Below are positions 1-64,000 of a stretch of 64,000 bases of DNA, piece by piece. The DNA comes from Gemmatimonadaceae bacterium (lineage in GTDB: Bacteria > Gemmatimonadota > Gemmatimonadetes > Gemmatimonadales > Gemmatimonadaceae), in NCBI GenBank assembly GCA_035718845.1, contig DASTGU010000053.1, positions 48,950 through 112,949 of the forward strand. Direction: 5' to 3'. Both the position numbers and the translations under genes were made by a program. Numbering within the stretch: position 1 is the first letter of the stretch; every line of letters starts with the position of its first letter. The notes beneath the pieces were generated by a model. It was not told where the DNA came from and searched no databases. It worked only from the letters and a program-made list of their open reading frames with translations.

Positions 1-194
1 GACCCAACGTGGTACCAGGTGTCCACGGCCACGATCGGCGTCGAATGGTCCTCACTCAAAATCACTTCGAGACCATTGGCAAGCTTGTACTTCTCGAACT
101 GAATTCGCGGTATGGCTTGAGCGCTCAACGGCGCTGTCAACGCTGTCAACGCTATTAAGTAACTAAGCGTGACTAAAGCTGGGCTTTTCCTCAC
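1..194 (-). CDS. M16 family (pitrilysin-like) peptidase, N-terminal part; runs off the window start
   Basis: Manual translation from GTG at 194 (GAGGAG upstream) gives MRKSPALVTLSYLIALTALTAPLSAQAIPRIQFEKYKLANGLEVILSEDHSTPIVAVDTWYHVGS: a signal peptide plus the M16 N-terminal signature LxNGLxV...WYxVGS. Not in the ORF track. Confidence 0.85.
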   Translation of the reverse strand, partial: MRKSPALVTLSYLIALTALTAPLSAQAIPRIQFEKYKLANGLEVILSEDHSTPIVAVDTWYHVG

Positions 195-260
195 TTTCTC
201 CTCGCAAAGAACGGTGTCTGGTGGGTAATTAGACACTGCGACACGCCCGCACAGCGTGCA

Positions 261-884
261 TCACATTTTCCGCTCGAAGAAAAACGCGAGCGGAGCTTTG
301 ATCGACTCGCTAAAGATATACTTCCACCACTGCTCCCCGTTTGCGGAGATGGGGCTGGTGCGAGTCGGCGACGTATAGGGTGTAAACCCGAACCTCCGCG
401 CCAGAATCCGCAGTCTCAGCATGTGGAATGGGTCGCTCACCAGCAGCGACGTCTGCAGGCCACGTGCTTCGAGCATTCCTGCCACCGCGCGCATCGACTC
501 GCTGGTAGTTCTGCCCTCTGTCTCCATCAGAATCGCCGTGTCGGGAACGCCACGCTTGATTGCGTAGGTTCTTCCGACAGCTGCTTCACTGGTCGTGTCA
601 CCGGCGCCTGTTCCACCGGTCAGAATCAGCCACTGAGCCAGACGACGCTGCCAAAGGTTCAGCGCGTGATCGAGTCGCGCGCGCAAAACCGGCGACGGCC
701 TGCCTGCATATTGCGCCGCGCCAAGGACCACGATCGCGTTCGCCGGCCGCGCTTCGTCGCGCGAGCTCCATACGATTACGGCGGCAACCGAGATCAGCCA
801 GAGCGTGAACGCCGTCACGACGACAATTGTGAGAATTCGCCTGACGATTGTAAGCGCCCGCTTCGCCTTTGCCGATCGCTTCAC
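261..884 (-). CDS. YdcF/DUF218 family membrane-anchored protein
   Basis: N-terminal TM helix; IVVLGA, LILTGG, SEA and LVSDPFHMLR motifs typical of DUF218/ElyC/SanA. Confidence 0.85.
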   Translation of the reverse strand: MKRSAKAKRALTIVRRILTIVVVTAFTLWLISVAAVIVWSSRDEARPANAIVVLGAAQYAGRPSPVLRARLDHALNLWQRRLAQWLILTGGTGAGDTTSEAAVGRTYAIKRGVPDTAILMETEGRTTSESMRAVAGMLEARGLQTSLLVSDPFHMLRLRILARRFGFTPYTSPTRTSPISANGEQWWKYIFSESIKAPLAFFFERKM

Positions 885-898
885 CAGTGGAAGCTACG

Positions 899-2281
899 CT
901 AGAAGCTGTAGGTGGTGTGAGGCTCGGGACACTCTACGCTGTATCCGCGAGCAGTAAGAGTCGCCTTGAACTCGTCTTGCACCGCCGGCTCACCATGCAC
1001 GAGCCAGATCGGGCCCAGTCGCGACGACTTCTCTTTAACGCGACCGAGCCACGCAATCATCTCCGTGCGGTCAGCATGCGCACTGTATCCGTCAATTACC
1101 TCGACGTGCGCATTAAGCGGGACGTCTTCCCCGAAGATCTGAAGTACGGGTTGCCTCTCGACGACCCGCCGGCCAAGTGTGTGCTCCGCCTGAAACCCGA
1201 CTACCAGAATTGTATTCCGGGGGTCGCTCGCACCCTGCGCGAGGTGATGCACAATACGGCCGTTCTCCATCATCCCCGATGCCGCGATGATGATCATTGG
1301 GCCGCGCGCGCGAGACAGTGCTTTTGATTCCTCTACATCCCGGGTGTAGTGCAGTAGCTCGAAGCGAAACAGCTCCTGTGCCTTCTGCACCATCGTCTCG
1401 GAATGGTCGAAGGTCTCCGGATGCATCTCGAAGACGGTCGTCGCATCGATCGCGAGCGGACTATCGACATAAATAGGTATGGCCGGGATGGCGCCCTCGC
1501 GCACGAGCCCATGCAGCGCATAAATCATTTCCTGGGTCCTGCCGAGGGCGAACGCGGGAATCAGAACGCGTCCTCCACGCGCCGCGGTGTCCCGGATGAC
1601 TTGGGCCAATTGGGCGCGCGCTCCTTCGACTGATTCGTGGTCGCGATTCCCGTAGGTAGACTCCATGATCAGTGCGTCCGCTCCCTCCGGAGGGGTTGGA
1701 TTGCGCACGATTGAGAGTCCGCTGCGGCCGATATCACCTGAAAACACCAGCCGCTTTGTCTTCCCATTCTCTGTGCAGTCGAGCTCCACGGAGGCAGAGC
1801 CCAGGATGTGGCCCGCATCTATGTAGGTCGCTCTCACCCCGGGGACAACGTCGAATGGACGATTGTAGGGGACGCCAACCATCAGGTCCATCGTCCTTAC
1901 AGCGTGTCGCATTCCGTAAAGTGGCTCGACAAAACCTTTTCTTCTCTTTGCCAGGAATTCCGCATCCTTTTCCTGAATGTGCGCGGAGTCGGCGAGCATT
2001 ACCGCCGAGAGATCACGCGTCGCAGACGTCGCCCAGATCGTTTTGGAGTAACCTTCTGCAATCAGGTACGGGAGCCGGCCGGAGTGATCGATGTGAGCAT
2101 GCGAGAGAACGACGGCGTCGAGCTGTTCGATCGGCAGTGGCAGCTGACGATTCTTCTCGGCCGCTTCCTGTCGCCGTCCCTGGAACATCCCGCAATCGAG
2201 AGCAACGGTGGATCCGTTGACATGAAGGAGATGACAGGAGCCGGTGACCTCACGTGCGGCTCCGACGAACGTTATCTCCAA
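899..2281 (-). CDS. MBL-fold metallo-hydrolase with beta-CASP domain (YSH1-like, probable RNase)
   Basis: GAAREVTGSC, DCGMFQG, HAHIDHSG, GHILGS, ESTYG, SAHAD and VHGE motifs. Confidence 0.9.
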   Translation of the reverse strand: MEITFVGAAREVTGSCHLLHVNGSTVALDCGMFQGRRQEAAEKNRQLPLPIEQLDAVVLSHAHIDHSGRLPYLIAEGYSKTIWATSATRDLSAVMLADSAHIQEKDAEFLAKRRKGFVEPLYGMRHAVRTMDLMVGVPYNRPFDVVPGVRATYIDAGHILGSASVELDCTENGKTKRLVFSGDIGRSGLSIVRNPTPPEGADALIMESTYGNRDHESVEGARAQLAQVIRDTAARGGRVLIPAFALGRTQEMIYALHGLVREGAIPAIPIYVDSPLAIDATTVFEMHPETFDHSETMVQKAQELFRFELLHYTRDVEESKALSRARGPMIIIAASGMMENGRIVHHLAQGASDPRNTILVVGFQAEHTLGRRVVERQPVLQIFGEDVPLNAHVEVIDGYSAHADRTEMIAWLGRVKEKSSRLGPIWLVHGEPAVQDEFKATLTARGYSVECPEPHTTYSF

Positions 2282-2285
2282 TCCG

Positions 2286-2462
2286 TTATCCTTCTCCTAC
2301 CGCATCACGCTGAAAGAGCAGCGTCACCCGCTGCTCGTCCTGTGACATCAAGGCAGGCTCCCATCCACCTCGACTCCTCTCGTTTAGCAGGTCGGTGAGC
2401 GTGTCCTCATCCTCGCGAGTGTGGCGCGTGAGCTTGACGACGACAGCCTGGTATTCTTTCAT
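2286..2462 (-). CDS. Small 58-aa protein, DUF4177-like
   Basis: Manual translation MKEYQAVVVKLTRHTREDEDTLTDLLNERSRGGWEPALMSQDEQRVTLLFQRDAVGEG*. It fills the apparent gap exactly and stops 4 nt before the next gene. LNxxxxxGWE and EY...F.R resemble DUF4177. Below the 60-aa ORF cutoff. Confidence 0.75.
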   Translation of the reverse strand: MKEYQAVVVKLTRHTREDEDTLTDLLNERSRGGWEPALMSQDEQRVTLLFQRDAVGEG

Positions 2463-2525
2463 CGGTAAATAGAGATTTGAGCCGGTGATGATCTACAGTT
2501 TCAGTGCCGGATTTTCGGGGAAAAA

Positions 2526-3176
2526 ATGATAGAGCGCGTAAAGGAGTTCCCTTCGCTGACTATTATCCGGCATCCCCTCGTTCAGCACAAGCTGACGATT
2601 CTGCGAGACGAGCAGACAGATACAAAGCACTTCAAGGAGCTGGTTGACGAAATCGCCATGCTGATGGCGTATGAGGCAACGAGCGAGCTGCCACTCGAAC
2701 CGCGTGAGGTTGTAACCCCTCTCGAGACTGCCACCGGCTGGCACATCAGCGGCAAGAAACTCACGCTCGTTCCGATCCTTCGCGCCGGTCTGGGTATGGT
2801 CGAGGGAATCCTTCGCCTGGTTCCTTCAGCCCGCGTTGGCCACATCGGTCTCTACCGCGATCACACCACCTTACAACCCGTCGATTATTACTTCAAAGTT
2901 CCAGGCGACACTTCGGAGCGAGACTTCTTCCTGCTGGATCCGATGCTGGCAACGGGAGGCAGTGCCGCTGCCGCGGTATCGTCGCTCAAGCGGGCGGGTG
3001 CGACGCGAATTCGCTTCCTGTGTCTGGTGGCCGCACCCGAAGGTGTGCGCAGGCTCAGCAGCGCGCACCCCGATGTTCAGATTTATTCTGCTGCGCTCGA
3101 CCGGGAACTGAACGAGCACGGATATATCCTTCCGGGGCTCGGGGATGCCGGCGATCGTTTATTCGGAACGCGGTAG
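2526..3176 (+). CDS. upp: Uracil phosphoribosyltransferase
   Basis: [27 protein letters not shown] and [17 protein letters not shown] signatures. Confidence 0.97.
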
Positions 3177-3178
3177 GA

Positions 3179-3829
3179 TCAACCGAACCACTCGCGCGGA
3201 TTCAACCTCTGCTGCTCGGCAGCATCGATCACCCACTGCTGGCTCTGATTGTCGGTAATCTCACCAGCGACGGATTCGAACCAGACGCTCGCTTTCTTCA
3301 AATCCCCGACGCGGCGCCACAGCTCGCCCACTAGGTAGGTGAGAATCGCTCGCTCGTCGCGTGGGACTCCGTCGTAAGCTTTCAAAGCTTCTTCGAACAT
3401 CCACGCTGCATGCCGGCGGTAGTAGCGTTCAGCTTCGACGTCCCCTTCGTCAACGCAGCACCAGGCGGCCCGCAGGAGAAGATCGGCAACGTGCCGCGGA
3501 TCCATTCCCTGCCACTGAGCGACTTTCGCAGCAGCCTCGTATTTCTCCGAGCCGCAAACCAGTGCGGGACGCAACGGAGTCAGCTCCTGAAAAATGTGTT
3601 GCTTGAGAGACGGGCTTACATCGGCTCCCGGAGTAAAATCCGACTCGCCGCCGGAGTAGCCGCACTCACTGCACATATGAATGAGATAGGCGAGCGGCTG
3701 AGTACCTGCTGCACGCTCGTGGAAATCAGTGCGCTTACCCCCGAACGCGTTGGTTGAAACCACGCTCTGGGATTTGAATTCGTTGTCACACACGGGACAA
3801 CGAAGCTCGATCTGACGCAGCGTTGTCAT
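3179..3829 (-). CDS. DUF2225-like protein (CxxC...CxxC zinc ribbon plus TPR-like helices)
   Basis: CPVC...CSECGY, then LRAAWCC and YLVGELWRRVG. Start moved to the ATG at 3829, which has a strong GGAGG/AGGAG SD. Confidence 0.75.
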   Translation of the reverse strand: MTTLRQIELRCPVCDNEFKSQSVVSTNAFGGKRTDFHERAAGTQPLAYLIHMCSECGYSGGESDFTPGADVSPSLKQHIFQELTPLRPALVCGSEKYEAAAKVAQWQGMDPRHVADLLLRAAWCCVDEGDVEAERYYRRHAAWMFEEALKAYDGVPRDERAILTYLVGELWRRVGDLKKASVWFESVAGEITDNQSQQWVIDAAEQQRLNPREWFG

Positions 3830-4071
3830 AGGTACTCCTACCTCCTCGCTCCGGGCTTCCGGGAAAGGAAGAGGGAATATTTGTGCCACTAATCACAAAC
3901 GCATGCTAGACCTTCCGGAAAAGGCGTCTACTACTTTAGAAAAGCTCGAAAAAAATCTCGCTCCATTTCGAAAATCGAAGCGAACTCTGGCTTGTTGAGA
4001 ATTTCTGTCGATTGTATCTTCTCGCATCGCAAAAACGCGACTGGTTCTCCCAACCCGCGACCTGGTCGTTG

Positions 4072-5010
4072 ATGCTCATCAACCTACTGCCTGACTTCTT
4101 CGCAGTTCACAACAGTACAGACCGTGTCGCCGCCTATCTCCGCTACTTCGAAACTCACCGCCGCTACCTAGAAGCCTACTGGCACAACTACGTCCTCGAT
4201 CCGGCGGGGCCACATTTTCAGGAAGTCGTTAGATCTGCCGCACTTGCGAGCCGGGTAGATCTCCGCACGATGCTCGAGAGAATCGACGTCGTCTCTCTCG
4301 CGCGAAACACCGAAGAGCAGTGCCGCACTCTGCTCGAAGCAGATGTCGACGTGGACGTTTTGTTGATGGTCGGCGTCGGTGCAGCCAATGCGGGAGAGCT
4401 CGTTGTCGATGGCAAGGGTATCGCTTTCGTCTGCCTCGAGCACTTCACCAGCGTAACCAATCCCGAGACCCAGGGCCTCGGGCTGGATCCCGAGCTGATT
4501 CCACTCTGGCTCGCCCACGAAATTGCACACGCCATCCGCTATACCTCGCCGACGAGCCGGAGCGAGCTAAAGCAGCTAATCGACGATGCCGCCGGCTACT
4601 ATTCCTATTGGGAGACCGGTCGACGTGCTTCACTTCGTGAACTGGTAATCAACGAAGGCCTGGCCACCATTACTTCCCGCGCCATCAGTCCGGGCCACGC
4701 GGCGTGGGAGTACTACGGATATACCCGGCGAGAGTACGCGAGCGTGCGTGAGCTGGAGCCGGTGATTACCCGGGCACTGACCAACGACCTGGACCGCGCT
4801 GGACTTGGCTTGCGGTTGCGATACTTATCCGGCGGCATGAGTGACGACGCTCGCACCGTTGACCGACACGTCTTCCCCGAACGCAGCGGTTATTTCGTCG
4901 GAACCAAAATGGTCGAGCCCGCCGTCACCACCCGTGGACTGCCGTGGGCGATTCGGGCCAGTGCCGCTGAAATCACATCAATCGCCAGTTCTTCCGCCGC
5001 CTCAGCGTAG
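4072..5010 (+). CDS. Putative zinc metallopeptidase (DUF2268-like, HEXXH)
   Basis: LAHEIAHAIRY with downstream ELVINEGLA (third-ligand Glu) and GYFVG near the C-terminus. Start at ATG 4072 is inferred. Confidence 0.65.
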   Translation: MLINLLPDFFAVHNSTDRVAAYLRYFETHRRYLEAYWHNYVLDPAGPHFQEVVRSAALASRVDLRTMLERIDVVSLARNTEEQCRTLLEADVDVDVLLMVGVGAANAGELVVDGKGIAFVCLEHFTSVTNPETQGLGLDPELIPLWLAHEIAHAIRYTSPTSRSELKQLIDDAAGYYSYWETGRRASLRELVINEGLATITSRAISPGHAAWEYYGYTRREYASVRELEPVITRALTNDLDRAGLGLRLRYLSGGMSDDARTVDRHVFPERSGYFVGTKMVEPAVTTRGLPWAIRASAAEITSIASSSAASA

Positions 5011-5012
5011 CG

Positions 5013-6377
5013 CTACTTCCCAACACAAAAAGAGCTGAACACCCGATCGAGGACATCCTCGACGTCAACCGCGCCCACGAGCTCCTCGAGGGCGGTAATC
5101 GCTGTGCGGAGATGAACGGCAGCAACCGTCGCGGGAAGCTTGTCATCTTTCCATGCGCGACAGAAATCAGATATCTCGGAGCGAGCCAGCTCGAGAGCAT
5201 GCTTGTGGCGAGCTCTCGTTAATAGAGGCATGTCGGGAGCGCGAGGGCCCTGGTGCTCGTCGATCAGCAACTCAATGCGCGACAACAGCTCCGGCAAGCC
5301 GAGGCCGGTCTCGGCGCTTACCGACAGCATGCCCAACGGTAATTCGTACCTGGTTGCTACTAAATCGGCTTTGGTAAGGACGGGCACTATCGCGGCTTTG
5401 CTGCGTGCGCCTACGAATCTCACCGTCGCATCGACATCTCTCGCTGTCTCGGCACAAGCGAGCACCACTTCGGCAGCCGCCAGGTATCGCTCGCTCACCT
5501 CGATACCGAGGCGCTCGATTCGATCGGTGGTGTCGCGAAGCCCCGCAGTATCGACCAGGCGCAAAGGCCATTTACCGCCGTCGACGACGGCTTCGAGCGC
5601 ATCACGGGTGGTCCCTGCAATCTCGGTCACGATGGCTCTGGACTTCCCAAGCAGTGCGTTGAACAGCGACGACTTCCCTGCGTTCGGCGGTCCAGCGATG
5701 ACGACCACCGCTCCTTCACGAACGATTTCGCCCGCCGGTGCGGTCGCCAGCAGTGCATCGAGGGAGGCGAGAACGTCAGTCGTCGCACTCTCGATCCGAT
5801 CGCGCGGGATCGGCCCATCATCTTCCTCCGGAAAATCCACGTCGTAGGCAATCAGCGCTTCCAGCCCAAGTAGCTCATTTCTAAGTGCACTCAGACGGCG
5901 CGACAGACCGCCGTCGAGCTGGGTGAGTGCAGCGTTTTGCATTGCGCGTGAGCTGGCGCCGATGAGGTCACCAATCGCTTCGGCCTGCAGGATGTCGAGC
6001 CTTCCATTCAGCACTGCGCGACGGGTGAATTCGCCAGCCATCGCCTGACGCGCACCCGAAGTGGTGAGCGCGGCTACAACCGAACTTGGTACAATGTGGC
6101 CACCATGCGTCGAGATCTCGACGACGTCTTCACCAGTGTAGGAATGGGGCGCAGGAAACGCAGTGATCAGTACCTGATCGAGTTGCTGGTCACCGTCGAC
6201 AAAGTTCGCTAAATGAGCAGCGCGCGGATGCTTTGGCCAGTCGTGAACGTGCCTCCCAGCAATCGAAAACGCTTGCGGTCCGCTCAGGCGGATGACGGCG
6301 ATTGCTCCACGACCAGCGGGAGTAGCAATCGCGACGATCGTATCGTCGAATAAGCCGTGACTATTCGGCGCACTCAC
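5013..6377 (-). CDS. mnmE: tRNA modification GTPase MnmE/TrmE
   Basis: DTIVAIATP, GEDVVE, GEFTRRA, GPPNAGKSS, GTTRD, DTAG and terminal FCVGK. Confidence 0.97.
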   Translation of the reverse strand: MSAPNSHGLFDDTIVAIATPAGRGAIAVIRLSGPQAFSIAGRHVHDWPKHPRAAHLANFVDGDQQLDQVLITAFPAPHSYTGEDVVEISTHGGHIVPSSVVAALTTSGARQAMAGEFTRRAVLNGRLDILQAEAIGDLIGASSRAMQNAALTQLDGGLSRRLSALRNELLGLEALIAYDVDFPEEDDGPIPRDRIESATTDVLASLDALLATAPAGEIVREGAVVVIAGPPNAGKSSLFNALLGKSRAIVTEIAGTTRDALEAVVDGGKWPLRLVDTAGLRDTTDRIERLGIEVSERYLAAAEVVLACAETARDVDATVRFVGARSKAAIVPVLTKADLVATRYELPLGMLSVSAETGLGLPELLSRIELLIDEHQGPRAPDMPLLTRARHKHALELARSEISDFCRAWKDDKLPATVAAVHLRTAITALEELVGAVDVEDVLDRVFSSFCVGK

Positions 6378-7159
6378 GCCGCGGTCGGCAGCACAAACGT
6401 CGTTCCGGGCTCGAGAATTTTCACGGCGGGATGGAGCGGGTGATCCCGCAGTGTAGCACGCAGACGGTCGATCGCATCAAAGGCTGTCGACGTTACGTGA
6501 TTGAAGGTTCCCCAGTGATAAGGGATGAAATACCTGGCTTGGAGACGCTCGAAGAGCGTGAGCGCGTCATTGCTGGTTAAATGACCCTTGCGAAACCCCG
6601 GCTTCCACCATGGCGCATGACCGATCGGCAGCAACGCCAGATCCAGATCTCTCCCTTCTGCCTGCAGCTGTTTCTCAACGAGGTGCGTCGTATCAGGCAT
6701 GAGAGCAGTATCACCGGCGAAAAACGCCGAGACTTTATTAGTATCGAGTAGATACATATTAGTCGCACTTCGCCAGCGATCGACCCCGTAGCGATTTCCT
6801 TTGTGCGTAGCTGATGCGGCGTGAACATGCAACTCGCCAATTGCTTCCTTCGTGCCGGGAGCGACCGGGACTGCGTGCCGATAGCCTTGCTTATCCAGCC
6901 ATTTTGCCACTGCCGGCGGTGCGAAGAGCGGGATGTCCGACTGCAGCACGTCGAGAGACTTGAAGGAGAGATGATCAGCGTGGGCGTGGGTCAGTAGTAT
7001 CGCATCGAGTTTTGGCAGTGCATCGAGCGGGATGCCAGGCGCGCTTACTCGCGGCAGGAACTTGCCCAGTGACGGCTCGAAGTTCGGATCAGTGATGATC
7101 GTCCGACCGCCAATCTCAATTAGTAGCGTTGCGTGACCAATATATGTCACACGCAGCAT
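6374..7159 (-). CDS. MBL-fold metallo-hydrolase (UlaG/NAPE-PLD-like)
   Basis: GHATLLI, TDP, THAHADH, FAGDT and PYHWGTF; overlaps the mnmE start by 4 nt. Confidence 0.85.
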   Translation of the reverse strand: MLRVTYIGHATLLIEIGGRTIITDPNFEPSLGKFLPRVSAPGIPLDALPKLDAILLTHAHADHLSFKSLDVLQSDIPLFAPPAVAKWLDKQGYRHAVPVAPGTKEAIGELHVHAASATHKGNRYGVDRWRSATNMYLLDTNKVSAFFAGDTALMPDTTHLVEKQLQAEGRDLDLALLPIGHAPWWKPGFRKGHLTSNDALTLFERLQARYFIPYHWGTFNHVTSTAFDAIDRLRATLRDHPLHPAVKILEPGTTFVLPTAA

Positions 7160-7168
7160 TTTGGCCTC

Positions 7169-8857
7169 CTATCCCGCGGGTCGAACCTTTGCCCGCTCGC
7201 GCGCCAACATCCACTGCTGCGGGAGTGCCGCGATGTTTTGCGCCGTGTAGTAGAGGTTGAGCCCTGAAGCCATATTGAGCAACACTACCGTCATCATTAA
7301 CGGAAACATGTAGCCCATCATCTTCGCCTGCGGATTCGGTGGTGCGGTCCTCATTCCAATCCATGACAGCATATACATGGAGGCGCCCATCAATAGCGGC
7401 AGCACATAGAACGGGTCCTTCACGGAGATGTCGTGAAGCCAGAAGAAGGGCACGCCGCGGAATTCGATGGTGTTCTGAAATACGAAGAACAACGCGAAGA
7501 GGATCGGCATCGGCAACAGCGCCGGCAGACATCCGGTCAGCCCCGCGAAGGGGCTCACGCCAGCATCGCGATACACTTTCATTATCGCTTCGCGCTGCTG
7601 GACCGGATCTTTGTATTTCTTCTGCGCAGCAGCGAGCTTCGGTTGCAACTCCTGCATCTTCAGACTCGAACGCATCGTGCTCTGATTCAGCGGCCACAGC
7701 GCGAGCCTGACCAAGACGCCGAGGATGATCAGCACCCAACCGTAACTGAGGTTCAGGCGGTTGTGCATCCACAGCAAACCCTGAATCACCTTCGAGGCAA
7801 TCGGGTGTACGACCCCCTGCAGGAATCGCCAGCCATACGGATTCACGTGATCGAAGTCGCGGCCCATGCGCATCAGTCGCTGGGACTCCTGCGGACCGGC
7901 GTAAATATCGAAAGCGAACGCTCCGCTGTGAATTTCATCCACCACCGCAGCACTGGCAGTATTGGCGACCTTCGAAGTACGCGGTCCGCCCGTCAGTGTA
8001 ACCTCGCTGAACTGGCTTCCGTTAACAGGTGCCAGAACGCCGACGACGAAGTACTTGTTCTTCACCGCAACCCAACTCAGCGGCCCGGTCTCCAGTCTCT
8101 TTTCACCCGGATCGAGGCTGCCAAACAGCACGCTGCCGGCGCGATCACGTTGTGGTTTGAAGCTGTACGCAAGCGTTCGGTGATCACCGAGTGTATCTGC
8201 TTCGGTCGGCCTGAGGGTTTTGGGAAGCTCGGTGATGAGGTATGAAGGCGACGCGCCGCCGGTGACCCGTCCATCGACATGCATCGAGTAGCTGGACATC
8301 GTGTCAACCGGGATCGTGTAGGTCAGCGATACACTGCGTGCACCGACGGAGGCAGTGTAGACGAGTACTTCCGCGCTCGGGGTCCGGCTTCGCGCAAGCG
8401 CAAAGGCAGTCCGCGACAGATCGACAGTGTCGCTCGGACTGAGAATACGGTAGCCCAGTAGAGACGAGCCCTGGTTACCCAGATCGACGAGGCTATTCGT
8501 CGCCCTGCTCTTGTAGTCGCGGATGACTACCGCTGTTGGCGCAGCTCCTACGCTCGAGAACTTGTAGATCGCCTTCGGCGTTTCGACGACCGTAGTTTCC
8601 GCGCGGACAGTCGCGGTATCGGGAGATATGGCGATTCCCGAAGTGGCGGTTTTGCCAGGAGCTACAGCGGAGACTTGATTGGGCGTAACTGCAACTGTCG
8701 ACGAAGCGGCGGATCCAGCAGTCGACGACGCCGTTCGAGCAGTCGAATCCTTCGCATTACGCGACGCTGGCGTCGGCTTGGCTGACGGAAACAACAGCTG
8801 GGTAATGGCGATGACCACCAGCGATAGAAACAGTGCCAGGAAAAAACGCTTATCCAT
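7169..8857 (-). CDS. yidC: Membrane protein insertase YidC
   Basis: MDKRFFLA N-terminal TM, large periplasmic domain, KNKYF, YGWVLIILGVLVRL, ELQPKL, GCLPALLPMPILF and GLNLYY. Confidence 0.97.
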   Translation of the reverse strand: MDKRFFLALFLSLVVIAITQLLFPSAKPTPASRNAKDSTARTASSTAGSAASSTVAVTPNQVSAVAPGKTATSGIAISPDTATVRAETTVVETPKAIYKFSSVGAAPTAVVIRDYKSRATNSLVDLGNQGSSLLGYRILSPSDTVDLSRTAFALARSRTPSAEVLVYTASVGARSVSLTYTIPVDTMSSYSMHVDGRVTGGASPSYLITELPKTLRPTEADTLGDHRTLAYSFKPQRDRAGSVLFGSLDPGEKRLETGPLSWVAVKNKYFVVGVLAPVNGSQFSEVTLTGGPRTSKVANTASAAVVDEIHSGAFAFDIYAGPQESQRLMRMGRDFDHVNPYGWRFLQGVVHPIASKVIQGLLWMHNRLNLSYGWVLIILGVLVRLALWPLNQSTMRSSLKMQELQPKLAAAQKKYKDPVQQREAIMKVYRDAGVSPFAGLTGCLPALLPMPILFALFFVFQNTIEFRGVPFFWLHDISVKDPFYVLPLLMGASMYMLSWIGMRTAPPNPQAKMMGYMFPLMMTVVLLNMASGLNLYYTAQNIAALPQQWMLARERAKVRPAG

Positions 8858-9066
8858 TATGGAACGGGATCATAACCGCCGGCATGAAACGGGTGGCAGC
8901 GAAGGAGCCGGCTAACGGTGAGATAAATGCCACGCACGACGCCATGCCGCTCGAACGCTTCAATTGCGTAGGCAGAACAGCTCGGATAGTAGCGACAGCT
9001 GGCGGGCAGCAGCGGTGATATTCCCACCTGGTACCCACGAATGAGCAGGATAAATAACGTGCGCAT
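8857..9066 (-). CDS. yidD: Membrane protein insertion efficiency factor YidD
   Basis: [10 protein letters not shown] and [17 protein letters not shown]. Confidence 0.96.
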
Positions 9067-9069
9067 AAT

Positions 9070-9453
9070 TCAGCGTGCGAGACCAGCCGCCCAGTCGCCG
9101 ATTTGAGCGACATCGGACGTCAGTTCATTGAACGTAGAATCGTACGCCTCGGGTTTTGCCCGGATCAGTAGATCGACTCGACCAAGGTCCCGTAACAGTC
9201 TGGTTCGCACTAGCTCGCGGAGACGTCGTTTAACGCGGTTTCTGTCAACGACATTGTGCCGATGTTTCGGAACTACAATCCCGACCCTTGGATGCAAAAA
9301 CAGAGAAGCTGATGCTCGAGCCTCGAGACGCTCGGTTTGCATTCGCTTCCCTGTACGTCTAACCGCCTCTAGATCAGCTTCGCTCGTCAGTCGATAACTG
9401 CGAGGGAAGCTGAGAGCCTTAGGCGCCGGCGTACTTCGACGGTAACTGGACGG
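9070..9453 (-). CDS. rnpA: Ribonuclease P protein component; start codon unresolved (open frame 9453 to 9070, first ATG at 9342)
   Basis: RVGIVVPK and RNR motif ([12 protein letters not shown]). The conserved N-terminus [22 protein letters not shown] is in frame upstream of the first ATG. Canonical position after rpmH. Confidence 0.9.
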
Positions 9454-9583
9454 TTAGCCGTTTACGTCCCTTTTTGCGGCGCCGGCTAAGAACTTCACGT
9501 CCCCATTTAGTAGCCATCCGCAACCTAAAGCCATGGGTGCGAATACGGCGCTTGTTGCGAGGACGGTAGGTCGGCTTGCCCAT
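9419..9583 (-). CDS. rpmH: 50S ribosomal protein L34 (54 aa)
   Basis: Manual translation [54 protein letters not shown]; GGAG SD. Not in the ORF track. Confidence 0.97.
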
Positions 9584-9632
9584 TTATAACTCCAAGAGAA
9601 CCAGAAAGATCTGAGTTGGTGCGAAGCGGGTA

Positions 9633-9661
9633 AAGCTATCCCACCATTGGAGATACTTCAA
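9633..9661 (-). promoter_or_regulatory. Sigma70-type promoter of the rpmH-rnpA-yidD-yidC operon
   Basis: Minus strand TTGAAG-17 bp-TAGCTT. Confidence 0.7.
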
Positions 9662-9691
9662 GTCAGCTGAAGTATCGCGCGCTGAGCTTGT

Positions 9692-9720
9692 TTGACTTTT
9701 CCACATAAAACCGATAGGCT
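9692..9720 (+). promoter_or_regulatory. Sigma70-type dnaA promoter with a DnaA box (TTTTCCACA, 9697-9705) in the spacer
   Basis: TTGACT (9692-9697), 17 bp, TAGGCT (9715-9720), ending 8 nt before the dnaA ATG. The box fits TTWTNCACA. Confidence 0.8.
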
Positions 9721-9728
9721 AGCCGGTC

Positions 9729-11162
9729 ATGTCGCTCAGTCCCGCCGAAGTTTGGAAACTCCTTCTCGATCGTGCCCGCCAGGAGCTTCCTTATCAGACA
9801 TTTCAGACCTGGCTCGCGCCCACCGAAGCACTCTCACTCGAGGGAGGAACGATCTTCGTGGGAGCTCCCGACCAGTTTACTGCCGACTGGAACGAATCCA
9901 AACATTCCCAGTTACTGTCCAGCTACGCACCAATTGTCCTCGGACATCCACTCAATGTTGTGTTCAAGGTCATTGAGGAGCGGAAGAAACGCTCACAGAT
10001 GGATTTTTTCGTGAGCCCGCCTCCTTCGGCTGCTGCCAAGCTAGCTGCCCAGCAGAACGGCAACACCTCCACGCCACTGAGTGAACGCTACACTTTCGAC
10101 TTATTCGTAATCGGAAAGTCGAATGAGCTCGCCGCGGCCGCCGCACATGCGGTCAGTCAGGCACCGGGCAAGGTCTACAATCCATTGTTCATTTACGGCG
10201 ACACCGGACTAGGGAAGACACACCTGATGCAGGCTGTCGCCCACGAGACCCTGCAGAGAAACCCCAACACGCGCGTCACTTACGTTGGCACCGAGCAGTT
10301 CATGAACGAGCTGATCAGCTCGATTCTCGACCGCACTGCTCCCGAATTTCGTCGGCGTTACCGCGAAACAGATCTGCTGCTGATCGATGACGTCCACTTC
10401 CTCAAGGGTCGAAAGGAAACGACCCAGGAAGAGTTTTTCCACACCTTCAATGCGCTTTATGAGGCTGGTCGCCAAATCGTTCTTACCAGCGACCGGCCGC
10501 CATCAGAAATTGCCGGCCTCGAAGCACGGTTGATCAGCCGGTTTCAGTGGGGAATGGTTGCCGACATCGGGCTACCTGACTTCGAGCACCGTGTCGCCAT
10601 CCTAAAGCAGAAGGCTCAGCTCGATCGACTGGAGCTGACGATTCCGGATGACGTGATCCATTTCATCGCTGAACACGTTCGGTCCAACGTCAGAGAGCTG
10701 GAAGGATCCATCATCAAGCTTCTCGCCTATGCGTCATTGAAGCACAAAGACATCACCGTGGATGTCGCTCGCGAAGCACTCCGTGACAAGCTACGGGCAA
10801 TCGAAGGCCAGGAGCACGAACAGGCTGGATCTCTCAACATATTTACAATCCAGCAGGCCGTGGCCAAAGAGTGGGGCGTCACGGTCGACGGTCTCCGTTC
10901 CAAAACTCGCACAAAAACTCTAACGACGCCTCGCCAGATCGCGATGTATCTCACTCGCGAGCTTCTTTCGACTCAGCTGGTCGAGATCGGAAATGCCTTC
11001 GGCGGGCGTGATCACTCGACTGTCATCCACAGCCTCGAGAAAGTTCAGGAGACCATTACCCACGACACCGATCTCCGCACTCGCATCAATCGACTGCGGA
11101 ATAATCTGGAAGCTTTCAACTTCCGGACACTACCTCGTGTGGAAACATCGAAGGTTTCGTAA
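9729..11162 (+). CDS. dnaA: Chromosomal replication initiator DnaA
   Basis: TFDLFVIGKSN, YNPLFIYGDTGLGKTHL, LLLIDDVHFL, SDRPP, RLISRF, NVRELEG and FGGRDHSTV. Confidence 0.99.
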   Translation: MSLSPAEVWKLLLDRARQELPYQTFQTWLAPTEALSLEGGTIFVGAPDQFTADWNESKHSQLLSSYAPIVLGHPLNVVFKVIEERKKRSQMDFFVSPPPSAAAKLAAQQNGNTSTPLSERYTFDLFVIGKSNELAAAAAHAVSQAPGKVYNPLFIYGDTGLGKTHLMQAVAHETLQRNPNTRVTYVGTEQFMNELISSILDRTAPEFRRRYRETDLLLIDDVHFLKGRKETTQEEFFHTFNALYEAGRQIVLTSDRPPSEIAGLEARLISRFQWGMVADIGLPDFEHRVAILKQKAQLDRLELTIPDDVIHFIAEHVRSNVRELEGSIIKLLAYASLKHKDITVDVAREALRDKLRAIEGQEHEQAGSLNIFTIQQAVAKEWGVTVDGLRSKTRTKTLTTPRQIAMYLTRELLSTQLVEIGNAFGGRDHSTVIHSLEKVQETITHDTDLRTRINRLRNNLEAFNFRTLPRVETSKVS

Positions 11163-11259
11163 AACCGATGTCGGTCACCGTCGAATGCCAGAGTTTCCAA
11201 CATCCAATCACACATTAACCAGCGTAGCGGAAAGCCCACTGCTTTCGTAAGTTAGACGC

Positions 11260-11330
11260 ACTCCCCAGAACTCCACAGCTCCTGCTACGACTGCTATAGT
11301 AAGTCTCTAATAAGACCTACTTAGTAAGTC
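11260..11330 (+). other. Candidate oriC basal unwinding system (degenerate DnaA box, DnaA-trios, AT-rich tract)
   Basis: AACTCCACA (11269-11277) followed directly by GCT CCT GCT ACG ACT GCT ATA and an AT-rich stretch, upstream of dnaN. Same layout as the B. subtilis BUS. Confidence 0.6.
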
Positions 11331-11356
11331 GACCTGAATTCAAAACAGGTACACTG

Positions 11357-12469
11357 ATGCGTTTCACGATATCTCGGGAAAAGTTGCAGGAAGGCCTGGC
11401 AGCAGTAACCGCCAGTATCCCGGCGAAAACGACATTGCCGGTTCTCGCCAACATACTTCTTGAAACAACCGATAAAGGGATCAAGCTTTCAGGCACTGAC
11501 CTGGACATAGCTGTCAGTACTGAGGTGTTGGCTGATGTGGAGACAGCTGGTGCTGTCACTGTCCCAGCGAAGAAATTGAGTGAGATCGCACGTGAGCTCC
11601 CACCAGCCCCTGTGAAAATGGCTGCCGTTGGAGAACAGCGAGTTACTCTCGATTGTGGGCGCTCACGATTCAAACTCCTCGGCTTGCCGCGTGATGAGTT
11701 TCCGACATTCCCCGCGGTCAGGTTCAACGAGAGCTGGAGAATTCGCTCTGGAGACTTACAGCAGCTGATTGGTCATACATCGTTTGCAGTGTCTGCAGAA
11801 GAAAGTCGGCCAATACTGAACGGTGTGTTGTGGGAGCTACGGCCGGAACGCATGCGCATGGTGGCTACGAATGGCCACCGCTTGGCAAAGATGGAAATGC
11901 CGATAGACTCGGCAAGCGCACCCGCGAGTGATTTGATCGTCCCGCCGAAAGCGCTCGAGCAGGTGAGAAGACTCTTTCCAGCAGAAGAAGAACTTGAGAT
12001 CGCACGAGGCGACAATCACATCGGATTCAGATCTCCGTTCACGGCGGTCTTCACTCGCCTGATCGAGGGTCCGTATCCGAACTACGAGCAGGTAATCCCT
12101 CGTGATAACGATAAGGTCGCAGTTGCCGATAAGGTTGCTCTTTCCAGCGCGCTGAAGAGAATGTCGGTGATTGCCTCCGATCAGACTCACCGGATTCGCC
12201 TGTCGTTCAATGCAGGCATGCTCAAGTTCAGTGTGCAAACGCCGGATCTCGGTGAAGCGCAGGACGAGCTTCCTGTCCGCTACACTGGCGACCAGCTCGA
12301 CATTGGCTTCAATGCCAGCTATTTGCTCGAGATCCTGCGTTATATCCCGAGTGACGAAGTGAAGATGACGTTCAAGGCACCTGAAAGAGCTGCGACGCTT
12401 GAGCCGGAAGGATGGAAGAATCCAGCGTCGTACATGTGCCTGGTGATGCCACTTCGTCTCGTCGACTAA
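11357..12469 (+). CDS. dnaN: DNA polymerase III beta sliding clamp
   Basis: TLPVLANILL, GTDLD, SRPILNGV, VATNGHRL, RLIEGPYPNYEQVIP, IGFNASYL and VMPLRL. Confidence 0.98.
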   Translation: MRFTISREKLQEGLAAVTASIPAKTTLPVLANILLETTDKGIKLSGTDLDIAVSTEVLADVETAGAVTVPAKKLSEIARELPPAPVKMAAVGEQRVTLDCGRSRFKLLGLPRDEFPTFPAVRFNESWRIRSGDLQQLIGHTSFAVSAEESRPILNGVLWELRPERMRMVATNGHRLAKMEMPIDSASAPASDLIVPPKALEQVRRLFPAEEELEIARGDNHIGFRSPFTAVFTRLIEGPYPNYEQVIPRDNDKVAVADKVALSSALKRMSVIASDQTHRIRLSFNAGMLKFSVQTPDLGEAQDELPVRYTGDQLDIGFNASYLLEILRYIPSDEVKMTFKAPERAATLEPEGWKNPASYMCLVMPLRLVD

Positions 12470-13317
12470 CGAAGCGGGCTAAACTCCTCTTTCACAGATT
12501 CTCGAAATCGGCTCGTTCGACCAGAAGCACGGATCGCAAAATCCAGATCTTGGCTCGTGGTTAGATGCATCAGGCGGCCCAGCTCCGGGATTAGATAGTA
12601 GGTCGCGGTACCCGTGCCATTCACATCGACGACTAGCTGATGCTGCTGTTGTCGCCCCTCGCCATGTGCTGTCACACTGTCAGCGCGCTGAACAGTTAGT
12701 GTGCTTTGTCCGTTGAACGATGTACGGCCGACAACCGAGAAGCGGCGGACGACTGTTGCTCGAACTGGGATCGTTCCGTAACAAGCGACTCTGGCGACGG
12801 AATCGCGCCAAGTTGCACCGACCGTGAGCTGCGCAGGAAAAGGTATCAGCAGATTTCTCACGTCAGTCTCGAGATTCGATCGCACTGGGTCACAGCTTTG
12901 AACCGTAGAGTCGATACTAACGTTCAGCGAGTCCAATAGCCCCGAAACCTGCACCGGAAGACTTACCGGCTCAGTGCTCCCGATCAAACCCTGAGAAGCC
13001 GTGAAGAAACTATCCACGGTTGCTGTGTAGCGAACGGTGTCAGCGGCAATGGCAAGCGCGAGAACTTCGTGGGTGTTGTTGGTCGAGATCTCCCGATGTG
13101 TTCCGGAGTCGGTCGCACTTTCGATTGCTGCACTGCGGGTGATTTGCAACCGAATGGTGTCGGGCTTGTAGGAAAATGCCCATGGCCCGGTATCCGAGAT
13201 GCGGACAGATGGTTCTGGAAGAGCCGGTACAGGTGAAGGAGGATTCCGTATCGACCGGCCGGCACATCCCGCTGTTGCCAGTAGGAGAAGAGCCGATTTC
13301 GCGACGCTATGCCTCAT
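12466..13317 (-). CDS. Hypothetical lipoprotein
   Basis: Signal peptide ending LATAG-C, Pro-rich linker, beta-rich body; no recognised family. Confidence 0.6.
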   Translation of the reverse strand: MRHSVAKSALLLLATAGCAGRSIRNPPSPVPALPEPSVRISDTGPWAFSYKPDTIRLQITRSAAIESATDSGTHREISTNNTHEVLALAIAADTVRYTATVDSFFTASQGLIGSTEPVSLPVQVSGLLDSLNVSIDSTVQSCDPVRSNLETDVRNLLIPFPAQLTVGATWRDSVARVACYGTIPVRATVVRRFSVVGRTSFNGQSTLTVQRADSVTAHGEGRQQQHQLVVDVNGTGTATYYLIPELGRLMHLTTSQDLDFAIRASGRTSRFRESVKEEFSPLR

Positions 13318-13353
13318 GCGGTAATGTTTAGAGTAGCGGTGGCGACAAAAGCA

Positions 13354-13383
13354 ACAACCTCCGATGCGAGCACCGGAGGTTGT
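13354..13383 (-). terminator. Intrinsic terminator hairpin after rnpB
   Basis: 10-bp stem ACAACCTCCG/CGGAGGTTGT followed on the minus strand by TGCTTTT. Confidence 0.65.
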
Positions 13384-13384
13384 A

Positions 13385-13773
13385 GGTGGACAGCTGGTCT
13401 ATAAGCCGGGTTCTGTCGGAGTACTCGTGCACTCCGGACGATCATTTCTCTACGAGCATGGTCACCCATACTCTCTAGCAGCCTACCCGCGGCGTCTTGG
13501 CCGAGATGGACGTCTCTCGCCGCATATTTGGCCTTGCTCCAACTGGGGTTTGCCGTGCCGTCGCCGTTACCGTCGACGCGGTGAGCTCTTACCTCACCGT
13601 TTCACCCTTACCGCTCTTGCGAGTGGCGGTTTGTTCTCTGTGGCACTATCCGTCGCGAACGACTCGCGTCGATCGCGCCCAGGCGTTACCTGGCAGTCAG
13701 TCCATAGGAGCCCGGACTTTCCTCGGATTAGTACTGATAAGGTACTAATCCGCGATCGTCCGACCATCTGCCC
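13385..13773 (-). ncRNA. rnpB: RNase P RNA (type A)
   Basis: Minus strand has GAGGAAAGTCCGGGC, AGTGCCACAGA(G)AACAAACCGCC, GGTGAAACGG, GGTAAGAGCTCACCG, GAGCAAGGCC and ACAGAACCCGGCTTA; the ends pair as P1 (GGGCAGATGGTC/GACCAGCTGTCC). Confidence 0.97.
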
Positions 13774-13901
13774 TCCGAAATATAACGATTGAAGAGCATT
13801 TCGGTCTCTCGCTTGGCTCTTTGCCGTGATGACGAGTGTCTGACGTGCTCCGGTTACTCTGTCGCTGTGTTTAATCCAACGACCCACACGGCGAGGAAGA
13901 C

Positions 13902-14810
13902 ATGACCTCACAATCGAAGACAGGGAGTCCGAGGACTCCCGTTTCGACGATCCTGACGCCACTCGAGAGATCCCACGTTGACGCAGCCGCACATGGATTG
14001 TGTCAGCCACTCCACCGTGAATCACTCGACGAAGTGCTTTCAGATCTCCGTGAGCAGAAAGCCGACCTCGTTCTGATTTCTGTTGCCCGCTACGGTACCC
14101 AGAGCTCTGGGCGTGTCGCAGCGATGGTGCGAGAATTTCCGCGCGTGCCGACGGTTGCCCTTCTCACTGAGACCCAGAATTCCACACCGCATGCGACGCT
14201 CGCGTTGGGTCAGATGGGGATTCGTACTCTCGTCGACGCGAGGGGTCCGTCCGGTTGGCAGATGCTCCGCAATCTGCTCGCTAGCCAGGGCTCTAACGAC
14301 CTTCAGCGATCGGCACTGGCGCAAATCGGCCGCGATATTCCAGGCGTGTCGAGGGACTGCTGGCGATTCTTTGAGCTCCTGTTCGATACGTCACCACGTA
14401 TTGCCACTGTTCGCCAGCTCGCGCGGCATCTCAACATTCTGCCGAGCACTTTGATGAGTCGTTTCTTTCGCGCGAAGCTACCGGCGCCGAAGCGGTACCT
14501 CTCGCTGGCGCGCTTGATTCGCGCTGCACGATTGTTCGAAAATCCCGGATTGTCTGTAGCGCGCGTCGCGAATCACCTTGATTACTCGTCGCCACAAAGC
14601 TTCGGTCGTCACGTGCGTACAGTGATGAAAATGTCGCCAGTGAGATTCAGAGCGACGTACGACGGTCAGGGAATGCTCCAGTTCTTTCGTCGCGAGCTGA
14701 TTCTTCCCTATACCGATGTCCTCTGCAACTTCAGGCCATCGGCCGCCTACCCGGGATGGATGCCGAAGACGATTCCGGTTGATCGCCACGCTTCTCGAGA
14801 ACTGCCATGA
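13902..14810 (+). CDS. AraC-type HTH regulator with a degenerate receiver-like N-terminal domain
   Basis: C-terminal double HTH (TVRQLARHL..STLMSRF; LSVARVANHLDYSSPQSFGRHVR..MSPVRFR); N-terminal beta-alpha pattern DLVLIS/PRVPTVALLT; GAGG SD. Confidence 0.7.
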   Translation: MTSQSKTGSPRTPVSTILTPLERSHVDAAAHGLCQPLHRESLDEVLSDLREQKADLVLISVARYGTQSSGRVAAMVREFPRVPTVALLTETQNSTPHATLALGQMGIRTLVDARGPSGWQMLRNLLASQGSNDLQRSALAQIGRDIPGVSRDCWRFFELLFDTSPRIATVRQLARHLNILPSTLMSRFFRAKLPAPKRYLSLARLIRAARLFENPGLSVARVANHLDYSSPQSFGRHVRTVMKMSPVRFRATYDGQGMLQFFRRELILPYTDVLCNFRPSAAYPGWMPKTIPVDRHASRELP

Positions 14811-15345
14811 TGTCGCTTGCCGCGGCAAGCGTGATCACGGGCACGCCTGCTGATTCGAGCTTCTCGCGGCCTCCCTCCTGACGGTCGACGACGGCCAGAA
14901 CACCACTCACGGTCCCGCCCGCCGAGCGTATTGCATCAATTGCTCGTTGGGCGGAGCCACCGGTGGTTATTACGTCCTCGATGACCGCGACGTGATCGTT
15001 CGACCGGAATGGACCTTCTATCACCTTACCGGTGCCGTGGGACTTTGCTTCCTTCCTCACCGTAAATGCTCGTAGTGGGTGATCGCTTCCGGCGCTGGCA
15101 TAACTGATTGCATAGGCAATTGGATCCGCCCCCAACGTCAGCCCTCCCACGGCATCGACCCGCCATCCTGATTCACGCAGCACCGAGAGCCCAAGTCTGC
15201 CAATTACCGAGAGTCCTTCGGGACTCATGGTCGTGAGTCTTGCATCGATATAGAACTCCGATCCTCTCCCTGACGCGAGGATGAAGTGTCCCCTCTTGCT
15301 GGATCGCTCTGCCAGCAGGGTCGTCAATAGCTCCTTATCGGTCAT
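14731..15345 (-). CDS. pyrE: Orotate phosphoribosyltransferase
   Basis: FILASG..S.FYIDAR, GGLTLGADPIA, VRKEAKSHGTG, VIEDVITTGGS and VDRQEG. Confidence 0.95.
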   Translation of the reverse strand: MTDKELLTTLLAERSSKRGHFILASGRGSEFYIDARLTTMSPEGLSVIGRLGLSVLRESGWRVDAVGGLTLGADPIAYAISYASAGSDHPLRAFTVRKEAKSHGTGKVIEGPFRSNDHVAVIEDVITTGGSAQRAIDAIRSAGGTVSGVLAVVDRQEGGREKLESAGVPVITLAAASDIMAVLEKRGDQPESSSASIPGRRPMA

Positions 15346-15381
15346 GGTGCGTGAGGTTACGGATTCTTAAGATTCGAGTCA

Positions 15382-16353
15382 ATGCACGCGTTTTCGCAGC
15401 TCGAGATCGATCGTTGGACAGGGTTGGTCGGTTGGATCATATCGCTGGCGACAGTGCTCGGCCTTGCACTCGTCCTTCGTCACGAGCGTCGTCAGGCTCG
15501 TAGTCTGGTAGAACGGTCCAAAGAGCTCGAGCGCCTTTCGTCAGAGCTGCTCCGTGTGAACCGTATGAAGAGCGAGTTTCTCGCCAATGTGTCGCACGAG
15601 CTGCGTACTCCGCTCAACGCGATCGTTGGTTTTGTCGACTTGCTGCGTGAAGGTGTCTACGGTGACCTCGCTCCGCGACAGGTCAAACCGGTCGAACGCA
15701 TTGAAGCATCCGCCAATCATTTGCGGCATCTCGTCGACCAGGTGCTGGATCTCGCGAAGATGGCGGCGGGCCGCCTGGAAATTCATACCGAGACCATCGA
15801 CCTTCGACCGTTTGTGCTCGACGTAGCGAGCGAGATCGAATCACTGGTTAGTGAGAAAGGTCTATCACTGTCTCTTGTAATGGGTGCGGCACTGCCTCGC
15901 ATTCGTACGGACCCGACTCACTTGCGACAGATCCTGATGAATCTGCTTGGCAACGCCGTCAAATACACGAACGAAGGTGGGATCGTCATTCGGACGCGCC
16001 TCGTCGATTCTCTGCCCGACAGTGGACAGTTAGGTAGCACTCAAACTCCGTCTTCCAATGAGCGCGTGGTCCATCCGCCGACAACTCAGTGGATCGGCAT
16101 CCAGGTGATCGACACCGGAATTGGGATCGATCCCTCGGATCAGACGAGAATCTTTGAGGAATTCGAGCAGATTGATGCTGGACCGCGCGGCAACTCTGCC
16201 GAGCGTGGCACTGGACTGGGTTTGCCGATTTCGCGGCGTCTTGCAGCCCTTATCGGCGGCATCGTCGAGCTCGAAAGCGAGCTCGGCAAAGGATCCACGT
16301 TTACGCTGTGGTTGCCCGTCGATCCTGAGGAGTCAGCGGTTACGACGAAGTAG
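15382..16353 (+). CDS. Histidine kinase (single TM, HisKA plus HATPase, no sensor domain)
   Basis: SHELRTPL H-box, QILMNLLGNAVKYT N-box, DTGIGI G1, GTGLGL G2 and GKGSTF. Confidence 0.92.
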   Translation: MHAFSQLEIDRWTGLVGWIISLATVLGLALVLRHERRQARSLVERSKELERLSSELLRVNRMKSEFLANVSHELRTPLNAIVGFVDLLREGVYGDLAPRQVKPVERIEASANHLRHLVDQVLDLAKMAAGRLEIHTETIDLRPFVLDVASEIESLVSEKGLSLSLVMGAALPRIRTDPTHLRQILMNLLGNAVKYTNEGGIVIRTRLVDSLPDSGQLGSTQTPSSNERVVHPPTTQWIGIQVIDTGIGIDPSDQTRIFEEFEQIDAGPRGNSAERGTGLGLPISRRLAALIGGIVELESELGKGSTFTLWLPVDPEESAVTTK

Positions 16354-17238
16354 CCCTTTGAATTTGTTGAGCATGTTGGGCTGCTCGGGCGGAATGCGCG
16401 CGGCGTCGGCGAATGCGTTGCCGAAGGCAACAACCGTCGGATAGCGATCAGCCGGCGATCTGGACAATGCGCGCGCGAGTACGGCGTCGAGCTCCGTTGA
16501 GAAGCTAAGGCCCTCCACGGCGTTCTTGAGTGGGATTGGCGGCATCGTCAGCAGCTGAGTGAACATCTCTCGTGGAGCTTTTGCTGTATACGGCAACGTC
16601 CGCGTCAGCAGGAAATACGCGATGGTAGCCAGACTGTACTGGTCGGCAGCCGCAGTGACGATCTCGCCTGACAGTGCCTCGGGCGCGATGTACATCAACG
16701 TTCCCACGAAGAAGCCGGCGCGCGTTAGCCTCTCATCGCTGGATGCCTGGGTATCGGCTGCGATTCCGAAGTCCAGGAGCTTAACGAGCCGTGTCTGCGG
16801 GTCGTACATCACGTTTTCCGGCTTCAGATCGCGGTGGACTATGTTCGCGTCGTGCGCAGCTTGGACCGCTGCGGCGATCTGTGAGATGATGTTTGCCACT
16901 TCTTCCGGCGGCATCGGAGCGTGCTGCTTGGCGTAACGCTCGAGCAATTCTCCTTCGGCCCACTCAATGGCGAGGAAGTGCAGGCCATTGTCCGCCTGGC
17001 CGATCTCAATGGTGTCTACAACGTTGGGATGCTTGACGCGCGAGCCGTATTTGGCCTCGCGAACGAATCGTGCTACCGCCGTCTTGTCCTGGCGCAACTT
17101 TTCCCGTAGCACTTTGAGGGCGACAGTGCCATGATTGGGATGGTCTGCCAGGTACACGGCCGACGTTCCGCCCTCGCCAACTTCTCTCTTGATTGTGTAG
17201 CCGGCGACTCGGGTACCGACCATCTGCTCTCGAGACAC
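16333..17238 (-). CDS. Hanks-type Ser/Thr protein kinase (cytoplasmic, kinase domain only)
   Basis: GEGGTSAVY, VALKVL, HRDLKPEN, DFG, GTLMYIAPE and DQYSL. Confidence 0.93.
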   Translation of the reverse strand: MSREQMVGTRVAGYTIKREVGEGGTSAVYLADHPNHGTVALKVLREKLRQDKTAVARFVREAKYGSRVKHPNVVDTIEIGQADNGLHFLAIEWAEGELLERYAKQHAPMPPEEVANIISQIAAAVQAAHDANIVHRDLKPENVMYDPQTRLVKLLDFGIAADTQASSDERLTRAGFFVGTLMYIAPEALSGEIVTAAADQYSLATIAYFLLTRTLPYTAKAPREMFTQLLTMPPIPLKNAVEGLSFSTELDAVLARALSRSPADRYPTVVAFGNAFADAARIPPEQPNMLNKFKGLLRRNR

Positions 17239-17288
17239 GCGGCGAAACTAATAGAAACCGAGATGGTCGGATAGGGTATTAGCCGCAC

Positions 17289-18683
17289 ATGCCGATTAAT
17301 TCATTGCGAAACTTTCTCTTTCTTCTTGCTGGTGCTGCAGCCGTTATCACTGGCTGCAGCACAGCGACCAGCAACGTAAATACAGAGCCGACGTCATCGG
17401 TTGTGACACTCGGCACGAATACGACGGTAGATGCGAGTGAGCTCTACCGGCAGATCGGACTGATCGCTGCACCTGCTCCCGTACCGTTCGTCGCCAAGAT
17501 CTCTGCATTTGCGAGCAGCTCTCCAGACACCACGTTGGTGCTCGTCAGTCTATCGTTGCCGAACAAAGCGCTGACGTTCACGCGAGAAGGCGATCGATAT
17601 CGTGCGCCGTACGAAGTGAAGCTTACACTCAATCGTGGCGCAGTCGAAGCAGCGAATGTCGACGCGATGGAGATAGTGAGGGTCGGGTCCTTTAGAGAAA
17701 TCAATCGCAGCGATGAGAGTATCATCTTCCAGCATTACTTCCACGTTCCACCGGGGACTTACGCGCTCTCGGCCAATGTGAGAGATGTTGGCGGATCACG
17801 CGGCGCTGGTCAGGATGTGTCGATCACTGTACCCGCTCTGACTCCGGGCCACCTCTCCACGCCGACCCTCGTTTATGAAGCGACTGGACGTAGTGCTCTC
17901 GACTCGGTGCCGAACCTACTCGCGAGTCCGCGGTCGAGCGCAGTCTTCGGCCGTGACAGCACAGTCGCTGTGTATATCGAGGGATATGGGCAAGGGCCGG
18001 CTCGTCTGCCAGTCGAGTTCGTGGTTCGCAATGACAAAGGTGCGCAATTACTGCGGGACTCGACCCAACTCGCGCGCCGAGGGAATTTATTTACCGGCGT
18101 CGTGAACGTTCCGATTTCGACGGTTGGTGTCGGAGTTGCGCAGGTCTACTTTACGCGCCGCGACACGCCGCAGGATACGGCGAGTGCGCCGCTGTTCGTG
18201 AGCTTTGGCGAAGACATCCCGCTGATGTCCTACGAAGACATGCTTGGCTATCTGCGATTTTTCGCCAGTCCGTCGCGGTTGAGCACGTTGAAGAATGCGA
18301 CGCCGGAAATGCGGGCCGGTGAGTGGGCGAGATTCCTGCGCGCCACCGACCCAATTCCAGAGACGCCGATCAACGAAGATCTGCAGTCGTACTTCGGCCG
18401 GATTCAGATCGCGAATGGACAGTTCCGGATGGACCACAACCCGGGTTGGCTCTCGGACCGTGGAATGGTTTATGTCGCCCTCGGCGAGCCCGATCAGGTA
18501 ATTGAGCGTAACGTCAACGGCACTCTGACAACGACGCAGATGGGTTCTACGACACGACTCCAAATCTGGCTGTATCGCCAGTACAACGCTCAGTTGGTGT
18601 TTTATGAAGAAACCGGACGCTGGAGATTGACGCGCCCCAGCGAGACCGAGTTTCTATCCCTCAACTCGCGTCGCCAGCACTAA
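17289..18683 (+). CDS. GWxTD domain-containing lipoprotein
   Basis: Lipobox ITGC; C-terminal FLRATDP..ET.INE..YFGRI..AN..F....GWLSDRGMVYV..GEPD pattern of GWxTD domains. Confidence 0.8.
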   Translation: MPINSLRNFLFLLAGAAAVITGCSTATSNVNTEPTSSVVTLGTNTTVDASELYRQIGLIAAPAPVPFVAKISAFASSSPDTTLVLVSLSLPNKALTFTREGDRYRAPYEVKLTLNRGAVEAANVDAMEIVRVGSFREINRSDESIIFQHYFHVPPGTYALSANVRDVGGSRGAGQDVSITVPALTPGHLSTPTLVYEATGRSALDSVPNLLASPRSSAVFGRDSTVAVYIEGYGQGPARLPVEFVVRNDKGAQLLRDSTQLARRGNLFTGVVNVPISTVGVGVAQVYFTRRDTPQDTASAPLFVSFGEDIPLMSYEDMLGYLRFFASPSRLSTLKNATPEMRAGEWARFLRATDPIPETPINEDLQSYFGRIQIANGQFRMDHNPGWLSDRGMVYVALGEPDQVIERNVNGTLTTTQMGSTTRLQIWLYRQYNAQLVFYEETGRWRLTRPSETEFLSLNSRRQH

Positions 18684-18760
18684 GCAGCAGGTCTGCCACT
18701 GCGTTGATGACCGTTCGCGATTGTTCTCGCGGCGATTAGAGCGCGTTTAATATTCACATC

Positions 18761-21709
18761 ATGGAAGGTCCTGAAAAACCGCGGCTTTTTCTGGTCGACG
18801 GTTATGCGCTGATCTATCGCGCTTTTTTTGCGATGATCGCCCGTCCGCTGACGACAAGCAAGGGCGAGAACACGTCAGCGAGTTACGGTATCGCGACGTT
18901 CTTGCAGCGGCTGATCACCAAGCATCAGCCGGAGTATTTGGGCTGGGTTCATGACTCGGGCCTCTCGTTCAGACATGAGCGATATCCGGCCTACAAGGCG
19001 ACCCGAGAAAAGCTCACCGAAGAGCTGCAGTCTGATTTTGATCGCGGCATGGATCGGATCTGCGAGATGCTCGATGCCTATCGCATTCCGGTCATCACAC
19101 TCCCGGGCTACGAAGCGGATGACGTTATCGGCACACTCGTATCCCAGAGCGCCAAAGCGGGCGTCAATTCAGTAGTGGTGTCTGGCGACAAGGACTTCCA
19201 ACAGCTGGTACGTCCCGGCGTGTGGCTGTTGAACCCGGGGCGCGGTGGCAGTGCCAATGTTGAGGAGCATTGGGTCAGTACCGAGAACGCTGAAGATCGC
19301 CTTGGTGTCGCGCCTGAATTCGTCACGGACTACCTGGCGCTGGTTGGAGATTCGTCGGACAACATTCCCGGTGTGCGCGGCATCGGCGACAAGACCGCGT
19401 CGGAGCTGGTGCGGCAATATGGACACCTCGAATCCATTCTCGAGCACGCGCCGGAAATTACCAAGAAGCGTCCGCGTGAAGCGCTGCTCGAGCACGCCGC
19501 GAATGCCCGGCTCTCAAAGGAATTAGTCACAATCCGTGACGATTTACCTGTAACCCTCGACCTGGATGGGTTGCGCGTGAAAACGCCGGATCATCAGCGG
19601 TTACGTGATCTGTTCATCGAGCTCGAGTTCCATGCTCTAGCCCGCGACATCGTGGTTCAGGCTCCTGTCGAGGAGAAACCGAAACAGGAAACGAACTACA
19701 TCACGGCTGACACTCTCGAGCTTGTAGAGGAAGCCGTCGTACGCGCCCGCGCTGCAACCATCATTTCGATCGATACCGAAGCACTGCCCAATCCAGATAG
19801 CCCTCAACCGTCGGATCCGTTACGGTCGTCGCTAATCTCGATCTCGATCGGCGTTGGCGGCGGAGAGGCCTACTACTTCCCGTTCCAGCATCGCCTGCCA
19901 CGCAATGCCCAGGGTGAGCTGCTCGTAGATGCGGCCGGCGATCGCTCTGCCACGGATGCACCAGAAGACCGCGGGCTCATTCGTGGCGGCGACGAAGTCT
20001 TTCCGGAGCAACCTGCACGCAAGAAGAAGAACAACGGCGAGGTTGCACTCAGCATTGCCGCGCGAGTCTGGCGAGAGAAACGATCTTCGAGCGTAAAGAA
20101 TCTGCCTGCGCTACAGTCGCCGCAAATGAAGCCTCTGCGCGATCTCCTCGAGGATGCCTCGGTACGGAAGACCGCGCATAACGGGAAGTTTGATTTGCTG
20201 TTGCTGCGCTGCCTGGGAATCAATCTGGCCGGCTTGGACTTCGATACCATGCTCGCGAGCTATGTTCTTGATCCCAGTCGTCGTTCGCACGGCCTCGATG
20301 TGCTGGCGCTCGAGTTCCTCGATCACACGATGACTTCCTACACGGATCTGTGCGGAAAAGGGAAGAACGCGCTCGCATTCGACGAGTGCCCGGTCGAAGC
20401 GGCGCGCGATTACTCGTGCGAGGACGCGGACATGACGCTGCGGTTGCGCGAGATATTCGAGCCGCAGCTGGAGTCCCATGAGCTGCTACGCCTGCTCGAC
20501 GGTGTGGAGCTGCCTCTGGTCGATGTGCTCGCTGAGATGGAGTGGAATGGTATTGCCATCGATCTGCCATGGTTCGCTTCGCTGAAGCAGCGGTTCCAGG
20601 CCGATCGCGAGGCCGTTGAGCGTCAGATCTACGAGACTGCCGGCAGCGAGTTCAACATCAATTCAAACCTGCAGCTGCGCGAGGTGCTGTTCGATCGTCT
20701 CAATCTCCCTGTGCTCAAGCGCACGAGCACCGGCCCATCGACTGATGTCAGCGTACTCACTGAGCTTGCAGAGGAAGGCCATGTCCTGCCGACTCTGCTC
20801 ATGGAATACCGAGAGCTGTCGAAACTCGAGAGCACCTACCTCGATGCATTGCCGCGGCTCGTGAATCCAAAGACCGGTCGTCTTCACACTTCGTTCAATC
20901 AGACGGTGGCGAGTACAGGTCGGCTATCGTCGAGTGATCCGAACCTCCAGAACATCCCCATTCGACGCGAATTGGGCAGAGACATTCGTCGAGGCTTCAT
21001 TCCGCGCCAGGGCTGGCAGCTCCTTGCTGCCGACTATTCGCAGATCGAGCTGCGTCTGCTCGCTCACCTTTCGAAAGACCCAGCGTTTGTCGAAGCATTT
21101 CGTGCCGGCGGCGACATCCATCGACAGACAGCTGCGCTGATCTTCGACGTGCCACTCGATCAGGTGACAAGCACGATGCGCGCACGCGCCAAGACCATCA
21201 ACTTCGCGACGATTTACGGCCAGGGTCCGCACGCTCTCTCGCGGCAGCTCAACATTGAGCACGCTGAGGCAAAGGAATTCATTGCCCGCTACTTCCAGCG
21301 TTTCCAAGGTGTGCGCAACTATCTCGACGCCATGGTCGCCTTTGCGCGCGAGCACGGGTTCGTGCAAACGATCTTCGGAAGGCGGCGCTACATCCCGGAG
21401 CTTCGCGAGCGCAACTTCAACATCCGGGCATTTGGTGAAAGAACAGCTGCCAACTCTCCGATTCAGGGATCGGCAGCGGATCTGATCAAGATCGCGATGA
21501 TCCGCATCGATGACGCGCTGAGAACCCGGAGTCTCGAGAGCAAAATGCTGCTACAGGTCCACGACGAGCTGGTCTTCGAGGTCAAGCCCGAGGAGCTCGA
21601 GCCAGTTCAGGAAATGGTGAGGCACGAGATGGAGCATGCAGCGCAGCTCTCGGTGCCACTCGTGGTCGACCTCGGCATCGGCAAGAACTGGCTCGAGACG
21701 AAGCTCTAG
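18761..21709 (+). CDS. polA: DNA polymerase I
   Basis: 5'-exo LVDGYALIYRAFF and EADDVIG; 3'-exo DTE/NGKFD/YSCED; polymerase DYSQIELR, AKTINFATIYG and QVHDEL. Confidence 0.99.
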   Translation: MEGPEKPRLFLVDGYALIYRAFFAMIARPLTTSKGENTSASYGIATFLQRLITKHQPEYLGWVHDSGLSFRHERYPAYKATREKLTEELQSDFDRGMDRICEMLDAYRIPVITLPGYEADDVIGTLVSQSAKAGVNSVVVSGDKDFQQLVRPGVWLLNPGRGGSANVEEHWVSTENAEDRLGVAPEFVTDYLALVGDSSDNIPGVRGIGDKTASELVRQYGHLESILEHAPEITKKRPREALLEHAANARLSKELVTIRDDLPVTLDLDGLRVKTPDHQRLRDLFIELEFHALARDIVVQAPVEEKPKQETNYITADTLELVEEAVVRARAATIISIDTEALPNPDSPQPSDPLRSSLISISIGVGGGEAYYFPFQHRLPRNAQGELLVDAAGDRSATDAPEDRGLIRGGDEVFPEQPARKKKNNGEVALSIAARVWREKRSSSVKNLPALQSPQMKPLRDLLEDASVRKTAHNGKFDLLLLRCLGINLAGLDFDTMLASYVLDPSRRSHGLDVLALEFLDHTMTSYTDLCGKGKNALAFDECPVEAARDYSCEDADMTLRLREIFEPQLESHELLRLLDGVELPLVDVLAEMEWNGIAIDLPWFASLKQRFQADREAVERQIYETAGSEFNINSNLQLREVLFDRLNLPVLKRTSTGPSTDVSVLTELAEEGHVLPTLLMEYRELSKLESTYLDALPRLVNPKTGRLHTSFNQTVASTGRLSSSDPNLQNIPIRRELGRDIRRGFIPRQGWQLLAADYSQIELRLLAHLSKDPAFVEAFRAGGDIHRQTAALIFDVPLDQVTSTMRARAKTINFATIYGQGPHALSRQLNIEHAEAKEFIARYFQRFQGVRNYLDAMVAFAREHGFVQTIFGRRRYIPELRERNFNIRAFGERTAANSPIQGSAADLIKIAMIRIDDALRTRSLESKMLLQVHDELVFEVKPEELEPVQEMVRHEMEHAAQLSVPLVVDLGIGKNWLETKL

Positions 21710-21710
21710 G

Positions 21711-22676
21711 TCATTGCTCGAGGTGCGGCTCGAAGGCTGCCCAGTATGCGCCCGTTAGCAGCGTGGCGACGTAAAGCGAAGCGATCCAGAAACTGTGGGT
21801 GATCAAGTCGACGAGCGCGAAGTGGACCATATAGCTGGTGAGCACGAGTCCCAGTCCAATCACGATCGTGAACATCGCCGGCTGATCGGCATCGGTGCTC
21901 AGTCTGACGGCGATCTTTCTGGCGATCCGTATCGGCAGCTTGTGAGTGAGTCGGCCCCAGGCTGCGGCAACGCTGATGGCGATTCTCTTGGTACGTCCAG
22001 GACGGACGCGCCTGCTGATTGATTTCGGTGATGGTAGCTCCGTTTCCGTGACGAGGCGCAAACGACGGCTCAGTTCGACTGTCAGTCCGATATGATCATC
22101 CACCGCCGGCCATCGATCGACTGCAATCGGATCACCGACCTGCACGCGCACGCCGCTGTCGGGAATGGACTTGTTCTCGAATACAAGTCCGATCGGCACG
22201 ATTTGCACGTCGACGATCTTGCGCTCACGAGCCTGGAGTGCGACCCGAGCCAAACCCGACTTGAGTGGAACCATCCCTTGGTTGCTGTGGCTGGTTCCTT
22301 CAGGAAAGATCAGGACTGCCCCGTTTCGTTTGAGCACATCGAGCATTTCGCGGAATGCTCCGGAGTTTCGCGCTGGGCTGGGATTTCTTCCGTTTGACTC
22401 GATTTTTTCGTCAACCGTTCGGCGCAGCGGAACAACACCGAGTGCCCTGAATAGCACCGCAATCATTGGGTTGTTTGTCAAAGTTGCCTTCGCGGTCATC
22501 ACTACCCGCCTCGGCATCAGCCAGCCGATTAACAATGAATCGACGAGTGCGTTGAAGTGGTTGACGGCAATTAGCAGAGGCGCGTTGCGAGGAATTTTCT
22601 CGGCGCCGACGACCCGGATATCGCCGTAGAACCAATGAAGAGCGACGCCGGCAATCCATCGCAGAATGCCGTACAT
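21711..22676 (-). CDS. PlsC-like acyltransferase
   Basis: NHFNALVD (HxxxxD), FPEGTSH and KSGLAR; C-terminal TM helices. Confidence 0.85.
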   Translation of the reverse strand: MYGILRWIAGVALHWFYGDIRVVGAEKIPRNAPLLIAVNHFNALVDSLLIGWLMPRRVVMTAKATLTNNPMIAVLFRALGVVPLRRTVDEKIESNGRNPSPARNSGAFREMLDVLKRNGAVLIFPEGTSHSNQGMVPLKSGLARVALQARERKIVDVQIVPIGLVFENKSIPDSGVRVQVGDPIAVDRWPAVDDHIGLTVELSRRLRLVTETELPSPKSISRRVRPGRTKRIAISVAAAWGRLTHKLPIRIARKIAVRLSTDADQPAMFTIVIGLGLVLTSYMVHFALVDLITHSFWIASLYVATLLTGAYWAAFEPHLEQ

Positions 22677-24142
22677 CAGCTGCTCGTCGGCCGAGTGAAA
22701 TTGTCGGGCACTCTACGAAGCGTCCACAGTGCGAGTGACATTCCCAACGCCACGGTCAACACGCCTGCGCGGTATGCAACCCCTCTTCCGAAAATCGGCG
22801 TCAGTCCATCTACCGCGAATGCCCACACGAATGGACCCACTACCGCAGCTGCACGAGATGACAGCACCATCAGACTGAAGAATCGGCCCGCCTCAACATC
22901 GGGAACGAGGCTGAGGAGGAGTGGACGCTCTGCGGTCGAGACGCCGCCATAGATAAGCCCAATGCATGCGCCCACGATCCAGAACACACTACGAGATGGT
23001 GCGATGATCATGGCCACCAGCAAAACAATCCACCCGGCCAGCACCCAGGACAGCGTTCTCTTTGGGCCGTAGCGATCCACGAGCTTGCCGATTCCATACG
23101 CGCCCACGACCGCGGGTACCGTGAGAATCACGAACAGAGTTGCCTCGGATCCTTTCACAAACCCCATCGCGAAGATGGCGTAAAGAGCCATGTTGGCGAT
23201 GATTGTCCCCATCGCATCCTGATAGAGAAAGGATGTGAGAATGAATCGGAGAGTGCCCGGATAGTGCTTTGCCTCACCAAGAGTGTTGCGCACATCGCGG
23301 AACGCTTCGCGCCACTTCACGTGGCGGCGTCCGTGAAGGACATTGTGGTCGCGGCAGAAGATGAAGAGCGGGAGTGAAAAGAGCAGAAACAGAATTGCTG
23401 TCGGTACGAACGTCGACACGCGGCCACCGTGAGTGGTGAACGGGACGACGCTCCGCAGAAAGTGAATGACGCCGTCGGGGATCGCACCTATGATTGGCAT
23501 CGATCCAGTGAAGAAAGGGAATGTGAGAATTACTCCGGTGATCGAACCGACGTAGCCGAGAGCTGCTCCCATGCCTGACAATCGGCCGCGGTGATCGACG
23601 GGCACGAGTTCAGACATCATCGCGTTGTAGAAAGGCTGCGCGCCCTGATACGTGTAGTTCGCGATGGTGAATGCAGCGAGCACTCCGACCAGAGCGATGG
23701 TCGAGGAGGGTCGTACTGCGCGGGCCGTCGCTGTCACTCCTTCGCCGACCAAGGGCAGGCCGAGTTGCCCGAGCACCGAAATCAGAAAGGTCGCGACACA
23801 AGCAACGATGGTAAACCAGACGACCCACGGTTTCCGGCGCTGTGTTGCGTCGGAGATCGCACCGAACAGAGGGATCGAGACAACGACCATCGCGGATGCA
23901 ATCCCGTTGACGGTCGCATACAAAGTGTTGGAATGACCGAGGTCTGCGACAAGCCACGCCGCGAAGTACAGCGTCGCGATATTCATCGAGAACACCGTGT
24001 TCGCAAAATCGTAGAGCGCCCAGCTGAACCGCTCGCGGAATTTCGCCATTGGCGGATTGAAGTCTCCCGCCGCAGCGATGGGGGTGCTGCGAGAATCAAA
24101 GCTTTGGATTGTAGCGTCCCTGATCGCAGTCTCCATTTGCAC
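22676..24142 (-). CDS. MFS transporter (UMF1/Atg22-like); the start may be further downstream
   Basis: SWALYDFANTVF, GAISD..RRK, FYNAMM, G.LSG.G.ALGY.G; about 12 TM helices. Confidence 0.88.
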   Translation of the reverse strand: MQMETAIRDATIQSFDSRSTPIAAAGDFNPPMAKFRERFSWALYDFANTVFSMNIATLYFAAWLVADLGHSNTLYATVNGIASAMVVVSIPLFGAISDATQRRKPWVVWFTIVACVATFLISVLGQLGLPLVGEGVTATARAVRPSSTIALVGVLAAFTIANYTYQGAQPFYNAMMSELVPVDHRGRLSGMGAALGYVGSITGVILTFPFFTGSMPIIGAIPDGVIHFLRSVVPFTTHGGRVSTFVPTAILFLLFSLPLFIFCRDHNVLHGRRHVKWREAFRDVRNTLGEAKHYPGTLRFILTSFLYQDAMGTIIANMALYAIFAMGFVKGSEATLFVILTVPAVVGAYGIGKLVDRYGPKRTLSWVLAGWIVLLVAMIIAPSRSVFWIVGACIGLIYGGVSTAERPLLLSLVPDVEAGRFFSLMVLSSRAAAVVGPFVWAFAVDGLTPIFGRGVAYRAGVLTVALGMSLALWTLRRVPDNFTRPTSS

Positions 24143-24254
24143 CCCGTTGATTACGCCTCAACACTACACTTTGGCGCCAGCTCCACAAATACGTACGCTG
24201 ACGTAGCACCTCGTACTTCTCGACGCATGGGAGGCCGCCAGTCAAATTATCTGC

Positions 24255-25166
24255 ATGTTACGTGGCATAACCGCCGTCCTGTTGTTGCTTGGATTCATCG
24301 TTGGTTGCGGAGAGCGAAGTCGATCGAACACGGATTCTGCTCACGCACTGCCACCGGTGTATCCCGGCGCGCCAGCGCTAAATGCAGGGTGGGATCCGGG
24401 AGCAGGTGCGGTGATGATTACGCCCTTCGAGAACAGTCTCGACACTGTCGCGGTGATAATTCCCGAGGCGACCGACAGTACTGTGTCGATTGTGGAAACA
24501 CAGAATGCGCCAGTGGCTGGACTTGGCTTCGATCTTTTCGCGCGCGTTGGACGGGTACACAGCGGTGTGCGTTCCTTTCCGCTTCCGCCCGCTGATACGG
24601 CCAAAGCCGAATGCAATGGCTGGCCGCTGGCACGCCTGGTAACGAAGTCGTCGGACTGGACGGTCGGGTTCGTCAGTGGCCGTGCAGCGGCTGTGCCCAT
24701 CGATTCGATCGAAGCGATGCGTAGCGCAGACTCGGCCTCGTTGGCTGCAGCACTCACTCGGGCCGCGGCTACTCTACCGGGTATTTCCGATCCAACATTC
24801 CGCGGACTACCGTTTCGCGTGCGAACGGCGTACACGTTTCGAGTTGATTCGGTTGATGTGGTTGTTGCCGACGTCGTTCGCTCGGTGAACGAGGAAGCGA
24901 ATCCACGGATCGAGCATCTGCTGATCGTGGGGGAGCGGCCCGCTGGGACCGCATTAGGGTTCACCGTTCGTTACTCGAATCGAACCGCAGGGTCTGAGGA
25001 ATCCACGCAAGCCAGTGAGCTTCTGGCTGTTCTTACTTTCGGCGAATCAAGAAGGCCGGCGATAGTTCTCGGGATCGAGTACGGCGACAGAAAACGAACG
25101 GGACTGCTCGAAAGAATTGATGGTGAATGGCGCGCGTCGTGGCAAAGCGCTTACACCGACTGCTGA
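24255..25166 (+). CDS. Hypothetical lipoprotein
   Basis: Lipobox IVGC after a hydrophobic signal; no recognised family. Confidence 0.6.
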   Translation: MLRGITAVLLLLGFIVGCGERSRSNTDSAHALPPVYPGAPALNAGWDPGAGAVMITPFENSLDTVAVIIPEATDSTVSIVETQNAPVAGLGFDLFARVGRVHSGVRSFPLPPADTAKAECNGWPLARLVTKSSDWTVGFVSGRAAAVPIDSIEAMRSADSASLAAALTRAAATLPGISDPTFRGLPFRVRTAYTFRVDSVDVVVADVVRSVNEEANPRIEHLLIVGERPAGTALGFTVRYSNRTAGSEESTQASELLAVLTFGESRRPAIVLGIEYGDRKRTGLLERIDGEWRASWQSAYTDC

Positions 25167-25182
25167 ATTTATTCGCAATTTC

Positions 25183-25956
25183 TTAGAGACCCGTTGGCGC
25201 ACTGACAAAGTCCCACGGTACGCCGTACTTCTCGGCCAGATGCTGTGCAAGTGCGCACACTCCGAGCGTTTCCGTTGCGTAATGTCCGGCGTAGATAATC
25301 ACCAGGTCGTTTTCTTCCGCGGTAACTGCCGTCCAGTGCGGGCCCTCACCCACGATCAGGGTGTCGATTCCTGCGTCGATTGCTTCTTGTAGAGTGTCAG
25401 CTGCCGCACCAGCGCCGCTGCACAGTCCCCAATGTCGCGTCCTTCTCCCCTCGGCGATCGGTGTCGTGCGCGTTTGGTGACCGTACTTCCGCGCAAAAGA
25501 TGTTGCTCTATCCGCGAGTGATCTGGTTTGGATATCGCTTTCGCCGGCCGCGCCGATGAAGATTCCTTGATATCGCGCAAACTCTTTGGACGGAGTGAGT
25601 CCAAGCTCCTTCGCGAGGAGCACATTGTTACCAATGGTTGGATGACAGTCGAGCGGGATGTGGGACGAGTAAACCGCCATATCATAGTCGACGAGCAATC
25701 GAGCTCGGCGGTATGTCGCCCCGGTCAGTGGCACGAGTCCGCCCCAGAACATTCCGTGATGTACGACCAGCAGGTTTGCATCGAACTCTTTGGCGCCTTT
25801 GATTGCGCGGGTCGAGAAGTCCACGGCTGCAGCAATGCCTCTTAGCGGAGCGGATGCCTGAAATTGGAGGCCGTTGAGCGCACTCGAATAATCCGGAATT
25901 GCACGCGTTCTAAGAAGCTCATCGCTATACGCCGCAGCCTCATCTATTGTAGTCAT
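25183..25956 (-). CDS. NIF3/YbgI dinuclear metal-centre protein (GTP cyclohydrolase 1 type 2 homologue)
   Basis: NGLQ, AAVD, VVHHGMFW, SSHIPLDCHP.IGNN, GAGA and GHYATE. Confidence 0.93.
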   Translation of the reverse strand: MTTIDEAAAYSDELLRTRAIPDYSSALNGLQFQASAPLRGIAAAVDFSTRAIKGAKEFDANLLVVHHGMFWGGLVPLTGATYRRARLLVDYDMAVYSSHIPLDCHPTIGNNVLLAKELGLTPSKEFARYQGIFIGAAGESDIQTRSLADRATSFARKYGHQTRTTPIAEGRRTRHWGLCSGAGAAADTLQEAIDAGIDTLIVGEGPHWTAVTAEENDLVIIYAGHYATETLGVCALAQHLAEKYGVPWDFVSAPTGL

Positions 25957-25958
25957 GG

Positions 25959-26062
25959 CGTGGATAACTTTTGTGTGGAGAACTTCTACCCAGTCTGCGC
26001 ATGATTACGTAACACATTGGTACACAACGAGTTACGCCATCACTTATCAACAATGTTGATTA
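25959..26062. promoter_or_regulatory. Cluster of DnaA-box-like 9-mers between parB and the NIF3 gene
   Basis: TTATCCACG (rev 25959-25967), TTCTCCACA (rev 25974-25982) and TTATCAACA (26044-26052), each one mismatch from TTATCCACA; TAATCAACA (rev 26054-26062) has two. Confidence 0.6.
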
Positions 26063-26947
26063 GTCCGGCACGCGCATTAGCTCAAGAATTCTTTCCAGGT
26101 CATCTGCAGAATAAAAGTGTAGAGTGACTGACCCCCGGCTACCGGACCCCACCTTGATAGCGACGTCGGTCTGCAGAAAGCGGCGCAGTCTATCTTCAAT
26201 GCGGCGTACTTCGGCTGGCTGGCGATCGATGGAGCGAGGGCGGCCAGTCTTTTTCTTGGCGGGAGTCTCTACTGATCGAAGCCTTCGCTCGACCTCCCGG
26301 ACTGTGAGACCCCCTCGGACAATCTCTTCGGCGAGAGCGACTATGCTTCCCTCTTCGTCGAGTCCCAACAAAACCTTCGCGTGTCCCATCGACAACTGGC
26401 CTTCCTCGAGCAGTGCTCTGACTGCCGCAGGCAGTTGGAGGAGTCGAAGCATGTTCGCGATCGTTGTGCGATCCTTACCGACGGTCTCGGCGATCTGCTG
26501 TTGGGTCAGCGAGAATTCCTGAGCGAGCTGGCGGTAGCCTTCTCCTTCCTCGATCGGATTGAGGTCGGTTCGCTGGAGATTTTCGATTAGCGCCAACGTT
26601 AGGAGGGTTCGATCATCGATCTCCTTGATGATTGCCGGAATTTCGCGCCACCCCAGGGCTCGTGCAGCGCGAAGACGTCGCTCACCGGCGATCAGCTCGA
26701 AGCCATCTTTCCCCGGACGGCGGCGAACTGTGATTGGCTGAAGCAGGCCGCTGACCTTGAGACTTTCCTGCAACTCTGCCAGATCCTCTGTTCGGAACTC
26801 TCGTCGCGGCTGAAATGGATTGCGGGTGATCTGGCCGATCGGGATTGATTTGAGTGCACCTTCATCGCTCGTGGCCAGTCCGGTGGCACTGCCGAGGAGT
26901 GCCTCGAGGCCGCGTCCCAAACGTCGAGGAGTTTTTTCAGTGGCCAC
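26060..26947 (-). CDS. parB: Chromosome partitioning protein ParB
   Basis: RRLGRGLEALL, NPFQPR, GLLQPI, LIAGERRLRA, ENLQR.DLNPIEE and HTH; GTG start with GGAG SD. Confidence 0.97.
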   Translation of the reverse strand: MATEKTPRRLGRGLEALLGSATGLATSDEGALKSIPIGQITRNPFQPRREFRTEDLAELQESLKVSGLLQPITVRRRPGKDGFELIAGERRLRAARALGWREIPAIIKEIDDRTLLTLALIENLQRTDLNPIEEGEGYRQLAQEFSLTQQQIAETVGKDRTTIANMLRLLQLPAAVRALLEEGQLSMGHAKVLLGLDEEGSIVALAEEIVRGGLTVREVERRLRSVETPAKKKTGRPRSIDRQPAEVRRIEDRLRRFLQTDVAIKVGSGSRGSVTLHFYSADDLERILELMRVPD

Positions 26948-27725
26948 CGTTTTCTCCTTGCGCTGTGCGTTGGATGAGCTCTTTCGCGACGTTCATATAA
27001 GCCTGAGCGCCTACCGACGTTACGTCGTAGAGGATGATTGGCTTGCCAAAACTCGGTGCTTCGGCGAGTCGCACGTTCCTCGGCACGACGCTCTCGAACA
27101 CCTTGGTGCCGAAGTATTCTCGTGCGTCATCCGCGACCTGGCGAGACAGGTTGAGGCGAGAGTCGTACATGGTAAGCAGCACGCCTTCGATGCCGAGTTT
27201 TTCGTTTGCGCTGTGCTGAACTCGATGAACGGTATTCAAGAGTTGAGACAGTCCTTCGAGAGCGTAATACTCGCACTGCAGCGGGATAAGTAGTGCATCG
27301 GCCGCAACCAGCATATTGATAGTGATCAAGCCGAGCGATGGCGGACAATCGATAATGACGTACTTGTAGTCCTGCCGAAGTGACTCGACGGCGGCACGCA
27401 TGACGTGGTCGCGCTCTGCCTTGTCGACGAGCTCCACTTCGGCTGCGGCCAGATCTGGAGTCGCACCAACGACATCCAGCTTCTCGAACTGGACGCCCTC
27501 CTGTCGAGACGAGCGCAGGTCGGAGTTTCCTACCAGCACATCGTAGAGTGTGAGAGGGACTTGTTCTTTCTGGAGGCCGACACCGCTGGTCGCATTTCCT
27601 TGTGGGTCTGCGTCGACGAGAAGGGTGCGTTGCTCAGCGGCAGCGAGGCTTGCGGCCAGATTCACTGCAGTTGTGGTTTTTCCGACGCCACCTTTTTGGT
27701 TGGCGATCGCGATGATTCGCGCCAC
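26937..27725 (-). CDS. parA: Chromosome partitioning ATPase ParA (Soj)
   Basis: NQKGGVGKTTTAVN, DADPQGNATSG, IDCPPSLG, QCEYYALEG and RNVRLAEAPSFGKP. Confidence 0.97.
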   Translation of the reverse strand: MARIIAIANQKGGVGKTTTAVNLAASLAAAEQRTLLVDADPQGNATSGVGLQKEQVPLTLYDVLVGNSDLRSSRQEGVQFEKLDVVGATPDLAAAEVELVDKAERDHVMRAAVESLRQDYKYVIIDCPPSLGLITINMLVAADALLIPLQCEYYALEGLSQLLNTVHRVQHSANEKLGIEGVLLTMYDSRLNLSRQVADDAREYFGTKVFESVVPRNVRLAEAPSFGKPIILYDVTSVGAQAYMNVAKELIQRTAQGENGGH

Positions 27726-27771
27726 GTACTCTTGGGAAAGGTTGCCGCAAATCTACCCAGAGATTTCCATC

Positions 27772-27812
27772 GTTTCCACGTGGAACCCAACTAAAAGTTT
27801 CCACGTGGAAAC
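27772..27812. promoter_or_regulatory. Two tandem parS sites
   Basis: GTTTCCACGTGGAACC (27772-27787) and the perfect palindrome GTTTCCACGTGGAAAC (27797-27812), upstream of parA. Confidence 0.92.
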
Positions 27813-27876
27813 AGCGCTGCGGCTGAGCTGACGCGCTCGGGCGAATGTTGAATGCGCTAAGGAGATATTCCCGATC

Positions 27877-28593
27877 TTAGCGGCCGCCTTGGAATCTCCA
27901 GCGCGTGAGGACGTTGATGGACACGGTTTCGTCGCCTGGATTGATCGGCGTCTGAGCGTTGCCCGTAAAGGCAGTCTCCCTGGCCATCATTGGAACGGGA
28001 GGCGAGAAAGCCATCACATTGATCTCGAGAAGGCCCCCGAGTGTGCCGCCGGCAGCCCGCGCTGCAGCTTCAGCGTCGGCTCGAGCAGCAGCGATCGCAT
28101 TTGCAATCGCGGTACGGCGCGCTGCATCCGTGTTGGAGGAATAGAACTGCAGCGAGCTGATCAGGTTGGCGCCGTGTGAGAGTGCGGCGTCGATAACTTT
28201 GCCCACTTGGTCGAGGCGGCGGATGTCAGCGACAACCGTGTTAGTGACATTGTAGCCCGTGATCACCGGGTCTTTTCCCTGCTCGTAACGCTGCTCTGGA
28301 TAAACCTGATAGTTGATCGTCGAGAGCTGGTCGTTGCTAAGTCCGAGTGATCTCAATGCTGCCAGCACTGCCTGCTGCTTCGTCGCGTTTTGGGCCGCGG
28401 CTTCGGATGCGGTTGCCGCCCGGGTTTGGACCGCGATCTGAATCGTCGCACGATCAGGCGAAACCTTTACCTCGCCATGCCCTGTGACCACAATCTGTGG
28501 CGGAGGTGGCAGTAATGGCGTTGTTGTGTCTTGCGCATGGCTCGTAAATGGCGTCAATATCAGGCCAGCGCTCGCTAAAATAAGCTTTCTCAT
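27877..28593 (-). CDS. SIMPL/DUF541 periplasmic protein
   Basis: Signal peptide MRKLILASAG (ATG 28593); VTGHGEVKV.PDRATI, GY.VTN.V and A..AR..AEA.A...G..LG. Confidence 0.88.
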   Translation of the reverse strand: MRKLILASAGLILTPFTSHAQDTTTPLLPPPPQIVVTGHGEVKVSPDRATIQIAVQTRAATASEAAAQNATKQQAVLAALRSLGLSNDQLSTINYQVYPEQRYEQGKDPVITGYNVTNTVVADIRRLDQVGKVIDAALSHGANLISSLQFYSSNTDAARRTAIANAIAAARADAEAAARAAGGTLGGLLEINVMAFSPPVPMMARETAFTGNAQTPINPGDETVSINVLTRWRFQGGR

Positions 28594-28662
28594 CGCGTTT
28601 TTCCGTCGTGTTTGAGGTATGCCTTCCAATTGGAGACGTAATCCCGCTCGTCTCATGCACAA

Positions 28663-29643
28663 TTACGTGAGAGGAAATGGCTCGATCTCGTGGATCCGGT
28701 CGAGGTTCATGCCGATGATCCCTTCGCTCTCGCTGCGCAAGAACATGTTAGCGAACTTCGCTCCCCACACGATCTCGTCAGCTTGATACGAAGAGCGTGA
28801 GTGCACCGTCGCAGAGATCGTCTCATCGGTCGCAATCAGCAATACCAACAACTCTGCTTCTGCAGCTAACAGATCCTGGTGCGTCAGCCCCCACATTGGA
28901 CTGTTAGCTTCGATCGGATGCACAACCGTCCAGCTCAGAGGAAAAAACACCACGCGCTGTCGTTCAAGCGCGAGCTCGTAGAACCTCCTTACCGTCGAAC
29001 CGTTTGGGGTCGGCTCGACCTTGGTCAGTATCGCCTGCACCTGAACATCGATCAGCTGACTGCTCCGCGCATTCGCAATGCGAAACTCCAACGCAGTGCG
29101 CCCACGATAAGGCGCAACCACAGCATTCCGGCTATAGATGATTCTCGCTGACGGGCGCGAGAACCGCGCGAATATCACACCCGTTACCAGCGCGATGCTG
29201 ACGATGCTCAGCAAAGCTTCAACCGAGACCAGCGCATTCGCCGGCACACCGACCGGGTAGATGTTCCCGTAACCGATAGTCGCAAACGTGTCGATACTGA
29301 AGAAAAACGCTCGATACAACGGTTGGTTTGCGAACTGGCCCGTCGATGTCTGCAGCGCATCCACGCCGCACAGCAGATATGCCCCGGCAAATACCGCGTT
29401 GACGCTTAAGTAGTACAGACAAATGAAGAGCAGAAACTCTGGCCATGAGATTCTGAGCAGCCATTGATACAGGCCAAGCGAGGTGAGCGGATTGAGCCCT
29501 TCGAGTGAGACATTGAAGCTGCCGTCGCGATTCAGCAGTCGACGCCTCGTACCACGTGCAACCTCAGTCCCGAAACCAAGGTCTCTGAATTCCTCCTTTG
29601 CTTGGTTCGGTGGAGACGGTTGCGGATCTAGTGTCGTCGACAT
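28663..29643 (-). CDS. Inward-rectifier potassium channel (KirBac family)
   Basis: RLLNRDGSFNV slide helix, FFFSIDTFATIGYG filter, FARFSRP, RIANAR and SWTVVHPI...SP. Confidence 0.9.
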   Translation of the reverse strand: MSTTLDPQPSPPNQAKEEFRDLGFGTEVARGTRRRLLNRDGSFNVSLEGLNPLTSLGLYQWLLRISWPEFLLFICLYYLSVNAVFAGAYLLCGVDALQTSTGQFANQPLYRAFFFSIDTFATIGYGNIYPVGVPANALVSVEALLSIVSIALVTGVIFARFSRPSARIIYSRNAVVAPYRGRTALEFRIANARSSQLIDVQVQAILTKVEPTPNGSTVRRFYELALERQRVVFFPLSWTVVHPIEANSPMWGLTHQDLLAAEAELLVLLIATDETISATVHSRSSYQADEIVWGAKFANMFLRSESEGIIGMNLDRIHEIEPFPLT

Positions 29644-29721
29644 GCGTGCGAAGTGCGAGACATCACGGCGGAAGTTGCAAACATAATGGCCACGATTTTT
29701 GGCTAAAGCTACATTCGTTCG

Positions 29722-30621
29722 ATGGAGTCCACGCAGAAATCGATAGGCCGCGCGGTTCTGCTTATCGTGATTTCAGCACTGAGTTTCGGATCGATCTCAG
29801 TGCTGACGGTTCTCGTGACGAGGGAGCGAGTGCCGCTCATCACGGCGATGGCATGGCGTTATTTCCTCGCCGGCATCATCCTCGGCGTTCTCGTTCGGCC
29901 CATTAGCGCTCGCACAATCCGCAGACGCCAGATCCTGCAGCTGGTGGTCATCGGTGGATGCGGTCAGGCGCTGATTACGTATCTGAGTCTGCGCGCCCTC
30001 GAGTTCATCTCCGTCGGACCGCTCGCCTTTCTTTTCTATACCTACCCGGCGTGGGTCGCATTACTGGCGGCTGTTCGTAGAACGGAACGACTGACTGCGT
30101 TACGGATTGCTGCGCTCACCATCGCTCTGATCGGAGTCACTATCATGGTCGGCGCGCCAAAGGAAAAACTGAATATCATCGGAGTAGCGCTAGCGTTCAG
30201 TTCTGCAATTCTGTACGCGTTGTATCTTCCGGCACTCGAGCAGGTACAGCGTGGCGCACCAGTCCTGCAAGCGACCTTCTATCTAATCGCTGGGTCGGCG
30301 ATTTCGTTTGTGATTGCCGCGCTGGTCAGAGGTGAGTTCCACGTCCCGGGCGCCGGGGTGGTGTGGGTGAACATACTTACGCTGGCGATCGTTTCGACTG
30401 TCGTGGCGTTTTCCGCGCTGATAAAAGGCGTGTCGATACTAGGACCCGTAAGGACGTCGATCATCGCCACGGTCGAACCGTTTTTCACCGCTATCCTCGG
30501 CGTCGTTGTCCTTGGCAATCAGTTCGCGGCGTCGACTCTCGTTGGCGGGGTGCTGATCGGCGCTGCGATTCTGATTATCGAGCTGAGCGCCGGCCGCGAA
30601 ACCCCTGAAGCTACCGCGTAG
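29722..30621 (+). CDS. DMT/EamA family transporter
   Basis: About 10 TM helices; LFYTYP, G...SIIATVEPFF. Confidence 0.9.
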   Translation: MESTQKSIGRAVLLIVISALSFGSISVLTVLVTRERVPLITAMAWRYFLAGIILGVLVRPISARTIRRRQILQLVVIGGCGQALITYLSLRALEFISVGPLAFLFYTYPAWVALLAAVRRTERLTALRIAALTIALIGVTIMVGAPKEKLNIIGVALAFSSAILYALYLPALEQVQRGAPVLQATFYLIAGSAISFVIAALVRGEFHVPGAGVVWVNILTLAIVSTVVAFSALIKGVSILGPVRTSIIATVEPFFTAILGVVVLGNQFAASTLVGGVLIGAAILIIELSAGRETPEATA

Positions 30622-32536
30622 CAGTTAGTCTTCTGCGGCGCTCGACCTCGATCACGAGGTTTTGCAGATCGCTGGGGCTGACGCCAGGAATCCTCGAAGC
30701 TTGAGCCAGGGACTGGGGCCGTACCTTTGCCAGCTTCTGACGCGCCTCGAAGGAGAGTGATCTCATCTCCTCGTATTCGAGACCGGCGTCGAGCACGAAA
30801 TCTCCCATGCGTCGCATGCGATCAGCCTGCGCGCGCTCCCGCTCGAAGTAGCCCGCATACTTGATCTCCAGATCGGCCGTGACGAGCGCATCGGAGCTGA
30901 GATCGGCGCCGACTCCGACAGCAGCAAACAAATCATGGAGAGCGGTGTCCTGACGTTTTGCCACTTCGACGATTCGCATCGAGTGAGAAAGAGGCGCGCT
31001 GCTGGCGCGGGAGAGAATCGGCGCGGCCTCAGCCGGCTGAATGCTCGTCGTTTCTGCCAATCGCAATGCTTCGTCTTCAGCGGCAAGGCGATGGGAGACC
31101 ACGTCACGCTCGACATCGCTAAAAATCCCAAGTCCGGCGCCGATCGGGCCCAGCCTGCGCAGCGCATTATCCTGCCGCACGGTCAGTCGAAATTCTGAGC
31201 GGGAAGTGAACAGCCGGTATGGCTCGTCGACCCCACGCGTGACGAGATCGTCGATCAGCACACCGATGTATGAAGTCTCCCTGCCGAGCACCAGTGATGG
31301 GCGGTCTTGAGCGCTGAGAGCGGCGTTCAGACCGGCGACGAGACCCTGACCAGCAGCCTCCTCATAACCGGTGGTGCCGTTGATTTGACCAGCGAAATAA
31401 AGTCCGGGGACAGCCTTTACCTGCAGTGAGGCATCGAGTTGCGTCGGCGGATAGTAGTCGTACTCGATTGCGTATCCAGCGCGGTTCATTCTGACGTCTG
31501 ATAGACCGCGCACAGAGCGCAGGATCTCGAGCTGTACCGCTGCGGGCAGCGATGTCGACAAGCCGTTCACATACAGCTCGCTGGTGTCGTGTCCCTCGGG
31601 CTCGAGGAAAAGCTGGTGCCGTTCCGCAGCCGGGAACTTCACGATCTTATCCTCAACCGATGGACAATACCGCGGGCCACGTGACGAAATTGCTCCGCCA
31701 TACATCGCCGACTTTGCGATGTTATCGGAGATGATTTTTTTGCCCGGCTCCTCGAGGAACGTGATCCAGCACGGCAGCTGCGCCGGGTGTCGCGTGGAAT
31801 CGTCGCGACGACGCGTCTCCGTCCAGAAGTGCGACCACGAGTAATCAAACTGCTCGATCTCGCTATTCTGAACCTCGAGCTGACTGAAATCGACGGAGCG
31901 TCCGTCAATTCGTGGAGGGGTACCCGTCTTGAAACGCTGGACGGTTAGACCGGCGCTCTCGAGCTGCTCGGCGAGGTGCGTCGTTGCCGACTCGCCTGCT
32001 CTGCCGCCTGAGATGTGGGTGTCCGTTCCGATGTGGATGCGCCCGCGCAAGAACGTTCCGGTCGTAATTACCACAGTCCGCGCACCGAATTTTCTTCCTT
32101 CGAGAGTCTCGACGCCTCCGAGTCGGCCGCGATCGAAAATCAGCCGTGCGACCGTACCCTGAATTGTCTGCAGATTATCTTGCTGCTCGAGGAGGGAGCG
32201 CACGGATCGCCGATAGAGGCCGCGGTCGCACTGAGCTCGTGGTGCCCAAACCGCCGGTCCCTTGCTGCGATTCAGCATCCTGAACTGGATCATAGCGAGG
32301 TCGGTCGCTTTAGCCATTATCCCACCCAGGGCATCGACTTCACGCACCACAGTTCCCTTCGCCACGCCACCGATCGCCGGGTTGCACGACATCTGGCCGA
32401 TTGTCTCGAGCGCGCTGGTTATAAGCCCCACCTTCGCGCCTAGCCTGGCGGCGGCGACGGCGGCTTCAGTGCCGGCATGACCGGCGCCGACGACAATTAC
32501 GTCGAACTCGCTCTCAAAGCGTGGAAGTACAGCCAT
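30611..32536 (-). CDS. mnmG: tRNA uridine 5-carboxymethylaminomethyl modification enzyme MnmG/GidA
   Basis: GAGHAGTEAA, MSCNPAIGG, KGPAV.APRAQ, RFKTGTPPR, GPRYCPSVEDK, GQINGTTGYEEA and EPYRLFTSRSE. Confidence 0.99.
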   Translation of the reverse strand: MAVLPRFESEFDVIVVGAGHAGTEAAVAAARLGAKVGLITSALETIGQMSCNPAIGGVAKGTVVREVDALGGIMAKATDLAMIQFRMLNRSKGPAVWAPRAQCDRGLYRRSVRSLLEQQDNLQTIQGTVARLIFDRGRLGGVETLEGRKFGARTVVITTGTFLRGRIHIGTDTHISGGRAGESATTHLAEQLESAGLTVQRFKTGTPPRIDGRSVDFSQLEVQNSEIEQFDYSWSHFWTETRRRDDSTRHPAQLPCWITFLEEPGKKIISDNIAKSAMYGGAISSRGPRYCPSVEDKIVKFPAAERHQLFLEPEGHDTSELYVNGLSTSLPAAVQLEILRSVRGLSDVRMNRAGYAIEYDYYPPTQLDASLQVKAVPGLYFAGQINGTTGYEEAAGQGLVAGLNAALSAQDRPSLVLGRETSYIGVLIDDLVTRGVDEPYRLFTSRSEFRLTVRQDNALRRLGPIGAGLGIFSDVERDVVSHRLAAEDEALRLAETTSIQPAEAAPILSRASSAPLSHSMRIVEVAKRQDTALHDLFAAVGVGADLSSDALVTADLEIKYAGYFERERAQADRMRRMGDFVLDAGLEYEEMRSLSFEARQKLAKVRPQSLAQASRIPGVSPSDLQNLVIEVERRRRLTATR

Positions 32537-32551
32537 AGATTAAAGATACCT

Positions 32552-32851
32552 ATGCCAATCGAGCTGGCGCACAACCAGGCAACGATTCTGATCCGTCGCA
32601 GCGCATTCGAGCGTGTGGGACTAACGCGACCGGCGATCGATGAGAGATACAATCTCACCGATGAAGAGTTTCACGTCGAAGAGGATCTGGTGACGATCGG
32701 TCCGCTACCGTCCGAGGACATCGTTCCTCAAATGATCGAAGATCTCGAGCGGGCCGGTCTGGCCTACTTCGATGATTTCTTCGACTTGAGCGGAAATTGG
32801 CCAGATTGGCTAACGATCTACGCTCGCGCGCGCGAATCAAAGCAGCGCTAG
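32552..32851 (+). CDS. Hypothetical acidic protein (99 aa)
   Basis: From ATG 32552 (MPIELAHNQ...). It fills the gap between mnmG and the convergent gene and has protein-like composition. The ORF-track start overlaps mnmG and was trimmed. Confidence 0.65.
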   Translation: MPIELAHNQATILIRRSAFERVGLTRPAIDERYNLTDEEFHVEEDLVTIGPLPSEDIVPQMIEDLERAGLAYFDDFFDLSGNWPDWLTIYARARESKQR

Positions 32852-33378
32852 ATGCGCTGCTCCACCACTGCCCACTCTTCGACCATCGCGACGCCATTCT
32901 CGATCCGGTCGATGACGACTTCGGATCCGACGGCTAAAGCGTTGGCACCGATCGCGCGGGCAGCAACCTTCATCTGCTTGCCGAAGGCTTCGTAGCTGAT
33001 TTCGCCGGATCTGTCTGACTGAATAGCGCGCGTGACGACGGCGAGCTGTCCCTGGATCTGGTGGTCATCGCTAACAGCAGCGGCATCGCGTAGAGCCCAG
33101 GTCGCGAGCAACGTCACGATGCCTGCGACTGCGAGCGAACCAGCGAGCACCGCAATTACGAGTATCGCCCAAGTGCCCAACCCGGTCTTTCGCGCAAGTA
33201 GATACCCGGCTACGCCGAATGCGAAGCCAAAGGCCGCGTACGAAGGCAGGTTAAAGAAGGGCGATGGCGCCCGATCGCGTTTCGGCCGCGTGTACTCGAC
33301 GCCGTGAAGCATCGCGATCACAGCCAGCACCAGACTGGCGATGAAGGCGACCAGGAAAATTATGGATAGCGGAGTCAA
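32848..33378 (-). CDS. NfeD-like membrane protein (TM helices plus C-terminal OB fold)
   Basis: Three hydrophobic segments, then GQLAVVTRAI...GEI...G......A.........G.EVVI.RIENGVA.V. Confidence 0.7.
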   Translation of the reverse strand: MTPLSIIFLVAFIASLVLAVIAMLHGVEYTRPKRDRAPSPFFNLPSYAAFGFAFGVAGYLLARKTGLGTWAILVIAVLAGSLAVAGIVTLLATWALRDAAAVSDDHQIQGQLAVVTRAIQSDRSGEISYEAFGKQMKVAARAIGANALAVGSEVVIDRIENGVAMVEEWAVVEQRI

Positions 33379-33411
33379 TCTCGACGGGACGTTGGACGGT
33401 TATTGATGCGG

Positions 33412-34305
33412 CTATGACTCGAGGTACTTCCTGAACCACGCGATCGTCGCCGGCCACGCAGCCTTGGTGGCGTTCATGTTCGCGCCATCCATTCCGGTTT
33501 GCTGTCTGAGAAAACCGTGACCGGCGCCGGGATAAGTGTTGTACACGTACGTGCGACCCAGCGCGTGAAGCGCTGAATCCGCGGCTGGTATCGTCGCATC
33601 CACGCGCGCATCGCTGCCCGCATAAAGGCCAAGTACCGGGGCGCGAACTGAGCTCAAGCTGGAAGTCGCTGGCGAGACACCGTAGTAAACCACGGACGCA
33701 CCAAGGTTGGGCGCGTGAACGGCGTGTGCAAATGAAACGCCGCCTCCCCAGCAGAACCCGACGATACCGTATTTCTGTTGTGCTGCCGGCAACGACATGC
33801 CGTACTGAGCAACCGCATCGAGCTGCTGCTGCACCCAGTTGGCGTCGAGCGTTCTGATTGCGGCAGTTGCGAGCGGTGCCAGTACGCTGTCTGGTCCCTC
33901 CGGCAGATTCTTCATCGTCAGCAAGTCAGGGGCGATCGCGATGAAGCCATCAGCCGCCAATTGGTCAGCGACGCTTCTCACCCAGGTGGATAGACCAAAG
34001 ATCTCGTGGACCACGAGCACTACGGGCGCTTTTGTGCTCCGCTCCGGATAGACGACCCATGCCCGAATGCTGTCGCCAGTGGGCGTGTGGATCATCGCCC
34101 ATTCACCGTGTCGCGGCGAAGCTGCCAATCTCGCTGGTGCTCCAGCGGCATCCGGTGGCAAGGCTGATGACTGTGGCGCCGCCGCCGCGACCGCCGCAGA
34201 ATGTTCATGGCTGTCGACGGTGGCTGGGACGACCTTGGTTGTCGTGCAAGCCGCGACGGCGACGCTGAAGCCGAATACAACGGTGGACGTGGTGTAGTTG
34301 CGCAT
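33412..34305 (-). CDS. Dienelactone hydrolase family lipoprotein
   Basis: Lipobox VAAC; HEIFGL, GFCWGG nucleophile elbow, DARV and YPGAGHGF; start set at ATG 34305 with GAGGAG SD. Confidence 0.9.
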   Translation of the reverse strand: MRNYTTSTVVFGFSVAVAACTTTKVVPATVDSHEHSAAVAAAAPQSSALPPDAAGAPARLAASPRHGEWAMIHTPTGDSIRAWVVYPERSTKAPVVLVVHEIFGLSTWVRSVADQLAADGFIAIAPDLLTMKNLPEGPDSVLAPLATAAIRTLDANWVQQQLDAVAQYGMSLPAAQQKYGIVGFCWGGGVSFAHAVHAPNLGASVVYYGVSPATSSLSSVRAPVLGLYAGSDARVDATIPAADSALHALGRTYVYNTYPGAGHGFLRQQTGMDGANMNATKAAWPATIAWFRKYLES

Positions 34306-34306
34306 A

Positions 34307-35329
34307 TCAGCGACTCCTCTGAACAGCAGCTGTCTGCTGGCGTGGCGGTTCGGCAAACGCACGTGCAAAGAATTCTCCTACACGATGCTCGGCATAATAA
34401 AACGGTCGCCACGGTCGTGAGCCAGCGATGAAACCCGCGTGTCCACCCTTGGCCGTGAACTCGAGACGGAGCGCAGGATTTTTCTTGGCAATCTCGCGCA
34501 CCTCGGTAAGGACCTCAGGTGGCAGCATCGGATCGTCGAGAGCACTCAAAAGTAGCGTGTTGAGCCTAATTCGATGCAGATACGGCAATGAGCTGGATTT
34601 CTGATAATAATCCTGGGCATCTGTGAAGCCGTGGAGCGGCCCGGTGATCAAATCGTCGAAATCCTCCAGCGTACGTAACCCACGAATTCGCTCGATCGGT
34701 GCCAGATCCGGATAACGTGTGGCTTTCTCCAGCGCCTTCCGACGTAGTGAATCCAGGAAGTAGTGCTGATACACACGCGAGAACCCACGATTGATTCTCG
34801 TCGAGGATCGCGACAGATCGAAGGGAACCGATACACCTGCAGCGGCCCTTAACTGGCCAGGCAGGTGATCGCCGCGCTCACCCAGAAACTTTAGCAGCAC
34901 GTTTCCGCCCAACGAGACGCCGGCGATGCCGAGTGGCGCCGCCGGGTAGTCCGCCGCAACCCTCTCGAGGGCAAACGCCAAGTCTCCAGTTTCACCGGAG
35001 TGGTAAAAGCGCTTCGCCCTGTTTGGCTCCGACCCGCAGGATCGGAAGATCAAAAGGTCCGCGCCCCACCCGCGCCTGACGGCCTCGTTCAACAGACCCT
35101 GTGCGTAATGAGAGCGAATGGTGCCTTCGAGACCGTGCAGGAGAAGCACACGAGGCGTCTCGGGGGCGCGATCTACGCGATGAACCTCGAGAAAGTCGCC
35201 GTCGGGAGTATCCCAACGCTCGACACGGGTCGGTGCGGGCGTCTGTCGCCGGAAGAACTTTCCCCACAATGTTTGCAGGTGGCCACCCGGAATCCACCAC
35301 GCGGGCGAATAGATTATGTCAGCGCTCAT
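34307..35329 (-). CDS. YheT-family alpha/beta hydrolase
   Basis: GGHLQT, LLHGLEG, FYHSGET.D, GVSLGGN, ALDDP and GGHAGF. Confidence 0.9.
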   Translation of the reverse strand: MSADIIYSPAWWIPGGHLQTLWGKFFRRQTPAPTRVERWDTPDGDFLEVHRVDRAPETPRVLLLHGLEGTIRSHYAQGLLNEAVRRGWGADLLIFRSCGSEPNRAKRFYHSGETGDLAFALERVAADYPAAPLGIAGVSLGGNVLLKFLGERGDHLPGQLRAAAGVSVPFDLSRSSTRINRGFSRVYQHYFLDSLRRKALEKATRYPDLAPIERIRGLRTLEDFDDLITGPLHGFTDAQDYYQKSSSLPYLHRIRLNTLLLSALDDPMLPPEVLTEVREIAKKNPALRLEFTAKGGHAGFIAGSRPWRPFYYAEHRVGEFFARAFAEPPRQQTAAVQRSR

Positions 35330-35377
35330 TCGAGAACTGCCCGGGTCCCGCCCGTTTTCCTGCCATCGCGATCACAA

Positions 35378-35728
35378 TTGGAAGTGCAGATATTCGGCAT
35401 CAAAAAAAGTGCTGACACGCGCAAGGCCCTGCGTTTCTTCTCCGAAAGAAGGATAAAAACGCATTTCGTGGATCTAATGGAACGACCGGCGTCGCTCGGT
35501 GAATTGCGCCGATTCGCCCAGAAGTTTGGGGTCGGTGCTCTGGTCGATCGCGATTCCAAACGCTTCAACGAGCTCGGGCTTCGTTATGCGCAACTTTCGG
35601 ACGAACGGTGGCTCGAGAGGCTGTCTGAAGAACCACTGCTGCTGCGACTGCCACTCGTGCGCAATGGAAACCAGGTGCTGATCGGAGCCGACGAAAAAAT
35701 CATGAAAACCTGGATGGAAAGCCGGTGA
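35378..35728 (+). CDS. ArsC/Spx/MgsR-family thioredoxin-like protein
   Basis: From TTG 35378: MEVQIFGIKKSADTRKALRFF...PLLLRLPLV...IG. The usual CxxC is replaced by SADT. Confidence 0.8.
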   Translation: MEVQIFGIKKSADTRKALRFFSERRIKTHFVDLMERPASLGELRRFAQKFGVGALVDRDSKRFNELGLRYAQLSDERWLERLSEEPLLLRLPLVRNGNQVLIGADEKIMKTWMESR

Positions 35729-37332
35729 CCTATCGCGTGCTGGTAACAGACGAGATCGACCCCGAAGGCGTAGCCCTGCTCTCGGCGGATCCGCGGATAA
35801 GTGTCGACGAAGTGCCAACGCTGCCGAAGGAAGAGCTGCTGAAGCGAATTCCTGACTATGACGCAATCGTCGGCCGCAGTGCGACACGGATTTCGTCCGA
35901 TCTTCTCGAGAGGGGGAGCAAACTCAAAGTCGTTGGCAGGGCGGGTGTTGGAGTCGATAACATAGCGCTGGATACCGCGACCTCACTCGGCGTCGCGGTA
36001 ATTAATGCGCCGGCGGGTAACACCATTGCCGTCGCGGAGCTGTTCTTCGGCGCAGTGATCTCGCTGCTGCGCCACATTCCGCGCGCTGACAGCTCGATGC
36101 ACGCCGGACGATGGGACCGTTCCGCCCTGCTCGGCTCGGAGCTCAAAGGTCGGACTCTTGGTATCGTGGGCCTCGGTCGCATTGGCGGTGAGGTTGCCAC
36201 CAGAGCGCGTGCATTCGGGATGAACGTGATCGCGTACGACCCATACATCGCTCAGAGCAGATTCGAAGCGCTCAGAGTCCAGGAGAAAACGTCACTCGAT
36301 GATCTGCTCGCTGAATCCAATGTGCTGACGCTGCACACACCGCTGAACGACGAGACGACGGGCATGATCGGGAAACGTGAGCTCGCTCGGTTGCCGCGCC
36401 AGGCCATCGTGGTAAACATGGCGCGCGGCGGCATCGTCGATGAGAAAGCGTTGCTCGATGCTCTCTCCAGTGACCATCTCCTTGGCGCCGTCATCGACGC
36501 GTACGAGAAGGAGCCACTCGCAGCCGATCACCCGCTGCGCAATCTTCCAAAAGTTCTTCTCACTCCACACATCGGTGCCTCCACGACGGAGGCGCAGCGC
36601 AATGTAGCTGTCGATGTATGTGTCGCGGTTCGCGATGCGTTGCTTAGCGGCGAATTGTCTCGTTCGATCAACGTGGCTGACGTCGGTGGACAGTGGTCGG
36701 AGATTCAACCGGCTCTGACTCTCGCGCGTCGTGCCGCGGCAGTTGGACGGGCGATACTGGCTACCCAGGGACTGCGCGTGGTGCAGAGGATCGATGTTCG
36801 CTCCGGTTCTGGATTGGCGACTGCCAAGAGTGCATTGCTCGCGTCAGCTGCGCGCGGGTTGCTGGAGGGCACAGTCGAACAGGAGCGGCTGAATCTGATC
36901 AACGCTCGCTCGCTCGCAGAGCATCGCGGAATCGACCTCTCGACGACAGAGACTGCGGTTCAGGACAATCCGTACGCCATCGAAGTCAGACTCAGTGGCG
37001 GGATGCAGGAAATCGCGGTCGCGGGCACCGCGCAGCCTGGATCTGCGGCCCGGTTGACTAGAATTGGGGCATTTCATGTGGATGTGCAGCCGCGTGACAC
37101 ACTCTTGATTCTCACCAACAACGACGTTCCAGGCGTGATTGGCCGAGTCGGTACACTACTCGGTGAAGCGGGCGTCAACATCGCCGAGTACCACCAGGCT
37201 CGACTCGCGCAGGGCGGTCAGGCGCTTGCTGCGGTCTCGGTTGACGGAGACATCAACGAATCAGTCCGTGAATCGCTACTGCGGTTACCCGACGTCTCGT
37301 CGGCGGCAGTGGTCTGCTTCAATCCAGGGTGA
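35725..37332 (+). CDS. serA: D-3-phosphoglycerate dehydrogenase (type I, with ASB and ACT domains)
   Basis: RAGVGVDNI, NAPAGNTIAVAE, GLGRIG, N.ARGGIVDE, TPHIGAST; C-terminal NNDVPGVIG..GT.LG...VNI ACT domain. Confidence 0.95.
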   Translation: MTYRVLVTDEIDPEGVALLSADPRISVDEVPTLPKEELLKRIPDYDAIVGRSATRISSDLLERGSKLKVVGRAGVGVDNIALDTATSLGVAVINAPAGNTIAVAELFFGAVISLLRHIPRADSSMHAGRWDRSALLGSELKGRTLGIVGLGRIGGEVATRARAFGMNVIAYDPYIAQSRFEALRVQEKTSLDDLLAESNVLTLHTPLNDETTGMIGKRELARLPRQAIVVNMARGGIVDEKALLDALSSDHLLGAVIDAYEKEPLAADHPLRNLPKVLLTPHIGASTTEAQRNVAVDVCVAVRDALLSGELSRSINVADVGGQWSEIQPALTLARRAAAVGRAILATQGLRVVQRIDVRSGSGLATAKSALLASAARGLLEGTVEQERLNLINARSLAEHRGIDLSTTETAVQDNPYAIEVRLSGGMQEIAVAGTAQPGSAARLTRIGAFHVDVQPRDTLLILTNNDVPGVIGRVGTLLGEAGVNIAEYHQARLAQGGQALAAVSVDGDINESVRESLLRLPDVSSAAVVCFNPG

Positions 37333-38693
37333 CGATCGAGCTACTTAGCGATAGAGAGGTGCGTCAGGCGTACGAGGCTGATGCATCCGGGCTGCGACTC
37401 GTTCCGGATTTTGTTGCACGGCCGGAATCCATCGATGAAGTCGTAGAAGTCCTGCGACGCGCGCGCACCGATCGCATTCCCATCACGTGTGCGGGTGCGC
37501 AGTCGAGTACGACGGCTGCCTCGATCACGGACAAGGGGATTTTGCTGTCGATGCGTGCACTGGACTCGATCTCCGAGATCGACGTGGGTGCGCGTACCGT
37601 TCGAGTCGGTCCCGGCGCATACGTCGCCGACGTAAAGCGCAAGGCAGCAGCATCCGGGTTGTTGTTCGCTCCAGATCCTACCAGCGAAGAAGAGTCGACA
37701 ATTGGCGGCGCCATCGCGTGCAACGCATCTGGCGCGCGCACGTATAAGTACGGGGCAACGCGCAGATACGTGCAGGCTCTGACGGTGGTGCTGGCGAGCG
37801 GCGAGACGATGCACTTCCGCCGACCCAATCTCGAGAAAAACACCGTCGGCTACGCATTCGCCCACGACCCGATCGATTGGTTTATCGGGAGCGAAGGCAC
37901 CCTCGGCGTCGTCGTGGACGCAGAACTCTCGCTGCTGCCATTGCCTGCCGAAGTACTTGGACTCGCCGTCTTTTTCGCGAGCGAAGAAGAGGCGTTACGC
38001 TTCGTCATCACCGCGCGGGAGAATCTCGATGTCTCGCCAAGGTGCATTGAATACTTCGATGGTCTGGCGCTCGAAATCGCGCGACAAAGTCCGACCGGCT
38101 CCGCCCTGCCCGTGAATGCGCGCGCAATGATCTACACCGAGGAGGAGGTGACTGACGATGCCGATGCCACGCTCGGCCGGTGGGCCGATCTGATCGGAGA
38201 GGCATCTGATATCGAGCCCCTGGTTTTTCAGGGCGACGCGAAACTCAAAGAAGCGCGGCAATTTCGGCATAGTATTCCCGCGACGATGAATGAGCGGGGC
38301 GGGCGCCACCGCGATGCGGGCGGCCGGAAGGTCTCTACGGATTGGGCTGTTCCGTATCGGCGTCTACCAGAAGCAATTGCCGCCGCCCGTCGATTCGCTC
38401 GCGACGCGAGTATCACAATGCCGGTGATCTACGGACATGCGGGCAACGGACATCCACATCAGAATTTCATTGCTCGCGACGCAAAGGAGCTCGCTACCAT
38501 AGAAAAGGTTGTCGAGCAGACTCTGCGGCAGGTCCTGTCGCTAGGCGGGACGGTCGCGGCCGAACACGGAATTGGCAAGATCAAGCGCCGCTGGCTGCCA
38601 TTGCAGATGAACGAGCTGCAGATCGCGATGATGACTGCCGTAAAAAGGGAGCTCGATCCGCTGCACCTGCTCGCACCCGGCAACATCCTGTGA
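37329..38693 (+). CDS. FAD-linked D-2-hydroxyacid oxidoreductase (GlcD/D-lactate/D-2-hydroxyglutarate dehydrogenase family)
   Basis: PDPTS...STIGG.IACNASG..TYKYG, GSEGTLG, YGHAGNGHPHQN, AEHGIGKIK and DP.HLLAPG. Confidence 0.88.
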   Translation: MTIELLSDREVRQAYEADASGLRLVPDFVARPESIDEVVEVLRRARTDRIPITCAGAQSSTTAASITDKGILLSMRALDSISEIDVGARTVRVGPGAYVADVKRKAAASGLLFAPDPTSEEESTIGGAIACNASGARTYKYGATRRYVQALTVVLASGETMHFRRPNLEKNTVGYAFAHDPIDWFIGSEGTLGVVVDAELSLLPLPAEVLGLAVFFASEEEALRFVITARENLDVSPRCIEYFDGLALEIARQSPTGSALPVNARAMIYTEEEVTDDADATLGRWADLIGEASDIEPLVFQGDAKLKEARQFRHSIPATMNERGGRHRDAGGRKVSTDWAVPYRRLPEAIAAARRFARDASITMPVIYGHAGNGHPHQNFIARDAKELATIEKVVEQTLRQVLSLGGTVAAEHGIGKIKRRWLPLQMNELQIAMMTAVKRELDPLHLLAPGNIL

Positions 38694-39334
38694 ACAAATA
38701 CAACTCGGTCATTTTTGATGTCGACTCGACGCTCAGCGGAATCGAGGGAATCGATTGGTTGGCCGCATTGAGGGGTCCGGAGATGCAGGCGTGGAGCGCG
38801 TCACTGACCGAACGGGCGATGAAGGGCGAGCTAGCGATTGAAGCTGTTTACGGAGAGCGAATGAACGCTGTCCGCCCGAGTCAGCGTGAGATCGAGGCTC
38901 TCGGCCATGAATACGTTGCGCGCGTCGCGCCGGGCGCTCGGCAAACACTTGCAGAATTGCGGCGCAAAGGAATTCACCTCGTGATGGTGAGCGGCGGACT
39001 CCGCGAAGCTATCATTCCATTGGCGCGTGAGCTGGGAATCACGGACACCGCGCTGTACGCCGTTTCCGTCTATTTCGATAAGACCGGCGGCTATGCAGGC
39101 TTCGAGAGCGCATCGCCAATGACACGGCAGGAAGGAAAAAGGCTCACGGTCGGCAAGATGGGTCTTAAGCCTCCGACTCTTGCAGTTGGTGACGGCATGA
39201 CCGATTCCGAGATGAAACCGGTGGTGACGAACTTCGCCGCCTTTACGGGTTTCACCCGGCGGCAGCCAGTAATCGAGCGCGCTGATTTCGTAGTAGACAG
39301 TTTTGATCAGCTGAGGGAACTGATTCTTAAATGA
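38690..39334 (+). CDS. serB: HAD-IB phosphatase, phosphoserine phosphatase-like
   Basis: From GTG 38690 (overlaps the upstream TGA): FDVDSTL motif I, VSGG motif II, K and GDGMTD motif IV. Confidence 0.8.
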   Translation: MNKYNSVIFDVDSTLSGIEGIDWLAALRGPEMQAWSASLTERAMKGELAIEAVYGERMNAVRPSQREIEALGHEYVARVAPGARQTLAELRRKGIHLVMVSGGLREAIIPLARELGITDTALYAVSVYFDKTGGYAGFESASPMTRQEGKRLTVGKMGLKPPTLAVGDGMTDSEMKPVVTNFAAFTGFTRRQPVIERADFVVDSFDQLRELILK

Positions 39335-40428
39335 AAACTCCGAATAATTTCGGCACTTTCTTTCTGCCCGGCCCCACCGAGGTTCGGGAAGAAATCATGG
39401 CAGCGATGAACCGGCCGATGTTGCCACATCGTGGACCTCAGTTCGAGGATCTTTTCTGTCGCCTGCAGGAAAGACTTCGACCTGTCTTCATGACCGAGCG
39501 CCCGGTCTACGTCAGTAGCTCCTCCGGCACGGGAATGATGGAGGCTGCGATTCGCTGTGCTCCGCCAGGGCGAATCCTCTGTCTGGTGAATGGTGCGTTT
39601 TCAGAGCGGTTCGCTCACATCGCATCGATGTGCGGACGTGAGGTCGATCGATACGATGTCGGCTGGGGACAGGTTCACGCGCTCCCGCAGCTCGAGCACC
39701 GGTTGTCGATGCGGCAATACGCAGCCATTACGGTCACCCATTCCGAAACGTCTACGGGCGCGCTCAACGATGTGCGCTCGATTTCAGACGTCGCACACAA
39801 ACACGGCTGCGTGTGTCTGATCGACAGTGTGAGTGGCCTGGGCGGTGCCGAGTTGCGGTTCGACGAGTGGAACCTGGACTACGTTCTCACTGGCTCTCAG
39901 AAAGCGCTGGCGCTGCCGCCAGGCTTGGCCTTCGGCGTCGCCTCGGCGAGCTTCATCGATCGCGCTGCGAACATCCAGGGACGCGGAGTTTACTTCGATC
40001 TCGTCGAGCTCGACGCCTACGCGCGTCGCAATCAAACGCCTAGCACACCTGCGTTGACCTTGTTCTATGCCCTCGATGCACAACTCGATTCGATCCTTGC
40101 CGAAGGCATGGAAGCTAGGTGGGCAAGACATAAGGCGATGGCGGCGCAGACCCAGGAGTGGATCACGCAGATCAGCAACGAAACGGGGAAGAAACTGTTC
40201 AACATTGCGCCACTTGGCTCACAATCGCCGACGGTCTCTACCATTCGTCTTCCGGAGGAGCTTCCCGCCGAGCGATTCACAGCCGCCGTCGCGAAGCATG
40301 GAATCGTCGTCGGCAACGGCTACGGAAAACTTAAGAGCGTAACGTTTCGTATCGGCCACATGGGGGATCACACAGTCGGGACGATCCAGCGTTGTCTTAA
40401 CGCCTGCTCGACTGTTTTGCGTTCTTGA
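39331..40428 (+). CDS. Class V PLP aminotransferase (serine-pyruvate/AGT type; probable SerC role)
   Basis: LPGPT, HRGP.F, SGTGMME, NGAFSERF, HSETSTG, DSVSGLGG, GSQKAL (PLP Lys) and FRIGHMG. Confidence 0.85.
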   Translation: MKTPNNFGTFFLPGPTEVREEIMAAMNRPMLPHRGPQFEDLFCRLQERLRPVFMTERPVYVSSSSGTGMMEAAIRCAPPGRILCLVNGAFSERFAHIASMCGREVDRYDVGWGQVHALPQLEHRLSMRQYAAITVTHSETSTGALNDVRSISDVAHKHGCVCLIDSVSGLGGAELRFDEWNLDYVLTGSQKALALPPGLAFGVASASFIDRAANIQGRGVYFDLVELDAYARRNQTPSTPALTLFYALDAQLDSILAEGMEARWARHKAMAAQTQEWITQISNETGKKLFNIAPLGSQSPTVSTIRLPEELPAERFTAAVAKHGIVVGNGYGKLKSVTFRIGHMGDHTVGTIQRCLNACSTVLRS

Positions 40429-42377
40429 CACAGATCTCGGTTTCGAACGTCAGCGTCGAGTTTGGAGCCACTACAGTTTTTTCGGCAGTGACATTCACCG
40501 TCGCTCGCAGAGAGCGGTGGGGAATACTCGGACGAAACGGTAGCGGCAAAACGACGCTTTTCAGTCTGTTGACGGGCGATCAGCAGCCGACTTCGGGCGT
40601 CATCTCCCGTCAACCAGGTTTGCGTGTCGCTCTGCTCGAGCAACATCGCGAATTCGTCGGAGCTGAAACGGTGTGGGAAGCTGCCGCCGGCGAGTTCGCC
40701 GACCTTCTTGCGCTCGAACAATCGCTCTCGGATCAAGCACACAAGCTGGCCGAAGCGGGCGAATCGGTCACTCAGCAAATGCTCGAGCGATACGACCGTG
40801 ACCTCGAGCGCTTTCAGCGTGAAGACGGGTACACTCTGGCCTCGAGAGTCGACGCAGTGCTCGACGGACTTGGCTTCGACCCACAAAAAGCGCGCACTCA
40901 ATCACTCGTGCAATTGAGCGGCGGAGAACGTGGGCGGGTCGGTCTCGCGCGCCAGCTCGTCAGCCCGGCCGATGTCTTACTCCTCGACGAGCCGACTAAC
41001 CATCTCGATCTCGAGACGACACGCTGGCTCGAGGAATTTTTGCGTGGCACCGACAGAACCGTAATGTTGATCAGTCACGACCGCGCATTCATTGCCAATG
41101 TCGTGGACCACGTGCTTCACCTAGAGGCGGGGACCGCGTTCGCCTATGCCGGGAGCTATGAGTCTTTCGTCACGCAGCGTAATGAGCGTCGCTTAACCCA
41201 ACAACGGGCGGCCGACAAACAGCGGAAGTTCGTCGCCGAGCAGGAGGATTTCATTCGGCGCAACATCGCGGGCCAGAACTCGAAGCAGGCGAAAGGCCGC
41301 CGCAAGCGACTGGGTCGTTTGCCCAGACTGACCGGGCCCGCGTGGGAATCAGGCAGCTCGTTCAACCTTTCCCTGGACGTCACGCAACGAGGCGGGGATC
41401 AGGTAGCGGTAGCCCGTGGCGTAACTATCGAAGTCGAAGGGCGTACGCTGATCTCTGATTTTTCGGCGACGATCCAACGCGGAGACGTTGTCGGCTTCAT
41501 CGGCCCCAACGGTAGCGGCAAATCAACATTCCTCCGCTCGCTGATGGGCGAGCGCGGCATCGTCTCCGGCGAGCTGAAACTCGGCGGATCGATCATTCCA
41601 GCTTTTTATCGTCAGGACCTCGCTCAGGTGCCTACGGATCGAACTCTGTTCGAAGTGATCTCCGATCTGCGGCCGCATTGGGAGCGGCGACAGGTGCAAG
41701 GGCATCTTGGCCGCTTTGGCTTCTCGGGCGATGAAGTGCAAAGGCGCGCGGACACCCTGTCCGGCGGCGAAACCGCGCGAGTAGCGCTGGCGATGATGAT
41801 GCTTGGGCGCGCCAACTTCCTGTTGCTCGACGAACCGACCAATCACCTCGACATCGAGTCAGTCGAGGCGCTGGAAGATGCGCTGGGCGAATTCGAAGGA
41901 ACGGTTTTGCTCGTTAGCCACGATCGTGCGCTGCTCGACGCGCTCGCATCGAGAGTCTGGATTCTTCACGATCGACACATCACCGACTTTCACGGATCCT
42001 TCGCCGAGTGGGAGGACCAGAGTCGCGAGCGTACACATGCCGCCGAGGTCGCGCTCGCCGAGCAGGAAGCGCTTCGCAGGGTGCGTGAGAAGAAGGTCAC
42101 CCAGCGCCGGCAGGCAAACGTCGAGGAGTCGCGTGCGAGCGCGCGTGACATACGACGGCAAATCGATGAAGCCGAACGTGAAATCGAGGCGTTGGAAGCC
42201 CGCGTGAGCGAGCTAACCAGGCTGCTCGAGGATCCTGAGCTCTACACGTCGCGCGAAGGCACCGAAAAGTCGCTTGCTCTGGGCAAGGATCTCGAGGATG
42301 TGAAACGCAAGCTCGATACGGCGATGGAGAAGTGGACGGACCTTACCGAGCGCGCCGAGAGGCTGGCGGTTCGCTGA
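40425..42377 (+). CDS. ABC-F family ATP-binding protein (Uup-like)
   Basis: Two NBDs (GRNGSGKT/LSGGE/LLDEPTNHLD; GPNGSGKS/LSGGE/LLDEPTNHLD), linker, C-terminal coiled coil ending LEDPELY...W; no TM. Confidence 0.93.
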   Translation: MTQISVSNVSVEFGATTVFSAVTFTVARRERWGILGRNGSGKTTLFSLLTGDQQPTSGVISRQPGLRVALLEQHREFVGAETVWEAAAGEFADLLALEQSLSDQAHKLAEAGESVTQQMLERYDRDLERFQREDGYTLASRVDAVLDGLGFDPQKARTQSLVQLSGGERGRVGLARQLVSPADVLLLDEPTNHLDLETTRWLEEFLRGTDRTVMLISHDRAFIANVVDHVLHLEAGTAFAYAGSYESFVTQRNERRLTQQRAADKQRKFVAEQEDFIRRNIAGQNSKQAKGRRKRLGRLPRLTGPAWESGSSFNLSLDVTQRGGDQVAVARGVTIEVEGRTLISDFSATIQRGDVVGFIGPNGSGKSTFLRSLMGERGIVSGELKLGGSIIPAFYRQDLAQVPTDRTLFEVISDLRPHWERRQVQGHLGRFGFSGDEVQRRADTLSGGETARVALAMMMLGRANFLLLDEPTNHLDIESVEALEDALGEFEGTVLLVSHDRALLDALASRVWILHDRHITDFHGSFAEWEDQSRERTHAAEVALAEQEALRRVREKKVTQRRQANVEESRASARDIRRQIDEAEREIEALEARVSELTRLLEDPELYTSREGTEKSLALGKDLEDVKRKLDTAMEKWTDLTERAERLAVR

Positions 42378-43334
42378 TTAGAACTCGCCGATAAAACCGA
42401 TTTCCGGCTCGAGGTGCTGGCCAAACTTCTCTTCGACCTTCGACTGCGCGATCGTGATCAGCTCGCGCACATCTTTGGCCGTCGCATTGCCCAGGTTCAC
42501 CATGATGTTGGCGTGAATGTGCGAGATCTGCGCGTCGCCGTGACGGAACCCTTTTAAGCCAACCTGATCGATGAGCCTGCCTGCACCGACGCCTTCGATC
42601 TTTTTGAAGATCGAGCCGGCGCTGGGATGATACTCGAGCCAGGGGTGTTTTCCGCCGCGCCAGCTGAGGTTCTCCTGCATGATGCGGTGCATCGTCGGCT
42701 GATCTCCGCGCTCGAGCTTGAACGTGACTGACAGAGCGACTTCACGTCCCTGATGCAACACGCTGGTGTCGTAGCCGAACTTCATGTAATCACGGTCGAC
42801 TGTCTTGCGGGTCCCATCGTCGCCAAGGAGCTCAGCTGAGTCAAAGACTTCGGCGATGAACATCGTGCGCTCACGAGCGGGCGCCGGAGATAGAAAGTGC
42901 AGATTCTGCCACACTGCACCGCCGACGGTGCTCGGGATACCGACGTAATGCTCGAGCCCGGACCAGCTGCGTGAAACCGCCTGAGGAATGAGCTTGGCCA
43001 TCACTGCCCCGCTCTCAACCCAGAGCCGTCCGTCGTCGTAGAACTTCAGGTGGCTCGAGGTGTTTCGGATCACCAGGCCGCGGAAGCCCTTGTCGCCGAC
43101 GAGAATGTTGGCGCCCAACCCGAGCACGAAGAGCTTGATCCCGAGCTCACGGGCGGTGCTGACGGCCACTGCCAGATCATCCGCTGATGTTGCATCGTAG
43201 AAGTAGTCGGCTGGACCACCAATCTTGAATGTGGTGTATTGAGCAAGAGGCTCATTCCGTTTGAGCCTCTTTGTGTCAAGACGGTTGGCCAATTCCCCGT
43301 ATACGTCGGGGCGCACTTTCACAGTATTTGACAT
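42378..43334 (-). CDS. murB: UDP-N-acetylmuramate dehydrogenase
   Basis: TTFKIGGPA, LGLGANILVGD, GLEHYVGIPSTVGGA, SAGSIFK, A.IS..HAN..VN and LEPE; start set at ATG 43334. Confidence 0.93.
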   Translation of the reverse strand: MSNTVKVRPDVYGELANRLDTKRLKRNEPLAQYTTFKIGGPADYFYDATSADDLAVAVSTARELGIKLFVLGLGANILVGDKGFRGLVIRNTSSHLKFYDDGRLWVESGAVMAKLIPQAVSRSWSGLEHYVGIPSTVGGAVWQNLHFLSPAPARERTMFIAEVFDSAELLGDDGTRKTVDRDYMKFGYDTSVLHQGREVALSVTFKLERGDQPTMHRIMQENLSWRGGKHPWLEYHPSAGSIFKKIEGVGAGRLIDQVGLKGFRHGDAQISHIHANIMVNLGNATAKDVRELITIAQSKVEEKFGQHLEPEIGFIGEF

Positions 43335-44733
43335 GTTCGAAAGAAATGATTTCCGGCGCTGCTTCGCCACCTTCTCCCTTCTTATTGCAGCGCTCGTACC
43401 GTTACAGGCAAAAGCTCAGCGAGCCGAGCTGGAGAAGATCATCCAGCGCAAGGTTCTGCCCAACGGTCTCGAGGTGATCGTTGTCGAGAACCATGGCGTT
43501 CCCCTGGCAACGGTCGAAATCGATGTGAAGAACGGCTCGTTCACTCAGACGCCTGAGTATGAAGGTTTGGCACACATGTACGAGCACATGTTTTTCAGGG
43601 CGAATTCGAAATATCCCGAGCCGAATCAGTTCTGGGATCGTGCCTCGGACCTGGGCGCGGTCTTCAACGGTACGACGCGTGAAGAGGTCGTCAACTACTA
43701 CATGACGGTTCCCGCCGAGAAGCTGTCGGATGCGGTGGCGCTTCTTTCGACCGCGTTGCGTAGTCCGCTATTTCGTCGTGACGAGCTGGAGCGGGAGCGT
43801 CAGGTCGTTATTGGGGAGTATGATCGCAATGAATCGAGCCCGTTTTTCGAGCTGAGTCGCCAGACGGACGCGAAGCTTTATCCGGGCAACTTCAGCCGAA
43901 AGGACGTAATCGGCGACCGGCAGATCGTCTTGACGACGACGCCGGAGAAAATGCGTACCATCCAGAATCGCTACTACGTGCCCAACAACTCTGCGATCAT
44001 TGTTGCCGGCGATGTGAAGCCAGCCGAAGTGTTTGCCCTCGTCGAGCGTGAGCTGGGTGATTGGAGTCGGGGCGCTGACCCATTCACAACGGACCCAATT
44101 CCGGCGATCCCCGCGCTGCAGAAGAGCGATGCGGTGGTTGTCGAGGCTCCCGTCGGAGCCGTCACCGTGCAGGTCCAGTGGCAAGGGCCCAGCGTCGGCC
44201 GAGACCCCAAGTCAACCTACGCGGCAGATGTATTCTCCGACGTGCTGAATGATCCGCGCTCCCAGTTCCAGCAACGACTGGTCGATAGCGGCCTATGGCA
44301 GGCAATCGGAGTGAACTACTACACGCTGAACAATACCGGTCCGATCACCATCAGCGGGCAAACATCACCGGAGCAGCTGCGCGATGCGATGAAGGCGCTT
44401 TACGGTGAAATCGCCAAGTTCGATGATGTCGGCTATTTCACTTCCGAGGAGCTGGAAGCGGTAAAGGCACATCGTGCCGTCACATCCGCATTCGATCGCG
44501 AGCGTGCATCAGGCTTCGCGCACACCCTTGGCTTCTGGTGGAGCGTGGCGAGCCTCGAGTATTACATGGGTTACGTCGACAATATGGCACAGCAGACTGT
44601 CGATGACCTCCGTGCCTACGCTCGCAAATACATCGTCGGCAAGCCACACATCACGGGAGTGCTGATCGCGCCGGACGCGCGACAAGCTCTCAAACTCAAT
44701 CCGCAGGATCTCGTAATGGCAGGAACACGCTAA
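43333..44733 (+). CDS. M16 family zinc peptidase, catalytic subunit
   Basis: Signal peptide; LPNGLEV, GLAHMYEHMFF (HXXEH), NGTT and ERERQVVIGE. Confidence 0.9.
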   Translation: MFERNDFRRCFATFSLLIAALVPLQAKAQRAELEKIIQRKVLPNGLEVIVVENHGVPLATVEIDVKNGSFTQTPEYEGLAHMYEHMFFRANSKYPEPNQFWDRASDLGAVFNGTTREEVVNYYMTVPAEKLSDAVALLSTALRSPLFRRDELERERQVVIGEYDRNESSPFFELSRQTDAKLYPGNFSRKDVIGDRQIVLTTTPEKMRTIQNRYYVPNNSAIIVAGDVKPAEVFALVERELGDWSRGADPFTTDPIPAIPALQKSDAVVVEAPVGAVTVQVQWQGPSVGRDPKSTYAADVFSDVLNDPRSQFQQRLVDSGLWQAIGVNYYTLNNTGPITISGQTSPEQLRDAMKALYGEIAKFDDVGYFTSEELEAVKAHRAVTSAFDRERASGFAHTLGFWWSVASLEYYMGYVDNMAQQTVDDLRAYARKYIVGKPHITGVLIAPDARQALKLNPQDLVMAGTR

Positions 44734-45998
44734 TGCTACTTGCAATCGCAACACTGATTCTGACACAAGCCACTACGAGCTTTGATGTCTCTGGCGTCCA
44801 TGTAATTCTGCGCCAAAACAACGCGAACAACGTCGTCGCTGCCAACCTCTACTTGCTCGGCGGTTCCCGGCAGATAACGGATGCGAATGCCGGAATTGAG
44901 CCGATTCTACTCGACGTATCCGAGCGTGGCACGTTGCACTATCCCAAGAATGCACTTCGCCGTGCGATGTCGCGTCTCGGCAGCGAAGTCGTCGTTGCGC
45001 CGAATGCCGACTGGACAATGTTCGGCATTCGGTCGAGTACGGAGGTCTTCGATTCAACGTGGGCGATCTTCGCCGATCGGGTGATGTATCCGACGCTCGC
45101 GCAATCGGAAGTGAACCTCGTCAAAGCGCAGTATCTGTCGGGCATCAGGCAACGCCGAGATGACCCCGATGCGCTCGCGGACTACCTCGCCGACAGCATC
45201 ACCTTCGTCGGTCATCCATACGCTGTGCCGGTGACGGGCAATGAGAGCTCGATCCAGGCAGTCGATTCGGCGGAGCTGCGCGGTTATCACAAGAATCAGT
45301 TCGTGACCTCGCGCATGCTATTGGTGGTCGTCGGCAATATCGATCGCGCACACATCGAGCGACTCGTCAATCAAACGATCGGCAATCTGCCCAAGGGCAA
45401 CTATTCATGGACGGCTCCACCGCGCATTCCCGAAGCACAGACCGCGGTGGTCGTCGAGCGTCGCAGCCTGCCGACGAACTACATCCTCGGCTACTACAGT
45501 GGACCGCTTGCCAGCGGGAATGACTACCAGGCGCTGCGCGTAGCCACATCGGTATTGACAGGGCGAATGTTCGCGGAGATCCGGACGCGGCAAAATCTCA
45601 CTTACGATGTGCACGCGCCTTTCGTCGATCGCGCGGCCACCGCAGGTGGACTTTACGTCTCGACAGCTGCCCCCGACACGACGCTCAAGCTGATGCGCGC
45701 CGCGATTTCAGATCTCCAGACCGGCACACTCGATCCGGTTGGTCTGAGACAACTCGAGGATCAGTTCATCACCGAATACTTCCTCGATAACGAGACTAAT
45801 GCCGCACAGGCCGATTTCCTGGCGCGCTCTCAGCTCTATGAAGGCGATTATCGTGAAGCGGATCGGTTCGTCGACGAACTGAAGCGCGTGACTCCGGAAG
45901 ACGTGCAGCGGGTCGCGCGGCGTTACATGAAGAACTTCCGCTTCGCTTATGTGGGTGATCCGTCGAAGCTCAATCCGGGCACTATCGCCCTGTTTTAG
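44733..45998 (+). CDS. M16 family peptidase, non-catalytic subunit
   Basis: M16 fold motifs without HXXEH; RMFAEIRTRQNLTY (R/Y pair) and VTPEDVQRVARRY; overlaps the upstream stop. Confidence 0.85.
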   Translation: MLLAIATLILTQATTSFDVSGVHVILRQNNANNVVAANLYLLGGSRQITDANAGIEPILLDVSERGTLHYPKNALRRAMSRLGSEVVVAPNADWTMFGIRSSTEVFDSTWAIFADRVMYPTLAQSEVNLVKAQYLSGIRQRRDDPDALADYLADSITFVGHPYAVPVTGNESSIQAVDSAELRGYHKNQFVTSRMLLVVVGNIDRAHIERLVNQTIGNLPKGNYSWTAPPRIPEAQTAVVVERRSLPTNYILGYYSGPLASGNDYQALRVATSVLTGRMFAEIRTRQNLTYDVHAPFVDRAATAGGLYVSTAAPDTTLKLMRAAISDLQTGTLDPVGLRQLEDQFITEYFLDNETNAAQADFLARSQLYEGDYREADRFVDELKRVTPEDVQRVARRYMKNFRFAYVGDPSKLNPGTIALF

Positions 45999-46004
45999 AA
46001 CAGC

Positions 46005-46718
46005 CTACTCCGAAAACTCCTCGGCGGCGACCCACGGGTCGATCGCACCAGTGTAGAGCGCAATGCCTATGACGGCGGCGGCAACGCCGCGGTCGGCGAG
46101 AGCACGCAAGTGATTGAGATTGCCGAGCCCGCCACCGGCAAAGACGGGGAACTCTGCCGCCTCGACAACGTCTTCCATTAACGGAAGGTCGGTGCCCCGC
46201 ATTGCCTCCTCGCGGTGAACCGCCGTTACAAGGACGCCAGCGAGAGGTAATCCGGCCAGGTCGTTGACCAAATCGAGAACGAGCTTGGGCTGAGTGCGGG
46301 TCCAGCCGTGTGACAGGATTTTCCGGTCACGCACGTCAGCCGCGACGATGATTTGTCCCGGAAAAATGCCGCTCATCTCAACCAGCCAGTCGGGATCCTC
46401 GAGTGCGCGCGTGCCGATGACAACGCGTTCGGCGCCGTTATTCAGTGCCTGCTCAATGGCTTCCCTGCTTCTAATGCCGCCGCCGAGCTGCACTTCGGCG
46501 TCGGTTGCGCCGAGTACGCCCTGGATTTCAGGGAGATTGTTACCGCGTCCCGAAACCCCATCGAGATCGACCATGTGCAAGTGTCGGAATCCGTATTGGC
46601 GCCAGGCGATTGCGACGCCGACCGGATCCGGAATGCGTATTACCTCCTGATCGTAAGAACCTGCGGCGAGTTGGACGCATGCTCCGCCACGGAGATCAAG
46701 GGCAGGGATGGCGATCAT
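46005..46718 (-). CDS. hisA: HisA-family TIM-barrel protein (orphan, divergent)
   Basis: IPALDLRGGACVQL, HMVDLDG, GGGIR, VIGT, ADVR, AGGG and GIALY; start at ATG 46718; no other his genes nearby. Confidence 0.75.
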   Translation of the reverse strand: MIAIPALDLRGGACVQLAAGSYDQEVIRIPDPVGVAIAWRQYGFRHLHMVDLDGVSGRGNNLPEIQGVLGATDAEVQLGGGIRSREAIEQALNNGAERVVIGTRALEDPDWLVEMSGIFPGQIIVAADVRDRKILSHGWTRTQPKLVLDLVNDLAGLPLAGVLVTAVHREEAMRGTDLPLMEDVVEAAEFPVFAGGGLGNLNHLRALADRGVAAAVIGIALYTGAIDPWVAAEEFSE

Positions 46719-46788
46719 TGAGTCATATGAGGATTCAAGGCACGGATCATGAGACCGAAACTGCGGCTTTAATTGCATGTCGGCGAGC

Positions 46789-46806
46789 TTGTGAATAAAT
46801 TCACAA
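46789..46806. promoter_or_regulatory. Perfect operator palindrome TTGTGAATAAATTCACAA (Rex box; also fits CRP/FNR TGTGA-N6-TCACA)
   Basis: Exact match to TTGTGAA-N4-TTCACAA, in the divergent hisA/cupredoxin gap. Confidence 0.75.
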
Positions 46807-46873
46807 TCTCTATAGCAATGCAACCTTTCTTTCTGGCAAGTGCAACACGTACGGCTCTGGGAGGCCACAAACG

Positions 46874-47410
46874 ATGCGGTTCTACGGATTCGCGGTAGCA
46901 GTTGGAGCGTTCACACTTAGCGCGTGCGCGGGCGGAGAGAAAAACCCCGCCGATACCACGCATGTCGCCGTTGACACCACCAGCTCGGCGACAACAGCCA
47001 CGACTGGCGGCGCGAGCTCGACGACGACTGGCGCTACTACGGGTGGTACCGCGACGGCGGCCCCGGTTACTGGCACGACTCACACGGTCAACATGATCGG
47101 CGATGCCAAGGGTTATCGCTTCGAGCCGGCCAACGTCACCGTCAAGCAAGGCGATGCCATCAAGTTCGTGGTCGTCAGCGGCGGCCCGCACAACGTGGCG
47201 TTCGACCCGGCAACCATTCCGCCGGATGTTAAGCCCCAGCTCGATGCGAATATGGGCACCGACAAGATGGGTGAGCTCTCCAGCAACATGAAGATGAATC
47301 CGGGCGACGCTGTCACCGTGTCCTTCGGCAAGATCAAGCCCGGTCAGTACCCCTATCACTGCGTTCCACACCTCGCGCTCAACATGAAGGGCGTGATCAC
47401 GGTTCAGTAA
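46874..47410 (+). CDS. Plastocyanin/azurin-family type-1 copper lipoprotein
   Basis: Lipobox LSAC, Thr/Ala/Gly-rich linker, FEP..VTV..GD, GPHNV and YPYHCVPHLALNMKG (His, Cys, His, Met ligands). Confidence 0.92.
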   Translation: MRFYGFAVAVGAFTLSACAGGEKNPADTTHVAVDTTSSATTATTGGASSTTTGATTGGTATAAPVTGTTHTVNMIGDAKGYRFEPANVTVKQGDAIKFVVVSGGPHNVAFDPATIPPDVKPQLDANMGTDKMGELSSNMKMNPGDAVTVSFGKIKPGQYPYHCVPHLALNMKGVITVQ

Positions 47411-47424
47411 TTGCTCGAACCAGG

Positions 47425-47458
47425 AAAAAGGCGGAGCCTTAAGCTCCGCCTTTTTTTT
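47425..47458 (+). terminator. Intrinsic (bidirectional-type) terminator
   Basis: AAAAAGGCGGAGC-CTTAA-GCTCCGCCTTTTTTTT. Confidence 0.9.
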
Positions 47459-47485
47459 GTCCTCTCCAAAGTGAATCTTTGACGG

Positions 47486-49210
47486 ATGAACGTTCATAGC
47501 ATCGCCCGTATGAGTGGGGGATCTGCCTACCTCTGGATGGCGGCACGCGCGCGCAATGCGTTGCGCCGTGTTCTGGTGTTCGGAATTGTTGGCGGCGTCA
47601 CGTTCATAGCTGCGCTGATCGCGTTCGTCGTTGTACCACGAAGTGCCTCCAGAAAGGCACTCGCAGTCGCCTCGCGAATCGAGACCCGTACCGACTCCGC
47701 TCCCACGGTAGCTGCACGCGACCGGTATCTGGCCCAGGCGACCAGCGCCGATTCGATCATGAATGGCGTCCACGCCGCACTTGCACCACAACCGGTCGCG
47801 GTGATCGACACTTTTCCTCCGGCCGTTCGGGCGCAGCGTGATTCACTGAGCGCGGAGCTGGCAACGCTCAATCGACTGATCGATCGTGCTGAGAATGCGC
47901 CACTACCGACTTCCTATCGAGCACTAGCTGCTTCGCCAACTGTTGCCGCTGATCCACGCGTTCGTGCCCTGCTCGATTCTCTCGCCGACGTTGAACGAGA
48001 CCGAAATGCTTTCGGTGCGGTCGGCGGCGTCGATCCCGTCTATTTGTCGCTCACCGCGCGTGCGACTGCGATCGGCCGTGAGATAAAGGCCATCGCCGAT
48101 GCGAAGCGCGGCGAGATGCGTGGAAAGCTGGCCTTGATCCGCCCGACACCAGCGCCGGTAGTGAAGCCCGTGATAAACGTCGATACCAACCAGGTGATCG
48201 CACAGCGCACAGTTGCACAGAGGAACTACGCGACCGCTGTGCGACAGCTGGACCAGATCAGGCAGCAGAATCTGCGCATCGATCGCGAGACGGCGCGCGC
48301 TCGCGAGCTGGCCAACGTGGGCGCACCACCATGGGCGATGCTTGCCGCAGCAGTGGTGCTGGCACTCGCCGTCGGATTTGCCGCGTCATTCGGGACAGAG
48401 CTGAAGCGGCCGCATATCGCCGATCCGCGCGAAGCCGAACAAATCAGCAACGCGCGTGTGCTCACTGTGATCTCGCCGCCGGAGATAGTAGTTGAACGAA
48501 GTCGCAGGCAAGCCGACGTTGAAGCGCCGCCGCTGATCGACGTCGTGTCCGAGAGCTACCGCACGTTGTATCTGCACATCGCGTCCGTCGAAGCGAGCGT
48601 GCCGATTGTCACCATTACCGGCGATGATCCCGGGATTGTCGCGACAGTCGCGGCTAACCTGGCCGCGTCGGCGGCCTATGAAGCGAGAAGCACGCTACTG
48701 GTTGACGTCGATCCAACCACCTGCGCCGTCGCGAGCGTGCTCCGCATTCGCCCGGATCCTGGTCTCGCCGGGATCATCAACGGCGGCGCGACCTGGCCAG
48801 AGGCAATCGTGCCGACAACCATCGGTCGAGACCGGCCGTTGGATGTCTTGCCGAGTGGTACGAGAAGGTCAGGGATGCCAGAGTCGACTGTGGTCGAAGA
48901 GGTTAAGAAGGAGTTGGCGCGTTTGCAGCGGCGATACGATTTCATCATCATCGCAGCGCCAACGAGCTACGTGCAGCGCAGCGCGGCGAGTATCATTCCC
49001 GCGCCAGATGTAATCCTGTGTGCCCGGATTGCGCATACAACCATTGGTGGCCTCAAGTCAGCCGTTGATGGCCTCAGAGCGGCGGACATGCGGATTCACG
49101 GCCTCGTTCTGTGGGACGCTGAGATGCCACAGCTGGAGACGCGCGAGGAAATGCTTGGTTCCTCGAGACAGCCGGAATCGTTCCGGCCAGAGCTGGCGAC
49201 GGCCCAGTAG
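47486..49210 (+). CDS. Wzc/GumC-like membrane protein with a degenerate BY-kinase (P-loop) domain
   Basis: TM-coiled coil-TM, then SESYRTL, ITGDDPG (degenerate Walker A), LLVDVD, PDPGL, LDVLPSG and YDFIIIAAP (Walker B Asp lost). Confidence 0.7.
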   Translation: MNVHSIARMSGGSAYLWMAARARNALRRVLVFGIVGGVTFIAALIAFVVVPRSASRKALAVASRIETRTDSAPTVAARDRYLAQATSADSIMNGVHAALAPQPVAVIDTFPPAVRAQRDSLSAELATLNRLIDRAENAPLPTSYRALAASPTVAADPRVRALLDSLADVERDRNAFGAVGGVDPVYLSLTARATAIGREIKAIADAKRGEMRGKLALIRPTPAPVVKPVINVDTNQVIAQRTVAQRNYATAVRQLDQIRQQNLRIDRETARARELANVGAPPWAMLAAAVVLALAVGFAASFGTELKRPHIADPREAEQISNARVLTVISPPEIVVERSRRQADVEAPPLIDVVSESYRTLYLHIASVEASVPIVTITGDDPGIVATVAANLAASAAYEARSTLLVDVDPTTCAVASVLRIRPDPGLAGIINGGATWPEAIVPTTIGRDRPLDVLPSGTRRSGMPESTVVEEVKKELARLQRRYDFIIIAAPTSYVQRSAASIIPAPDVILCARIAHTTIGGLKSAVDGLRAADMRIHGLVLWDAEMPQLETREEMLGSSRQPESFRPELATAQ

Positions 49211-49214
49211 TCGT

Positions 49215-49706
49215 ATGGCAGAGACAATTCCGGACCTGCGCGGAGTTCCCAAGCCTCGCGCCTATTCCGAGCTGATCGGACACACTGAGGCAATTCTCGA
49301 TGGGGTGGATGACGTCGTAACAGCCATGTCGACCGTCGCGTCGCTGGTGCACCACGCATTTGGCCACTTGTGGACCGGCTTTTATCGAGTCGTCGTGCCG
49401 GGGCAGCTACTTCGTGTCGGGCCATATCAAGGCACACTCGGCTGCATTGATATCGCATTCGGTCAGGGCGTTTGTGGAACCGCAGCTGCCGAAATGCGCA
49501 CGGTAGTCGTCTCTGATGTCGAGAAATTTCCGGGACACATAACCTGCGACTCGCGCTCGAAATCAGAGATCGTGGTACCTGTGCTCCGCAAGAAGGGTGA
49601 TCTGCTGGCGGTCTTCGACGTAGATTCTGAGCGCCTGAATACTTTCGACAATGACGACCAGCAAGGTCTGGAAAGATTGATGTCCTGGTTCGCCGCTACC
49701 GCCTAA
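49215..49706 (+). CDS. msrC: GAF-domain free methionine-(R)-sulfoxide reductase
   Basis: WTGFY, VGPYQG.LGC..I.FGQGVCGTAA, V.DV..FPGHITCD..SKSEIVVP and DVDS. Confidence 0.85.
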   Translation: MAETIPDLRGVPKPRAYSELIGHTEAILDGVDDVVTAMSTVASLVHHAFGHLWTGFYRVVVPGQLLRVGPYQGTLGCIDIAFGQGVCGTAAAEMRTVVVSDVEKFPGHITCDSRSKSEIVVPVLRKKGDLLAVFDVDSERLNTFDNDDQQGLERLMSWFAATA

Positions 49707-50317
49707 TGGCAGTTTCCGGCTATTCCGACGTAATCAATCACGCGCTTGCCTTCGCGGCGAAGCATCACGACCGTCAGGTGAGAAAGGGGACCAAGCTTCC
49801 CTACCTCACGCATCCGGCGAACGTGGCAATAATCCTTACGCGCTATGGCCGGGACACCGATACCGTGGTCTCCGGCATCTTGCACGATGTCATCGAGGAC
49901 TGTGTGCGCGATGGGTATACACGGCAGATGCTCGAGCAAAGAATCGGTGACAAGTTTGGTGCGAACGTGCTCGAGACCGTTCTCGCGGTTACCTATCGCC
50001 GGCACGACGATGATGGTGTCGAGCTATCGGGCGACGAGCGCCGCGCAGATTATCTCGAGCGACTCGCCGACGCCAACGATGAAGCGCGCTGGGTCTGTGC
50101 TGCGGACAAGCTGCACAATGCGTCGTCGATCATTTCCGATTTGCGCCGGACGGTCGACCCTGACAGTGTCTGGAGCCGCTTCAACCTCGGCAAAGTCGGA
50201 ACGGCGCGCTGGTACAGAGACGTATACGAGCGACTGCGCGAGGTAGGTTTTGACGCCCCAATAATGGCAGAGCTTGACGCCGTTTCGGCGGAGCTCACGA
50301 AGCTCGCGACGGACTAG
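49706..50317 (+). CDS. Stand-alone HD-domain hydrolase (Mesh1/small alarmone hydrolase-like)
   Basis: AL.FAA..H..Q.RKG...PYLTHP..VA, LHDVIED and ADKLHNA; overlaps the msrC stop. Confidence 0.85.
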
Positions 50318-51603
50318 GTAAGCGCCGCGGTTTTGCTTTCGCCGTAAGTCTTCTCGACGTAATCCTCGAGGATTCTGAGAAACTCCGGCACGATGCCTTC
50401 GCCTTTGAGCGTCACTGACAATTTGCCGTCGATGTAGACGGGGGCTTTGGGCTCCTCGAAAGTGCCCGGCAAGGAGATTCCAATATTTGCATGCTTGGAC
50501 TCCCCTGGCCCGTTCACTACGCAGCCCATGACTGCGACACGCATGTCGACGACGCGCGGATAGCGTTCGCGCCAGACCGGCATCTGCTCGCGCAAATAGG
50601 TCTGGATGTCTTCCGCCATGTGCTGGAAGAAAGTCGATGTCGTGCGGCCGCAGCCGGGGCACGCCGTGACTTGTGGCGTGAAGCTCTGTAACTCGAGCGA
50701 TTGCAGAATCTGTTGAGCAACTCGGACTTCCTCCGTCCGATCACCGCCTGGCCGCGGCGTGAGCGAGACGCGAATGGTGTCGCCAATTCCCTCCATTAGC
50801 AGGATCGACAGCGCCGCGGTGCTGGCGATGATTCCCTTCGAGCCGAGCCCGGCCTCGGTGAGTCCGAGGTGCAGCGGGTAATCACAGCGCGCGGCCAACT
50901 GTCTATAAACAGTGAGAAGATCTTGTACGCCGGATACTTTCGCTGATATCAGAATGCGATCGTGTCCAAGACCCATCTCTTCGGCGATCCCGGCGGAGCG
51001 CAATGCGCTCTGCAGCATGGCTTCGATGTACACTTCTTTCGCGTCGCGGCCCTGGCCCGTGCGGGCGTTTTCGTCCATCAGCTCGGTCAGCAAGTCCTGA
51101 TCGAGTGAGCCCCAGTTGACGCCGATGCGAACTGGCTTCGCGTTGTCGAGCGCGACCTGGATGATGGTGCGGAAGTTTTCATCGCGGCGTTTTCCGCCGA
51201 CGTTGCCCGGGTTGATCCGGTACTTGGCCAGCGCTTTCGCCGTGGCCGGATACTTGGTCAGCAGCAGATGACCGTTGTAATGAAAGTCGCCGATGACCGG
51301 TACGTTGACTCCCATATCGCTCAGGCGGCTGACGATCTCGGGAACGGCGCGTGCTGCCTCGTCGTTGTTGACGGTGACGCGAACCAACTGACTGCCGGCG
51401 CGAGCGAGCTCGGCAACCTGAAGCGCTGTTCCGACCGCGTCGGCGGTATCCGTGTTGGTCATCGACTGCACGACGACAGGATGTCCGGAGCCGACGGGTA
51501 CGTCGCCTACGAATGCAGTTGGCGTTTTTCTGCGCGTAATGCTGGACAACGGTGCTGGTTTGTGGTGAAAATGAAAGCTAATTCGCTGGCTTGAGGGCTG
51601 CAT
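50314..51603 (-). CDS. ispG: 4-hydroxy-3-methylbut-2-enyl diphosphate synthase; start uncertain (TTG 51549 possible)
   Basis: [62 protein letters not shown] and [10 protein letters not shown]. Confidence 0.97.
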
Positions 51604-51647
51604 AAAGCAGCGGTTTACTTCCCTGCTGCGTCAAACCTGGAGACTAG

Positions 51648-52088
51648 ATGGCTGATGATACCCCGCAGACCGCTGAAACGCCGGCCGCAGCCCCGCCGCC
51701 AGCAGCAGCAACGCATCGGAAACGAAATACGGCACTGACCATTTTGCTGGCTGTGCTTCTCATTCCGGCGGTAATAATCGCGCTGTGGATCTGGGTCGCC
51801 TTAGGCTTCACGTATTCGACTGGCGAACGCGCTGGCTACCTGCAGAAAATTTCCAAGAAAGGCTGGATCTGTAAGACGTGGGAAGGCGAGATCGCGATGA
51901 CGCCGTTGCCGGGCGCGACGCCGCAGTACTTCCAATTCACAGTACGCAATGATTCAATAGCGAACGTGCTAGAGCAGAATGCGGGCAAACAAGTGTCCCT
52001 CACGTATGAGGAGCATCGAGGCATACCGAGTAGTTGCTTTGGCGACACCCGGTATTTCGTAACATCGGTGCGTAGGTTGAACCCATGA
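51648..52088 (+). CDS. Conserved hypothetical single-TM protein
   Basis: One TM, then YSTGERAGYLQKISKKGWICKTWEGE...F.F.V...C..D..Y; GGAG SD. Confidence 0.7.
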   Translation: MADDTPQTAETPAAAPPPAAATHRKRNTALTILLAVLLIPAVIIALWIWVALGFTYSTGERAGYLQKISKKGWICKTWEGEIAMTPLPGATPQYFQFTVRNDSIANVLEQNAGKQVSLTYEEHRGIPSSCFGDTRYFVTSVRRLNP

Positions 52089-52268
52089 TATGTCTATTGT
52101 CTGCTCAGCCGGACCTTGCTATTTTGTCCGCCAAGTCAAGCCAGGGCAGGGCGCTACCGTCTTTGTTCGGGCTTCAACCAGCGCGAGGTGTTTGAGACTC
52201 GCGTAACAGATTGTCGAGGGTCGGGCGTCCGTCGCTCCCCAAGACACAATTTTTTTCAGGAGTAGGGA

Positions 52269-52478
52269 ATGCGTACGACCGGCAAAGTGAAGTGGTTTAA
52301 CGACGCGAAGGGATTTGGTTTCATCACACCTGACAACGGGCAGAAGGATTGCTTCGTTCACTACAGCGCAATTTCTGGTAGCGGCTTCAAGTCGCTCGCC
52401 GAGGGCGATGCTGTGGAGTTCGACATTGTCGAAGGTCAGAAGGGTCCCGCTGCCGAGAACGTGACGAAGACCTCATAA
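52269..52478 (+). CDS. cspA: Cold-shock protein (CspA family)
   Basis: [15 protein letters not shown] (RNP1), CFVHYSAI (RNP2) and KGPAAENV; long upstream leader. Confidence 0.95.
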
Positions 52479-52509
52479 GTCTGGCGTCTGCTTCACTGGC
52501 ACAATCTGG

Positions 52510-52545
52510 CGGGGCGTCTCAATCGAGGCGCCCCGTTGTTTTTTG
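52510..52545 (+). terminator. Intrinsic terminator after the csp gene
   Basis: CGGGGCGTCTC-AATC-GAGGCGCCCCG followed by TTGTTTTTT. Confidence 0.8.
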
Positions 52546-52911
52546 TGGCGGCCGGCCTCGCCGCGGAAGGGGAGCGATCTCGACCGCGTGTTCCAGTCGT
52601 TCCAGTAGTCCTGTGGTGGCCCTTTGGATGTCCAGCTCGATGGTGATCCCGTCTCGTAACGCGATCCTTCCACCCGACTGAGTCAGTTGAGTTGCAAACT
52701 CGATGGCGTTAGTTAACGGCGTGTGCAGATCGCTCATCAACGCTATGGCAATGGCGAGTATGGTAAGCGACTCGATCGACAATTTGCGTGATACGCCCTG
52801 CCGTGTTTGGCTGACCCCTTGCACGCTACAGTGCGAGAGAGTATTGTCGAGCCACTTGGTTGAGACATGCAGTGCAAGTGCAGCAGTAGCAACGGTATAT
52901 GCGCGAGCCAT
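52519..52911 (-). CDS. Hypothetical protein with HTH-like N-terminus and C-terminal AT-hook-like PRRGRPP
   Basis: YTVATAALALHVSTKWLDN resembles a MerR/excisionase-type HTH; PRRGRPP matches the AT-hook core. Confidence 0.6.
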   Translation of the reverse strand: MARAYTVATAALALHVSTKWLDNTLSHCSVQGVSQTRQGVSRKLSIESLTILAIAIALMSDLHTPLTNAIEFATQLTQSGGRIALRDGITIELDIQRATTGLLERLEHAVEIAPLPRRGRPPQKTTGRLD

Positions 52912-52912
52912 C

Positions 52913-52938
52913 AATTATCCTAATATTCTAGGATAATT
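52913..52938. promoter_or_regulatory. Perfect 10-bp inverted repeat, probable operator
   Basis: AATTATCCTA-ATATTC-TAGGATAATT, between two divergent genes. Confidence 0.65.
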
Positions 52939-52963
52939 ATCTCAACCCTCAACTTCCAGAACC

Positions 52964-53503
52964 ATGCACAGACTCCTCATCGCATTCCTAGCCCTCAGCG
53001 CCATGATTCCCGTAGCGGCGGGCGCTCAGAAGAGCTACGCCATTGGAATTGGCGGGGGTGCTTCGATACCAGTCGGGAAACTGGGCGACATTGAAAAGAC
53101 CGGCTACTCGGCGCTCCTCACCCTCGCGCTCGGCTCGCCGGACTTTCCAATCGGAGTTCGCCTGGACGGGATATATAACAACCTAACTCACGCAACCCCC
53201 GTCACGGGTGCGGCAGCGGGCGATCTGCGAGTTACCGGCGCGCTGTTCAATCTCGTGTATGCATTTCCAGGCACGTACGCGAAACCGTATGTGTTGGCTG
53301 GCGCGGGATGGTATGGCTCGAAAGCCGACACGACCGGCGCCAAAACTCAAAACAACTTGGGCTTCAATGGCGGCCTCGGAATTACCTTCGGATTTGGTCC
53401 GGCCGCTGCTTTCCTCGAAGCGCGCTACCATTCCGTTTCGCGGACCGTCGCGAAGGGCGGTGTCTTTCAGTTCGTGCCGATTACGTTCGGCTTGATGTTC
53501 TAA
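52964..53503 (+). CDS. Small outer-membrane beta-barrel protein (OmpA/OmpW-like barrel)
   Basis: Signal peptide, alternating beta pattern, KPYVLAGAGW, GFNGGLG, FLEARYH and terminal Phe. Confidence 0.8.
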   Translation: MHRLLIAFLALSAMIPVAAGAQKSYAIGIGGGASIPVGKLGDIEKTGYSALLTLALGSPDFPIGVRLDGIYNNLTHATPVTGAAAGDLRVTGALFNLVYAFPGTYAKPYVLAGAGWYGSKADTTGAKTQNNLGFNGGLGITFGFGPAAAFLEARYHSVSRTVAKGGVFQFVPITFGLMF

Positions 53504-54930
53504 ACGGCGCGCAGTACCAGCTCGTTGCCGCGAGCGATTTCCACCTCGGGTCGCAGCGCTTCCCGCGCAGCATGTAGCTGGGCTGCAACTGAAGCAGGAC
53601 CAGTTCCACCAGGCACCTCGCGCCGACCGACGGACATTGTCGGCTCCAGCCAATCAAGAACATCGTCGCCGAACAGGTGGTGAGCTGCTTTGAACGAGGC
53701 AACGGGAAGCGCGTCGAGCTCGCAACCCTCCGCTTCGCTCTGCCGAATCAACGAGCCGATTGCCGCATGCGCCTCTCGAAAAGTCGCGCCTTTCTCGACG
53801 AGATAATCCGCCAGGTCAGTGGCCATCATACTGCTCGATATCGCAGTGCGCATACGCTTCTGATTGAAGCGCGTCTCCTGCAGTGCGCCGGCGACGGCGG
53901 GCAGCACAAGTAGTGCGGTATCAACGGCGTCAAACAGCACGCGTTTGTCGTCCTGAAGATCCTTGTTGTATCCGCTAGGCAATCCCTTGAGCGTCGATAG
54001 CAAAGTGCTGAGATCGCCGATCGCACGCGCACCGGAGCCCCTTGCCAGCTCGAGCGCGTCAGGATTCCGCTTCTGCGGCATCATGCTCGACCCCGTCGTA
54101 AAAGCGTCGCCGAACTGAACGAATCCGTATTCACTCGAGCCATAGATGATGAGATCTTCAGCCATCCGCGAAACGTGGGTCGCAATCATTGCTACGGCGA
54201 ACAGCAGCTCCGCGACGAAATCGCGATCGCCGACAGCATCGATGCTGTTCTGGGAAAGAGAGCTGAATCCAAGACTGCCCTGGAGTAGCACGCGCGAAAC
54301 AGGGAAGGCGCACCCGGCAATCGCGCCGGCGCCGAGCGGCAATACGCCGGCAACGCGGGACGCAGCGACGACTCGAGCGCGATCCCGCTCGAGTGGCCAG
54401 AAGTGCGAGAGCATCCAATGCGCGGCGAGCACGGGTTGCGCCCGCTGCATGTGCGTGTACGCTGGCATCATCGCGTCTTTGAGCGCCGCCGCGTGCTCCA
54501 GCATCACCTGCTGCAGATTGCGCACGGCGTTGTCCAGCTTCGTGCAAGCATCCATCGCCCACAGTCTGGTCGCCGTTGCCACCTGATCGTTGCGACTGCG
54601 TCCGGTGTGCAGCTTGGACGCAACATCGCCGATCTCCTCGTGCAGCATGCGGTCAATCAGCGTGTGCACATCTTCGTCGGAAGCAATTGGCTGCACACCT
54701 GAAGCGAGTTTCTGACCAACCGCGGCGAGGCCGCGCTCGATCTTTTTGCTTTCGTCGAGTGTGAGAACGCCCGCGCCCCAGAGCGCCACTGCCCAGGCCT
54801 GGGACAGGCTTATATCGAATGGCCAAAGACGATAGTCAGTGCCGATCGAGCGGTTGAGAGCCTCGAGTGCCGCGGCTGGCGGGACGGCGAAACGGCCACC
54901 CCACAGCTTGTGTGAAGTGTGATCCGACAT
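53500..54930 (-). CDS. argH: Argininosuccinate lyase
   Basis: LWGGRF, HTGRSRNDQ, YTHMQRAQP, GSSMMPQKRNPD and YNKDLQDDK. Confidence 0.97.
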   Translation of the reverse strand: MSDHTSHKLWGGRFAVPPAAALEALNRSIGTDYRLWPFDISLSQAWAVALWGAGVLTLDESKKIERGLAAVGQKLASGVQPIASDEDVHTLIDRMLHEEIGDVASKLHTGRSRNDQVATATRLWAMDACTKLDNAVRNLQQVMLEHAAALKDAMMPAYTHMQRAQPVLAAHWMLSHFWPLERDRARVVAASRVAGVLPLGAGAIAGCAFPVSRVLLQGSLGFSSLSQNSIDAVGDRDFVAELLFAVAMIATHVSRMAEDLIIYGSSEYGFVQFGDAFTTGSSMMPQKRNPDALELARGSGARAIGDLSTLLSTLKGLPSGYNKDLQDDKRVLFDAVDTALLVLPAVAGALQETRFNQKRMRTAISSSMMATDLADYLVEKGATFREAHAAIGSLIRQSEAEGCELDALPVASFKAAHHLFGDDVLDWLEPTMSVGRREVPGGTGPASVAAQLHAAREALRPEVEIARGNELVLRAV

Positions 54931-54946
54931 AGCGACCTCCTTCAAC

Positions 54947-56215
<1,269 letters not shown>

Positions 56216-56220
56216 GGTCG

Positions 56221-56259
56221 CCTCAATAAGTATTCAGAATCACTGAATATTTAATCGGT
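56221..56259. promoter_or_regulatory. Tandem ARG boxes (ArgR operator) upstream of argG
   Basis: Minus strand ACCGATTAAATATTCAGT-gat-TCTGAATACTTATTGAGG: two 18-bp TGAAT-N4-ATTCA-like boxes with the canonical 3-bp spacer. Confidence 0.8.
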
Positions 56260-56282
56260 CAAGGCGGACCCGTCAATACTGG

Positions 56283-56741
56283 TCAGGGCTCGCCGGCCAG
56301 GCTTTTTAGGCGTCGGTGGACGCGCTCGCGGGCGGCTACCGACCGACAGATGATAAGGATGGTGTCGTCTCCACCAACGGTGCCGAGTATGTCACTCCAA
56401 CCCTCGCCGTCGAGGGCAGCCGCAATGGGCTGGGCGCCGCCGGGCACCGTGCGCAAAACGAGCATCTCACTGACGCCGTCGACGCGCAGAAACAGCTGTG
56501 GCAGCAGGGTATCGAGGGCGGCTCTGCTCTCCTCGATATTTCCGTCCGTGACAGCGTAACGCGCGCCCTCGGGTGTCGGCACCCTGGCGAGGCGCAGCTC
56601 ACGCAGATCGCGGGAAAGAGTTGCCTGCGTTACATCCCAGCCGCGCTGTAGCAGCAGCTTGCGGAGATCTTCCTGGCTGCTGACCGGCCGCGATTCGATG
56701 ATCTCGAGAATGGTGTCGTGTCGTTCGCGTTTGTTGGCCAC
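56283..56741 (-). CDS. argR: Arginine repressor
   Basis: SSQEDL, VTQATLSRDLREL, RTVPGGAQPIA and GTVGGDDTILII. Confidence 0.96.
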   Translation of the reverse strand: MANKRERHDTILEIIESRPVSSQEDLRKLLLQRGWDVTQATLSRDLRELRLARVPTPEGARYAVTDGNIEESRAALDTLLPQLFLRVDGVSEMLVLRTVPGGAQPIAAALDGEGWSDILGTVGGDDTILIICRSVAARERVHRRLKSLAGEP

Positions 56742-56792
56742 GGGATGATTCTACCACTGCCGACACCAATCCGCGAGGCGAAGTCTGAATCA

Positions 56793-56835
56793 TTGACGCC
56801 ACCCCGGTGTAATGTTATGCATTCATTATGCATAA
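56793..56835 (+). promoter_or_regulatory. argC promoter overlapped by an ARG-box-like palindrome
   Basis: TTGACG (56793-56798), 17 bp, TATGCA (56816-56821, weak -10 preceded by TG); palindrome TTATGCAT-TCATT-ATGCATAA (56815-56835) covers the start codon. Confidence 0.55.
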
Positions 56836-57799
56836 AATTCCGGTCGGAGTTTTGGGCGCCAGTGGCTATGCCGGCAGGGAGCTCTGCGGTCTGATCGCTC
56901 AGCATCCCCGTCTGTCGCTCGCGTTCGCCTCTGCCAACGAACAGCGTGGGCAACGCGCGCGCGTTGGGCCGGTCGAGCTCACTTACGTCGCAACTGAAGA
57001 CGCTCCCCTTAATAAGGCCGAAGTGGTTTTCACCGCCCTTCCGCACGGTACTGCCGCCAAATGGGTCGGCAATGCCCGCTCTCAGGGCGCGCGAGTAGTG
57101 GATCTGTCAGCGGATTTCCGGCCCGGCGCGAATCAAGCTTCGCCGGTCATCGCGCCCTATGGTCTGACCGAGCTGATGCGATCGCGGATTCCAGGCGCTG
57201 AGGTCGTCGCCAATCCGGGCTGCTATCCGACTGCGATATTGATCGCCATTGCCCCGCTGCTGACGGCAGGACTGGTACCGCCTGGGGCTACTATAAATGT
57301 ATCGGCCGCCAGCGGGGTCACCGGCGCTGGCTACTCGGCGCGGCCCGATCTGCTGTTCGCCGAGGTCGTCGAAGACTTCAAGGCGTATGCGGTGGGCAAC
57401 GAGCACCGGCACATCGCAGAAATGCGGGCGGTTGCCGGCGAGCTGAATGGCGCGGACGTGGATATCCTGTTCACGCCGCACCTGCTCCCGGTCGCTCGGG
57501 GTATTCTGGCCACGATAACGGTCCCGATCAAACAGCAGATCGACGAGCCGGCCGTCCTTTGGCGCACTTTCTATAGTAGTGAGCCCTTTGTGGAGATCGC
57601 TGACGCACCGCCGTCGCTGCGTGATGTCGTGCGTCGGAACGTAGTCCGGCTCAGCGTTTCCAAAGCTGCCAACGTCAAACAGCCAACGCTGATCATCATT
57701 TCTGCGATCGATAACCTGGTGAAGGGCGCGGCGGGGCAGGCGGTGCAGAATGCGAATGTGCTGCTCGGCATCGCCGAGCAGTCAGGGCTGCCTGCGTGA
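56828..57799 (+). CDS. argC: N-acetyl-gamma-glutamyl-phosphate reductase
   Basis: GASGYAGREL, FTALPHG, DLSADFR, ANPGCYPT, SGVTGAG, F.PHLLPVARGI and DNLVKGAAGQAVQN. Confidence 0.96.
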   Translation: MHKIPVGVLGASGYAGRELCGLIAQHPRLSLAFASANEQRGQRARVGPVELTYVATEDAPLNKAEVVFTALPHGTAAKWVGNARSQGARVVDLSADFRPGANQASPVIAPYGLTELMRSRIPGAEVVANPGCYPTAILIAIAPLLTAGLVPPGATINVSAASGVTGAGYSARPDLLFAEVVEDFKAYAVGNEHRHIAEMRAVAGELNGADVDILFTPHLLPVARGILATITVPIKQQIDEPAVLWRTFYSSEPFVEIADAPPSLRDVVRRNVVRLSVSKAANVKQPTLIIISAIDNLVKGAAGQAVQNANVLLGIAEQSGLPA

Positions 57800-58566
57800 T
57801 GCGCGTAATCAAGATCGGAGGCCGGGCGCAGAGCGACGCGCTGCTGTCGCGAGTAATCCGCGACGCCTGGAACTCCGCGCCGGGACAGCTGTGTGTGATT
57901 CACGGCGGTGGTGACGAAGTGTCGGCAATGCAGCGCGCGCTTGGACGGGAAGCAGCATTCATCGGCGGTCGTCGGGTCACTTCACAGGGCGATCTCGAAT
58001 TGTTGCGCATGGTGCTGTCGGGACTGGTGAACAAGAGACTGGTCAGCTCGCTCGTCGCCGCCGACGTTCCAGCAGTTGGCATCTCCGGCGAAGACTCGGC
58101 GCTGATCAGCGCTGAGTTCATCGATCGCGCAGTGCTAGGGTACGCAGGCAGACCGGTCAGCATCAACAAGGACCTGCTGATGTCGATGTTGAGCGGGGGT
58201 TATCTGCCGGTGATCTCGCCGGTGGCGTTCAACAGTGACACCGGAGTTGGCGGCGCGCTAAACGTGAATGGCGATGACGCAGCCGCGGCAATTGCTGCCG
58301 CACTCGGGGCCAGCGAGCTGATGTACATCGTCGACGTCGAAGGCGTACTCGATAGCGAAGGGCATGTGTTGAGCGCGCTCACCCTTGAACGAGCGCGTGA
58401 GATGATCGCAAATGGCGCCGCGGCGGCCGGCATGGCCGCAAAACTCGAGTCGGCCGAGAGCGCGTTGCTTAACGGAGTTGCTTCTGTGCGGATCTGTGCA
58501 TTGCGCGGCGTCACCGACGCGCAGTGTGGAACATTCTTAACTCAATCCCAGAGTGTCGCGATATGA
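57796..58566 (+). CDS. argB: Acetylglutamate kinase
   Basis: VIKIGG, IHGGG, RVT, LSGLVNK, G.SGED, PVISP, NVNGD.AA, DVEGVLD and GM..KL. Confidence 0.9.
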   Translation: MMRVIKIGGRAQSDALLSRVIRDAWNSAPGQLCVIHGGGDEVSAMQRALGREAAFIGGRRVTSQGDLELLRMVLSGLVNKRLVSSLVAADVPAVGISGEDSALISAEFIDRAVLGYAGRPVSINKDLLMSMLSGGYLPVISPVAFNSDTGVGGALNVNGDDAAAAIAAALGASELMYIVDVEGVLDSEGHVLSALTLERAREMIANGAAAAGMAAKLESAESALLNGVASVRICALRGVTDAQCGTFLTQSQSVAI

Positions 58567-59777
58567 GCGCCGTGATAATGCCCGTAGAACAGGACATAGC
58601 ATCATCGACATCGATCCCCGCCGATCCTTTGCTGGCGACGTACAAGCGCGCGCCGATGGAATTCGTACGCGGCGAAGGAGTGGAGCTGATTGATGCCGAC
58701 GGCAAGCGATATCTCGATTTTGCCAGTGGCATCGCGGTCAATGCGCTCGGCTATGGTGATCCGGGTGTTGCGTCAACGATTGCAGATGCGCTGAGCGCCG
58801 GCCTCATCCATACATCGAATCTTTATCGCACTGCGCCGGGTGAGCAGCTCGCGGCGAAGCTCGTGGATCGCTCTTTCGCCTCACGGGTGTTCTTCTGCAA
58901 CTCGGGAGCGGAAGCAAACGAAGGCGCGTTCAAGGTCGCGCGTAAGTGGGCACGCAGGATAGGCACTGACGCAAAGGTCGAGATCCTGGCGCTTCGTGGA
59001 AGCTTCCATGGCCGTCTGTTCGCATCGCTCGCTGCCACCGATCGTCCGTCGTATCGTGCGCCGTTCCGTCCCTTGGCGGGCGGAGTGTCGATCTGTGAGC
59101 GGGAACTTGGCGAGCTGGATTCCGCGCTCGATGAAGAGACGGTAGCAGCGCTGATTCTGGAGCCGATCCAGGGTGAAGGCGGAGTGCGTGTGCTCGACGC
59201 GGACTTTGTCCGAAAGCTGCGTGAGCTGACTGCCAAGAGAGAAATCGCTCTCATCTTCGATGAGATACAGTGTGGTCTCGGCCGGACCGGTCACCTTTTC
59301 GCTTACGAGGCGCTCGGAGTGACGCCTGATATTCTGACGCTGGCGAAGCCGCTTGCAGGCGGACTGCCGATGGGTGCAGTGCTGGTCACCGAGGAGATTG
59401 GCTCGACAATGCAGCCGGGCGATCACGGCACCACTTTCGGTGGCGGGCCACTGGTCGCAGCGGTGGCCGGGTATGTAGTCGATCGGCTGTCCGATCCGTC
59501 TCTTCTCGAGTCAGTTCGTATCAATGGTGCGTGGTTGGGCGAGCGTCTTTCGTCAATCGCTTCACACTCAACCAAAGTTCGAGCGGTGCGCGGCATGGGC
59601 TACATGTGGGGCATCGATGTTGTTGAGCCAGCGGGAGAGGTTGTGAAGAGAGGATGGAAAGAAGGGCTACTCGCTCTTACAGCGGGTGAGCACACACTGC
59701 GTCTGTTGCCACCGCTGGTGATGAATCGGGCTGATCTCGAGCGCGGCGTCGCTATCATAGAAAAGATCATCGGGTAA
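58563..59777 (+). CDS. argD: Acetylornithine aminotransferase (class III)
   Basis: GEG..L.D.DG..YLDF.SGIAVNALG, FCNSGAEANE, SFHGR, EPIQGEGG, DEIQCGLGRTG, LAKPLAGG and HGTTFGG. Confidence 0.93.
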   Translation: MSAVIMPVEQDIASSTSIPADPLLATYKRAPMEFVRGEGVELIDADGKRYLDFASGIAVNALGYGDPGVASTIADALSAGLIHTSNLYRTAPGEQLAAKLVDRSFASRVFFCNSGAEANEGAFKVARKWARRIGTDAKVEILALRGSFHGRLFASLAATDRPSYRAPFRPLAGGVSICERELGELDSALDEETVAALILEPIQGEGGVRVLDADFVRKLRELTAKREIALIFDEIQCGLGRTGHLFAYEALGVTPDILTLAKPLAGGLPMGAVLVTEEIGSTMQPGDHGTTFGGGPLVAAVAGYVVDRLSDPSLLESVRINGAWLGERLSSIASHSTKVRAVRGMGYMWGIDVVEPAGEVVKRGWKEGLLALTAGEHTLRLLPPLVMNRADLERGVAIIEKIIG

Positions 59778-59823
59778 CTCCGGAGTCGCCAACAGACGGA
59801 GCGACGGTTAGAATTTCCAAGCC

Positions 59824-60330
59824 ATGTCTCGTCGCTCCGCCCGGTCAGTGCCGACTGCCCGCCTGCTGTCTCTCGGTATCGCCGCCGCCGCCATTGGATG
59901 TGCCGGGCTGACGACGAACACCAGCCAGAATGGGATTGCATCGCTGCCAGCCGACACGATCGAGGCGAGGCGCGTGTTCGAAGAGAACATAGATGCGATC
60001 CACAAGCGTGATCGCGCGCGGTATCTCGCTACATATCTCCACTCCAGCTCGCTGGCGCGGAATGGGCCAGGGGGCATTGACCTCGGCTACGAGAACTGGA
60101 GTGCGCGCCGCGATTCCACCTGGCCCGATACCCTGATTGCCAGAAACCTGCGTGTGCTACCGATCTCACCTGGCGTAGTGTACGGTAGTTATTGCTACAC
60201 CGTGACACAGCACGACACGACGACGAGCGGTGTGTCGGAACGAATTTTCGTGAAGACGCCACAGGGCTGGCGGATCGCGGTGACAACCGCGTTCGGGCTG
60301 CCGGTCGGCCAGCCACCGCAATGCAAATGA
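59824..60330 (+). CDS. NTF2/SnoaL-like (DUF4440) lipoprotein
   Basis: Lipobox AIGC, then ..IDAIHKRDRARYLATY...GWRI pattern. Confidence 0.65.
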   Translation: MSRRSARSVPTARLLSLGIAAAAIGCAGLTTNTSQNGIASLPADTIEARRVFEENIDAIHKRDRARYLATYLHSSSLARNGPGGIDLGYENWSARRDSTWPDTLIARNLRVLPISPGVVYGSYCYTVTQHDTTTSGVSERIFVKTPQGWRIAVTTAFGLPVGQPPQCK

Positions 60331-60340
60331 AAAGGGAGCT

Positions 60341-62014
60341 ATGAGAAGAGACGCTCTAATTCGCGGCTCGATGGCAGTCGCGATGATGTTCGGGTTGGCG
60401 ACCATGGGCCTGGCACAACAGCCAACTGCACCAGCGGCGGCGCCGCCGATTCGTGCAGCCGATACGACCACGCCAAAGCTCGTCCTTTTCATTACGATCG
60501 ACGCAATGCGGTCCGACTATCTGCAGCGTTTCGAGAGCCAGCTGTCGGGAGGACTGGGTAGGCTATATCGCGGCGGTGCTTTCTTCACGAATGGCTTTCA
60601 GGATCACGCGATCACCGAAACGGCGCCCGGCCACTCCGTGACAATGTCGGGGCGGTTTCCCGTTCACACCGGCATCACGATGAATGTCGCCGGCGTCAAT
60701 GACACCACTGTGAAATTGATCGATGCACCGGGTCTGGGAGCTTCGCCGTTTCGGTTTCGCGGGACGACGCTCACGGACTGGCTGATTGCAAAGGATCCGC
60801 GCACCAAAGTCTTGTCCGTTTCGCGCAAGGATCGCGCGGCGATTTTGCCGATCGGAAGATCGAAGCAGCCGGTGTTCTGGTATCCCGGCAATGGAAACTT
60901 CACGACCAGCACCTACTACGCGACTACGCTTCCTGATTGGGTAAAGGTTTACAACGCGCGCAAAGTTCCAATGACCTACGCGTCGCGTATCTGGCGTCCG
61001 ATGCTGCCCGACAGCTTATACCCGGAGCCAGATAGTGTGCCTTACGAAGCGGGTGCGGCGGGCTTCATGTTCCCGCACGTCATTCCAACCGCGCCAGATT
61101 CTGCTGCAGCATTTCTGGCAGAGTTTCCCTGGATGGACGATGTCACGCTCGACTTCGCGCTGGCGGGAGTGAATGCGCTCAACCTCGGGGCAGGGCCAGA
61201 GACCGATGTGCTGGCGATCTCGCTTTCGACCACGGATGCGATCGGCCACAAATACGGACCAGACTCCCGCGAGCTTCACGATCACATATTGCGGCTGGAT
61301 CACGCAGTCGGCGTTTTCCTCGACTCGCTGTTCAAGCTGCGAAACGAGAAGGACGTCGTGATTGCGTTGACCGCGGATCACGGTCTATCGCCATATCCCG
61401 AAGTTCACACGACGCACGATTCGAACGCGGGTGCAATTCGTGTGAACGTTCGCCCGGTATTACAGAAGTTGAGCAGCACGCTCGCTGCACGCGGTGTTCC
61501 GGGTAACGGACTCGACTACCTCGGTGGGGTCTACGTCGGGAACGGTTTCTTTTTCGACAGCGGAGTACTGCAGCTCGATCGAGCTGCGCTACAGCGAGCG
61601 AACGTGAACGTCGATACACTGCTCGCTGGTGTGAGGGCTGACTTTCTCAAAGTTCCCGGTGTCGCGAGAGCGGAGCGCATCTCGACTCTGGCTACTGCTG
61701 ACACCGTAAATGACAAGATTGCTCGACGTTGGCTGCACATGTTCAGTGATGAGAGTACCGCCGCCCTGGTCGTATCGCTGGCGCCCTATGACTACTGGAT
61801 GACGTACTATCTCGCCCAACACGGCAGCCCCAATGACCCGGATGCGCACGTTCCGATTCTTTTCTACGGCAGCCAGTTCAAGGCTGGCCGGTACGCGGAC
61901 TTTGCAACCGTTGCCGACATGGCACCGACACTGGCTTTCGTCGCGCACGTCACCCCGCTGGAAAAACTTGACGGTCACCTGCTTCAGAATGCGATCCGGC
62001 AAACCACGCCTTGA
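60341..62014 (+). CDS. Alkaline phosphatase superfamily, PafA/NPP-type secreted phosphatase
   Basis: Signal peptide; ITIDAMR.D, DHAITETAPGH (Thr nucleophile), SRKDRAAI, S.S.TDAIGH.YGP, TADHG and QHGSP. Confidence 0.9.
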   Translation: MRRDALIRGSMAVAMMFGLATMGLAQQPTAPAAAPPIRAADTTTPKLVLFITIDAMRSDYLQRFESQLSGGLGRLYRGGAFFTNGFQDHAITETAPGHSVTMSGRFPVHTGITMNVAGVNDTTVKLIDAPGLGASPFRFRGTTLTDWLIAKDPRTKVLSVSRKDRAAILPIGRSKQPVFWYPGNGNFTTSTYYATTLPDWVKVYNARKVPMTYASRIWRPMLPDSLYPEPDSVPYEAGAAGFMFPHVIPTAPDSAAAFLAEFPWMDDVTLDFALAGVNALNLGAGPETDVLAISLSTTDAIGHKYGPDSRELHDHILRLDHAVGVFLDSLFKLRNEKDVVIALTADHGLSPYPEVHTTHDSNAGAIRVNVRPVLQKLSSTLAARGVPGNGLDYLGGVYVGNGFFFDSGVLQLDRAALQRANVNVDTLLAGVRADFLKVPGVARAERISTLATADTVNDKIARRWLHMFSDESTAALVVSLAPYDYWMTYYLAQHGSPNDPDAHVPILFYGSQFKAGRYADFATVADMAPTLAFVAHVTPLEKLDGHLLQNAIRQTTP

Positions 62015-62597
62015 TCCTGTCTGGAAAGCATTCGACGAAGCGGAGTTCGGGGCCAAGAACAGTCTGAACCTGCGGGACTCACTGCCGACGGCCGCAGATG
62101 CCACCTTCCGGGCGGAATCATGGTTACGCGAGCGGCAGGTGAGCGGCGCGAAGGAAGTGCTGTTGATCACCGGGCGCGGCAACCAGAGTCCTAACGGCGT
62201 CGCGGTTGTACGAACGGCCATTCTGAACCTGCTTCCAACTCTTCACCGGCGCGGTGTGGTGAGTGAGTGGCGCGAGCATACGCCAGGCTCACTCGTCGTT
62301 CGGCTGCAGCCGATCAGCGCACTGCTGAATGCGCCACGTCGTAAACGGGACAGTGGTCAGCAGAGGGCAGTCGATCCACATGCGCTAGCCGCGCTCGACA
62401 AGACGACGCTGCGACTGCTGAGGAATCTCGCGATCCGATCGCTGGACAGCCTGGGCGTTCGTGACGCGGACAAATTCGTCGAGGAGGAGATGCTGGAGAA
62501 ATTCAGTTCGCTGGCAGCCAGTATTCCGCCAGGCGAGGGCAGTGAAGAGCGACTGAGAATGGCGATCACCACCGCGCTCGAGCAGCTCGACGAGTAA
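61989..62597 (+). CDS. Smr-domain protein with a C-terminal helical extension
   Basis: From ATG 61989: LNLR..LPT..DA...AE.WL......G..EVLLITGRG.QS..G..VVR.AI..LL...G.V..W.E..PG...V.L. Confidence 0.7.
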   Translation: MRSGKPRLDPVWKAFDEAEFGAKNSLNLRDSLPTAADATFRAESWLRERQVSGAKEVLLITGRGNQSPNGVAVVRTAILNLLPTLHRRGVVSEWREHTPGSLVVRLQPISALLNAPRRKRDSGQQRAVDPHALAALDKTTLRLLRNLAIRSLDSLGVRDADKFVEEEMLEKFSSLAASIPPGEGSEERLRMAITTALEQLDE

Positions 62598-62634
62598 CAC
62601 ACCCAGCTGGCGACAGCTGACTACCGACGAAACG

Positions 62635-64000
62635 ATGAACGGCAAACTTCTCTTCGTAGCGATGCTCGGCGCGGCCGGGTTACAAGCACAGACACTACCG
62701 GGTTACAGCGCGAACTCAGCAGAGCGCGAGCGCAACACCGAAGCGGATGTGGTAAGCCGGCCGAAGCCTGCCGAGGCCGATGCACATTCGCGATTCCTCT
62801 CCATGCAACCACACATGTCGGGCACGCCCGCGCAGGCACGCACGCGCGACTACGTGATCTCGCAAATGAAATCGTGGGGCCTGGAGACCGAAGTCAGGTC
62901 ATACAAGGTGTGGATGCCACATCCGACGAGTACACGCGTGTGGCGAGTCGCCCCGAACCCGATCGAGCTGAACCTGGCAGAAGGTCCGATCGCGGAGGAT
63001 ACGACGTCGGTTGCCTACCCGCAGGTGATTGCGTTCAACGGCTATGGCGCGGCCGGAGATGTCAGTAGCGACATCGTCTATGTGAACTACGGCCTCATCG
63101 AAGACTACGCGCAGCTCGATTCGATGGGAGTCTCTGTCAAAGGGAAAATCGCCATTGCTCGTTATGGTCGATCGTACCGCGGGATCAAAGCACGCGAAGC
63201 CGAGAAGCACGGCGCGGCCGGACTGTTGATTTACAGCGACCCTGCCGACGACGGTTACACACGTGGTGACGTCTATCCTGCCGGGCCAATGCGGCCTGCG
63301 CACGGAATTCAGCGTGGCAGCGTGATGAATCCGAATGGAGATCCGAGCACGCCGGGATACCCGAGCACCGCGAACGCGCGACGAATTCCTCTCTCGCAAA
63401 TGGAAGTGCCTCGCATTCCGGTGTTGCCGATCTCGTACGGCAACGCGTCGGAGTTGCTGCGCGGCCTGAGTGGCAATTCAATTCCGCAAACGTGGCAGGG
63501 TGGGCTGCCGTTCCGCTACCACGTCGGCCCAGGGCCGGTGCGTGCCCGGATCGCCGTCGCGACTGACGCCAACACCAATCCATACAAGGAAATCTGGGAC
63601 ACCTTCGGTGTAATACGCGGCAGCGAGTTCCCTGACGAGATCGTGATGATAGGAGGTCACCGCGATGCGTGGGGGCCCGGTGCAGCCGATAATGTCAGCG
63701 GCACTATCAGTGTGCTGGAAGCCGCGCACGCCATTGCGGATCAAGTGAAGGCGCGCATGCGACCAAGACGCACCATCGTGTTCGCGACGTGGGATGCGGA
63801 AGAATGGGGACTTCTTGGCTCGACGGAGTTCGTCGAGGAAGATTCTCTCAAACTGCGTAACCACGCCGTTGCTTATCTCAATCAGGACGACATCGCGCAG
63901 GGGCCAAACTTCGGCGCTGGAGGATCGCCATCGCTACGCGCAATGCTCCGCGATGTCGCGAAGCGCGTTCCCGATCCGAGCAAGACCGGAAGTGTGTACG
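62635..64000 (+). CDS. M28 peptidase, glutamate carboxypeptidase II/transferrin-receptor-like with PA domain; truncated by the window end
   Basis: Manual translation from ATG 62635: signal peptide, PHMSGT, VYVNYG..EDY, GKIAIARYG, YSDPADDG, QRGSV, GGHRDAW, GAADN.SG and WDAEEWGL.GSTE. Confidence 0.92.
   Translation, partial: MNGKLLFVAMLGAAGLQAQTLPGYSANSAERERNTEADVVSRPKPAEADAHSRFLSMQPHMSGTPAQARTRDYVISQMKSWGLETEVRSYKVWMPHPTSTRVWRVAPNPIELNLAEGPIAEDTTSVAYPQVIAFNGYGAAGDVSSDIVYVNYGLIEDYAQLDSMGVSVKGKIAIARYGRSYRGIKAREAEKHGAAGLLIYSDPADDGYTRGDVYPAGPMRPAHGIQRGSVMNPNGDPSTPGYPSTANARRIPLSQMEVPRIPVLPISYGNASELLRGLSGNSIPQTWQGGLPFRYHVGPGPVRARIAVATDANTNPYKEIWDTFGVIRGSEFPDEIVMIGGHRDAWGPGAADNVSGTISVLEAAHAIADQVKARMRPRRTIVFATWDAEEWGLLGSTEFVEEDSLKLRNHAVAYLNQDDIAQGPNFGAGGSPSLRAMLRDVAKRVPDPSKTGSVY

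Follow-up and report, generated by a model that had tools for sequence, protein, structure and literature searches.

A conserved candidate clamp-binding motif in the domain II linker of Gemmatimonadales DnaA

The dnaA–dnaN locus

In the window, that is, the whole 64,000-nt stretch of Gemmatimonadaceae DNA that was analysed, two minus-strand genes, rnpA and yidC, come before dnaA and dnaN, which are both on the plus strand. The features that bear on the present analysis are:

9729–11162, + strand: dnaA, chromosomal replication initiator DnaA, 477 aa (PF11638, PF00308 and PF08299 above cut-off)
9729–9971, + strand: DnaA domain I, residues 1–81, confidently folded (AF2; DnaA_N at 7–65)
9990–10019, + strand: conserved island R88-x-Q90-M-D-F-F94-V95-[S/A]-P97 (column identity in 58 Gemmatimonadales DnaAs)
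9996–10010, + strand: core clamp-binding-type pentapeptide QMDFF, residues 90–94 (translation, conservation and AF2)
10020–10076, + strand: rest of DnaA domain II, variable and Pro/Ala-rich, residues 98–116 (column identity)
10077–10562, + strand: DnaA AAA+ ATPase core (PF00308), residues 117–278, with Walker A at G160–T164 and box VII at R267/R271
10845–11045, + strand: DnaA domain IV, DNA-binding helix-turn-helix (PF08299), residues 373–439 (Pfam)
11357–12469, + strand: dnaN, beta sliding clamp of 370 aa, on which DnaA is proposed to dock (PF00712, PF02767 and PF02768)

The assignment of the first gene to dnaA is based on domain content, neighbourhood and nearest relatives. Pfam gave 37.2 bits for DnaA_N (PF11638, residues 7–65), 232.8 bits for Bac_DnaA (PF00308, residues 117–278) and 94.5 bits for Bac_DnaA_C (PF08299, residues 373–439), all above the respective cut-offs, so that domain I, the AAA+ domain III and domain IV are all present. 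The gene is adjacent to dnaN, and the nearest database proteins are entries named DnaA from Gemmatimonadaceae. Alignments of 14 and of 81 DnaAs show no variation at G160, K163, T164, D220, D221, R267 and R271; R271 is taken here to be the arginine finger, by its correspondence to E. coli R285.

The initial annotation had named dnaN as the gene after dnaA, which is correct: it starts 195 nt downstream of dnaA, and all three beta-clamp domains were found in its product. This protein aligns end to end with solved clamps, including 6ams_A (E 1.7e-67) and the E. coli clamp 1mmi_A. The segments GHRLA, PNYEQVIP and FNASYLL and the C-terminal VMPLRL are conserved in it, and we take these, from the E. 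coli clamp, to form the lining of the peptide pocket. The DnaN of the window is a canonical clamp.

A pentapeptide in a flexible linker

Nucleotides 9996–10010 read CAG ATG GAT TTT TTC and encode Q90, M91, D92, F93 and F94 of DnaA. The immediate context of the motif is KKRSQMDFFVSPPPSAAAKLAAQQ, basic upstream and Pro/Ala-rich downstream; the peptide containing it is KKRSQMDFFVSPPP, and the wider surrounding sequence is VVFKVIEERKKRSQMDFFVSPPPSAAAKLAAQQNGNTSTPLSERYTFDLFVIGKSN. The Pfam domain positions place QMDFF between domain I and the AAA+ domain. It begins nine residues past the last strand of domain I (E76–81) and lies 26 residues ahead of the pre-AAA+ box. Translation and the Pfam matches thus agree with the initial annotation, which had put QMDFF at residues 90–94 in the linker before the AAA+ domain, and its description of basic and Pro/Ala-rich flanks can be read directly from the sequence.

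Clamp-binding motifs take two recognised forms, a pentamer QL[SD]LF and a hexamer QLxLxL, the latter exemplified by QLSLPL in Hda and QLVLGL in Pol IV. The pentamer calls for glutamine at position 1, an aliphatic or aromatic residue at position 4 and phenylalanine (rarely L or W) at position 5, and QMDFF conforms to it. It also lies in a segment predicted to be disordered. In AF2 models built on an 81-sequence alignment, residues 1–80 have pLDDT values of 86–97, and the AAA+ domain and domain IV are also confidently modelled, whilst residues 88–99 fall below 50 in all models kept. Such a dip between confident domains is typical of short linear motifs carried on a flexible tether and not of a packed element.

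Conservation of the island within Gemmatimonadota

To define the extent of conservation within the order, DnaA was collected from 58 Gemmatimonadales genomes belonging to three GTDB families. The motif is present in all 58, as QMDFF (45), QMDLF (8), QMDMF (4) or QRDLF (1). Column identities are 1.0 for R88, 1.0 for Q90, 0.98 for M91, 1.0 for D92, 0.78 for F93, 1.0 for F94, 0.98 for V95 and 0.90 for P97, and range from 0.17 to 0.47 over residues 101–115. The pentapeptide is thus part of an island in an otherwise drifting linker. Its distance to domain I is fixed, and that to the AAA+ domain varies from ~22 to 80 residues; in one Gemmatimonadales MAG (L112), which has a linker of ~80 residues, QIDLF is present with its spacing from domain I unchanged. 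QMDMF and QMDLF are the forms found in the sampled relatives of cultured Gemmatimonas.

Outside the order the distribution is uneven. A second Gemmatimonadota class (family f10) carries Q[M/I][D/E/N]LW at the equivalent place in 11 of 11 DnaAs, and the pentamer is found in none of 29 DnaAs that represent the remaining orders of the Gemmatimonadales class together with two families outside that class. The Gemmatimonadota orders that lack the motif have other small islands in the linker, RLDFPEI and PE[IV][ST]V. The claim that QMDFF forms a conserved island of domain II therefore holds across the order (58/58) and fails for the other orders of the class. Its absence from these 29 proteins implies that the motif is dispensable for DnaA function; on the comparison of sequences, it is a lineage-specific solution and not a necessity. 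Where the motif does change among relatives (QMDLF, QMDMF, QRDLF, QIDLF, QMDLW), the changes are confined to the clamp-motif consensus.

The frequency of chance matches was estimated by counting Q.[DS][LFM]F in six-frame open reading frames of at least 150 aa from the genome of the window. There are 29 matches in 2.08 million residues (~1.4e-5 per residue), which gives an expectation of ~6e-4 for a linker of ~40 residues, and the retention of the motif in every one of the 58 Gemmatimonadales DnaAs makes a chance match more improbable still. The codons at the conserved residues of these 58 genes vary freely: Q90 is CAG in 51 and CAA in 7, D92 is GAT in 31 and GAC in 27, F94 is TTC in 42 and TTT in 16, and V95 is encoded by four different codons. 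Selection thus acts on the peptide, and an element at the DNA level, such as a DnaA box inside dnaA, was rejected as the cause of conservation. DnaA-box-like 9-mers near the motif occur only at 9697, 10435 and 11023.

Recurrence in other phyla

A wider survey covered the nearest DnaA relatives among 1.8 billion proteins, represented by 150 sequences from clusters at 50% identity, and a further 80 named genomes spread over many phyla. In this survey the pentamer proved to be essentially confined to Gemmatimonadota, the exceptions being Ignavibacteria and Margulisbacteria. It is absent from all 71 DnaAs of other named phyla and from all 30 Bacteroidota DnaAs, and among the 118 full-length representatives at 50% identity it occurs in just one Gemmatimonadota-type protein and in the Margulisbacteria-type protein P0209. 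With these counts and the 0/29 in other Gemmatimonadota, the pentamer was rejected as a general feature of DnaA. The 30 sampled Bacteroidota DnaAs, which show none of the clamp-type motifs described in this section, have a distinct and very conserved linker island of their own, [K/R]NPF[V/I]IPG[L/I].

The DnaA of an Ignavibacteria MAG contains QFDIF, and 70 DnaAs from the GTDB phylum of that MAG were examined. A pentamer is present in 11 of the 70 (for example QFDIF, QTDIF, QTEIF, QAEMF, QVEMF or QQSFF). The hexamer Q-x-x-[L/I]-x-[L/F], a loose expression that also matches 4 of 71 control DnaAs, mostly inside domain I, is present in ~41 of the 70, with examples such as QTSLPL, QTALPL, QACLPL, QTALDL, QTSLEF and QTEIEF. 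Altogether, ~50 of the 70 have one form or the other, always at the equivalent place behind domain I. Alternation at one site between precisely the two forms of the clamp motif has hardly any explanation other than clamp binding. In the remaining exceptional lineages, P0209, a Marinamargulisbacteria-type DnaA, has QLSFF and its 80%-identical relative has EQLSFF, and Saganbacteria-type DnaAs have QADLF or NDLF in the same place as QMDFF.

Other predicted clamp clients and the nature of the partner

Peptides resembling QMDFF occur in other likely clamp clients of the same genome. DnaE has QVSLF towards its C-terminal end, where Pol III alpha is expected to have its internal clamp site, a SRAP protein (PF02586) ends in ...SRAQMDLF, and a DUF72 protein (PF01904) ends in ...GEQMSLF. 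The DnaE motif of family f10 is QMGLF or QIGLF, and QASLF was also seen in the combined f10 and Ignavibacteria set. Covariation between the tryptophan that ends the f10 DnaA motif and the DnaE motif was sought, and none was informative, the f10 DnaE having an ordinary QMGLF or QIGLF.

Taken together, the comparative evidence argues strongly that QMDFF is of the clamp-binding type, and binding to the clamp as such is likely. A competing explanation is that the island docks some other partner, for instance a lineage-specific regulator, a second DnaA protomer, or the helicase or helicase loader, and resembles a clamp motif only in appearance. Conservation at R88, V95 and P97 equals that of the core; this exceeds the usual need of a clamp motif and could mean another or an additional partner. 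The unrelated islands RLDFPEI and PE[IV][ST]V of other Gemmatimonadota orders and NPF[VI]IPG of Bacteroidota, moreover, indicate that domain II hosts various short motifs. However, the substitutions seen at the site remain within the clamp consensus (Q invariant, F, L or M at position 4, F or W at position 5), the switching between the pentamer and an Hda-type hexamer at this site in another phylum would be hard to explain by an unrelated partner, and near-identical peptides occur in DnaE, SRAP and DUF72 proteins of the same genome. We therefore regard a partner other than the clamp as improbable.

Searches for Hda and YabA

The initial annotation had suggested checking whether hda and yabA are missing, and their absence is borne out by the searches made. 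In the genome of the window, which is 93.8% complete, the PF00308 search returned DnaA and an IS21 IstB only, with no other DnaA-like paralogue; the second match, on contig C209, was rejected as an Hda candidate as this IstB adjoins its transposase. Hda (TIGR03420) was not found in the genome, the best score being that of DnaA itself (113.9 bits against a cut-off of 194.8), and no protein exceeded the curated cut-off in 101 Gemmatimonadota genomes. The TIGR03420 model is narrow, with E. coli alone passing the cut-off in the control set, and the PF00308 result is thus the stronger evidence that the genome has no such paralogue. YabA (PF06156) had no match in the same 93.8%-complete genome; the same search does match B. 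subtilis and L. lactis.

Most Gemmatimonadales have a protein of ~650 aa with two DnaA-type AAA+ modules, which is absent from the genus of the window. It was rejected as a hidden Hda, given that it has no N-terminal clamp motif (it starts MELNPRFRFE...) and that this genus does without it. The DnaA motif is kept whether or not the tandem AAA+ protein is present in the genome.

A proposed role in the control of re-initiation

The reading that we favour, with moderate confidence, is that QMDFF is a genuine clamp motif which docks DnaA on DnaN and most likely restrains re-initiation. In this proposal, the pentapeptide would enter the hydrophobic pocket of DnaN after the loading of clamps on DNA, and the initiator would be linked to what ongoing replication produces, with no need of an adaptor of the Hda or YabA kind. 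The likeliest outcome would be negative control of re-initiation, which could be reached by two routes. In the first, sequestration, the clamps that accumulate behind the forks would pull DnaA off oriC. In the second, DnaA would serve as its own factor for regulatory inactivation (self-RIDA): AAA+ modules of DnaA would be gathered on the clamp dimer, where R271 of one could trigger ATP hydrolysis in another. As a variant of this route, clamp-bound DnaA-ADP might act on DnaA-ATP through box VII R267/R271.

Sequestration or tethering of the YabA kind would fit the data as well as clamp-stimulated ATP hydrolysis, and a spacing that is fixed on the side of domain I but variable on the side of the AAA+ domain slightly favours a tether. 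To our knowledge, the arginine-finger contacts between DnaA protomers in ordinary filaments do not, alone, cause fast hydrolysis, so that Hda-like catalysis would not follow automatically from co-tethering. In E. coli RIDA, according to a work cited in a review, DnaA domain I makes contact with the Hda–clamp complex, and a motif next to that domain would therefore bring DnaA to a similar location. The broader proposal, that DnaA is its own RIDA factor in several phyla without Hda and YabA, its arginine finger hydrolysing ATP on a neighbouring DnaA, is offered as a tentative one with a modest chance of being right. It would cover Gemmatimonadales and the second Gemmatimonadota class, the phylum containing Ignavibacteria, and Margulisbacteria/Saganbacteria.

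A contact with DnaN need not be inhibitory. It could instead serve to deliver the first clamp or the replisome to the open origin, allow DnaA to travel with the forks in its role as a transcription factor, or lead to replication-coupled proteolysis, as with the PIP degron of Cdt1. The comparative evidence for clamp binding is identical for all of these, and a motif held at a fixed distance from domain I, which recruits partners, and ~22–80 residues from the AAA+ domain would suit a tether better than a precise catalytic contact. Against this, all known bacterial couplings between the clamp and DnaA (Hda/RIDA and YabA) restrain initiation, according to reviews, and for the proteolytic version neither a protease adaptor nor a degron context was found; a non-inhibitory role is accordingly given a low probability here. 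It is very improbable that QMDFF belongs structurally to domain I or to the AAA+ domain, or is a nucleotide-level element or a chance match. Nothing speaks in favour save the closeness to domain I (nine residues after the strand at 76–81), and the pLDDT below 50 at residues 88–99 in all models kept, the freely varying synonymous codons and the 58/58 conservation against an expectation of ~6e-4 speak against.

Relation to known systems

The systems closest to the proposed docking of DnaA on the clamp include Hda of E. coli and HdaA of Caulobacter, in which, as in the DnaA described here, a clamp motif precedes an arginine-finger AAA+ domain of the DnaA type. In the window DnaA, the motif at residues 90–94 precedes the AAA+ domain at 117–278, and both R267 and R271 are invariant. 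The Hda hexamer QLSLPL is often nearly matched in DnaAs of the phylum containing Ignavibacteria (QTSLPL, QTALPL), and the expected logic would be shared, with DNA-loaded clamps signalling that replication has begun. However, Hda is a separate adaptor, whereas here the motif sits inside a full-length initiator that retains domains I and IV, and the protein falls outside the Hda family (113.9 versus 194.8 bits for TIGR03420). A further difference is the spacer from the motif to the AAA+ domain, ~27 residues here and variable among DnaAs, and a stimulation of ATP hydrolysis is only conjectural for DnaA.

YabA of B. subtilis and other Firmicutes also links DnaA to DnaN, and its restraint is exerted by tethering or anti-cooperativity rather than by hydrolysis. 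Should the motif act by sequestration, YabA would be a plausible analogue in function. YabA differs in being a separate tetrameric zinc protein (PF06156), with no match in this genome, and it binds DnaA domain III and DnaN by way of its C-terminal domain, without any Q..LF peptide in DnaA.

With the canonical clamp motifs of Pol III alpha, Pol IV and MutS, QMDFF shares the initial glutamine, a third residue that is acidic or small, a hydrophobic fourth residue, a phenylalanine as the fifth and a disordered context. The difference lies in the carrier, which here is the replication initiator itself. Conceptually, the nearest parallel is the PIP degron of eukaryotic Cdt1, which is likewise an initiation or licensing factor with its own clamp motif and is switched off by the loaded clamp in S phase. 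The clamp there is PCNA, the motif is another one and the outcome is ubiquitin-dependent destruction; the comparison is an analogy only.

Clamp-binding short linear motifs and clamp-coupled control of initiators are both known; what would be new is the initiator itself as a client. In keeping with the initial annotation, which knew of no precedent, no description of a clamp-binding motif within DnaA was found in the literature searched, which was that available without subscription, reviews included.

Implications

The shut-off of initiation is understood mainly in Proteobacteria (Hda/RIDA and SeqA) and Firmicutes (YabA, Soj and SirA), and we know of no shut-off mechanism for most other phyla. 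A clamp-docking peptide within DnaA would be the simplest link from 'replication started' to 'stop initiating', and would parallel the logic of Cdt1 and PCNA in eukaryotes. If docking holds, the initiator would be one more client in the competition for the two pockets of DnaN. The switch between a pentamer and an Hda-type hexamer at one site of DnaA bears on the origin of Hda, which, if self-RIDA were true, could be viewed as a stripped-down derivative of a clamp-binding initiator. A motif of five residues yields a directly testable hypothesis for whole phyla, and with it a concrete test of the way in which elongation and initiation may be coupled in several phyla that have received little study.

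Conserved islands in the DnaA linker of other lineages

DnaAs of the other Gemmatimonadota orders (loci L064-L091) are missing QMDFF and have lineage-specific islands at the equivalent spot after domain I: family f6 has RLDFPE[IL], whereas family f7 has xPE[IV][ST]V. The Q..LF motif is also absent from the Bacteroidota DnaAs (loci L261-L289), which have in common a strongly conserved island, [K/R]NPF[V/I]IPG[L/I], in the C-terminal part of domain II, immediately ahead of the AAA+ domain. This island is similar to the MutL clamp motif QPLLIP, a hint that Bacteroidota may rely on a different clamp or partner motif.

Other DnaA-type AAA+ proteins

The sole non-DnaA match to the DnaA ATPase model (PF00308) in the genome that holds the window was an IS21-family element:

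G000:C209:85-2652 (L002), IS21-family element, transposase and IstB helper ATPase

Most Gemmatimonadales encode a protein of ∼650 amino acids with two DnaA-type AAA+ modules and with neither domain I nor domain IV; no copy was seen in genus g19 or in the genus to which the window belongs.

L104-L109, e.g. G026:C8:172500-178000, tandem AAA+ protein loci (proteins P0135, P0147, P0160, P0169, P0129 and P0192)

The N-terminus of P0135, a distant member, reads MSAGNQLQLF..., placing a clamp-type motif directly ahead of the first AAA+ module, an arrangement that resembles Hda.

DnaA boxes

Across the whole window, 10 DnaA boxes were found where 5.5 were expected, barely above chance. These include:

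9697-9705, one-mismatch DnaA box, TTTTCCACA, 24 nt upstream of the dnaA start
25959-26052, cluster of three one-mismatch DnaA boxes, within the 103-bp gap (25957-26059) between two minus-strand ORFs

C-terminal clamp-type motifs in the same genome

Outside the window, two further proteins encoded in the same genome end in clamp-type motifs:

G000:C183:10708-11481, minus strand, SRAP/YedK-type protein (PF02586), C-terminal QMDLF
G000:C96:9562-10386, plus strand, DUF72 protein (PF01904), C-terminal QMSLF

Judged by their sequence, both ends look like C-terminal clamp-binding tails. In the case of DUF72, a family of unknown function, such a tail would be a hint of some part in replication or repair.
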